A DNA stretch of 60,813 nucleotides, the filler included, from Trichosphaerium sp. ATCC 40318 (taxonomy: Eukaryota; Protista; Tubulinea), in the NCBI GenBank assembly GCA_038496445.1. It is 3 parts of 3 records of this genome, joined end to end, with 100 filler letters (N's around TTAATTAATTAA, not from the genome) between each part and the next. Parts side by side here need not be neighbours in the genome. Positions count along the whole stretch, not along the records: positions 47,000 to 60,813 come from JALMLS010000462.1; 2 more parts are not named here. The stretch is one strand, 5' to 3'. This document shows, piece by piece, positions 1 through 60,813 of the stretch. The notes beneath the pieces were generated by a model. It did not search any database. It was given only the letters and a program-made list of their open reading frames with translations, and was not told the origin of the DNA. Position 1 is the first letter of the stretch. Every line of letters begins with the position of its first letter. Both the position numbers and the translations under genes were made by a program.

Positions 1-1861
1 CGTACCCTTCCTGTGTACTAGAAGGTTCATTTTTTTACCATCAACGATATGCTCTTCTATTTTGGCAATGTTATGGCTTACATCATAACCACGTGCATAT
101 CTAGTCATCTGCTGTTTTTCCAAACTGTTTCGCGAAAGCTTTTCTTGTGAGATGGGTCATGGCTTGGCGATTGACCTGAAACACTCTTAGTGGTACTCTT
201 ATAACCAAAATACGTACCCAAGCATAGTTAGCTGCAGCTGCCATAGCTTTAAGGTAATCTTGACCTTCTTCGCTCTGAATACGCGCCACAACAAGCTAAA
301 ACATTTTAGAAATTGTACCATTATTTACGTTCAACTTGTTACGTTGAACAACTGTTGGTGCCGTGCGACTTTTATTTTATTTTTTCAATCTAAATTACCT
401 GTCTGTCGTTGAGTTGTATTTATCTCTTCGCATACATCTCTCCATCACTCTAACGGCGTCAGAAGCAACCTAGAGTGGTATTAATAAAACAAAGAGATAT
501 CACAATAAAATAAAAAAAAACTGCCGAAAATCTCCAAGTGCAGTACTTGATGACCCAATCCGCGACTCCCACTATGAATAAAAATAACAACTTGACCCTA
601 TAAATAATATTAACAACTAAAACTATCTTTAAGTCCATTACCAGGCGATTGATGCCCATTTTCTTTGCTGCATCAACGTCATAAATCTCATCTACGACCT
701 GAACCTCCGCGTAATGATTACCGGCACCTAAAGTGCCTAACTGAGGCAATCCGCGCTTCTTTGCGCGATCAGACACTTTTGATAGACAGTGAGATTGACA
801 TAGAGATAATTTTTTGTTTGAAACGAGATTTTTTGACACAAAATCAAAAATAAACATAAGTAGGGAAGTACCTTTTGAGGCATCAGCTATTTTCATTCTA
901 CCATGTTCTTCACAATGTTCTTTGTCTTCAGCCCAACCATATCCTTTTTTTATACACCAATCTATGCCGAGGTCAAGAACGTCTTCTATATCCTAGTAGA
1001 ACTCTGTTAAAAAAAAGTACTGCACATTGTCTATGACAGGAAAAAAATTCGTACTTGTGGTGTTGTTGGGATTATACCCTTTGCACCAACGCCTGAAGGT
1101 ATATGATCAAATAAAGACTGTGCAAGGGCATCTTTGTGTTGTAGTACATCTTTCTCCATAAGGTTGGTTCTACACATTACGCCGTTTTAACTTTTTTTTT
1201 TCCTTTTTTTTGAAGATAGGTACCTTATAAGACGCACTCCACAGTTGATGTCAAATCCTACTCCTCCAGGTGATACAACAGCTTCAGGGTTATCCATATC
1301 GAATGCTGCTACATTACCGATAGCGAAACCATAGCTGTTGTTGAACAAAAAATGAGAAAAAATTTTTGTAGTTCTGTGAATTGTGAATGGTTTTATCGTA
1401 CCCAGCGTGAATATCAGGCATACCCATTGAGTGGCCTACTATTCCAGGTAGACTAGCGACGTTTGCAAGTTGTTTAACCTAAATAGTTTATTGTAAGCGT
1501 TAACCAGTCAATAAATGTTGTTTTTGGCGTCTTTACGCTATGAGAACTAATAATAAAGCGTAGAGAATAGTTTATAATGACTGGTATTAATGTGGCTCTA
1601 TTCTTCGGTATAACGTACGGCTGGAACGAAACTGCCAACTTTTCTATCATAAGAAGCTTCTAGCTCATCAAATAATAACGATTTCAGCTCTTCATTAACA
1701 TAAAACCGAGCTTCCACCTTGTAACGATTAACGACTCAATTTAAATGCGCAGGGAGACATACGTTCATGTTTGGCACGAACCCTTTCTTTATTCTGTAAC
1801 GAACGCCATCAATTTGTTCAATAAATGATAATTCTTCTTCTAAGGTGCGTTTAGCAGCCAT
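1..1861 (-). CDS. RTCB: RNA-splicing ligase RtcB (tRNA ligase complex catalytic subunit), multi-exon, 3' end outside window
   Basis: Spliced translation begins [33 protein letters not shown] and contains [36 protein letters not shown] and [17 protein letters not shown], the hallmark eukaryotic RtcB motifs. Confidence 0.97.
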
Positions 1862-2844
1862 TTTGTGATGGTGCTTTTGAAAATATGAGAATCATAAACT
1901 GCTGCAGTTCACTGAAGCTTCTCTTCTGTATTTCTCACTATGTCTCCGAAGAGAATAATGTGTTCCTCAACTAGTGAGATAATTACTCTCACTGAACAAA
2001 CAACTGACTCTTCGTATGGGTGGCCTTGATGCAAACAAACTAAGGTTTTTTGAAGGGAATTAAAATGTGGAAAACAATATTCGCCATATCAACTCTGTAC
2101 ACAGCTTTTGCTTCCGCTGAACTAGTCTACAAACAACATGTGAGCATATCGACACTAATTCTTTGCAGGTTAACAGCAGTTGTAGACCCAGACTTTGAAC
2201 TTGGATTCTACTTTTAATCATCTTGGCTAGTACTAATCCTCACGGCAGCGGGTTGCAGAGTTCTGTTTTGTGACATTCAAGGTAAAGATGTATTCGCGGA
2301 ACCAGTGCCTTTGTTAGGACGTTTGTAGCATTATTTCCGCTCTTTGCTTGCATCGTGGCACTTTGTTTCCTTGCCATCGTAGTGGTCTGTGAGGAGCCTG
2401 GCTAGGAATTTTCCAAAGCGCAGGGACATGTGCATGTGATCAGGGCAGAGTTGTGTTTATGACATCCAGTGCCATAAAGTTTAAGTCACTTTGACCTTGC
2501 GTTGACGGTATTACTTGTGTTTAGTTATTACAAACGCACTACATACAGTGGTAATAACTGTTGTCGTTTGATTATCCTCGCACGTGGAGTAAACATTTAA
2601 ACCCAGCTTTCTCGCTCACTCATTTAGCAGGTATAAACTAATGCTTTAGAACACAAACAAAATGGTTCCTTTTTGTTTATCGTTGCTTTTTTTTAACGCG
2701 GAAGGTTGAACTTCATGTTTCGTGTAAAACACAAAGCTGTTTAGTTAAAAGGAGAACGCCTGTATGAAACGTCACTTTTTCTATTGTAAAATATTCTTTC
2801 TAATTAACACGTGGTAGCTTTGGTAAAGACAACCAAAAGGTAAT

Positions 2845-3549
2845 ATGAGTAAAAAAGTAAAAAAGGAGAACAAGTGTTCTGTGACTTTACTTGATATTCC
2901 ACGTGAACTTCAAGTGTACATCTGCACTTTCAATGCTGAAGCATTTACAAAATTCCATACACTTTCAAAAAGAGCAGCGATCAATACACATTTTGATGAA
3001 GGATTAAAACCAAAAGGGAAATGGATAAGATGGTATAAAAGTGGAAAAGTACAGTCTCACAAATATCAGAATGGACTAAGCGAAGGTTGGTTTGAGAATG
3101 GAAAGCTTTATGTACAATCTATGATGGCTAATTTTACACTTCATGGTGAGAGTAAACAGTGGTATGAAAGCGGACAACTGAAGATACAAAGTATGTGGGT
3201 TGATGGAGCAATGAATGGTCAAGAAACAGAGTGGTATGAAAGTGGAGAACTTAAGGAACAATGTATGTGGGTGAAAGGCAAACAACACGGAGTACATAAT
3301 GAATGGTACAAAAGCGGACAACTGAAAGGACAATATGTGTTTGTTGATGGTAAACAACACGGTGAAACTAAAAAGTGGTACAAAAATGGACAACTTCAAA
3401 TACAATGTATGTTTGTTGATGGCAAGAAACATGGTGAACTCAAAGAGTGGTATGACAATGGACAACTTAAGTTACAAAGTACATGGACAGATGGTAGTCA
3501 CCGTGGCAAAGCCAAAAAGTGGCATAAAGATGGACAACGTAAATTTTAA
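2845..3549 (+). CDS. Intronless protein: basic N-terminus, F-box-like motif, MORN_2 (YwqK-like) repeats
   Basis: 234-aa ORF. LLDIPRELQVYICTF resembles an F-box start and is followed by ~24-aa repeats G-x-x-K-x-W-Y-x-S/N-G-Q-L-K-x-Q-x-x-W/F-V-D-G. Confidence 0.85.
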   Translation: MSKKVKKENKCSVTLLDIPRELQVYICTFNAEAFTKFHTLSKRAAINTHFDEGLKPKGKWIRWYKSGKVQSHKYQNGLSEGWFENGKLYVQSMMANFTLHGESKQWYESGQLKIQSMWVDGAMNGQETEWYESGELKEQCMWVKGKQHGVHNEWYKSGQLKGQYVFVDGKQHGETKKWYKNGQLQIQCMFVDGKKHGELKEWYDNGQLKLQSTWTDGSHRGKAKKWHKDGQRKF

Positions 3550-4183
3550 AATGCAATGAAGATGTTGCAGTATGATATTTCTTTTGAACGTTTTACAATA
3601 AATCTATTTTATAACAATGGCCAACAAAGTAAGTAATACTTCTCTTGCTGTACCCATTAGGTTAGTAGGTTTGGCTATAGTGTTTTCCATTCTTCTTGGG
3701 TTTTGATGGCTTTAGTATTCTTTCCTCTAAGTACTGCTAATTGACCAGGTATTGTCAACGTAGGTACACTATAGGTTTACTTTTAATGAGTTGAATGCCA
3801 TTGAATTGTACCATAAATAATGTGGTTTGCCAACTACTAAAGCAACCAGAATGAACGCTAAGTAATTATTATGATGTTATTGATATTGGCTGGGACAATA
3901 TAGATGACTGTGGTGACGATTAATGAAGATAAAGTGTAAGTTTGTACTTGAGGTTTCAAGACCTAGTGGTCTCTAAATAACAAAAAAGAACAAGCAAACT
4001 CTTTGCAAGTTTTGTGGTTTGCTTGATCAAACTTCAGAATTAGATGCAGTTCATTATAATTGTTAAATAAAGAATCACAAGTTTGTAATACGAGTTTTAT
4101 TGTTTTATTTGAAATTGTATTTGATTAATCAGTTGTGACTTTTTCGAAAAAGTTTAGTTCAGAATGACCTTTCAGACTCTTCT

Positions 4184-5482
4184 TCAACATAACCTGTAGC
4201 CACAACTTGTAAACATACTAAGCATATTATCGCCAATGGATTGCTCAAGAGCAGCTTTTGGAGGTGTAAAATAGATACTTGTTGCTAAACCAGCTCCGAC
4301 TCTAACTGTATATGGTATTGCCGCAGGTGGAGGAGGAGGACATTGCGCTAGTGGACTAAATAATTTATTTGTATTTTCTTTCAAATGAAAACGCACAGTG
4401 CCAATACAACGGGAAGAACATTGACTTCTTTTGGAATACTAGCGCATATTTCGTGTAGGATGATTGGATTCCCTTTGTCTTTTTTGGTTTGCTAAAGAGA
4501 AGTTTAGTGGTAAGCAATCTAGGGTTTAAACTCACAATAAACATAGGTAGTTGATTACGAGTCGCAAACTTAACCCTCTTCGTATCCCATCCGAAATGAA
4601 ACACATGTTTGAAGTTCTGAGTACAATTAGCTAACCAAAAAAACTAACAAAAAACGTACTTGTGGTATCGAAATTTGAGGGTTAGCTCTCTCCTTGCCTC
4701 CCTTTGTCTTTGGTTTCTTACTGAACAAACTAATGCTTTTCGTTACTTTGTACAATCTACCTGTCTACAGGTACAAAGCGTTAATGTAACGTTCACGGTA
4801 GAATTAAATTGAAGAACTTGTACTTTTTTGTTGGATTTCCTAATTGCTTGCTTTCCGTTTTCACAATGTTTAGGTGTAGGTGCTCCCATCATCTTACAAC
4901 AAGCAACTTTCTCAAGAAAAGCAGCAGCTTCGCCAGCATCCGCAAAAGACCTATTGATCAAGTTTAGATCAAGTGCAAGGAAAAAAAAAAGACAGAACAT
5001 GTACAAGCCAGATACCCAATTGTCGGTCTCGAACACGTGGAAAAAATCATCAGGTGAAGCATAAGTAAACCAAAATACATCTCTTGAGAGAATATAACTG
5101 TATTATCCTACATCCATGCCTCAGAAACCAAATCACGAGTTTCACAGAATAAAAAAAAGAATGCAGAAGACTTTAGTTTATAGTTTCCAGATTATTTTTA
5201 CTTGGTTTAAACGTACCTTTAAATTGATTAGCTTGATGTAGTGAGAACGGTTTTCTTTGCTTGTGGCTACAAGAAGTTACCAATTATACTGGAAATGAGA
5301 GTAGATCTCGCCAACGGTTACAGCGCCAACCAGCCCACTGAATTCCCATTCGCCTGTTGCCGCATACAAGACTACCATGTACCTGCGAAAGCTCAGCAAG
5401 CCCTACCCTTGAGTTACGGGGATCGGCGTACCTTTTTACAAGCCATAAAATTAAGAATTATTTCCTTACAATTAGTTGACAT
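4184..5482 (-). CDS. WASP-family protein (WH1 + CRIB + short poly-Pro), possibly degenerate or truncated
   Basis: Exons give LYAATGEWEFSGLVGAV, SHYIKLINLK, TYASPDDFFHVFETDNWVSGL and SFADAGEAAAFLEKV (WH1). The CRIB motif ISIPQ|NFKHVFHFGWD is followed by CPPPPP. I could not find a clean frame at exon 1/2 or after the CRIB, and no clear WH2/VCA. Confidence 0.7.
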
Positions 5483-6789
5483 TGCGTAATTTTTATGTTG
5501 ACAAACAAAAACGAGTGATTCAGGCCGAAACTGAAGTCGTTCTACATGCCCACAAACTGAAGACCGAAATTAGGATCTTTTCTTTCCACCACTGCGTGAA
5601 CAAGCGTTGTGCAAACCACTCACAAGAGAGTTGATACTTCTAGGTTGGTTAGCTAATACCGTTACGGCTAATCATAGCCAACAAAGACTTGCTTCACCGA
5701 CCGTGGCCTAACAAAGCCTGTTTACAAGGCATAGTGTGCCAAAACAGTTTATTACTCATTGAAACAGCGCAACAGTCTATATGTTTGGTCTTTGAATCAG
5801 CAAACGAAAGAGTTGAATAAAAATACCTGGGATAGTCAGTTATTGGTACTGACTGGCTGACTTGTACTTTCCATAGATCTAGCTGTGCGCCGGCAGAATA
5901 GTTGTGAATCAATCACGTCTTTTCACAAAAGAAACCACGGTAGTACACAATACCGGATAATTTCAACTTGAGTGGCCATAATCATATTAGATACCTTCGA
6001 GATGACACAACACTTCCTACCAATCGTTACTTTACTTCTTACAACCATATTTTGTTCTGTGCTTTGTGAAGAAGAAGGTAAATGTACATTCAAATGGTGC
6101 TCTCGAAAGTACACGCTCCGTTCAACAGAGACAGGAGGTAATGCCACCACAAAATAAATGCAATTGACTGTTGTTTAGGCTTTGTCACTGATAAGATATA
6201 TTGCAGTGACTATTGGGGAAGCTGCCCATCATTCTCTTTGAAAGTATGTACTTGTTGTTTTACCTAGAAATCACGTGACAAGTTTTAGGTCAGAGGCGAA
6301 AAAGAAGAGTTGTTTAGAATATCTGGGTCCAAAACATGCAAACGGTGTAACAAGCGTACCCAAGATGGCAAAAAATGTAATGACTATGCACACGATCTTT
6401 CTGTAGACGTTGATCAATCAGTGTACAGGTGTAATTAGGCACTAACCCTGTTCTTTGTGGATTAGTGTAATTGTTGATGTGCAATTGTAAACGTATTGCA
6501 ATATAAAACGCGATTAGTATTAGATAAGTCTTTTAGTTTATTTATCAGCAAGTTTGTTCTACACTACCAACTGCCTTTGAATAACAAAGACATTATATCG
6601 CTAACAATTCAAAATTGGAAAATAGCAGTTCACAAGCTTCACAACATTTTGTTCAAGTAACAGCGCTCTAAGGCTTATTGAAAATGCAAAGAAATGTCTA
6701 TGATCGCATTTGTTTTACTTGCAACTACTCGCTTAGATAACAACAAGCATCTGTGATAGCAGGGGTAAGATCCATTTATTTACTAGAGT

Positions 6790-7642
6790 TTAGTGACAAA
6801 CAGAGCACAAACACTTTCTTTGGGTGCCAGTAGGTGTGGTAACAATAGTACGGGTACAACCTTCAGGATCATGGAATCCAAGTGCTGTTAAGCGACCAAC
6901 ACAGCTAATATCTCGGCAAGGTGGTAAAAAGCTTGGTGCACATGTTTGTTCCCTCAAGGTTTGGTCTCTTGGAACACAAATACAATCGCGAATTGGAGCT
7001 AGAGACCACCAAATTAGTATGAAGATCGCGAACTTCAAGCAATGGTATTACATACCTGTTGCTGTTCCTCTGTTAACCCGCATACAACCTGTATCTTGAC
7101 CAGTTATAGCGCCTCTACGACGGCATGAGTTGTCCTGACATACGCCTGTTGATAGAAGCTCGCAGCAAGGTTTGTCGTCACAGATAATACATTGACAACC
7201 TTCAGTTGTAGGCCAACACTGGCCATCAAAGAAACCTATCGCTTGCATTCTCGCTTGGCAAGATAAATCAGTACATCCTGTGGCTGTTCTCTCGCAGGTC
7301 TGGAGCACTAAGGCTGGTTCATCTACAACACAGGCACAACGTTTTTCAGTCACGCCAGCTATTGAATTGTGAGTGAATTTGAACTGTTTGTATAGTTACT
7401 AGGATCGCCCTCTTGCGTACCTCCTATAATTTTCTTCATCAATTTACAGAACGTTGGTAAGCCTCCACCAAGTCCAGAGCAAGTAACATCACTACAACTA
7501 TCTGTAATAGGATCGTACTTACAGCATTCCTTTGAAGATACCTAACCAATTGTTATGGTTCGAAACTGTTCATTGTGTTGAAGTATAGCCTTACAATAAC
7601 TAACAGAGCAAAGCAGACGAAAAGATGTAAACGCATAATCAT
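6790..7642 (-). CDS. Secreted cysteine-rich protein with four tandem Cys modules
   Basis: Signal peptide MRLHLFVCFALLVI. Spliced exons give four units C-x-D-x-[ST]-C ... C ... C-x-C, e.g. CTDLSCQARMQAIGFFDGQCWPTTEGCQC and CRDISCVGRLTALGFHDPEGC...CLC. Confidence 0.8.
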
Positions 7643-8071
7643 TTTTGGCTTTTTAAAAAAACGCCCAAATAAATCACGTGAACAAAATCTGTTTACTGAA
7701 TATTTAGATAACGACCTAAAACCAGCATGGAAAACTTGCGTCACGCTTGCCCAATAATTGCGGGCCTTTACTGTCGGTTATTTTCACTTATGGGAAGCGG
7801 AGAAAAGGGCAAAATTAGGCGCGTTTGGTTTGTTCATGCGAGTTTTCGGTTTTTTATGAATTGGTTTCACTTCTGTTGAAATGCATTGCATGCCAATACG
7901 CGCCAGAGAAGGAACTGATTTAGGGTATAAATAATTGGATTCCGAAGATAAAAAACATAGCATTAGGTTAAACCAGTTGTGTTTTCTGAAACATTGGAAG
8001 AAAAATGAGGCAGCGCAAACACAAAATAATAATTTTTTCAACCTACGCATTGATTGGGTGTTGAGAAAATT

Positions 8072-11000
8072 TTATTCTTGACGATAAGCTACAGCAAGAG
8101 GCGAATGCATAGCCTGTGTAGATACAGGAATCTCAATAGTGGTTGATCCCAAACCAAAAGCTGTCGCTTTTAAAACAATGTTGACAAGATTTGCGTTTGG
8201 ATCAGTAACAACCTTTGTAACTACCCCACCGTCAACATCTATTTCTTTCTGAAGTTCTCTGTCGTCCGTAACATGATTTTCAGTAACTTGAACAACAGCA
8301 CGGGCAAGCCCATGGTATGTTGTTCTTTTCTTAGCTTTGTTTTTTTCATGTGATCCTGAATCACCATTACCGACACCAATAACCACACCAGGTCCTGAAG
8401 TTACAGAAAATGTAATAGATATACTGCTAGAGGTACAAAGACGTCCCTACGAAAAAACACAGTAAGCAAACGGGCAGAATTCACGTGAAAGCAAGAAAAG
8501 ACTTCAGGTAGTTTTTCAGTGAATAACAAACGAAGAATACCTCTGCGTCAATTACTTCGGCTCTTACAAGAGCGACATCTTGTCCATCTGCGTATAATGA
8601 TGTTCCTGTTCCGGTAGCAACTGATGGAGCATCCAAGGATAACCTTATAGACTTTGGAGCTCCTGGAGTTGTAATACTGTGCTCTGCTATTTTTCTTCCA
8701 TCGTGACTGTATCCAACAGCTTTGAGCGTTCCTGCTTTGAACGATACATTATTCCATTGTGTCCAATTAGCCCAACCCATCTGTCTAACACCGAGGCTCT
8801 TCCCGTTAAGTAACAACTCATTCACTGGAGCGTTACTGTAGACAGAAATGTAAGGCGGACTAACTTTTCCGTCCCAAACTTGTTGTATTTCGATTGTGTC
8901 ACATTGAGGTAGATCAGGACGACCATAATCAGATTCAGTAATGTTACACAGCCACCAAGATCGATACCTAAACAAGATTAAGAATGACAATAAGGGGTGA
9001 GGAACATAGGCAAATAATAAAAAGTAGAAAAGAAAAACATTTGTCGAATTTGCACGTGTTTTTGAAAGAAAAAAATGCGAAAAAAAAACCAGGCATACCA
9101 TGCTACTGCGCCTTTGGCGAAACCTGCCAGGTCAAAAATACCGTAATTGCAAGATACTTGAGGCCAATTATGCGGTGTAGGTTCTCCAATATAATCAAAT
9201 AAAGTCCAAACGCCCAAAGTTCCTGCAATATATTCTTTAATACTTCCAGTTGTTGGATCATAAGCTTTAGTCCATGACTGCTGACATCCGGTCCTTTCAC
9301 CTTTCGAGCAAAACCACCATGATAAACAAGGCCCATCAAAGCTACTGCTAAAAGCTCCAGCACTTGCGTTGACGATATTCTCGCCACGTTGAATTGGACA
9401 AGAAGATGACTCGGAAGATACCATCGGAGTGTTAGGATTTGCTTTATGGAATGTATCAAAGTCTAAAGAAAAGTGACTGTATCCTTGTACGTCTAGGTCT
9501 TTGGATAAGTCTTGGCTACTTGGAGGATCCATATTCGCTGATACAGGTCTCATCTTGTCGTATTGTTTTACTTGCAAATATGTCAGAAAGTCACTTTCAT
9601 TATGATAGTAAAATTGAGGCGCACCTGCATCTCTGAAGGCTTGTCCAGTACTAGCATCCAATTGATAACACTCTACTTCATTACAGAATGACCATATGAC
9701 TATGGAGGCGTGGTTCCTATCTCTCATAACCATATCAGACATATGACCGACTAAACGATAAACGATTAGTACACAGCAACCTTTCTAGAAAGAGACAAGA
9801 AAAAATCAAAACTTCAATGATGGTACTCACCTTGATATTTGGTATAATCCCTGTTTTCATCCCAACACATTATACCCAAACTATCGAGTATGTCATAAGC
9901 AACAGGGTCGCCAGGATTATGACTCATTCTCCATGAATTACCGCCAACACGACGTAACATCTGAGCTCTGTAGAGATTGATACGTGCTTGAACTGCAGTA
10001 CCAACACCAGCGAAATCATTGTGATCAGAAAATCCTCTAAAAATAGTATGCTTCTCGTTAAGGAAGAATCCATGATTTGCATCCCATCTAGTCGATCTGA
10101 AACCTACTGTGGTATCATCATTATCCAATGAATTACCGGCACTGTCCATTACAGTTACTTTAACATGATAGAGGTATGTTTTTTTTATCGACCATAAATG
10201 AGGCTTAGCATAGACCATAGAGGCTGCTATTGATGCTGTTCCGTTAATTGCTAGAGTTCCATTTACTGATGCGGTTTTGATTAAGACATAGGTATCGTCC
10301 ATGAGAGTAAAGACAACATGCACCTGAGTATCCGTTGATTTTGTGTTTCGAAGTACTATTTCAGGTTTTAATGTCACAGAAGTGAGGTCTTGGTTCATCG
10401 TGTACGGCACGTATAGAGAATATGGATCTATAAATACATCCTCAGTACGTGTTAACCATACATGACGATACAAACCGCCACCTTCATACCTAAATAAACA
10501 TAAGAATTCAAAGTAAAATAGGTAAACGAAAAAAAGAGAACTTCCACAACAGCTTCAAGATAATGACGGCCAAAGCTCATTTTGGTGTTGCTCAAATTGA
10601 TCCACAAGAACACGTGGAAACTAAAAAGTAGTAGAATAAACAACGTTCGTACCAATGTCCTGTTCCAAAGGTTGCATCTATGCGAATAGCGATGACATTA
10701 GTGATTGTAGGATCCAAGTATTTATCAATACGATCAACTGGACTTGTATATCCTGAACTGTGTTCTGCTACAAACTTTCCATTGATCCATACCTCCATCA
10801 CATGGAAAGCGCCATCAAAAGTGATAAATATACGAGAGTTACCTAGTAGAAGCAAGTAAGAAACTTGGAGTACTGACACCGGGAAAAGCACTGTGATTCA
10901 CTGTGTTTTTTTGACTAAAGTTGGTTTGTTATTGTCGTGCCTCCAGCCCAAGCCTCTGGTACTTTAAAGTGTTTTCTGTACCAACCAACACCACGTGGGA

Positions 11001-11571
11001 GATATCCATGCCTGTCATTGGCAGTTTGAGAAAAGTCTCCATGTATAACAAAGTCATGTGGAACATCAATAACGTCCCATTTACTGTCATCAAAGTTTGC
11101 ATCAGAGAACGGGAAAGCCATTTTCGGCGGTACAACACGTTGACCGCCATTAGCCTTTCCACCACTCTTACATGTTACATCGCTTCCCAAGAAGCATCTG
11201 TTGTCCTCTAGTAACAATATTAGACTAAACACACGCTTGTACTGAAGGTGTAGTGCTTTTTTCGGTTTTTTTTTGGCGTTATTTGTTAACTTTTGCGTAC
11301 CATAGTACCACGTGGTACAACCTGGGTGATATACGCCGGAACAACAAGCTAGTTGACAATCGACGTCGTCGTGAACTGGGCAGTAAGAAATATCACCTGT
11401 GCACGTGACTTTAGTTAAAGTCTTGCTGAAAGAGCAGTTTGGAGCGGCTTTTGAATCGTCTCCCAAATGAAAGCGCCAGCCAAAATCAAATGACACGCGA
11501 TCACGTGGGGCGCACGTAGCGAGTGAAAATAAGCACAGCAGAGTAACCGCTGCGATAAAAAATGGCTTCAT
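8072..11571 (-). CDS. Secreted glycoside hydrolase family 2 (beta-galactosidase-like)
   Basis: Signal peptide MKPFFIAAVTLLCLF, then SFDFGWRFHLGD, VPHDF, GVGWYRKHF, WRMSHNP, RDRNHASIVIWSFCNE (acid/base Glu), PMVSSE (nucleophile), WTLFDYIGEP and C-terminal Ig-like domains (LYADGQDVAL, GVGNGD). Confidence 0.95.
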
Positions 11572-11959
11572 TTGTTCCTGTAGCCCTAATAACCGTTTAG
11601 ATACCATATACCGCCAAAAAACCCACAATTAAAGGCCTAAGAGAATAAGGCGAAAACTTTTCTCACCGTTAAAGCTACCAATAAAAAACGCACGTGTTTA
11701 CTAAAGTATGTTTCGGCAAGGTATGTTAATGCTGTATAACCAACCGGTTTAGTGGGAACAGACAGCACTTTTGCAAGTCACGTTTTGTCTTTCAAATGTT
11801 CTCACAACTTTTCAAAGTTTCAAGTGGCACTTTATCTCGTATTGTACCACGCAGTAAAATAATTTTATTGTGTATGTTTTTTAGATTATCCTAGTTAGAC
11901 TTTTTTGTTCAAAACAACTGGAGCAAAGCTCTACAAGATTTAAAAGAAACTAGCAAGAT

Positions 11960-13839
11960 TTATTGATTTACAGATGACCAATCAATATCGCCTTTAAGTC
12001 CAGCTCCAATTTTAAGGCGCCAATCAACTCCAGATAACCAAACAGCACAATTTCGCACAAACCGTCCAGTACCAGCTGAATCCCAGCTACAGTATAGCTT
12101 AGTGAAACCACAATCGACAATCACACGCCCTTGTAAATAAAGTGAGTTTAACTTCGGAAAAAATTAGAGCTTGTTTACCTTTGTTTTTCGGGTGATGCGA
12201 CCAGAAGCATGGATGACCGTCTGTTCCAGATCCTATGATATTCATATCATCAGTTTCTTTTGTCGGATAGCATATAGTGTATCCTTCACAAAGAGAAACA
12301 AGACCAGTTGTTATCAAGTGTCGTTTGACTAAATCTAAAGTCAGAAACAACAACAAAAAAACCCCGTAAGACTGTTGCTTACACTGTCCTGTCTTAGGTT
12401 TTCCACGTCCACCCAGAGTTAGGTTTTTAGCTCCAGGTACGTTTCCAGTTAGTTGGTAATCAAAACCGAGTGCTTTAATTAGACCATTCGCCTTTTAAAT
12501 TAGATTAACAACACGGAAAATAGCATAAAGTTGCCGTACGTGCTGAAGAAATGGTTCATTGTCTGCCCATATGAATATTCCTTTACCTGCAGCATGATAC
12601 TTGGCCAATGCATCACACATTTCTTTTGATAGAAAGCCTGAACCACCAGCACAAACCCAAGCTTCATCGTGGTTATCCAAGTCATCCAAAAACTCCTAAA
12701 AAGCGCTTAGTATCTTTAAGTTTTGCTTTCGTTGTTGACCTTATCATTTTTGGCAATAATGACTACAAATCCCTTAGCTTCTAATGCTTCCTTAGGCTTG
12801 GCCCACACGAAATCACCCAAATAAGAACGCAAGATGATTGTGAACATGCCAAAAGCACTTTCTCTACCGAGATCATATCCACGACCTGAAGGGTTCATGT
12901 GTGCATCTTTATGAGTTGCTTTTATCTCATCATGTTGATCAGCAAACTCTGTAAAGAATCCAGTGATACTCAATCCACGCTTTAATGCTGGTCTGGAAGA
13001 AAGAGTTTCCAACAGAATGCTCAAAGATTGATTGTTAAATGTAACTTACTTTTGCTGTTTCTTTGTTGGTGGTGTATCAACTTCCATTGCATCACCTTCG
13101 TCTTCTTCCTTATCTGCTTTTTTACTTTTCTTTTGTGATGTCTTTTTCTGAGGTGCTTTTTTCTTTGGTGGTGTTGAAGTTAATGGTACTTGCTTTGTTT
13201 TCTTTGCAACTTTTCTTTTCTTTGGTTTTTTTTCATCATTCTAACTCGAAGTCAGTAAGCTGTTTGTAATCCTGTATGCAGTTTGTATTATCAACATACC
13301 TGGACCTTCATTTTTTGTTTATCAATCATGTATTTGATAAACTCGTCAACAGAAATACCTCCCTAAAGCGAAAGTAAGAAAACAGTGAGAAATGTTCCAT
13401 AGTTTTTGCTATTTTACATCTTTATTCGTGTCAGCTTCCTTTAAAATGCCTTTAATCTTCGCAACCGTTGGTTTTTTACCCAGGGAGCGTAAGACAGCCT
13501 TTAATTCATCGCCAGTTATAACGCCATCTTTGTTTTCGTCGAAAACTCTAAATTTGCTGTTAACGCTTTTTATATTCAAAACGGTTTAAAAAATACCTAA
13601 ACGCCTTTGACGTAAGTACTAAGCTCTTCTTTGGTCATATCAGTAGGTCTTTTTCTTTTTGCTCCAAGCATCACTGACGCCGATTCTACCGCCTGTAATG
13701 CACGATATAAGCTCATTGGAGCACTGTTATATTATAATGAGGTACGTACGCGCTTTGTAGAGCGCGTTTGTCGGTCTTTTGCATTTTCGAATCCTTGTGC
13801 TTCCAAAATGCTTTGGCCTTCAGTGGCTGTAGCTTCCAT
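11960..13839 (-). CDS. EF-hand pair + Lys-rich linker + conserved alpha/beta domain of unknown function
   Basis: EF-hands FRVFDENKDGVITGDEL and ADTNKDGGISVDEF; linker KKPKKRKVAKK. C-terminal domain with GKGIFIWADNEPF, HLITTGLVSLCEGYTI and GRVIVDCGFTKLY...AGTGRFVRN. Confidence 0.8.
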
Positions 13840-14167
13840 AGTACCTTCACGCTTCAACTATAAAACTCTAAGTCAAAATAACACGTGACATTTTCGTCTA
13901 CGGCACCTTTGGTTTAGACATTATTAGGTGTTGTTTTCCTGTGTTGTAAGTTATAGTTACAAGTGAGCCAAGCTTGACTTATTTTAGTTCTAGGAAATTA
14001 AACTTGTCAAGTTCTTAATATGTTCTTGGAATATTCGTCTTATCGTTACCGTGTACACGGCATACCTTATTGCTATACAAAATATTGCCTTTAGTAGTAT
14101 GAATCTAATCGACTCAGTTTGGCTTGATTAACTGTTTATTTTTACAAGGTTAATTCTTAACATAATT

Positions 14168-17100
14168 TTATGTTGCAGTTGGAGCATTGTAGTCACCTAT
14201 CATTTGCTTTATTTGAGTCATACGACTCTTTATCCTCTTCTTCTTTGCGTATTGCATGTATATTACTATGATACCTCCTATAATAATGACAAGAATTCCA
14301 GCAACAACACATGCTGCTACGACTCCTATTGGCACTTTTGTTTGGTTTGGTTTATTATCGCAGTCGCCACTTATTGTCAAAAACAATGCTTGTTTTTGTT
14401 GACTGAATATTGCATTGTAAGCACAGTCTTCATCACCTTGTTCGATGGCTATGCTATTGAACTCTATTATATTTTCTTGGCACATGTGGTTTAACACAAG
14501 AATATCTAAAGTGCCCTACATATTATTAATACATGACGCTTGTGTGAAGAGAAGAGTGGAATAAAAAAGTTAAGGTGCTTAAGTGACGTACAAGTTTACG
14601 GATTGTTGTTGAATCATTCATAGAAAGTGAGATGGCCAAGGTTGTATTCGAAAAATCAGGACATCCTTCAACAAAAAGACCAACACCACTTTGAAGAGTG
14701 ATGATAGAATCCGGAGAAAACGTTATATTACCTAAAATCCATACCTTGTTAGCTACAGATACTAAAACTTAACATGCCTCTAATGATAGTATCGTAATTA
14801 ATAACTAAGTTTCTAACTTGACTTGTGTTTGATACAACCCAAGTGTCGTTGACACAAACAGCTGATTCAAGAGGTTTTGGTGGTAAACAAAACGAAGAAG
14901 CACTTGGTCGAATGACATTTTGTGTTGGTTGAACTAAATCTTGTGTTGGCCGTTCACTTGGCGAGTTTGTTGGTTCTAGCATCGTTGGTGTAGATGTTGT
15001 TGGCGGTTCACTTGGAGCACTTGTTGGTTCTATTGTTGTGGGTGTAGAATCTTGTGTTGTTGGCCGTTCACTTGGCGAGGTTGTTGGTTCTAGTGTCGTT
15101 GGTGTACTTGTTGTTGGTGGTTCACTTGGAGAACTTGCTGGTGTTGGTGTTGCTGGTACTGGTCCAGGTTTTGGTGACGATCCACCTAGTGATGTAATTC
15201 CTATATTGTCCAGTCGTAATTGGCTTACATTTCGCCAGCTAGGGGAAAAGAATAAGCCAATCATTCAGGTATTTTCAGAAAAAGCAAAAAAAGCTGAAAC
15301 ATACTTTGCTCCTTCAAATCCTATTACTAGTTCATAAACTGATCCAAGACATGTCAAATCCTGTACAGAAGCGTAAATATGTTGCCACGTAGATAGTGTG
15401 CCATTCACTTCGATTTGGACAGACTAAGGAGAATATTAACAATTAAATTCTTTTCCTCTTTTTTTTTTTTTTTTTGGGTTGTAAACATGTTTGATCCTAA
15501 TTAAGCGTAACCGACGTACATTTGAACAAGAGGCAAATTTTAAAGTGATAGAAAGATCAATTAGGCTTGGCAATGGGTTTACAAATTGAATTTCCAAAAA
15601 AACGGCATCTGCTAGATCCCTTGAGAACTTCGAAGAGTACCTTTAAAAAAAAAGCTATTAGAACGTACGTCACTCTCAGTTCTAAAACAAAATGAAAAAA
15701 CGCTTTGAATACTTACGCTAATCCAATTTGAGGCGAACCAGGAGCCGTTTGAAACGCTACACAGAAGTAAGAGAAAAAAAAACGTTTTTAGTTTAGAATT
15801 AATTTATAAACATATGTAAGAATTTTTTAGGAATAAAGACGGGAGTCATACCAGCAACCAAAACATCACCTGCACCACCAAGTGTTATATCCATATCTAT
15901 ACTATTCAATATACGCCATTCGACATGATCGGTACCCTGTACGTTGTTAAAAGATTAAAAGAGCAGTAAGAAAAAGAAGCACCCCAAGCCTTTGTGGAAA
16001 AAGAGAAAATGCAGCATTTTGAAAGATATACAGTGACGGTAGTGCCCAATTACATTCAACTATACGTCACTCTGTAAGTATTAAATTTGTATGTATGTAT
16101 ACATACTTGGATCTCCTGTTGGTGGATTGAAGTTGCCCGAAAAGCTCTGAGTAAGTTTGTTAGAAGGCTATCTACTGTGTTGTATTCGAAAAAAAACACT
16201 TGTACATACTACACTAACAGAGCCATTCTGAACTAGTATTGAACTAAAGTCAATGGTTTGATCTAATTTATATGTTAGCTACTCTTATATACACGAAACA
16301 TTAGATATGTACGTACTGAGTATTGATACAAGCTAGTTAAACAATGTCAGAAGTATTTAAAAATTACGAAATAGATTGTAAATACCCTGACTTCAGCATG
16401 AGTATAGTTCTCAGGGTGCTGCTTGATAAAATGATACTTATTGTATTTGTCTGGTATGGCTTCAACCCATTCATTTCGACCATCGTTTACTTTGACTTCA
16501 ATTCTATCAATCCCAACTGTTACATGTTAAAATAATAATGGAAAATAACATTATATCACGTGTTAAAAACAATAAAGAGAAAATATTTTTGAAACACGTA
16601 CCTCTATGTTTGGTTGGTACAACAACAAATGATTGATTATTTACTTCATCAACAATTGTTGCAGAGAGAGTGTGGTTAGGACACGCGACTTTATGAATAA
16701 CAACATCCACAAAATCGAACTGTGGAGTGCCAGCTATGCGCTAAATAATAATGAACAAACACTTGTATGTGCACACAAACCACTTTGAAGATAAAAAATT
16801 TATATGCGTACTGTGTAGATATCATTACCATTTTGGGGAATCAATATTTGTGGATAGTAATTATCACATCCTTCAATTCCTGAGTTACACAGGCCACCAA
16901 CCTATTTTATTGAAAATCAAGAGTTAGCATGGTTTTCAACTACACTGCGAACGGACCATTAATATTTCAGTTCCTTGACTACCAGTGATTTCAAAGCATT
17001 CACCACCTATTTAATAATAAAAGAAAAAAAATACTGACCAAAAAACAAATAAAAACCGAATATTGTGCGTTCTTACAAGCACCACTGCATCTCAAATTAC

Positions 17101-17548
17101 TTGCTGGGTTATCAACTGGATCGTAGCAATCATCAACTGATGTTGTTGATGCATTAGAAGGCGATAAATACCAGTTGTAAAAGTTCTCATTGACAAGAAA
17201 ATATAGACCTGCGTTGTACATCTGTACGGCGTTAAGAAAGGCGTCCTACAATTTTTTTTGCTTGTACCGGTGAGTTTACTGGTACTTCATTATAGCTACA
17301 GGTAGTAGATGGGTTTTTGACTAGTTTTTAATTAACACTCGTTTTAACCATTGTAATTGAATAGCGTACCAGTTGGGGAAAATGATGTGGCCCTTGCTTG
17401 CTTGTTAAATTCTGTAAGGACCAAAAAAGTTTCAGTTATCACGTACAATGCAGCTGAAGTAAGGGTAAGGCTGTTGACCCGCTACGAGTGGAACTGCGTG
17501 ACAATGAAGGAAAAGTGCGAATATCGCGCCAACTATCGCCAAAAGCAT
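14168..17548 (-). CDS. Membrane-anchored expansin-like protein, paralogue A (signal, DPBB + expansin D2, CBM-like region, PT stalk, Cys domain, TM)
   Basis: Starts MLLAIVGAIFALFLHCHAVP. NENFY...GECFEITGSQGTEILM|VGGLC...VDVVIHKVAC fits the expansin DPBB domain; PTKHR|VGIDRIEVK..WVEAIPDKYNKYHF fits expansin domain 2. TM segment IGVVAACVVAGILVIIIGGIIVIYM. Confidence 0.8.
14940..15135 (-). repeat. Coding tandem repeat (~54-60 bp) encoding Pro/Thr/Ser-rich stalk
   Basis: PSEPPTTSTPTTLEPTTS / PSERPTTQDSTPTTIEPTSA / PSEPPTTSTPTMLEPTNS / PSERPTQD. Confidence 0.85.
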
Positions 17549-17920
17549 TGTGTTGCGCATAAATGGTCCCAAAATACGCGAATGAGGTTGTATTCAGGCG
17601 AACTTGGAATTGTCTGTTTTAGAGAATCCTCAAAACGGTTTGGATGATTACGTTGTGCTAATTTATCTCTTTTCGCCGCGAGGAGTTGGTGTGTTTCAGT
17701 GTAAAGCGCTATTTTAAGTCCAGTACTTGCAAAAACCCATTTGGTTTTTTTTGCTAGATGGCACTTAATAACCGCTCGTAGGTGGTTCGAAATTATTGGG
17801 CTTTTTGATTGTAATAATCGAACTTGCCTTCTTATTGTTTTAATACATTGTACACGTGTTGTTACTAGTAGAGTATTCTATTTTACACAGTAACAGCCAG
17901 TGCAAGTAAAGTACAGTGTT

Positions 17921-20900
17921 TTATTTTGAAAAAATTGTATCCAGAGCAGGCTTTTCTGGTGGTCCGTTGTAGTCACTCGTTACTGTCTTTATTCGTGCCA
18001 TCCTCTCCTTTATCCTCTTCTCCTTTGCGTATTGTACGTATAGAACCACAATACCTCCTATAATAATGACAAGAATTCCAGCAACAACACATGCTGCTAC
18101 GACTCCTATTGGCACTTTTGTTTGGTTTGGTTTATTATCGCAGTCACCACTTATTGTCAAAAACAATGCTTGTTTTTGTTGACTGAATATTGCATTGTAA
18201 GCACAGTCTTCATCACCTTGTTCGATGGCTGTGCTATTGAACTCTATTATATTTTCTTGACACATGTGGTTTAACACAAGAATATCTAAAGTGCCCTACA
18301 TATTATTAATACATGACTGAAGTTGCTGAAGTTGTGATGTGAAGGGAAGAAAATGAAGTTGAGTGAAGTTGCTTAAGTGGTTGTGAAGAGAAGACTGGAA
18401 TAAAGGAGTTGATGAGGTGGTGCTTTGGAGACGTACAAGTTTACGGATTGTTGTTGAATCATTCATAGAAAGTGAGATGGCCAAGGTTGTATTCGAGAAA
18501 TCAGGACATCCTTCAACAAAAAGACCAACACCACTTTGAAGAGCGATGATAGAGTTCGGAGAAAACGTTATGCCACCTAAAATCCATACCTTAGGATTCA
18601 TCGACAAACCAAAAGCAAACAAAAAGTACCTCTAATGATAGTATCATAATTAATATCTAAGTTTGCTACTTGGCTAATGTTTGATACGACCCAAGTGTCG
18701 TTGACACAAACAGCTGATTCAAGAGGTTTTGGTGGTAAACAAAACGAAGAAGCACTTGGTTGAATGAAATTTTGTGTTGGTGTCTCACTTGGGGTAGTTG
18801 TTGGCTCTACTGTAGGCGCCATTGTTGTAGGTGTATTTGTTGTAGGTTGCAAAATTGGTGCCATTGGAGGTGGTGTAGGAGGTGGTGGGAGCACATACCC
18901 TTTTGGTATCACTGCAATATTGTCTATTAGCGTATAGTCTACATCAATCCAGCTAAAACAGGAATTAGATGGGAAAAATAGAATTGCTTCAACGCACGGA
19001 TCTCCTAAAAAGTTTACTTCTATTTCATTAAACGAGGATTCACAAATAATATCTGAAATAGGAAAGGTAATTGTTTGCCAGGTGGATATTGTGCCATTCA
19101 AACCCACAACGGAAAGCTACAGCGAAGAGTTAGCTTTGTGATAGTTTGTTCTCAGTACGAGTATGTGAGTATTTGTTTGATTTTAACTTAATGTAACACC
19201 CCACTATATTGTTGAAAGGTACATGTGATATAAAGTAAAAATAATGCTTTTCTAAATTTATGACACGTACGCCAGGACAACCCCTGACTGCCATAGTGAG
19301 ATTAAGGTCGGTTATGTTTGCCTTTGGTTTAGGAAACTGAACATCCATAAAGAAATCCTCAACGAGAGTGTTTGTGATGTTTGAAGTGTACCTGAATAAT
19401 AGTGAGAAAGATAAAGTACTACGGCATGTTTTATATAATACTCACGATAATCGAAATGATCCTACATCCGCTACACAACAAGTTAGAAATATAAGAATAT
19501 TTTAAGAACTTCAAGAACATACTGCTAGTAGTAGCACGTAAAACACTGCCTCCATTATCAAGAAGTACTGAAACTGATGTTGACTCTGTTATACGCCATT
19601 CAGCGAGCCTAGTTCCCTACAGGCACTTGTTATAAGACATTGGAATACTGCTATAAAACATACTCCAAGTTTTTTTTCAGGAGTAATTTGAGCGCTTTGA
19701 AAGATATACACTGACGGTAGATCCCAAATACATTCTGTAATCCACCTTTATTAGTACACTCCTAATATACTAAGTACGTACGGTCACTGGGTTCTGGGGA
19801 TCTTAGTGATCGGGGAGCCTGATAATAGTTAATTTGTTATTGCTCATTTATAGTTTAAAGCGTACATTTATGTTTCCTAAGCCAACAAACATGGCTTCAG
19901 AAAACTGCATAGTATCTCCTTTATTCATACATTAATATTAAGGTAGAAAAGAAGTAAGTGTACCAGTTAAAGATACGACCTAGAAGCTGTGTTAATAACA
20001 AATAACGAAAAACAAGAATTTGTAAATACCCTGACTTCAGCATGAGTATAGGTCTCAGGGTGCTGCTTGATAAAATGATACTTATTGTATTTGTCTGGTA
20101 TGGCTTCAACCCATTCGTTTCGACCGTCGTTTACTTTGACTTCAATTCTATCAATCCCAACTATGTCACATGTTAAAACAATAGGTATAACATTATAATG
20201 TAGGCGTGTTTTACCATTGTGGTTGCTTGGTAATATAGCAAACGATACATCTTCTTTCACTTCAACGATTCTAACACTCATTTGGAAACTTAAACAATCC
20301 ACTTTACGAATAACAACGTCCACATGACTGAACAGTGGTGCACCAGCTATGCTCTAATATTCGAAAAGTATTAGAAAAGACATAGGAAGCAGTTGAACAA
20401 GAGTACATCGTAGTATCCGTTGATATTATTTATCAATATTTGTGGATAGTCATTTTGACATCCTTCAATTGCCGGATCACACACTCCAGCAACCTTAAGT
20501 AGAAGTGTGAATATGACACTGGTTAAAATCGTAATACCATTAATGTTTCAGTTCCTTGACTACCAGTGATTTCAAAGCATTCACCACCTATTTAATAATA
20601 AAATAAGAAAACAAACTACTGACCAAAAAAAGCCAAATAAAAACCGAATATTGTGCGGTCTTACAAGCACCACTACATCTCAATTGTCCATTTGTATTAT
20701 CAACTGGATCATAGCAATCATCAAAAGACGTTGTTGCGTTCGAAGGAGATAAATACCAGTTGTAAAAGTTTTCGTTTACAAGGATGTATTTATTGTCACG
20801 ATATCTCTATTTGCAACTTAGAATAAGCGTAGGTGCGTATAAGAAACTTACCAGTGACGTTAAAGCAGTAAATTCAAAATTACAGCCATAAGATGGATTT

Positions 20901-21129
20901 CCAGCTATCGTTTTGTATTATGGCGTTACGTGTCTAATATTAGATAGCGTACTTGGTATGAACGACGTTGCTCTTGCATTCTGTTTTTCAAGTAAGAAAC
21001 AATAAAGTTTAAGATACTACGTACGATGCATGTATTATATGGGTAAGGCTGTTGACCTGATGATAGCGGGATAGCGTTGCATTGAAGATACAACAAGCCT
21101 AATACAACAACAAGAGTTGTACTTAGCAT
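17921..21129 (-). CDS. Membrane-anchored expansin-like protein, paralogue B
   Basis: Starts MLSTTLVVVLGLLYLQCNAIP. Same exon order and motifs as paralogue A (GECFEITGSQGTE, VDVVIRKVDC, VGIDRIEVKVNDGRNEWVEA, FCLPPKPLESAVCVNDTW, TM). Confidence 0.82.
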
Positions 21130-22053
21130 GATTGTGCTTTACTACGCGCAATCTACACTTAGCAGGTGTTGTTCTTCTACTGGGGTATTTCCGAAAATAA
21201 AGTTTGTTTTTACGGAATGAAATTCTTCGCTGCGAAAATTAGTACAACTGGACCGTTGGTTCTAGCGAGGCAACAAAAATAGGAATTGGAGCTGCTAGTA
21301 GAGTTTTGACCGAAAGTGAGAAACATGAAGAAACGTGTTGCAAACTCCTTTTTCTGTAATTGCGTGTATCCCCACGTTACTCTATTGGTTCTAATCGCTG
21401 TTACTCCAATGTCTATTTTTATACCCTAACTCAAAGCTTACTTTTGTTGTATGCTTGGTTCTACTTTTTCTTGTTTGCCGTACATGTGCTGCTTCCATAC
21501 CCGGCGATAAAATTGAATTGTTGTCTAAAAACTTTTGAAAACATTTCTTGGTTTTTTTGTATTGAAAAGGAACAAGCAGTAACCCATGACCAATTTTAAC
21601 GCGTTGAGATATACGTGAAGTGATTTTTAGGTATTTCGCTGTTATTCGAAGCGCCAAAACCTCGAACCATTTGCAATATGCTCATTACGCACGTACGTCG
21701 TATTTCAGTATGATCGCTAGGTTTATAGCCTAGTTTAACAGTAAAACCGCTCTATTACCTACACGATCAAAGACACTTTAAAAAATTAAACGCTGGCTAG
21801 CTTCGATGATTTAGTACTGTTGCGCATTCCTTGACAGCACGTGTTGCGTTTCAGAATAAGAGTTGACTTTGGTACGTATTCTTAAGCCTGTTTTTCAGAT
21901 TCAAACAGCTCATTGTACCAAGTTTCGAGGTAAGGTGCGCTCATCGTTATAGGCAGTTGATTTTTAAGCAATACCTTCAAGAATTTTACAAAACAGCTCT
22001 GTATTTTGTAATTAAAGGTTTGTGTAGTTGTATACACATTAGTGGCCTCTACC

Positions 22054-24473
22054 ATGACGCAAGTGTGGGTACCGAACAAATCCGGTGGTTTTAGTCTAGG
22101 AACACAGGTACAACGCAGTTAAACCTCAGATACACTGTCTTCGCTATTATACTGCTAACTACATCGCCAGCAAGATAGCAGCGGTAAAAAAACGACAGTA
22201 ACACTCGAGGATGGCACAGTACGCTTATACTCACGTAAACGCTCGAGAAAAATAATGTCAAATGTAGAGTGTAACTGTGCTTACTAAAAAAGTTTTTCAA
22301 CGTAATCCTCCCATTACTGACGGTGTAGATGACCTTACACAAATATCTATCCTCGTAAGCATTACCCAAATGTGACACGCACACTCACCCTTCCCAAAAC
22401 CCATATACGCGTTGAATTATATCATACTAACTCTATACAGCATGAACCGGCGCTTTTACACAGTTTAGCATGTCGATACGCTGAAGATAAGATTTACTCG
22501 TTTTCTGGGCCTATTCTTATTGCTGTACGTATTTCAACGCGCCTTTGGCGAGTATCTTTTTTTTTTTTGTACTCGCTAGCGAACGTTGTGTTTCCTTTTG
22601 TGCTCGTAATTCAGTGTTCCTTTCGATAACACCGCATGAGACTTCTACCAGAATTTAGTTTTATTTTTCTTAGTTTTTCATTTTTTTTTGTTGTCGACTC
22701 TTTTTTGACGTTTAGTTCAGGTCAATCCTTACCAACGGTTCCCAATATACACCAATGCGTTTATTGGTAAATATAAAGGTGTTAAAAGAGAGGACATGAC
22801 TCCGCATGTTTTTGGGATAGCGGAGCAAGCTTACAGAGCTATGATTTACTTTGGTATGTTTTTTTATTACATTTCATTTTTTATCTCCCACGTGATCTTG
22901 TTTGAGTAATATTTGTACTCACTCTTTTTTTTTTATATTAGGTGATCAGTCTATTCTCGTTAGTGGTGAATCTGGAGCGGGTATGAAGTCGTAAAAGGAT
23001 GTCTTGAGTTAATAAGAATGTTTAGGAAAAACGGAGACTGCTAAACAGATACTTAACTATTTCTCTGCAATGAGTACAGAAACACAGAGTGTTGCTGGAA
23101 AAGTATTAGGTACTACACCTATACTAGAGGCATTTGGTAATGCCCGAACAACTCGGTACACTCCCTAAAACTCGCTTAGAACCAGTTACTAATATGTAAT
23201 TTCGCTTAGAAATGACAACTCGTCTCGTTTCGGAAAGTACATCGAAGTACAGTTTAGTAGTAATGGTGCTATTGTTGGTGCCAATATAAACACGTACTTA
23301 CTTGAGAAATCACGTATTGTCTCTCATGCATCAGAGGAGCGTAATTATCATATTTTTTATCAATTGATTAGTGGTAAGTTATTCATTATATTTCTTGACA
23401 AACACGTGATTTTAGTTCTATTTAAAACGAAAAACATTTTGCATTTGTTAATCTAATACGTGGTGTTAACATTTTTGAGCCTAGGTGCTACACCTGCTCA
23501 AAAAGAAAAGTTCAAACTTCGTGGAGTTAAAGACTTTCATTACCTGAATCAAGTACGAAATATTTTTCTGTAATCTTAATTTTAATGATTCTCTTAGGGT
23601 TGTATGACTGTTCCTGGAGTATCTGATGCCAAAATATTTGAAGAAACTAAATCAGCTTTCCGTGATGTTGGTATAATGGACCCTGAGCAAGAAGACATTT
23701 TTCAGTATGCAAAACTCTACTTTTTTTTTTATTGAAAAAGTGTTTCTTATGACCTTCGTAGATTAATTGCTGCAATTTTACATATTGGTAACGTCCAGTT
23801 TACATCAAGTGGTCAAGATGATCCTGCTAAGATAGCTGACCCTGGATCTCGTAAACATCTACAACAAGCTTGTGCTTTACTGGTAATCAAATAATTCGAG
23901 TTCTTTTATTTTGTTTTGACTCTACTAACCCAATGTGTTAGGGAGTTGATGCCAACCTTATTGAGAGGACACTTTTACAAAAAACCATGAAAGTCGGTGG
24001 CCGTTCTTCAATGTATCAGCTCAAGTTGACAGAAATCCAAGCAGAAAATGCTCGTGATTCCCTTGCAAGGCTTCTGTACTCCAGATTGTTCGATTGGTAC
24101 GTGTACTCAAGTTTTTTTTGTGTGAAGGAAAAACTATCTTCTAATCGTTTCTTTGAAGGCTTGTAGCTCGTATTAATGAGACTCTCAATAATGCGAAACG
24201 TTCTCAGAAGAAGATTGGTGTACTTGATATATATGGATTCGAGAGTTTTAAAGTGAACGCTTTTGAACAATTTTGTATCAACTTTGCGAATGAGAAATTA
24301 CAACAACAGTTTAATCATACTATATTTAAATCAGAGCAAGCTGAGTACAAGAAAGAGAATATAGGATGGGAGGATATTTCTTATGAAGATAATCAAGGTT
24401 GCCTTGATTTAATTGAAGGTGGTAGAACATCAATTTTGAAGCTTCTTGATGAGGAGTGCTTGTTTCCAAAAGG
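22054..24473 (+). CDS. Myosin heavy chain motor domain (class V/XI-like N-terminus), truncated by contig end
   Basis: MTQVWVP (SH3-like), [18 protein letters not shown]-loop [35 protein letters not shown] and [17 protein letters not shown]. Confidence 0.97.
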
Positions 24474-24573
24474 NNNNNNNNNNNNNNNNNNNNNNNNNNN
24501 NNNNNNNNNNNNNNNNNTTAATTAATTAANNNNNNNNNNNNNNNNNNNNNNNNNNNNNNNNNNNNNNNNNNNN
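24474..24573. other. Artificial contig spacer (44 N + TTAATTAATTAA + 44 N)
   Basis: Six-frame-stop linker at 24518-24529 inside an N run; identical to the spacer at 46900-46999. Confidence 0.98.
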
Positions 24574-24642
24574 GAATACTCGCGGCGCTACACCTGAGGG
24601 TACATAATTCTCATCTACTCCTCAAGTATTCCTCAGGTATTG

Positions 24643-25836
24643 CTATTCTTTAAGAGTCAAGGTGATGGATTGTCCCCAGTGATCCGACAGCTCCTGGCCA
24701 TTTTTTTGCTTTAAAATGTCAACTTGTTCTACTGACACACGTGCTAACTCTACACCCTCCAGTTTGTCAATGGCAAAAACGTAGTCTAGTCTTTCCGACT
24801 CTTGCCATACAACGAGCGAGTTGGTCTTGGAGTCGTAGGTGGGTTCTGGGCTGCTAAACGAGCCGCAGTATTCTTTGTATAAGTCTGTAATTCAGAATTT
24901 TTGTGAGTGTGATGCTTATGAAGGAAATAGCAAACACCGAATTTGGTGATTGACAGAACGGATCGTACCACGCATGCAAAACTGATTCATAAGGAATTTG
25001 TAGTTGGAGGAGTTGTATGGGATGTTAAAGTCACCCATGAGAAGGACTGCAAGTGATGCTGAGCTATTGCCTGGGTGCGCCAACCAGTTCAAGACGCATG
25101 TACGCGCGAATGTGTAAATCTCCTGCACCTGCTTTTTTTGAAATCGTTTGTTCATAGCGTCCAGGTGCGTGTTGATGAGCAGTAATGTTTTTCCTGCACA
25201 GTCAGTTAGCGCACCTTTGTAGACACGTGCAAAAAATAAAGGGGAAAACAAACAAATCAACTGTTGTGCATAGGTACAGGTAAACGAGATGTGTATCTAC
25301 ATACCTGGCCACAGTGATGGCATTGATAGGAATACCGCATGAACGCCTTTACGCGACTTGGATTCTGAAATTGTAAAGGTGTGTTTGTTGAATCCGTCAA
25401 GTGTAAACTTCTACTCGCACGTTCAGTGCTGAGTCATTATGTAATGTGTAAAGTGATATTGAATAAATACAAGTACTAACCTTGCGCCAAGCAGACCATA
25501 ACCCGCCGTTCGCGTTCAAATAGAAGCGTGCCTGATCTAAGAAGGGCATCCACGTCCAAGAAGTATAACCTGGAGGTATCTGTACATAAATTCGTTAACT
25601 AACGTAAAAGCGCCTCCAATTAGTACTTGATGCGTAGTTTCAACCGCTGCTTGCAACGTGTCAATGTTTGAACCCCATATTTCTTGCAAAGCCACTATAT
25701 CGAACGTTGGTAACAGCTTACCGATAGCTGTTGCCCTTTCTCGTTGGTTTGTGCACGTGGCGTTGTTTTTGTTTACAAGCAACCGTGGTATCAAATAACA
25801 GTTCCACTGCAGTATTCTCAAAGCCTTTGAAGTCAT
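24643..25836 (-). CDS. Endonuclease/exonuclease/phosphatase family, neutral sphingomyelinase-like
   Basis: LRILQWNCYL, DIVALQEIW, KSRKGV, NTHLDA, MGDFN, LDYVF and LSDHWG motifs. Confidence 0.9.
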
Positions 25837-26057
25837 ATGTAGCCTCTAGATATTTTGAGCGTTGTTGACTTGCCAAAATAGTTTCAACTGAATTTTCCTT
25901 TTTAGCGCATTATCGCGTATTGTTCACTAAACAAGCACCCCAGCGCGCAAGCGCAGTATCCTACAGCGATGATGAAGTTTATCAGGTTTTGCGGCTCACT
26001 GAGTTTGTGTGTCAAAAACTTACGAATTCATTTGCGCTAGTATCACTACAGTACAGA

Positions 26058-27061
26058 ATGACAACAATGGCACAAGGTAACAACAAAACAATAGCGTGGT
26101 TGGCTGAACTTACTTTGTTACTTAGCAGGCAAGGTAGAGTTGGGCTATTGGGCGATAAGGGGCCTTAGACAGCCATGTGTTTACATGCTGGAGTATTTGG
26201 AGTGGACATACACTGTACGTTCTTATTTTTCATGCGTGACGTTCCCACATGCTCACCACGTTGTAGGACAAACGTTATCAACAAGGTCCAAGGCCTGAAC
26301 TGTCACGAAAAGAGTGGACAGATGTCAAACCAACAATGGGTTTAGTACTACCAAACCTACCGTATCTCATTTGTGGTAAGAAACAACGCGTAATTGTAAG
26401 GTTAACGATAAGTAGAGAATGGTCCAAAGATTACGCAATCCAATGCTATACTGAGGTATTTGGGCAATTGCGCTGGCCTTGCAGGATCGAACCCTGCCGA
26501 AGCAGCAACCATTGACATGTGGGGTGATTTTGTACGTTATATGAACACGTGTTCGTCTTGTTAGAGAACTAACTTGCAAACAAAGGTAATGGACGTCAGA
26601 AATATGGCTGTCAGACACTACTACCGTTCGAATACTCCTGAATCTGTTGCCGAATTTAAAACCCAGAGATTAGCGCGTGCGTTTATTCAAATACGGCTTT
26701 TTTTTGATAGTGATTGTTAGCAAAGCTTGATCAGATAGCAACTCTTCTCAAAGACAATAAATTTTTGAACGGAGATAACTTGACGTGGCCTGATTTTCAT
26801 ATGGCCGAAATTTTGGATCAATACCGTTTGTTTGCACCTGAACTCTTTGAGAAACAAGGTAGGCGAATATAAATGCTAGGCTACGTCCATTCTGATGACT
26901 ATTTAGACGTGTTGATTGCTTACATTAAGCGATTCCAAGCTTTACCAAAGATTGCTGCTTATATCAAATCTGGACGCTTCCAAGCCTGGCCTGTAAATAA
27001 CGTTTCTGCAAGCTGGGGAGGCGACATTGCTAATCCTCCTAAAAACCTTATCCTTCAATAA
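26058..27061 (+). CDS. Glutathione S-transferase, mu-class-like
   Basis: LGYWAIRGL, PNLPYL, KITQSNAILRYLG, TWPDF, YIKRFQALPKIAAYIKS and WPVNN..ASWGG. Confidence 0.95.
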
Positions 27062-27259
27062 GGTGACACATAAATGTCACAACATTGGTTTCTATCGCCA
27101 CGAAATTGTACTAGTACCACGGGTACGCAATAAAATGAAAAGTCTCCCAGTTAGGCACTTTTTTTATTTTTCAGCGCCCGAAAGGCGTTTGGTCAAAATA
27201 AAGTAGCACAAACCCATTTTGGAAAGTCTAATAATACAGTAACACAACTTGTTGTTGGC

Positions 27260-29773
27260 ATGGTATTGTTTACAAAGGCACTCATACTCGCATGTTTCTA
27301 CTGCTTGTTCGCATTAACAAAAGCGCAAAGCCTGAGCGATCTGATAACAGTCTACGACATACCAGGTACCGAAACACAATTTGTTTTCGCGTTATTCAGA
27401 ATAAAATAGTCTGCTCGCTGCAGAACTTGCTTGGATGCTTAAGCGCGCTTTATCATCTCGTTGCGAAGCTAGGCATTTGTTTTTTACTCAATAAAACGGT
27501 TTTCAAGTTGATTTAACTGTTTTACAATTTCCTAGTTGGGGCTTCAGTCGCAAAAGGCTTGACAGTGTTCCGCTACAGACATTTCATCGGCAATAATCGA
27601 TCTCCAACTCCAATTTATGCGCACGTGTTGAAGGACCAGACAGCGAAGATTGCGTTTGCTGATACCGCAGGCGTAGTTCACTTATTGAGAGTCAGCGCCA
27701 CATACAAAGTCTTGGTTCGTTCATTTGTTTTCCCATCCCATAACTCTCTATGCCAACACGTCTTTAGAACCATTGGAAAACTTCTGGAAGGGAAGTCCGC
27801 GGATTGTGGGCTCACGAAACTTCAGAAAATGCCGAACATGATATGGAGGACGGTACGCTTAATGAACGATCCTTTCTGTTCATGCCTCCATTTACTGACA
27901 ACGTACTAGAACAAACTGCTCTTTTGATTAGGAAAGGAACGCCGTGCGCTGGTTGTGGACCTCCTGGACCATGCCCACCATGCGAAACACTTCATTTTGT
28001 GCGGTTTGATAACGCTGGGCGTGTCATTATGGATGCAAAAATAGATGATCGCATATATGACTTTACACTCGGTGAAGGGCGCCTAAACTTTGGCTATCAC
28101 AACGGAGACCTCGTATATCTAGCAGCTTATAAAGTGCACAGCATCACTTCAATGTGTAACAAGTTAGAGCCTGGGCACGAGGGCGATAGTTACAAGTATT
28201 TTCCATTCTCAGGTCCAGGCAGTTTTGACCCGACAAAGGCTGTGGGTCGTAGCTCCAGCCCTGTTTACGGTACTTGCTGGGGTTGTAGGTACGTACAAGT
28301 CCGCACTCTGCATTTGTTAATTGTCCTATGCAAATAGTCACAGCTTGGACTTGAGAGTGGCGCAGACCAACGACACCATGGTTCCAATATGTCTATCAGA
28401 CGCTTTTCCAATTCAAGGCATTGTGTGGGGCAACAACAAAGCGTGCGTAAGGCTGTTGTCATCCTTTGCTTACATTGTTTGTTCAGGAAAGCGTATGCAT
28501 CGATTAGTGGGCAAGGAGGGTACTCAGATGGGACGCTAGGAGGGCTGACACACAAGCAGTACGGATAAATCATTATTTTTTTAGCAAGCCAGCTGTAATT
28601 CTTGTGTAGCACTGATGATGGCTGGATAATGGCCATTGGTCTGCCTCGAACTGGAAACACGTACAACGATAATGGCATAGACATCGCATTGGTAAATATT
28701 GATGAAGCAGGTACACACTTGGCACTTTGATTGTGGAATTCATGCACCTTACGCGTATAGGCGATATGGTGGGTAATCTCAACTTCATTACAAATACAAA
28801 CGGCGTTTATGAGCGCGGCATTCACTTAAAAAAGTTTGGACCTAATTACCTATGTATGCACCCTACCCTTGAACGTTTACCACTGAATACAACGTGTCTT
28901 GCCATTGACAACACATAGTGGCATGGTGGGAGAGCGAGTCTGCATCATGGACCTCAACGCGCAAGTATTACCTTGCAGAGATTACTGCTGCAGGGCAATT
29001 CATACGCAGCAAAACAGAAGTAACCGAAACAGCTATTTTTGCAGAGCGCATGGACTTCACAGAGTATCCCAATGGAGATGTTGGTTGGGTACTAAACTAC
29101 GTGAATTAACTTCAAATTGCTAATATTACAAAAAGGCTTTTGCATGGCCAAACAGCACTAAAAAAGAAGTCTTTTCTCCAGCAGACAACCTCAAAGGAGT
29201 ACGACTATTCTACCAAGCAAGCAATGCTGATGGACTACCCACTGGTACACCTTCCAACCATTATACACACATTGCTAATTTTGAATAGGTGAGGCACGTG
29301 CCAATGCTAATGACGATGAAGGAGGAAGTAGTGCTGGTGTTGCAATTGGTATTGTATTCTTTTTATTGGTAGTGATTGTTGTTGTGCTTGTCATTTTAGG
29401 CTATCTTTACTATCGCAAAAATGGTGTACCAGAATTTCTTTCGTATGTGTAGTACTTTGGTTTTTTATTTGCTAACATTTGTAGCAACCTTGGAGGAAAT
29501 GGCTCAAGTTCAGGAGCTAGTGGCTCAATACAACCACAAACTACTCAGCCCTCACCTACTCCTGCTCTTACACCTTCTCCAAAACCTTTACCTGTACCAG
29601 GTGCAGCAAAAAGTCTGTGGTTTGTTTTTGGTGGGCTTGGTAGTGGAATTTGTTGCAGGGAGCTCTGTATCTGTTTGGTACCAGGCATAGGAGGAGGGGA
29701 AGGAGGGGGAGTAAAAGTAGGATTCCAATCATTCCATGAATCATTGAGATTTTGTAACCAATCACAGGTCTAA
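27260..29773 (+). CDS. Type I membrane protein with large extracellular domain; last exon runs into transposon sequence
   Basis: Signal peptide MVLFTKALILACFYCLFALTKA; ectodomain with GHEGD and WGCSHS; TM GVAIGIVFFLLVVIVVVLVILGYLYY; Pro-rich tail. The frame continues through antisense LINE sequence to TAA at 29771-29773. Confidence 0.8.
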
Positions 29774-30822
29774 AAATTAAAGTGGTATATACCAGTTTTT
29801 TTATGGTATATACCACTTTTTTCAACAAAATGGTATATGGACTGGTATATACCATTTTGAAATACCACTTTTTTTAAAAATTAAGTGAATAAAAAGTGGT
29901 ATATAGAAGTGGTATATACCACTTTTCATTCACATAATGAGACCTTCTAAAAATGGTATATAAAGTGGTATATACCACTTTTTTTATGGTATGTGGTATA
30001 TACCACCTTTTTATTGGTATATACCACTTTTATGGTATGCTTCAAGAAGGTCATTAAGGAGCTTTTTGGTAATGGGTTTTCTTGTTGAACGATCATGGAC
30101 GTCATACATTGAACGGTGCGTAGAGACCTTAGTATATCATAGAATCTAACCAAACCAAGCTCATTCGGACCGCAGGACCTGATTCCAGTACCAGCATTGA
30201 GGAAACTATATTGCAGGTATTATACAGACGTTCGTGGGTACCAGACAAAGTTTTATTTTATTTTCGTTTGATATACATTAACCGACCTCCGTAGGCCTTA
30301 GTAATTGATAGATTCAGGTGGGACCACTTTCATTAGGTGCGCAGCATGTTTTTACAGTAGGCACAGCAAGCTCATGGAGATGGACGAATTTTCCAGACGC
30401 CCATAGTAATGTAACTGTAGTGGACATTGTCCAAAACTTGTAACTCACAAACTGTGTATTAAATAAAGTGTATTTTCTGGAATTGCAGGTGTACTATAAG
30501 TAAGCATAAAGTGGTTATAAGAGTGGTATATACCATGAAAAACTGGTATAAAAAAGTGGTATATAACTGGTATATACCTAAAAAAAGTGGTATAAAAAAG
30601 TGGTATATTTTTTTTTTCTGGTGAAAAAAAGTGGTATATTTTCTGTTTTTATACCTGTTTTTTTTGGTATATTGTTGGTATATTTGGTCAATATACCACT
30701 TTTTTTGGTATATTTCGGTCAAAATATACCACTTTTTTTGGTATATACCATAAAAAACTGGTATAAAAAAGTGGTATAAAAGTGGTATATACCAAAAAAA
30801 CTGGTATATTTTTTTAGACCTG
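29765..30822. mobile_element. Non-autonomous DNA transposon 1: TIR CAGGTCTAAAAA, 2-bp TSD CA, subterminal palindromic GTGGTATATACCAC repeats
   Basis: Termini CAGGTCTAAAAA...TTTTTAGACCTG, with CA at 29763-64 and 30823-24. Removing the element plus one CA restores the LINE frame QWQTT-DWLQNL. Confidence 0.92.
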
Positions 30823-31999
30823 CAGTGGTCTGCCACTGATTACCTATAAGTACAAATTTGTCTGAGGACATAGAATCTTTAAGTATGTGAGAGTTGATAA
30901 TATTGGAGGCTACTAGAATGTTATGTTGGTGCCATACCAAGATTTCTTGGATGCTGGGAGTATCATCATCATGAAGTACCTTGTTACGGACTTTTCATAT
31001 GCAATGCATGATAGAGCATATGTGAACAGCTTTTTCTTTGTTAAGAAGAAAAAGTAAAATGTTTTCAGTCCAAGGCTTTGTAATAATATTGGAAATGTGT
31101 TTGATAAGCAAATTACCTATGGCTACTGCTTTAGACCAGCTGAAAAAAAAGGCATGTCTGTGAAGTGGATATGAAACATTAGTATGCCGGACAGGTAGTA
31201 GCCTAAGAAAGTACTTCCAAACTACATCCCTAGCACGGTTAATGCTCCTAAGAGATGAAATGTTTTTCAGAATGGAGTGAACCTTCCAACCTTTGCTGTA
31301 CAATGCAGCTAGAGTAGGTGGCCATATAACCTGTTCTGGCTTGGGCATATTGAACTTAGCAATGTCAGAGACCTTAAGGTTTTTGAGTAGGTGGAATGGG
31401 AATTTTCCTTGCTTTAACCCGCCATTGGTATCTGCAATAGTTGTCTATGGTGGATGAGTGGGAATTCCAAAGATCAGTGTAGAGAGTGGGTATAGCTAAG
31501 TGTCTGGACCAAAGAGAGGCCTTAAAGTTGTCAGTTATGGATCGGAGAGATGGGAGATTGAGACCACCTAAATGAAAAGGTAGTTCAACCCTACTTCCTA
31601 TAGGTGAGTGGTACATATGAGATTCATCATTGACTTTAACAACATTACCAGCAGTTAGGTGGCATCTGTAAAACATGAACCAGTTGCGGATGTTGTTCCA
31701 CCTGTTTTCAACCGAGATGGGGATAGCTAAAGGCCGACAGAAATATAGAACTTGGGACTGGGCATAAGTGCGAAAGATTGCTTGACATGCCTTTAGTGTA
31801 CGAGCATAAGGTTTCCAGGACACAAGAGACTTGACAACACTATCTAATGCTTGATGGAAGTTGAAGGTAAGGGTACCTGAAGGGCTCAAAGCAAAGCCTA
31901 GGTACTTTGTGACTGGGGTGGATGGGAGAATCTGTTGGTTATTGCCAACGACATTGATTTGGAATGATTTGGACATGTTGAGAAATAATCCAGAGGCTG

Positions 32000-33269
32000 C
32001 AGTACTGGAATCGGGATTTTGACCCGTACTAAACCCGTACGGAACCCGTACTTTTGACCCGTACTTAACCCGTACGGGTTCCGTACTTTTGACCCGTACT
32101 AAACCCGTACGGAACCCGTACTTTTGACCCGTACTTAACCCGTACGGGTTCCGTATTGTTGACCCGTACTTTACCCATACGGGTTACGTACGGGATCCGT
32201 ACGGGTAGAGTACAATTAAATAATATGAAAAATTGAATACAGAATATACTCCTCTTTTTCCATACAATGTATGTGTACACATATATCACATGTGTGCCAA
32301 AACCACAACCATCAGTATACACTTGCAATCAAAAAAAAAATTTGGCCATCAAATTTTGTTTGGATTTGGCAATCAAAAAATCCAAAAAAAAATTACTGCA
32401 ATTAAATGGCAGCTTGTAATCGTAAGGTACAAAAACATGTATTATTAATAGATGAGGGTGTTTTAAGGTTATTAGGGCATTTACTTAAAAAGTAGAGGAG
32501 AAAACTTAATAAAGTGCAAAATGTAGCTTTTTGCTGAATTTTGTTGTTTTATTGAATAACTTTGGTCTGACTGTACAAACTGCTCAGAAAATGTAGCATT
32601 AGGTATATTTAGGTACAATGCATGGTTTCATGATGGTTTGGGGATCAACTCACCATTTTTAGGCAAAAACGACAGAAAATATGTATTTGGAGTAGTTTAA
32701 GGATATTATGGCCTAATAGCTCTATTAAACCACTTTTTAAAGGCGATTATGGGTTTCAAGCATTTTTCTGAAGTAGTCGTTAAGTTGTGGATATTAAGTT
32801 GGGTTTTAGGACAATTAAGGCATGATGTCTAAAATATCTCCTCAAACAGGTCAAAAACATGGTCGTTTAGTGGTAATGGGGTTGTAATGTAATGTAATGT
32901 ATTGTAATGTGTTGTAATGTAAATGTACTTGTAATAGTTAAGAAAACAATAAACCAATCCATCGTTTTTACTATTTTGTGTACACAATTATAACTGCTGA
33001 CACATATTTTGACCCGTACCTAACCCGTACGGGTTCCGTACTTTTGACCCGTACAAAACCCGTACGGAACCCGTACTTTTGACCCGTACTCAACCCGTAC
33101 GGAACCCGTACTTTTGACCCGTACTCAACCCATACGGGTTCCGTACTTTTGACCCGGATTAAACCCGTACGTAACCCGTACTTTCGACCCGTACAAAACC
33201 CGTACAGAATCCATACTTTTTGACCCGTACTCTACCCGTACATTATCCGTACTCCCGATTTTACTACTG
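32000..33269. mobile_element. Non-autonomous DNA transposon 2: imperfect TIR CAGTA(C/G)T(GG/AA)AATCGGGA, 2-bp TSD TG, 35-bp ACCCGTAC-based tandem arrays
   Basis: TG at 31998-99 and 33270-71. Excision restores the RT motif DFSS-ASGLFLNMSKS. Arrays of TTTTGACCCGTACTAAACCCGTACGGAACCCGTAC at ~32017-32210 and ~33007-33255. Confidence 0.92.
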
Positions 33270-33703
33270 TGAAGAAAAGTCATTAGTATGGCGTAAACAA
33301 GTTTGAATGTCTGCATCAGAGGTAGCTGTAATGAGAGCATCATTGGCAAACAATATTTGTTTGAGTAGCATCATTGCTGCTTTGGCTCCAGAGATAGAAG
33401 GATCAGAAGTTATAGCCCGACTAAGGGGTTCCAACATGAGAGCAAAGAGAGTGGGGCTAAGGGGGTTGCCTTGACCAGTACCTCGTTCCACTTTAAACGA
33501 CTTATTGGAAATGGTGCCATTAATACGGACAGAGACATTGATTTGTAGCAGGTTGACAATGGAGGTAGCTATGACCAAAGGGATGCCAATATGGACCAGG
33601 ATCATGACAAGCACATTATGGGCACAGCGTGTACACAAAATAGTAAAAATGATGATGGTTTATTGTTTTCTTAATTATTGCTCACCCCAAAGCCGATCAT
33701 CTC

Positions 33704-35457
33704 CAATCGTTAACAATAAAACATGTATTTTCAGCCAAGTAAACAATAGTTAGGTTTGTATCAGCATGGCTTTAAAAGTAGGTAGAAAAATCTAAAAATA
33801 CCCAAAAACCAACAATTTCTTGATTTTCCTATTTTTTGTGAATAACTCAGGTCTACTAGTACAAATCCTTTAAAAAACGAAGTATGGCCCACTATTAGGT
33901 ACAATGCATGGTTTCATGGTGGTTTGGGTTTCAGTGCCCCTTTTGCCTAAATAGATATGGTTTACTGTGCACTCAATTGGGTAGTTGAAAACACAAACAA
34001 CAAAATAAGAAAAAGTTGTCACTACTGTTAGAAAATAGATATTTAGGGTAGTTTTCTTGCTATGTTGTTTTTGTTGCTGATGTAGCACTTGCACAAAAGT
34101 AATGATAAGCACAAAAAATGTGTTGTTGGCCATTTTATTGAGTTTTGACTTTAAGTTGTATCAAAATTCCAGTAACCACCTTTTGTGAAGCATAATTCCA
34201 ACCAACAATAGCATGAGACCTTTATGGATTTAATTGATGATTTACTGGACTTGCCATCACCTGTGTATGCTTTTGCAAGGGCATTTCACAGGAGTGTTAC
34301 TCCATCCAACAAGAGCTTTATAGATGTTGTATCAATCAAAAAGCGAAAGTTTAAAAAAAACAGTCCAAGAAAAAAAGAAAACAAAACATGCCAACAAATT
34401 ATTATGATGTTTCTGGAGATTACTATGGATTTACTGAGGATGGTGGCTATTGTTTCATTGAGCAATTACAAATATATTGGCAAGGCAGTGAAGAAACTTT
34501 GTCAACTGTTAAACAGCAATTTGGACAACCACCAACACTGAGTGAAAACTCTTAAAGAGTGGTGTAAATTAATGGCATTAATCAAGCATTTCAAAACATG
34601 CCACCCTTGGCTTATGTAGGCAATGCCAAAACCCTTTTTGTTCAATGAAGAGATGTTTGATTGTTCATGTTTGTATACTTTTAAGGTAGATATATAACAG
34701 CAAGCAGCGCTCTTAGTATTTTATCAATTCTAATGAAACATAGCTCATTTGAACCTCAGCACCCAAATACACCTATTCACAAGACAAAGATGAATTACAT
34801 GTAATACAAAGTGATTTAACAATACTGTGGAACTTTTTTTTGTAATTGTACATTGTTGTCCACATGCTGGCCATGCAAATTGCACATTTTGGACACATTT
34901 TGGGCATGTTTATTTTCCATGTTTTGGGCATGTTTTGGGCGCACTTATTTGCCACATTTTGGGCACGTTTTGGGCATGCTTATTTGCCACGCATATTGCA
35001 CATTTTGGGCACACATAAAACATCACTTTATAGAAGAAAAGAAAATAATGATTTATTACAATACATAACACATAACAATTACAAAGAGGTTTGGTACAAT
35101 TATTACAAACTTTACATAAAACTATCCCCACATAAACAATATGCAGTTTATGGAGTTTTTGAGCCATAATATCCTTAAACTACCCTAAATATCTATTTTC
35201 TATTGTTTTTGCCTTAAAAAGAGGCATTGAACCCCAAACCACCATAAAACCATGCATCATATCTAATAGTGGGCCATACTTCATTTTTTAAAGGATTTGT
35301 ACTAGTAGACCTGAGTTATTCACAAAAAATAGGAAAATCAAGAAATTGTTGGTTTTTGGGTATTTTTACATTTTTCCACCTACTTTTAAAGCCATGCTGA
35401 TACAAACCTAACTACTGCTTACTTGGGTGAAAATACATGTTTTATTGTTAATGATTG
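33704..35457. repeat. ~240-bp inverted repeat pair (33704-33945 / 35217-35457)
   Basis: Near-identical reverse-complement blocks, e.g. TTAGGTTTGTATCAGCATGGCTTTAAAAGTAGGT and ACCTACTTTTAAAGCCATGCTGATACAAACCTAA. Confidence 0.9.
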
Positions 35458-35690
35458 GCTTTGGGGTGAAATGGTTGAGTTTTGAATTTGTCATTTTTTT
35501 ATTTTGAATTTTTGGCCAAATTTCTATTAAAGACAGGGCATGGTTAAAACATGCAAATGTCACATTTTGAACATGTTTATTGCAAATATACAACATGCTA
35601 ATGGCATGTTTTGGCCATGTTTTGAGTACATTTATTTTCCACGCATATGGCACGTTTTGGGCATGCATATTTTGTTTGATTCCACCACTG
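34870..35690. repeat. Two degenerate arrays of TTTTGGGCA(T/C)G / ATTTGCCAC motifs (34870-35015, 35540-35670), likely subterminal repeats
   Basis: Repeated motifs visible directly; the second array ends at a CAG-type terminus at 35690. Confidence 0.7.
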
Positions 35691-36339
35691 TCATCAATTC
35701 TAACAAAAAAATGCTTGTTTTTGACCAAATGCATGGTTTATGCTAGTTTTACTATTTAGTAGGCTTTTGGTTTCAAATGCCAACTCCAGTTTTAGCCCTG
35801 TTTCACAACTTGCAACTGTTTTTATGTAAATGAAAATAGGTGGAGGGGAATTGTTATGTTGATATAAGAGTTTTTGGAAAAGAAGCTAACATATTTAAAA
35901 GTAGAAACACACCCACTGACACCAGTATATTTACTGGCCAGAAAAAGTGATGGCAACAACAATAATAACCCTTAAAAAGTAGAGAAGAAAACTTAATAAA
36001 GTGCAAAATGTAGCTTTTTACTGGGTTTTGGTTGTTTTATTGCATAACTTTGGACTCACTGTAAACTGCTCAGAAAATGTAGCATTAGGTATAATTAAGA
36101 CAATTGTGGTGTTTTTGAAGCCAATACCCAACACTTGGACTAACAAAAGTAGGGTATTTATTTTCTTTGAGTAAGCTTACCATAAATGCAATAGGCTCAA
36201 GTGTTTTCTTGATTTGAAAAACATTGACTCATTTATGCTGAAGGACATTGCTTAAAAAATCAAAACAAAGTATATCTTTGCTGTTTTTGACACATGCTTG
36301 GTATTGCTTGTGAGCAATGGTCAAAACATCACAGTGCTT

Positions 36340-37020
36340 AAAAAAATGTTCTAACATGTGGTAAGTAGAGCTTCACCTGTAAGTTTAAAGAAAAACAAAC
36401 ATGTGTACTTTGTTGTTGTAATATCCAAAAAGTAAAACTTGTAGTGGTAACTGACTTTTCTAGTATAGTTTTGACACTGGCTGAGTTTACCACCAATTTT
36501 GTATTTGGTAACTTGTATTGCACATTGAGTGAATGCACAAACTCACCAATTCAAGCTCATCTAAAAGGAACAACAGTGAGTTTGAAGCAAGAGAAAGAGT
36601 GTAAAAGTAAAGCACTTGTAATTTTAAATGGTTTTGATTTTGTTAAAATCCACATATCCAATCTATTATCAATTTTCTTTTGTTTTGCTTTTGATAAAGG
36701 ATGCAGATTTTGAATACAAAAATGTGTAAGTGGCAGTTGAACTGTTTTCTCAGTGGTGGTTAAGGATTGGACATGTATGTGAAATGTGCCTAGCCAGAGA
36801 GCTTCAGTAGTGAAATCAAAAGTATGTGTGTATTGTATGTGTCAAAATCCTGATTTCACTACTGTAGTGCTTATTTCTTTTTTAAAGAGTGCCTTACAGA
36901 AATGTCACTGTGTTCCATGTGGCGTATCTACCATATGACCAAGGGTAAATACATGTGAGCATGTTGCTATTGTCTTTTTTGGTTTTGGAGGTAGTTTTGC
37001 CAGCAGATTGCATTTCAAGT
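36340..37020 (-). pseudogene. hAT (ZBED-like) transposase N-terminal relic with BED zinc finger
   Basis: *HFCKALFKKEIST-SSLARHISHTCP (BED finger, read after removing the 60-bp insert), then KQKKIDNRLDMWILTKSKPFKIT and LNVQYKLPNTK. Contains stops and frameshifts. Confidence 0.65.
36805..36864. mobile_element. 60-bp minimal derivative of DNA transposon family 2
   Basis: 14-bp perfect TIR CAGTAGTGAAATCA...TGATTTCACTACTG, related to the ends of 32000-33269. Flanks are TT/TA; removing the element plus 2 bp restores the BED-finger frame. Confidence 0.8.
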
Positions 37021-37128
37021 AACAACAACTTATCAAAATAACCAAAAAAAACAAATTTAGGACACTGGAAAAAACAATACTAAGATTTTGGGTGGCAAAT
37101 TCTTAATGTTCACAAGTCCACGTTGCAA

Positions 37129-39475
37129 ATGACAGCAATTGCGACACCGGCACTTAAATCATTTGAGTTTTGGATAGACCAACAACTACAAGGCGACCAG
37201 CCCGTTTTGAATATTGTACGTGTCAAAAACAAACCAAAGCATTGATTACTCGTACAAGGTTGTAGAAGGACAGAGTAGGGTAGGCTCTATTGACTATGTG
37301 CGGTCGTATCTCGACACACAGCTGAAAAAGATTTCGAGCGACTTGGCAGTTGCCATACACGACAATTTACACTTATTTAAAGATTTACACGCAGAACGAG
37401 ACAAAATAATAGAAAAAATTCACCACATTCGCCCAAAGCTCCTAGTGCTACAACAGGAGGCGAACATAGTTGAAGACGGCGTTACTGAGTGCTGGAATGA
37501 TCTATCTGATAAGCTAGCGGTGGCAGAGCGCTGTAGTCGCTCTAACGATATTTTGACGCGTTACAAAGCAATATGCAATGCTACAGAACAGCTTGAAGCA
37601 CTTTTACTCAAGCAAAGTGCTACAGACGCAACAGAAGAATGTGACACGCTGCTAGGCGCAGCCAACTTGCTCGTCACTGTGAGGAACCTGCTAGAATCTG
37701 TAAAAGAGTGGGAGGGTAGCGAAGCATTCGTGATTTTGATGAACAAGGTTAGCAAACGTCTCTGCGCACGTCAAACGCTAGTACATTATTAACGTGTCAC
37801 GTAGCGATTACAAGTCGTGCGATCGCGAATTTTAAAGAGAATGGCGCCCGTTTTTTTGGAAGGCCAGGTGGATCATGGCGATGGTCAAAAGGTACTCTTA
37901 CGGGATGCCCTGTCCGTGTACATGCTTGCGCATGGCAATCACGCACAATCAACGGATCCACACCCGCTCGTGCATGTCATACAACACCACTACATCGACT
38001 CCTTTCTTAAAGAGGTGCGTGCGAACACTTCGTCCTTTTGTAAAAAATCTATCATTAAATTTTTTGTGGCAAAAGAGATCGAAGGAACTGCGAGGAACGC
38101 GTGCTGTCGACCAATTTGTGGATCAGTTACTCAAACACGTGGACCAACAACTCGGCCGCCTCCTGGCAGTCGCAGCAGAGGCATCACACAACCGCCTGGT
38201 GGCAACAATAGTTACACTAGGCGTTTTCCAGCCTGTAGTCGAGGCGCTGCAAGAACAATCGATTAGCCGTATTGTTTTTCCAACAACAGTACCTGCCGCC
38301 ATACACGCCAATTACTCTGCGTGTATGATGTTATGTTCTGGGTTAGAAGCGCGGTTGCCTCAACAACACAAGTACTTGCTGGCTTTCAGACAAAGTGGAC
38401 ACTACACCAACTTGATGAAGCGTTGGACGATGCCATTGCGCGTGTACTTCACGATGGTGCAGAAAGAGTTGGTCGACAAGTGTCTTGCACAGCTCACTGA
38501 AACTGTTGCACCAAAACGTGCCACTGAGAACTTGTTCAACTTCAAACTGGCATCCTCCGTTCAAACAGTGACACTTCTGGACGAGATTTGGTCTCCAAAA
38601 TTATTTCTTCGACCACTTGCACACGATTTTTTAAAACTAGCTATCCAAGTCATTAAACGGTAAACCCGACTGTGCATCAGCCATGTCCATTGCTTATATT
38701 TTAATGCAGGTACAGCACATGGTGTTGTGCGGAGGAGACGGGCGCACCAGCAGATAACTTGATCGCAGATCTATCGGCACTATATAAGCACCAATCCACT
38801 ACATACGCCGATAAAGTAGGGAAACTGCTGGCAAACATCGACCCGCAGATGGAACACGGTGCGCGCAAGGTAGTGGCTGGAGTTAGTGCACCGGTGGAAG
38901 CCATTAAACGGTTGCTGGAGCGCACCAAACAAAGAGTTTTGAAAACAGCACAAAAGAGCTTGACAAAGGTTAAAATGACTGTCATGCACTACCGTATGGT
39001 ACTTACTCATCCCACCAAAGAGCTGTAGTCTAACCAAAATTTCTTAGCAAGGAAAGGCAAAGCCTGTAAAATGCATGGCGTATGTCAACGCTGCGTTTGA
39101 ACCTATACACAGGTGGACGAGGTTGTTGGCTGCTCCTGTACTTCCAGACAACACATATTGCACCAATTACTTTCACATTCCACTACTTTCTGAGCTGACA
39201 CACAGGTAAGTCGTACCTCTTCTTGGAGTGTTTTTTAACCAGGTGATAGCTACGCCATCTTGGGAACGTCCGTTGTCGAGAAGATTGCTGGCGAGAAAAC
39301 GAGGCTGGCACGCAAGACATCGTTACAGCAGACGTCACTTGAAAGCGATATCGCTTTTATGACGCTACAGTTCAAACTAGATGTCACAGCGTATATTAAA
39401 CACATTCAAACGTTGGGCGTGCCACTGCAAGATGTACAACATTTAACAAGGCTAAAGGAATTGGCCAAACTGTAA
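37129..39475 (+). CDS. COG2: Conserved oligomeric Golgi complex subunit 2 (divergent)
   Basis: FPTTVPAAIHANY...LMKRWTMPLRVYF, IWSPKLFLRPLAHDFLKLAIQVIKRY and LQFKLDV match the COG2 C-terminal domain; N-terminal coiled coil. Confidence 0.85.
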
Positions 39476-39543
39476 CAATAGAAAAACAAACCAAAAATAC
39501 AAAAAACATGTACAACTTTGTATTTCAGCATTGCAGGATATTT

Positions 39544-42192
39544 TCAAACAACATCTACATTTACACCCCAACTGTCAAAAATGTTGTGGACCAATGAAAG
39601 TGTCACTTGACCATTTCTTATTACAGCTGCCGCAATACATTTGCCATCAGCGCTAATAGCAAAAGACCTCACTGGTCCTTTAAATTTCACAGTGCCCACT
39701 GACTACAAACAAAAATGAGCCACAGCCTACTGACAACTAAACTTACATTTTCATTTGTGCGCTGCCAAACGCTTAGGTACTTTTCGTGATTTACAGCCAG
39801 TAGATCGCGCACAGACATAAGCCTGGTGTGCGTTGTGCATTTATATGGTGTAAAATTCTTGACGATGCCTTGCCCGTCCTGTAAAAAGTGATGAGTCACA
39901 CAACCACAAATTACCTCGTGTTTAACACTTACTGTACTCCATTGTATGAAAGATGAGTCTGATGAGCTGATTGTAATCAGTGTCTCGCTGTCGGGGCAAC
40001 ACACAGTCCTAATGCTGTAGAAATAAAAATGAGTTAGTAGGAGGTACACATTGTTTATTATTAGCAGGTCACAAATGAGCGCACGTTTGATAGGGATTGT
40101 CCATACTTGCCACTGGTTTAATAGTTATTACGTTACTATCACCTAATAGCTCAAAGGGGTATATGTTCATTTTCTCTGATACATCTGTTGCAAACAAAGA
40201 TTAGTTAGCCTCATCATCCTTACTAAACCAATGTCAATGTGCAATATGCGTACCGACTGAAACAAGGAATGGTACTTGGCCTCCTTGACGAAATATGGTA
40301 TCCATAGAGGCTACTGGCGCCTAAAACACATTAAATTACTATTTAAAGGTGCACAGTGGCGCTGGTGTAGTGTGTGCTCCGTGGGTCGCGTACCTTGTGC
40401 CCTTCAAACCTACAAACGCGTTTCTTGTTTTCAACATCGTACATCTATATCAAGCATGTGTCAACCAAAGACCTTATAGTTATGGATTTTATGAATATGT
40501 AGCTACCTCTATAGTATTGTCTTGATTGTAGAGGAGGCACAACATTTTTTCTGGTACCGAGACGCGGTGACCTATAGGTAAAGTCGCGAAAATGATATCT
40601 GTTAATCCTGAACCCTTTGTCACTGCTACTGACTTTGCTGTTCCTGCTGTCCAGTCAACTTTGAACAACTCCCATTGATCAATGTCTGCTGCAACTATAC
40701 ACAACATACAATAATAAGTACTACTGTACGGTACACTGTAGCTTCAAAATAAAGAGAACGAACCAAAGTATGTGCCAGTAGGATCCCATGCCAACTTGCC
40801 AACTGAAGTGCATTCTGTGTCAATTTCCATAACAAGGCGCAACTCAACTGTTGATGTGTCAAACAATCCTAATTTCTGGGTGGCATGGTTCACTACATTG
40901 AATCGAGTGTTATGCGTATGATACATGTAGGATAATACGCACTCAATACGTAATTGAATTTCTTTGTGTGAAATGATATGCACGATTCGGTTGCACGTGG
41001 AAATTGTAATAGGTTGTTACGTATATGCACTTTCCCACTCTCCAACATCTTATCGTGTGCCTATCGAATGGTTACAGAATGAAGTGCAGGTAGCATGACA
41101 TACTGTTATCGGTTTAATTTTTGCAAAGTTGTGCTTCGATCTCTTTGGCGCAGGTTGGCTACTAGAAGACGATACTTCGCGGCTACGTTTCTTCTTAGAC
41201 AATAACCCATAGTGTCCGTAGGGATTCCTCTCATCATCCTTGCCAAAATCGACAAGAAGCGTGTGAATAGTGGGCCTAGCTCCGCCAGGGGTGCCGACCT
41301 TATGTGTTTGATAATTAAAACTAAATATTTCAATCAGTCATCTCAAAAAACAACTGTGTCACGTGTTGCGTGTCTCACAGTATTTGCACATGCCTTTGAT
41401 TTATAAGCGATCGCAATCTCTCCTTTTCGGGTATCTTTGGCAGTTCTGGTGTAACAGTAAGCGGTAAATGCTCCTGTATGTGCGACACAATCTGTTTAAT
41501 GGATAAATACCACTTAAAACACAATATGAGTAACACCTACCTTATTGACGCTGTGTTCTCTCATTTGTTTAGCATTACCACGCCATACCAAGTGAGGATG
41601 CTCCCTGATTGAAAAAAAAAAATGTGAAATCGCCCACAACACATTGAGTACAAACCTGAAGTTATCCATATGCAAGAGCGACGCCATATCGAGGTATGCG
41701 ATATACGAAGGCGTTGATGTGTCACATGGCGGTGTTGCATTTAAAAAAACCGCCAATTCGCGTTTTAATACGACCTTTGCTGTGAGTTTATCTCCTCTAC
41801 GTTGGTTTAGTCACATTTCAACAAAATGTAATGCGCACTTGTCTAAAGCATCTAAAAACTTGTGACGACAAATGTCATACATTATATCGCGTTTCGGGCC
41901 ATTGAGGGGCCGGGTAAAGAACTTATTCATGTATTGGGACAATAAATCCCATGATCCATCTACAAATAGCCCTGCAAAGTATTCTTTATCGAAATAATAC
42001 TTGCTTTCAGCCTCTAAGCTGAAAAAGGCGCATGTTAAATTACACATTTCCACTAAACGCATCAACACACCTATGCATGGTTTCATTGTATCCCTTTGCT
42101 TCAAGATGCTGAAGCAATATCCTCAATAGATCTTTCTCAAGGCATTCCTTTATAAACTTGGTGCCTTTACTACTTTCAGATTGAGAGGCCAT
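39544..42192 (-). CDS. TOPLESS-related co-repressor (LisH + CTLH + CRA, WD40 repeats)
   Basis: DLLRILLQHLEAKGYNETMHR|LEAESKYYFDKEYF...GSWDLLSQYM...RHKFLDALDK...LLHMDNFREHPHL aligns with the TPL N-terminus. WD-like segments LAWDPTGTY and FAISADGK. Confidence 0.85.
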
Positions 42193-42405
42193 GCTTCTTG
42201 CTTATCATTCGTTTAGCGTATTGTTGTGGTAAACGAACGTCAAAATAGATTTCAAAGTGTCAAAAATAAACGATTTGAAAATTTTTTCTTGTATTTATGT
42301 TATGTTGGTATATTTTACTATTGTACAGTTTCAACGCCAAATCTAAGTGCTGCAACTTGCATTTGTTGTCGTGCGAAGGCAGTTGAATATCCTATCACGT
42401 GTCAA

Positions 42406-45345
42406 TCATGTCACTGGTTCATCTACCCGCCCACTAAATGATGGCGTACCTGAATTGTGCTGCTCTGTAGGTGGCAACCGGCAGCTAAATGAGCTACCTG
42501 GCCAATGAGCCACAGTCTGTGGAGCTTGGGCCCTTATGACCTCAACTACAGACTGTATACCGTCCAGACGCCAATAAGGTAAGTTTACGAGTGTAACACC
42601 AAGCGATTGACATTGGTCCGCCTTTTCCACATCCCTTGAAGCGTACACGGAGACTGGATGTGCGTTCTTGAGGACATCCATGTAATGATGTTCACCTACA
42701 GTACGCATGATCAATTAGCTTCACGTGACTACTATTTTGGTGTATAAACGTGCCTTGATACTCGATACCCAGATTATGTGCAGGCACAAACACATCAACT
42801 ACTATGGGCGCACCGTTGCTATCTAGAGTGCCTATAGAATGATCCTCTTCCACCACCAAATTTGGAAAAATTGCACGAACGTACTCAACCAGATTCCTGG
42901 TCACAAAATTAGTATTTGTCATAGCACATAGCAAAAAAAAGACCAAACAGCTTGCATGTGCAAAATAGGTACCTTTGAACTGAGCGCTTATCGCTTAATG
43001 AGAAAGAGTTCCAATGCCAATCTACATGCGGATGTAGTTGTGCCAGCACTGACGGGAAATGGTGTGCAAGTCCACCGCCTCCATGTGCTAATAGTTGGCC
43101 TAGAGATACTCTATACCTACCATGTATGCGTTAACGTTACTAACGTATTAACTTCCTAAGTACCATGCTGTCGGGTTAGAAATGCTGAGTTTGCGTTCTA
43201 GTTTCTTCAAAAACTTGGTAACGTTTTTAGTATCTACGCGAGTAAGCTACCGAAATAAAATGAGTGAATACATCACACTACCTTTCCAGTAGCCACTGAT
43301 TCGTTGCTCATTACGAGTCCTACAACAAGTCAGTGATAGCTTAGGTCAATATAGACGTTGTACTTGAGTTCACAATGACTGGCGGCTGTCAAAGGGTAAA
43401 TGGCGTCCAAGGTACGGCTGATTGATCCCCTGTACCTCTTCAAGACTGCCTTTGCATGTTGTACAAACTGTTGCTTGGAGATCAAGCGCCATGCATCCAC
43501 TGTTTTAACCTTTAAGGCTTGTGCAACACTCTCTAACTTTTGACGCTGATTGTCAACCTGGTCAAAGTACTTTATCGTCACTCTACGGCGCCTAGTCGAC
43601 AATGGCCTCAATGGTATAAGAATGGGATCTTACCAATTCTGTTGAGTACCTAAATTTATACATTTGCCAGTCGTACATGGGATACAATGCTTTTAGCATA
43701 CTGCACATTGAATTTGAATACCTCAATACAGCTGTTAATCACGTTTCTACAGCTGGTGGATCGTACCTCGACACCACCTTGTTAAGTACGCCATTGGGTA
43801 CCTTGTCTTCCAAGGTTACTTCATACCACTCCTCCAAGGTCTTAACGCCCAAATACTCGCCCACCTTAGCTATCCAGAGACCGTTATAGGCGGAGATGTG
43901 ACTCAATTGCGCTTGCCTGGACGTGTAAGTTAAATTACTAGTCAATCAAATAATGGGTAATACGCACTGCAGCTCGGTCTCACACCACAAAAAAGAAGGA
44001 TAAATAGCATCAAGAGCAGCTTTGAGGTCATGGTTGTACCTTTAATCAAGTTTTAAGATGAAGCAAACAGTAATTAACGCACTTTGCAAGTACATTACCA
44101 CCTCCATGCGTACTCACTTGCTTCTTGTCTACAGTGAGCCACATGTCCATTGTATATATATCCAATGTTTCAGCCAGTCTGTTGAAGGTATCTCTATGCG
44201 ATTGAATACTATCCCAATGACCTCTTGGAACCGTACTAATAACAACCTAGTTAGCATCCCATCTTGTTACCCATCACATACCTCACGTACCTGAAAGCCT
44301 GGCGTGCCCATGGATGCTCTGGAAAGATAGCCTCTAAGGCTGAGGCGATTGATGAGTTATATCTTGGGTGTACACGTTACTGCAAGAAACGACCAGTGAC
44401 TAGCTATATATACATACCTTTGCAACATTGAGCCTGCACCGAGGTAGCACGCTGACTGCCAATCCATGCTGTACCAGCCATCAAAAGTCATGAAGCGCTT
44501 GCGTCTTGATATCTGCTCGAGTTTATCTCTTTGATTTGATATGTGAGACCAATAGCCCTTAGCGTGACTGCATATATAACGTTAATACGGAGGATTACCA
44601 AGGCAATTTGAACGCACAAAAATTTGGTATCAAGCCATTCATACTCAGGATATAATGTGTACAGCGCCTTTTCTAAGCTATTGTCGTAATACCTGTTGTC
44701 AAACAATTATTAGGCGTGCAAATAGAAAAAATGAATGAATACCCTGCCAGCAAGCTGGATAAACCCTTCGCTCTTCGGATAATACCGACATCTAGGTCAT
44801 ACCACGAATCCAAAGTTTTAAGGTCATTGTCTTGCGCGAATGTGTCCATGACAGCCAATCGAGAACAATGCTTTGTGTAAGCATTTGGTACGTGCCTACC
44901 ATCAAATTTAGCGTGCAGTACAAAGACTTAACTTGCGCACGTGAATTGCATGCGATCCCATTTATAACGAGGATAAGCCGCTGCTAAGTAGTCACTGATA
45001 GATCCATTATGCCTACACCACGCGTAAGCATTAGTCTACGCTCTCATTAGCGTACTCTTCAATAACAGGTCGAGCAGCACTGTCCACTTCACAACCTTTT
45101 ACACGATACCAATCGTCTAGCGTTCGCACTTGGAGTGTGTATCCAACAGTATTTGCACTGTCTGCTACAGAATAGCGCGCTTTCTCTGTAATTGTAATTA
45201 CAGAGAAAATAAACCGTTCTCTCGTACCTGCGTTAAGTATTGTACGCATTTATGCGTTACTGACGCTAAAATAACAGAAACTGACGTGCGGCGTGTCACA
45301 AGCCAACAAAGACAAGTACGTCGATTCTGTGATCATGACAGCATG
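42406..45345 (-). CDS. Helical 'L.DWY' repeat protein with C-terminal RAP/Vsr-like (PD-(D/E)xK) endonuclease-fold domain
   Basis: Repeats VRTLDDWYRV, LKTLDSWYDL, VKTLEEWY and ALYTLYPEYEW; C-terminal VDVFVPAHNLGIEYQGEHHY...RDVEKADQC...LVNLPYW. Start uncertain. Confidence 0.75.
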
Positions 45346-45434
45346 TACTTGCCACAATAAACCAGCTAAACAATCAAAACGCACGAAGTTAAGTCACACA
45401 TTGCAAAAAAACAGGATCTTCAACGGCATCTAAG

Positions 45435-46899
45435 ATGAGCTTGGCAGAATCCATGTTTTATAAGCTTCCTTCCATCCACTATGCACATAACATTGGACCT
45501 GCCCAAGTACGTCACGCTGCAGCATTTCCACGGAAAGCGTGCTAACACTGTTACAGGTGTTAGCGAGGATAGAGGGTTGGCTCATTTCCTTTGCCAGCAG
45601 CTTGAAACAGTCTACATTGAATCCTGTAAAGGTGGCAATACGCACTAGCGACAACGCATTTAACTCAGGCAGGTGCACGTAGAAGGAAAGTTGCTAAGCT
45701 CGAGTAGCTGATACTGATGGCAGCATTTTCCTTGCCCGCAACAATGCAAAGTGCTCATTCAAAAGCAAGCCAAAGAAGTATGCTCGTATTTTCTCAGCTC
45801 TTGCAATGATCTACAGCCAAGTGCGAAACAACCAGAGATCATCCATCAGAGAGGTATAGATAGCGCTTACACGTACAATCTAAAACCATGACAGGCGTAC
45901 TACTGTCTAAGTGCAAAATGGTCGATGGATAACAGCTACACAAAAGTGTCTGGCATACTAGGAGGTACCTACTTATCCTTACCCGCATTGCTAAAACAAT
46001 GTAGATCTCCAAAGCATATTGAAATGTCCACGAAGTGCCATGTCCATACATCCCGCCGAACAAGGGCGCTTCATTGCTGGAACCCTACGTGTTAGTATAG
46101 CAGGTGAAAGAACATATTTAGAATGTCCACTCATATAAGTTGGTTAGGAGGAAGTTGGGTAGATTTGTCAACTGTTCCATTTGTGATCCGTACGTTCTCA
46201 ATAGATAGACACGCACACGTGTTAAAAAGCCGTGTTAGGTTCTTTTTTCCATCGCATAGCACAATTTGACGAAACTGCATACACCCTATCGCATCCCAAC
46301 ATTGATCTCGAATCTTCAGCGACAGCCATCGTTGTAGTAGAGAAGGATGCTGTTTTTGAGCATTTGGTAGCAAGCGGTTTCATAAAGAAGTATCCCAACT
46401 TTATAGTGGTAACAGGGAACGGCTACCCTGGGCTCATGGTTAGTAGACTTACTTTATTTTGAGAGCTTGCCCATAACGTATTTGGTCTATAGACTAGGCG
46501 TTTTGTTTCGATATTGCAGCAATCTTTACATCTACCATGCTATGGCGTCTTTGACTACAACCCTGGTACGCTAACCAACAAACATCCTTGTCATCGACAA
46601 ACAAGTGTTGTAGGCGGTGTAGGGGTTCTACTGAGCTACAAGCAGGGAGGATACAGTCTGGGCATGGAAAACTGTAGATACAATGTAACCATCAAGTGGC
46701 TAGGTGTCTTAGGGCATCACTTGAACAAATATAAGGTAGGCTTTGGAACAAAATATATAGTTTGTAATCACGTGACTAGGTACCTCACACCGAATACAAA
46801 CCAATGACAGAGGGTGATACACGTTGTATTGCCAACATAAGCAATCGAGGGTGGTGTCAATCAGCTGACGAACAAATATGTGCAATGGTACTTGATGTT
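45435..46899 (+). CDS. SPO11: Meiotic topoisomerase VI A-like SPO11 (SPO11-2 type), truncated by contig end
   Basis: VLARIE, catalytic REAYY, VVEKDAVFEHL, TGNGYPG, GVFDYNPGG and SYKQGGYSLGMENCRYNVTIKWLG (SPO11-2-like DxNP / GLE..RY). Confidence 0.93.
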
Positions 46900-46999
46900 N
46901 NNNNNNNNNNNNNNNNNNNNNNNNNNNNNNNNNNNNNNNNNNNTTAATTAATTAANNNNNNNNNNNNNNNNNNNNNNNNNNNNNNNNNNNNNNNNNNNN
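46900..46999. other. Artificial contig spacer
   Basis: N run with TTAATTAATTAA at 46944-46955. Confidence 0.98.
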
Positions 47000-47645
47000 T
47001 ATGAAGAGTAAGCTTGCTAAGAGAAGAGAGCTACATTGCATATGTATAAAAAATGCAATAAGCGAAAGCGAGCTTCTGCAGCGTAAAAGAAAGCAAGATG
47101 ATGAAACGAAAAAAAAAAAAAATCAAGAAAAGTTTAGAAACGCGAGAAAGGAAGGAAGTTCGACTTGTATGTATAGCTTACTCTCGTAAGAACGATTTTT
47201 AATGTACATAGAATTGTAAATAAGAATGAAAAATAAACCTGTTATAAATAACCACTATAAACATTGCTAGGTAGTAGAGACGAGCAAAACAATTTTGAAA
47301 GTTTTGTCCACGTTTTTGTACCAAAAAGGAAAATTAAAATAAAACTTTGTACTCATCTTACTGCATGTACTGATTCGATCGCATGATACTTCATAAACAT
47401 GTATTCTATGTGCTTTAGCAAGTACTACGCAATATTGTAGTATTACTGACCTTGTTACAATGCTCCGTCACATTCTCCACCATTTTTTTTCATTAATTCC
47501 TTTAGTCCTGGACATACGCTTGCGAAACCGTTTACCCAATGAATCCTTGGTTTATTCCACTATTAGTTACATGGCGTAGGATATCACTGGTAAGTTTCAC
47601 TGTGATTGTTAGTTGTCAACAGCTCCGTAATGGTCTAATTTGAGC

Positions 47646-47991
47646 TAACGCCCTTCCGTTATGAATACAAGCAATATTCATATTCATTGTCCCGTAAGCC
47701 ATATTCATTAATATTCATTCATGAATATTCATGGGCGTTTGGTGTGTCAGGATGTTGAGGAGCTTTTGGTTTGTAGCCTAGCGATGTTCCAAATGGATAG
47801 ATTCAACAAGTTGCATTTGAAAACCGAATCGGAATAGTCACCAGAACAGTAAAACCCACAAATCCAGTTGCGCAATTTTCGACCGTTTACTGTGTGCATG
47901 AATAATGAATGAATTTTTTTAGTCGTGAGTATTTGTGAATGTAGGCTGTATTTGAATATTCAAATTATTCATTCATAACGGAAGGGCGTTA
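47646..47991. mobile_element. 346-bp MITE, hAT-type (21-bp perfect TIR, 8-bp TSD)
   Basis: TIR TAACGCCCTTCCGTTATGAAT; TSD ATTTGAGC / ATTTAAGC; subterminal AATATTCA repeats; the terminus fits the hAT YARNG consensus. Confidence 0.88.
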
Positions 47992-48325
47992 ATTTAAGCT
48001 TAAGTAAACCGGTTATGGCAATTCGTAACCGGTTCGGTTTTGGCTATGGTGTAAATGAAAGTTATTGGCTTCATTGTAAGCCACTGGGGACGCTTTTTTT
48101 TCATCCTGACTATTGTACTTTAAAAAACAAAGTTCTGCAAGTTGAGTGAAAGTGAAACAAAATATTTTATTGAGTATACTTTTGCTACAGTTTGCGCTTG
48201 TCCACCGCTGTCAGCACCATATTACACTGAATCATATTAGTTAACAAGTCGAAGTTAAGTGGCTTTCAGTACCACGGTTAACCGTTTTTGTTACCGAAAA
48301 AGTAAGACCCTCTGGTAAAAATGTC

Positions 48326-49087
48326 TCATCTTTTAACATGTCCTTTAACAAAAAAACATCTACTCCTTATTTGACCATCTTCGTACCAACATATTTCCTC
48401 TCCATCTTTTTGTGCAAAGTAATTTTCTTTAGTCATGACATAAGTGCATTGTCTCTTTAATTGTCCATTCCTAAACCATGTCTTTTCTACTCCACTCTTT
48501 TTGTTTTTAACGTAACAACACTTGCTAGACATTTGACCATTATCATGCCAATATATTACATCACCTTCTTGTTCTTCTGTACACTTGTCGCTATAACAAA
48601 TACTACTTCTTAAGACACCACTCACATACCAACTTTTCTCTTCTCCAACTTTTATATCATTTGAGTAAAAACACGTGGATTCTATCCTTCCATTAATGAA
48701 CCAACATTTCGCTTCTCCATTTTTCTTGTTATTGACATAATAACATTCCATGGCTATTTGATTCTTACTCTCTGCAGTCCACACTTTTTCTTCTCCTTCA
48801 ATGAAAGAAGGTTGAACAACTAATTGATATCCATAGTATTTCCTCCATTTACCATGTTTCTCAAACACGCTGTTGAATCTTGTAGTAAGAGCGGTGTGTT
48901 TGGATAAAACAGGCCATTTTATGAATACTTCTGCATCTAAATCGATGATATCGAGCTGTAGCTCCAAAGGGAGCTTTAATAGAGCGTATTCATTCTTCTC
49001 TGAGGTATTAATCTATGTGGTTGTCACAGGTTAGTTTTCATGTGGTTTTATAGGCTTTACGCGAACTACCTTTCGTTTTGACGCCAT
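48326..49087 (-). CDS. F-box-like + MORN_2 repeat protein, paralogue of 2845-3549
   Basis: Exon 1 MASKRK, intron 49069-49013 (GT..ACTAAC..AG), then INTSEKNEYALLKLPLELQLDIIDLDAEVFIKWPVLSK and W[FY]xxGQ repeats. Confidence 0.85.
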
Positions 49088-49625
49088 TGCAGTCTTTGAG
49101 CCAAAAATACTGTAACGTGATATTGGACAGTCAAACGGATTCTACAACAACGTGATTGTGTACATAAGCTACTGTAGGAGCATTTGTGTCCTAGCGTAGT
49201 TCAACAAGCATGACCACAATACCAAGAATGTGTCCACTAAACAATGCTCTAATAAGATAACCCAGGCGATATGGGTGCTACTTGTTCTTATGTGTCAAGT
49301 GTGACCCAGTTGTTAAATGCTATGATTGTGACAAGCTACATAAACAACAACACTTATGGCGATAAATGTAATAGCTTGAAACGCTAGTATTGTAACAAGA
49401 CCTTATTAAGTGCCTTGTGTAGTACTGGTTGTGGACACTGGGAAATCTGTACACCGTGCCTTAAAAAGTTGTATCCGTGTTTTTAAAACTGGCTTGTGCG
49501 ATTACCACACAGACGGCGAATAAAACTAAAACAGTAAATAACTCATTTTGGCATGAATAGATTGTTTTGTTACCCATCATTGACAATTTGTGATTTGGGA
49601 AAAGGTATATATTATTTATTACCAT

Positions 49626-51682
49626 TTACAAGAATACTTTGCGTGTCTGTTTAATTGGACCTCTGCAAATAGGACAAGAGTTGTATACTTTAGAATTTGG
49701 ATCGCTTGTATTGTGGTTAATATACTTATTCAAACATTCCTCACATAGAGCCATATGGCAACAAGGTTCAATCAAAATACAAGCGGTTTTGTCATAGCAT
49801 ATTTTACACGTGAGTTGTTGTGAATCCTAAAAATAGCCTTAACAACAAAACCGAAAAAAAATCTGTACCTTCGCAGAGTCGTTCCTTGTTGATCCCATAG
49901 AGGTATCGACTTGATTATCAGATTCCTTTACATTGATATCTTCGTTTTTATGGTCTGGTACAACGTCATTGTTGGTCTTAGAGTCAGAGTTATCACTAAA
50001 TTACATGTTAAATCCATGGTGGTCAAAAATAAAAAAGTTTTTACTCGGATAGAACTTCAACAGCTTCACCCTTATCGTCAAAATCTTCTTCTGTATTTAT
50101 ATTCTTTGGATAGAATGGGTGGCTTTTTGGGTCTTTGTTTTGTGCTTCAGTTTCTGATTTATATTCTCTACACCAACATCAGCAAGCTTGACGTATCGTA
50201 CACAGCGGTATGTTGAGCTGTTCGTACTTTAGTTCGGTTCCAAGTGCTATAAGGTACTTGAAAAGATCCTTCAGTTGTTGTTTAAACGTGCAAAGAAGTA
50301 CTCTATAAGTTATAAAACCAAAGATAGCAAGAGCTATCAGCACAATATAACCACCGCCTATTACATAAATCGTTAACATAAAAATAAGAAAAAAATAAGA
50401 AATTAATGATTACCAATAAACCACTTGATAGATAGCAAAGGTAAGCTTAAATACCATATTTTGGCTACGAATGGGTATTTCTAATATATGTCGTAAATAT
50501 CACAATAATAAAAAAACGTGAGGAGTCGCACAGCACTGAGCATTTCGACTTTTCCAAAAACCAAGTTATTCAGAAACCAAATATATCGCAGAGTATAAAT
50601 GACATTATTGATAAGCACTACAACCTTATTCTGTTCTGGATTAGCTGAAAAGCATTTCATTAGGGCGATTAGCCTAAAAATATTATTACTACATTTATAC
50701 AAATGTACGTACAATTCACTAAGAACCCAAGGAATGACTGTGATAATGTTAGGAGAATTGAACTTTTTTTTGCATGTAGCTTACCGGCAGAAAAAGGATG
50801 ATGACGGAGTCCCATAAACAAAATAAACACAGGTATGTCACCGCACAAGTTAGGAAGTATATTGAAGAGAGTATACCGATCAGAGCGATAGTAAATATGA
50901 TTACACTTAGAGCAACAAAAGTATCAATAATTGTAATCGTCAGAAAACTGAAATTGTGATTCCCACTTACTCGATAAACAAATCCGCCTAAGATTAAATT
51001 GACGTAACTATACCATAGAAGCTACATGATGTTAGTTAGGGTTTTAAGGTTCTCCAAAAAAAAATGGTACCGTCGTAGTACTGTCTGCATCTTCTTTTTG
51101 ATTCTCATACCCAAAATAGTAATAAAAATAGAAGCTAGTCACTTGGAAGCAATAATAGAATAATATTGTGCCGTAAACCATCCTGATATATTTTTCTGGA
51201 AATAACACTTCAATAAAACTCCAAAAAAAAACACGTGCGTGCTCTCAAAAAAGCAAAAAAAAAAAAAAAAAACAAAGAAATTTTATGTTTACCTATACCA
51301 ACCAGTAGCGCCACCACAGCATTAAATTTCTCTTTAGAGTTTATCAACAGCCTAAATAACGTGAATTTAATTCAACTATAAAATAAAATTTGACACGTGG
51401 TCGTGTATACCATTGAATTACCGTACAACAAACTACAAAGGGGATAAAAGTGGTGTAACTAAGAAATAACCATTCACTTGTGTATATAGGCCCATCAGAC
51501 GTTATATAAGGTGCGTATATGAGTCCAAAGCGTAACAACAGGACTAATAGAGGAAATAATGATACCAGTGATCTACCCCAAGGTGTAACGCGATCAAAGA
51601 AGTCATACCATTCCTTGATTAGTGGTGGAGTATTGGGACCGTTTGGAGGTAAACTTTCAAGTTGACTTGCTTCGGTTGTCAT
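49626..51682 (-). CDS. Multi-pass membrane protein with C-terminal C3HC4 RING finger (putative E3 ligase)
   Basis: Several hydrophobic exons; terminal CKICYD...PCCHMALCEEC...CPICRGPI. Confidence 0.88.
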
Positions 51683-52035
51683 TAAGAAGTTGTTTGTTTA
51701 CTGTGTTTGCTTAACATGTTCGTTCCTTGAGGAACTGTTTTGCTAAGATAGACCAACTTGCACTTAGCTAACTAGTATCCATGTTATGTGAGTTGCCATG
51801 TAATGACAGCCACTAGTGACCGACCATTCTAACCTGCACGACATCTTATCATGCTGGTTTTCTCCCCGCACACTCAATTTCCGAGGAATTATTGTAAGAA
51901 CGTGTTATTTTGTATTTATTGTCGCACTGGAAGCTAATGGGAATAAAAAAACATTGAAACTTGATCAAAAACCAGGATTGAAAAGTCTAAAAAGCTAGTG
52001 TGAGCTCTAAAAACAACAACGTAGAAATAAAAGCA

Positions 52036-52984
52036 CTAATATTCAACTAGGCTGTTTTTTATTTTGTTTTGTTGATGTTCCCATTTTTGTACTTGTTCTT
52101 CGAGTTCCTTCTGTGACATCAAATTAAGTTTATTCCATGCTATTGTGTATCCCATCTCAGCACCTGCTTCAAAGCCCCAGCCTGTACTTAAATATAAATC
52201 CACACCGGTATACGGATATATATAATATCGACCACCAAAACCAACTACAAAGTCTGACTCAAGCCTTGCGGAAATGAACATTCCTATTTTTTTTCTTTGT
52301 TAGTAGTGTATCAATAAACGTCATCAAACTTACCATCTAAATCTTCGGGCTTACATATAATACCAATTCCCAGTTGTAGTTCTGCAATCATTGTGAATCC
52401 TACACCTAAACATGGGTGAGCACAAGCGAGAAAAGTACAAAATAACATACCAATAGAAGGTGTAAAATAACATCCTGCTTGCTTATTGCTTACTGCAGTT
52501 GATGCTATTCCTGAACCATGAAAGTAAACGCCTCCTGTTAAACCAGTAGATACAACAATAGAAGCTTTATCTAGAAAACCAGGCAAGCTATGTCTAAAAT
52601 AAAATTAGACTAACCTCTTCATCTGGTTTCTGTTCTTACCTGATAACATTTGCAATTTTATTTACCATCATTGCTTGAACAATACAAGCTTTTCCACGCA
52701 TGTGTGAGTAATCAATGCGCTTATACATTGCTGTTAGCATACTTGTAAGATTATCTATATACCAATAGTGAGCAATCTAAAATAGATAACAGAGCATCGC
52801 AAACACAAAGTTTTCACTTCGAAATTCTCTGCTTTAACTATTGCGTACCAAGCCTGTGCCCGCAAACTGTGAAGGTCGAGTGGCCTGTCTCTCCTTTTGC
52901 ATCGATATTTAGTGTGCCTCCCACAACTGGGATAAAACAGTGCATAACAGCGACATAGCAAAGCGCAAATACGAAAATCTTCAT
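52036..52984 (-). CDS. Secreted glycine-rich beta-strand protein with short C-terminal coiled coil (copy 1)
   Basis: Signal peptide MKIFVFALCYVAVMHCFIPVVGG; spliced VVSTGLTGGVYFHGSG...PEDLDGMFISARLESDFVVGFGGRYYIYPYTGVDLYLSTGWGFEAGAEMGYT. Confidence 0.75.
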
Positions 52985-53757
52985 TTCAATGTAGCTGAGT
53001 AATACTGGTTAGTATTCATTATTGGTACTTACGACGCAATTACAAATCCATACCTGTACGTCTCGAGTGTATTGTATTGTATTAAAAAGGGTAAAGGTAG
53101 TATAACGTCAAGTCCATTCTCCGTAAGTCGTTGACAGCTCGTACATATGTCACGTTGGCGATAGGCACCGTTTGCGTGTACTAGCTTGAATGCAAATTCC
53201 GACAACACAACTGTTTCCTTTTTAGGAGAAAAAGTCAATTAGAACATTAAAGTCTATCGAAATGAGTGTTGTAGCAATGCATAAGATCAAAATAACCCAG
53301 TAAAGGTTGACGTTGTATGATGTGTTGATTTTCTAGCCTTACTCAAGATAGACTATATCATATTCTGAACTTGCTTAAAAAGGTATTACCAGACAACATC
53401 ACGAACTCCGAAATTTGTATACCAACCGCAAACAACTTGCATGAGGCAGGTGTGATTTTAAGTCAGTACAAGTGTTTCAAACCACGGTGCATATTCTATA
53501 AAAAACGCACTACTCATCGTGATTGCAGCGTACAAGCACGCCTTTGAGATGTTCCTACTATATTTAGCAATAATACAATAGAATTGTAGGCCATCGCGTC
53601 AGTTTAGTTTACGGAGGACTTTAGTATTAGGTTGACAAAAGCTGCACAGTAGCACACAACATACTGCGATTGTCTTATGGACATTTGACAGCATCAAAAG
53701 AGTAGTTTTATTTTAAAAGTTAGAGAGGAAGTAGCTTGACAACAGTTTTTCGTTTGA

Positions 53758-56004
53758 TTATTTGGTGTGGGTTTGCTTCTCGAGGAACCTTTGCTGTTTC
53801 TCAGTAAGCGTTAAATTGTTGATAGTGCCTAGAGGTACAAGATGCTTTAGCATTTCAAATTTCATACTGTCGTAGTCACAATTGAGAGCTGCATTAAAGC
53901 ATCTTGACCAATTACGCATAATCGGTTCCCATATCCTGTGAAGCGTTGCAAGCCTATTAGAAGAATCTCTGAAAACCCAGTTGTTATAAGCCTTGTCTAT
54001 GTTGTGCTTTGTTGTTGCACTTGAATCCATGTATGCTATAACAGCAACAAAAGAACACAAGTCGTCTTGTATGGTGTAGACATGACTTGATTGAATGGTT
54101 ACTTCTGCAGTGTACAAATGTGGTGTAAACTTCCATCCCTCACGGATTTCCATCTTAACATCATCTGAAATGTGACAGGCGGTTCCCCAACTGCTTAAAA
54201 CATAGCCGGAACTGTTCATCATGATAGCTGTGTCTGTAATATTCCTACAAGCGTAATATTAGCGCTCAATACAGCAACAACTTTAACAAAGTACCTGTGG
54301 ATTATTCCCTTTTTATGCACACTACAAAGAGTGTCTATCAACTCTATGGATTGTCCAAAGTCGAACCCTGTTTCAGGCGGTTTAGTTAGATATTCTATTG
54401 TTATATCCAAACCATCTTGTTGCTTCTACAAGAAAAAATAAGATGTCAATTGTGTATAACTTTAAGTATGTGCAAACGTACCAAATTGGTAACACCAGCG
54501 ATACCATCCAAGGTACGAAGTATATTTCTTTCGTCAGAACAATTTGATTTGCCATCTGTTGGTTCTTTGTAGGCAATAAGATTCGGCTCTGTACTAGTGC
54601 CGAGTTGAACCTTGTAAACTGTTGAACTATACCCGACACCCAGTACTTCTAAAGGAGTATAGTTGTTACCCTGAATTGTAACTACTTTTGGCGTATAGCC
54701 AAGATCCTTTGGTGTACTGCTAAGCAAAGAGAATAAATGCTTTAATCCCTTCTCCGCAGCATGAGTAGCATGAAGAAGGTTATAGATCCTTGAGAGAAAG
54801 CCTAACGGTTCACCCTTAGGTTTTTGAGCATCTGATGTTAAGGTGCTAGCCTTTAACAGATCTAATACGTTGGAAGCGTAATATGTGTATACAGGTTCTG
54901 GAAAGTTGTTCTCAATTCCCATTTCGAAGAACCGAATTTTCTTCAAATTTTGTAGAATACCAAACGCCTTTGTACGCTGAGGTTGTGCTTGCATTATCTC
55001 GTGCATTTCTCTCCAAACTCTACCTTCTTCATCTGCTGTGAAGCCATTTTCTAAACAAACCAGTTAGTAAATCATAACAAGAACTTGTCGTGTTCACGTA
55101 CTCTCATCTTCAAGGAGCTTCCAACATAGCACTTGGTGGTACTTTGTAACATGACCTTTTGCTCCAGGGAGAGTACCCTTAGGCAGATGCGGAAATACTT
55201 GAATATCAGAGCTTACTCTTTGCGGTGTTACTAAAACACTGAGAGTGCTACTAATGTTATGGCAAGAATCAGTCTTTGCAGTAGAGAGTGATCGCTGGAT
55301 GTCAAGCATTGTTTTTGAAAAATCTTTCTCGTCTTTTTGAAGATTTGAGACCAGCATTAATCCTTAAGATGATGATAAGTCTATCACGTGCTTAAATTGT
55401 ACTTTTTTGAACATACCGCCTACGTTCACTTGTTCAAAGCGGTTATCTTGCTTTTTCTTGTCTTTCATTTCCTTTAAGAACATATGAGCGGCATCCTTTA
55501 GGTCTTTATAGTATAAGCATTAGCAGAAAAATATAAGAAAAGAACAACCGTACCTATTTTTACTTTTTGACCTAAAGACAACTGTCTAAACTGACGTTGT
55601 AGTTCTATATACACTTTACTGGTGTCATTTTTATCTGCTCTAGCTCGTTTGCTTCTTTGATCACGTTGAATTGTTGTTAAATTGCCATCTTGGTTTGTGT
55701 CTCTTTCTTCTTTTTCGTCTCTTGGACGCTTGCGAGCTTCACGTTCTTTCCGTTCAACACCAATAAAAGTGACAACATGGTCTGCTAACAATGCAAGTTT
55801 ATCACCATCAAAATCATTAGCTGTGAGTAGGTAAGCAAACTAATATCCAAGCTATATTTCAGGCATACCTGCATCTATTATTAATTAAACCAATGCTCTC
55901 TCAGCAATAGGCTCATCACCAGTAGGGATTTTGTTAAGCTTGGCTATAATTTCGAGATTCTTTATTGATAAACACTTGATGAGCTCTTTTTGGCACTTGT
56001 CCAT
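53758..56004 (-). CDS. HeH + REase-like + pseudokinase (CR-effector/FunK1-like); in-frame TAA in first exon
   Basis: IMQAQPQRTKAFGILQN, LGVGYSSTVY, IAYKE and ERNIL are present. The catalytic loop is HRNITDTA and the DFG position is SWG. TAA at 55885-55887. Confidence 0.75.
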
Positions 56005-57520
56005 TTGCTGCACAAACCGTTAGCAAAACAAGAAATACAAATAAACTGACAAATCAAAGTAAAGGTTCAGACAATCTTGTATTGCAAAGTTCACGTTGGT
56101 AATAGCAAAAGGCCTACACTATCATCTCCAATACAGAAAAGCTAACGTACAATTTGAAGAGTTCTAGTGCAATATGGTAGTAGTTTGGCGGAGTGATAAC
56201 CTTGCTTGTAGGTTTATCTATGGACGAGCTGTTGTGAAGCTGTTACAGTGGTAAATAATAGGACTCAAGTATGCGTTTGGTAGTCAAAAACACTGCTGTT
56301 TCTTGGAATTAATACGGAGCTTTGCTCTAGTGTACCTCAACCCTAGAAGCCAGTACAAAGTTTACCAGTGACACCCAAATTAGGTACCAAAAACTGCATC
56401 TATAAGTGCGTCACGGAGTTCTAAATTAGGTTCGTGTGCCCATCTTAATCTTAAATGAGCGTATTTTCCCACAAGATGTATTGGCCTTTTTTAAGTAAGG
56501 TCAGAACATGAACTAAAGTGCCATCTTGTTAATGCTTATGTCGAACTTAAACATTCTGAAAGAATACTTTTTTGTGGAAAACTATGTAGTTTGTTGTTTG
56601 TGCTTGAGTTCAAAAAGCAAGCGGCATGATACACATCAACTTCACGCTCTCAGCATCTTTACCTGCGGAACCAGTTTGTGGTATATGGGTCCTATTTAAG
56701 CATCACAGCCAAAAGCAGTGCCCATTTAAGAACTCCGAGGTACCGGGTTCCAGTCGAGATTGTTTAGGTATAGGAATAGCTTGATACATTCCGCTGTTAC
56801 TTATCAACATTAACTTTTTTCGATAATACTCGAGCCACTTTCGATTGTGTCACAAAAAATACAACATAACTTGTAATACGTGTGTAAACGCAAGATAGAG
56901 CGTCATGACTCATATTCTGGCCTTACTTGAAAAAGGATTACTAGTAAATCATCACGCACTACTAACCGAGCTAGTTTGTACGTGAAAATCATCTTGGGAT
57001 GGTGTGTTGTTAACGTAGGCTTCACATAAAAAAATTATTCCTATTTAGGTATCGTAGTCACATCAAAAATGGAGATCTTGAGTGCAAACGTATAGAACAT
57101 GAATGGGTAATGTAGAAAAAACCAATTTAAGAAACTTAGCCATCAGAAGTCATCCAAAGTTTAAAAAAGCGCGCAAACCAGCTCTGGTTACTATTAGTGA
57201 GTCTACACAAAGAATATAAGTACTTCAACAGGTACTTTGTAGCTCTCAATCAGAGTAGTTTTATTTTGCCTCTTTGACCACTTGGGTACGCTCAAACAAC
57301 TTTTTCTGGTGCCGTGCGTGTATTATAGTGCGAAACAGCAAAGTAGAAAATGAAAACGTTCTAGCTCGTTTCATATTCACTTATTTTGTTCGCATAGCCT
57401 TTAAAACGCGTGGTAATCCACGAAAAGCTATTCTAATTTGCCGAGCAAGAAAACAGTTCCTCCTTCAAACAGCCAGCGGTTTTGTTTCACAAGCCCACTG
57501 ACACTTTACCGCAGCACAAT

Positions 57521-60013
57521 ATGACAACGGACTTATTAAAAAAGAGTCAATTCCATAAATTCAACATCAAAGAACTTACGGCCATTGCAACTCAATGCAA
57601 TGTTAGTATCACAAAAGGTTTGCGAAAGACAGCACTTATAGATTTGGTATTTAACGCTTGTGGAAATCAGCAAGTTCGTTCAAAGACATTTAACACCTGC
57701 TAAGTGGTTGATGTAGGACACTGTGAGAGCAGCGTTGACAAAGAAACAACTGCAAAAGTTCTCCATCAACGAGCTCTCAGCCATGGCAACACAGTGTAAT
57801 ATCACTGTTGTAACCAAAGGTTTGCGTAAGGTAGCGATCATCAATATGGTGTTTGATGCTTGTAACAAAGAGACCACTGGTACTCAATAACAGCAAAATA
57901 CACTTTATTGATTTGGTTTTATTATAGCAGAAAGTATAGACACAGTGCCCCAAGCTGCTCCAAAAGAAGACCAATCAGAAGAAGAAAACATGTCTAGTAA
58001 GAACGACTTCTTTGATCTTATTATTGCCGGCGTGAAAAAAGACATGAGGGAGGAAGTAATAAACGAAGTAAGAGAAGAAAATAGAGAGGCGTTAAACTGT
58101 CTTAAAAGAAGACTGCGTCGTTCTGAAGAAGAAACTGACTATGAATACAAACGCCACAGAGCAATGCAAAACAAAAACAACCGACTGTACTTAGAATTAA
58201 TATATTCATTTAGAGATGCATCCTTGAGCCAGAGGACGATGCAAGGTATCTCCGTTTTCTTTCCAATGAGGCGTTTTTTTTCTAATTTTTTTCGTAAGGG
58301 TATCCTGCCATTGCACATTCCATTGCTGAGAAAACAGAATATCAACACTCATTTTGTCATCCTGAAACGTCTAAGCAATACATTGAATCATGTCAAACAT
58401 TTCAATCGATGATGTTAAAGCTCAAATCATGTTCGCTTGACAAATACACTGCTGACTTCGCATCATTTTTATCACGTGATGATATTTGTCCAAATATTCG
58501 TGCAGACGTCGTTCCAGATGCTAAATCATTTCTTCCAAATCGTTTTCGAATCATACCACAACTCAAAACGATTCGTGAAAGAGATTGTACATTGTATCAT
58601 CACGTGTTAACTTGGGACATATTAGAAGGCAACGGTATGTACTTGGCTTGTGCTTGACTTTATCTTGGTTTTATTTGTTGCTTATTTTGTGTTATTAGCT
58701 TCATTCACCGCACATGATAAAGGCATGATATGGAGTGACATGAACAGAATCCTTAAAGCCCAACCTCGCCGCGAATTTGTGTATGGAATACTTCAAAATT
58801 ATCAGAAAATTCAATTTTTCAAGATTACCAAAGCAGGCGTTCTTGTATCCGAAACTACGCATCACGCAACATATGAAATGGATTTACTTGATTCAAATGC
58901 TCCAGGTGAAGGTCTAAAGCATTTGGTAAGTTTGCTACATTACAAGCTTGGCGATCTTGGATATATTTCAAAAGTATTTACAATCAATGGGTTTGAGTAT
59001 GTACCACGAAAAGCACTTGGTATAGGTGCTCATGGAACAGTGTACATGATGTACTTATCCAAAAGTGATCCTCCAAAGTATGTTGCGTTCAAGGATTACA
59101 TAGAAAATATGGATGATCCAATAAAGCCAAAAATGGATCGAGAAATGCGAATATTAGATCTTCTCAAAAATGTTCCTGGTGTTCCAAAAGTTGTACGTTT
59201 ATCAACATGTCACACTTGATCAACGCTTCTGTTTTTTGAAATATTTTTAATACTTCTCAAGTCTTAATGCCTTGACAGGTTGGCGTAGATCCAGGTGTAG
59301 GATTTGCAATGAATTGTATTTGTCAAAGCTACAGAGACGCTCCGTTTGATCATGTGTTGCTAGCAAAACAAATAATTGGAACTCTTGAGCTTGTTCATAG
59401 TAAAGGTGTTGTTCACAGGTAACTACTTACTTGCCTATTAATTCTACAAACTACTTATTATTCTTCCTCTAGAGATATTTCCGCTTCAAATATCATGCTG
59501 CTACCACCAGCTTACAAAGAAGACATAACAAGATACATGCTGATTGATTGGGGAGCCTCCACGACAGATACTACGCCAATAGGTATAAGTGGTGGTCTCA
59601 AATTCGCTCCACAATTGTACGAAGAGTGGATTGACGAATATCCAAAAAAGAAACATGCCTATACACCAAAGGATGACTTGTACTCATTCATTTTCGTGAT
59701 GGCATACTTTTATATAACAAAGAATGACAGGGATAGAGTTGATACAGCATACCAGCATTTCGTAGAGGCCCATTTTAAAGCAGATGAGCTTTTAAAAAGA
59801 GCACGTGCTAAGATACTTACAGAAGCGTGGGCGTCAGTGCTACCTCTCAATTGGAGACGTTGTTTGCAACGAGCAGATGCCATAGACTACAAAGGTGTTT
59901 TAAATGAAATCCTCAATTGTATTTCGAGTACCACAGATCAATGTTGTACAAAATGTAGAAATTTTCCTTCTTTATGTGCATGCAATGGTGTATATAACCT
60001 AAGCAGAGAATAA
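57521..60013 (+). CDS. 2x HeH (Rho_N/SAP-like) + coiled coil + REase-like + Ser/Thr kinase (CR-effector/FunK1-like)
   Basis: KFNIKELTAIATQCNVSITKGLRKTALIDLV occurs twice. Then ILKAQPRREFVYGILQN, LGIGAHGTVY, VAFKD, EMRIL, spliced HRDISASNIM, LIDWG and YTPKDDLYSF. Confidence 0.88.
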
Positions 60014-60387
60014 AAACTATTGTAAATCAGATTTTCTAGTCCACTGTGCAAGATACAAACACCGGGTTGTTCTGCCTAAAAGTGAAGTACAAATAAAGCT
60101 TCTACGCTCCAGATGCTTATTAGAACCAAAACAGGTGTTGTAGTGTAGATAGTTGTTTGCAACATTATACAAGAAAGATACATAAATCAATTTCTGTAGT
60201 GTTTCAGCTGAATTACTACCTGAATCGCAATAACCTTGTAAGTCTTCAACAATATTGTCACTTTTTACCGTGCAATTGATGTAGTGATATAAAACAAATC
60301 AAGGCCCTGAAAGACTACTCAAAACAAACAATTTTTTAGACGGCTTAAAGCGGGCAAATACATTAAAACAATACGCCAAGCTTGCGC

Positions 60388-60813
60388 TCACTTAAAAGGC
60401 CATATGGATCTGCGCTTTTCTTCTTCCTTTTTCTTTGCTTGTTCCTCTTTCCTTGCTTCTTCTTCTTCTTTCCTTGCTTCTTCTTCATATTCCTTTAGTA
60501 TGCTCTCCTTATACAGTCTATTCTTTCTTTTTACTTCGTTATGTTCTTTTTTTGATGTCAATTTTAGTTTCTTCCATGCTATCGTGTATCCCACCTCACT
60601 GCCGAGTTCAAAACCCAGCCCTGTACTTAAATATAACTCTACACCGGTATATGGATATATATAATATCGACCACCAAAACCAACTGCAAAGTTCGATTCA
60701 AGCCTTGCAGACATAAACATTCCTATTTTTTTCTTCGTTAGTGTATCAATAAGTGTCATCAAACTTACCTTCTAAATCTTTAGCTTTACATATAATACCG
60801 ATTCCTAGTTGTA
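60388..60813 (-). CDS. Glycine-rich beta-strand protein, copy 2 (3' part only), with longer E/K-rich tail
   Basis: Closely similar in DNA to ~52130-52378, including the intron; tail EEEARKEEEEARKEEQAKKKEEEKRR. Confidence 0.8.

Follow-up and report, generated by a model that had tools for sequence, protein, structure and literature searches.

Two paralogous genes that diverge from a common upstream region, one encoding a kinase with all of its catalytic residues and the other a kinase that has lost them, raise the question of whether this is a functional pair or simply two neighbors by descent. The locus lies in the window analyzed here (60,813 nucleotides of Trichosphaerium sp. ATCC 40318 DNA), within the piece JALMLS010000462.1 (positions 47,000 to 60,813). 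The 13.8 kb of the genome that were examined contain two copies of the family, with no additional copies in 47000-52000.

The two genes, with 7 exons each, are arranged head to head on opposite strands, and the initiation codons at 56004 (minus) and 57521 (plus) are separated by 1,516 nt, in agreement with the divergent pair with a ~1.5-kb upstream region that had been described originally (Table 1). Both copies have six introns, all of the GT-AG type and 43-86 nt long; the final three occupy matching places, and one of these splits the Arg codon of the HR motif, the common intron noted previously. The order of the regions is the same in both proteins, namely, helical header, coil, REase fold and kinase, and both contain the QPxR..GILQN stretch that was part of the original description.

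Table 1. Features of the divergent kinase-pseudokinase locus (positions in the window)
Feature	Position	Strand	Details
Gly-rich beta-rich gene, copy 1	52036..52984	-	~245 aa, hydrophobic N-terminus; model provisional at the first intron
Paralogous gene, pseudokinase	53758..56004	-	7 exons, 645 codons; HRN, Asn>Ala, SWG
Introns of the minus-strand gene	55868-55821, 55553-55504, 55416-55363, 55101-55051, 54481-54426, 54294-54245	-	
In-frame TAA	55885..55887	-	codon 40, exon 1, within header repeat; sole stop
Divergent intergenic region	56005..57520		1,516 nt
CR-type REase+kinase gene	57521..60013	+	7 exons, 714 aa, no internal stops
Introns of the plus-strand gene	57674-57716, 57880-57927, 58246-58298, 58635-58698, 59193-59278, 59419-59472	+	
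Pair of HeH/Rho_N-like repeats in the header (exons 1 and 2)	57521..57878	+	58% mutual identity
REase-fold region (3' end of exon 4, 5' half of exon 5)	58299..58990	+	no (D/E)xK at the relatives' offset
Kinase domain, complete catalytic set	58991..60013	+	Gly loop, VAFK, alphaC Glu, HRD, Asn, DWG
Gly-rich beta-rich gene, copy 2	60388..60813	-	last two exons; truncated by piece edge

CR REase+kinase proteins have a wide distribution across free-living protists and fungi, and the class is marked by lineage-specific expansions rich in paralogues and pseudogenes. A profile search with exon 5 retrieved 15 relatives (E 1e-8 to 1e-3), one of them from the amoeba Difflugia compressa, and the best of these carry DUF6826 (PF20713) followed by Pkinase, which bears out the proposed assignment of the pair to this family. 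The REase fold directly precedes the kinase, and a structural model (pLDDT 89) matched the DUF6826 and Pkinase_fungal (PF17667) clusters with TM 0.59-0.60, HSDR_N for residues 1-84, and kinase N-lobes with Z 6-7. The locus shares with CR REase+kinase proteins the helical header, the REase fold with a QPxR..IQFF stretch and the kinase with HRD and DW[GS]; the CR (Crinkler-RHS) class includes this architecture (Zhang et al. 2016, as far as summarized in the review PMC5289972). Word searches with plus exon 5 and plus exon 7, which detect only 0.55-1.75x the exon length and so are uninformative as to full-length relatives, produced no match, and a scan of metagenome, viral and prokaryote contigs for relatives of the locus yielded none that were close. 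The N-terminal header, variable in CR REase+kinase proteins, varies here as well: the plus copy has two HeH-like repeats with weak Rho_N matches below the Pfam cut-off (E 2e-4 and 4e-3), whereas the minus copy has one degenerate repeat and no Rho_N match. In oomycete CRNs, which are delivered into a host, the header is by contrast ubiquitin-like with LXLFLAK; neither this motif nor DWL was found in exons 1-3.

The complete catalytic set originally ascribed to the plus kinase is present (Table 1). The minus copy retains the Gly loop, the Lys (in IAYK) and the alphaC Glu, so that nucleotide binding may persist, and its exon 7 is still recognized by the family profile (E 3e-8); judging by sequence, the fold is kept and the catalytic Asp together with the Mg-binding Asn and Asp is gone (HRD to HRN, Asn to Ala, DWG to SWG), the defining pattern of a pseudokinase. 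The statement that exactly the catalytic set was lost holds for these replacements but is overstated, given that the minus branch is longer (minus to plus ratios of 1.8 for exon 5 and 4.7 for exon 7) and fewer family-conserved columns are retained (25/34 vs 30/34 and 11/30 vs 14/30). Of the relatives retrieved, 24 have sequence across the loop (14 of these form one 90% cluster), and in every one of them the catalytic set is intact; in this respect the minus copy differs from them.

The two copies group as sisters when compared with 14 and with 8 relatives (support 97/96 and 99/96). The split is old. Alignments of exon pairs show 34-50% identity (34-41% for the large exons; shuffle z 7 to 38), and the synonymous difference is near saturation (pS 0.68 vs pN 0.43). 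Identity is 0.58-0.75 at codon position 2 and 0.31-0.41 at position 3, and exon 7 of the minus copy has accumulated ~2.5 changes per site with zero stops or frameshifts. These rates, along with the branch lengths, demonstrate past purifying selection on the minus frame, and the long exons are open as originally described, with one TAA in 645 codons and no frameshift. With saturation at synonymous sites and no other interruption of the minus frame, catalysis must have been lost long before the stop appeared; the minus copy was, by this evidence, a selected pseudokinase whose catalysis disappeared long ago, although pairwise rates cannot date the individual losses.

The in-frame TAA in the header repeat, likewise reported originally, precedes all six introns. 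Reassignment of TAA as a sense codon was considered and rejected: there is 1 TAA in 1,754 codons, and TAA, TAG and TGA all terminate genes here. Bypass by splicing was also rejected, since the only frame-keeping donors, GTTTAT and GTGATG, would define introns of 99-153 nt, unlike the local introns (43-86 nt, mostly GTA). The minus gene is probably broken now in this assembly and most likely represents a young null, with at best an N-terminally shortened product from the downstream Met codon at 55483 (placed near 55484 before). The stop makes the present selective status of this copy doubtful.

In the nuclease part, PD..(D/E)xK is present in 12 relatives, its Lys preceding the QPxR proline by 25-34 residues. 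No Lys falls within this interval in the plus copy; a Lys does so in the minus copy, but the acidic residue of the motif is missing. The relatives' motif did not align with exon 4 in either copy (hhalign probability <1%). Hence the catalytic PD-(D/E)xK, held to carry CR toxicity, is not recognizable in either copy at the matching offset, another departure from the family, and the site looks dead in both, with the reservation that the register is uncertain, as MAFFT gives an alternative PD..QxK register in plus exon 4. The original prediction made no mention of the unrecognizable motif.

Taken together, we tentatively favor, at somewhat less than even probability, an old local duplication with inversion that left an active kinase on the plus strand and, on the minus strand, a protein that binds without catalysis, the two being neighbors by descent. 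Under this scenario, the nuclease site of an ancestral CR-family gene combining a DUF6826 REase with a kinase probably decayed before one of the duplicates was inverted. The plus product would be a Ser/Thr kinase that the inactive nuclease fold and the pair of HeH-like repeats bring to DNA or RNA, whereas in the minus copy phosphotransfer would have been lost and selection would have kept a folded binder, perhaps a scaffold or decoy, until the single early stop was acquired recently. An old, local and inverted duplication is the best reading of the arrangement: all other genes of the piece are on the minus strand, so that a single inverted copy suffices to produce the head-to-head appearance. 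That selection maintained a copy lacking kinase catalysis next to an active one suggests that CR REase+kinase proteins can act by binding alone; nevertheless, this is one locus, one of its members is broken, and the observation on the family is modest.

Less likely, but tenable, is the possibility that the minus product is, or was before the stop arose, a dedicated regulator, which would bind its active sister through the coil or the kinase domain to damp or adjust its activity, as a dominant-negative form or antidote. The catalytically dead sister was under selection for a long time and stayed adjacent, the coiled regions of the two copies are homologous (z 5.3) and could pair them, and the retained Gly loop, Lys and Glu are compatible with nucleotide binding. 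The CRN family, which shares the REase+kinase architecture, offers precedents, with dimerization, suppression by kinase-dead or near-identical copies, and many pseudogenes (PMC3426532, PMC5289972): Phytophthora infestans CRN8 dimerizes and its kinase-dead mutant suppresses the wild type (PMC3426532), and PsCRN63 and PsCRN115 form dimers with opposing effects (PMC5289972). The minus copy may be considered a natural counterpart of the kinase-dead CRN8, which was engineered; however, the signal peptide and the LFLAK/DWL header of CRN8 are absent here, and PsCRN63 and PsCRN115 differ by 4 residues compared to ~60% for the present pair. The low identity of the large exons argues against a regulatory partnership, as does the combination of an intact plus gene with a stopped minus gene: should the stop be genuine, having only the plus copy is tolerated by the cell.

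It is improbable, in our assessment, that the locus is a long-conserved pair built of CR parts that recurs across the genome, with sensing or restraint by the dead copy and a defense or self/non-self response of a free-living protist carried out by the live kinase, the stop being a strain knock-out or an assembly error; if the pairing did recur, this would point to a counterpart of paired immune receptors in protists. That old paralogues of a mobile, fast-changing family are still adjacent and divergent is mild evidence for coupling. Plant head-to-head NLR sensor/helper pairs, tandem kinase-pseudokinase proteins and MLKL-RIPK3 are known paired systems, and the original prediction of a co-regulated sensor-executor module in immunity or self/non-self recognition, with the beta-rich proteins as part of the output, draws on the analogous divergence and active/dead contrast and on the beta-rich gene on either side. 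Also in its favor, a 51-nt motif is present upstream of beta copy 1 and again upstream of the minus kinase. The likeness extends to divergent genes and to one active and one dead kinase, and homology is limited to the kinase fold: NB-ARC, LRR, integrated decoy and the four-helix killer domain are lacking, and domain searches for a sensor or death domain found none. With the PD-(D/E)xK motif unrecognizable, there is no evident nuclease executor; the minus member carries an early stop without a good splice bypass; and three loci of one distant related protein contain no second kinase copy. No coding signal, RNA family or long inverted symmetry was detected in the 1,516-nt gap, and a hidden gene inside it was rejected accordingly; tail-to-head gaps in the same piece are 353 and 773 nt, so the divergent gap is about two ordinary upstream regions back to back. 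The duplicated beta neighbors do occur one on each side as described, but both are on the minus strand, as a young direct repeat rather than a mirror frame. The module is thus not supported and seems quite improbable; the two genes may well be uncoupled.

A Spok-like toxin-antidote, in which the kinase of the plus protein would restrain a variant but active nuclease in the same chain, while the minus copy would be a disarmed relic free to drop kinase catalysis once its own nuclease died, is similarly hard to credit. Podospora Spok, likewise, combines a coiled region, a PD-(D/E)xK nuclease fold and a kinase in one chain, killing via the nuclease and resisting via the kinase, and an allele with a dead kinase is toxic unless something else in it is broken as well (PMC6660238). 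A SPOK2_N cluster appeared among the Atlas look-alikes at 0.83, a weak lead as to sequence relationship, and the PD..QxK register of plus exon 4 could supply the active site, although ~17 residues would have to be inserted after the Lys, ahead of the next helix. Unlike the present pair, Spok is a single gene that requires an active nuclease, and its cysteine cluster between nuclease and kinase has no counterpart in exon 5 before the kinase; furthermore, the long openness of a doubly dead copy would be left unexplained. Finally, an ordinary pseudogene with catalytic residues lost by neutral decay, as the in-frame stop and the longer minus branch might indicate, is largely refuted and very improbable: the 645 codons hold a single stop and no frameshift, all six introns are intact, and simulation of a single phase of decay gave a joint probability <=6e-5 for no more than one stop together with three altered catalytic codons.

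The beta-rich genes themselves appear to have been duplicated later and independently. The two copies, located 8.44 kb apart, are 84% identical in DNA over 275 nt, with dS ~0.4 and an intron identical at 43/50 positions, so that this repeat is much younger than the kinase pair; copy 1 lies downstream of the minus kinase in head-to-tail order, and copy 2 is tail to tail with the plus kinase. Comparison of the protein with Pfam, NCBIfam, PADLOC, PDB sequences and plasmids (tblastn) gave chance-level matches only, a word search with the last exon (again detecting only 0.55-1.75x the exon length) gave none, and no relatives were found in the metagenome, viral and prokaryote contigs covered by the locus scan. 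The single-sequence fold had a pLDDT of 34, and the Atlas look-alikes of the protein are short bacterial proteins with low recognition.

The divergent kinase gene pair reported in the original prediction proved to be a real locus, with gene models and exon alignments in agreement. Introns 4, 5, and 6 of the plus and minus genes (named after their strands) occupy matching places and phases, and the common intron position at the HR motif was borne out, intron 6 splitting the Arg codon in both genes. The two copies show 41% identity in exon 5 (z = 38), 50% in exon 6 (z = 7), and 34% in exon 7 (z = 25), and the coiled region aligns at z = 5.3. The N-terminus of the plus gene consists of two repeats with weak Rho_N matches; the minus gene has a single degenerate repeat, which contains the in-frame stop (entered as X in every reading). 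The analysis covered positions 47000–60813 of the window (the piece), with GC content of about 37%, GT-AG introns of 43–86 nt, and the standard genetic code, traits that point to a microbial eukaryote.

Features of the piece at 47000–60813 (window coordinates)
Feature	Position	Strand	Description
Open frame	47000–47189		Lys/Arg-rich, left edge of piece
MITE-like element	47646–47991		perfect 21-nt inverted ends
MORN gene	48326–49010	-	MORN_2 repeats (E = 7e-19); F-box-like leader read by eye
RING gene	about 51682–49626	-	spliced; several hydrophobic segments; C-terminal C3HC4_3 RING finger (E = 1e-10)
Beta-rich copy 1	52036–52984	-	Gly-rich
51-nt direct repeat	53358–53407 and 56910–56960		non-coding, 78% identical
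Minus gene	56004–53758	-	seven exons, 645 codons, one TAA (55887–55885)
Plus gene	57521–60013	+	seven exons, 714 codons, without stop
Beta-rich copy 2	60388–60813	-	Gly-rich; cut by piece edge

A profile of both exon-5 sequences produced 15 matches among 1.84 billion proteins of a representative library (best E = 1e-8), none from the source organism itself, the named sources being protist transcriptomes (one from Difflugia compressa) and metagenomes. Domain scans of eight of these relatives detected a kinase family in all eight and DUF6826 in seven, and a profile built from the relatives recovered exons 5, 6, and 7 of both genes alike. The predicted structure of exon 5 (pLDDT 89) resembles clusters of DUF6826 and Pkinase_fungal along its length, with residues 1–84 matching a type I restriction HSDR_N cluster and residues 91–164 matching kinase N-lobes. 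The assignment of both genes to the Crinkler-RHS (CR) family combining a restriction endonuclease-like (REase) domain with a kinase, upheld by these profile matches, domain scans, and the exon-5 model, stands. Such fusions comprise about a sixth of CR C-termini, toxicity being ascribed to the REase (PMC5289972).

The catalytic residues read as originally claimed for an active plus and a dead minus kinase: all are present in the plus copy, whereas the minus copy keeps the Gly loop, alphaC Glu, and beta3 Lys (placed by pairwise register; multiple alignment shifts this Lys) but reads HRN, Ala for Asn, and SWG. HRD and Asn are kept in all 24 fetched relatives spanning the loop, of which 23 reach DW[GS]. 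The nuclease, judging from its motifs, is probably dead in both copies. In twelve relatives the Lys of a (D/E)xK motif stands 25–34 residues N-terminal to the proline of QPxR, and those sequences that extend far enough have PD a further 22–26 residues upstream. Within the 25–34-residue range the plus copy lacks Lys; the minus copy has C-W-K there and D-E-K just outside. Exon 4 of neither copy aligned to this motif in searches that, like all others, were run exon by exon, with lower sensitivity above all for the intron-split REase region and the beta-rich protein. An alternative PD..QxK register in the plus copy requires an insertion of about 17 residues.

The beta-rich genes that bracket the kinase pair form no mirror frame: they share the minus strand and are separated by 8.44 kb, with 84% identity over 275 nt, dS of about 0.4, dN of about 0.1, and a nearly identical intron. 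Their duplication is much younger than the kinase split. On the left, the similarity breaks off within the coding tail, and on the right it runs to the piece edge; either the beta-rich gene was duplicated across the kinase pair, or a beta-minus-plus unit continues rightward. Exon-wise searches assigned no family to the protein, which has a hydrophobic N-terminus followed by PSIG, DLxG, and alternating Gly strands, with charged helical tails differing between copies. We take it to resemble EipA/DUF1134 and SYLF-type barrels and some RHS C-terminal domains, a likeness not recovered in the exon-wise scans. The MORN and RING genes are also on the minus strand, making the plus kinase the one inverted gene. 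Tail-to-head gaps in the piece measure 353 and 773 nt; at 1,516 nt, the gap between the plus and minus genes is roughly double the larger of these and so gives no hint of a compact promoter used by both. The 51-nt repeat, which on the minus strand lies upstream of both beta-rich copy 1 and the minus kinase, scores 40 bits, whereas the best of 300 shuffles gave 32.8 (regions picked after the fact); it could be either a cis element common to the two genes or the relic of a small repeat.

No relatives of the locus turned up when metagenome, viral, and prokaryote contigs were scanned. Three loci of one distant DUF6826+kinase cluster (14 members at 90%) each encode a single kinase; the missing recurrence of the pair is a weak absence, the scans having covered contigs other than the organism's own genome. 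On two JGI contigs, this distant relative lies within a six-ORF unit, with ORFs ordered in a way that points to a tandem repeat or a mobile block.

The kinase copies group as sisters within the available set of relatives (a small sample found with the copies' own profile). Between them, pS is 0.68, near saturation, pN is 0.43, and conservation is much higher at second than at third codon positions, figures somewhat biased by the protein-guided alignment. The minus branch is longer than the plus branch in exon 5 (1.29 vs 0.71) and exon 7 (2.47 vs 0.53), yet no stop or frameshift occurs there; in a neutral-decay simulation, the joint probability of at most one stop with three changed catalytic codons did not exceed 6e-5. 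Taken together, the near-saturated pS, the open frame on a long branch, and the simulation indicate that the minus copy lost catalysis while its frame was still selected, under relaxed or altered constraint, and so the TAA is recent, or an error. This TAA, present as first noted, is at codon 40, with six introns downstream. Its recoding as a sense codon is excluded, and splice bypass by frame-keeping introns would need atypical donors and lengths. The next in-frame Met, at 55483, would yield about 500 residues without the header.

We tentatively prefer, with slightly less than even confidence, a reading in which an old inverted duplication would have left two neighbours, the plus gene encoding a kinase tethered to nucleic acid and the minus gene a non-catalytic binding protein, today probably broken. 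Appreciably less probable is dampening of the plus sister by the minus product through pairing, as kinase-dead CRN8 acts (PMC3426532) and as proposed for PsCRN115 (PMC5289972). A sensor-executor module, a paired immune arrangement conceivable by analogy, is improbable, as the layout of the flanking genes, the lack of a nuclease motif, and the TAA all speak against it; a locus analogous to the Spok toxin-antidote systems (PMC6660238) seems equally doubtful. Plain decay of the minus copy, the ordinary-pseudogene outcome that the original prediction had set against itself, is nearly excluded by the simulation. What is new within the CR REase+kinase family is the selected pseudokinase beside an active sister.

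Elsewhere in the piece, the RING gene likely encodes a membrane E3 ligase, and no viral relative of the MORN gene was found. The open frame at the left edge is probably the tail of a gene cut by that edge. The MITE-like element carries ATTCAT short repeats inside both ends, and the TA at its outer ends may have arisen by target duplication.
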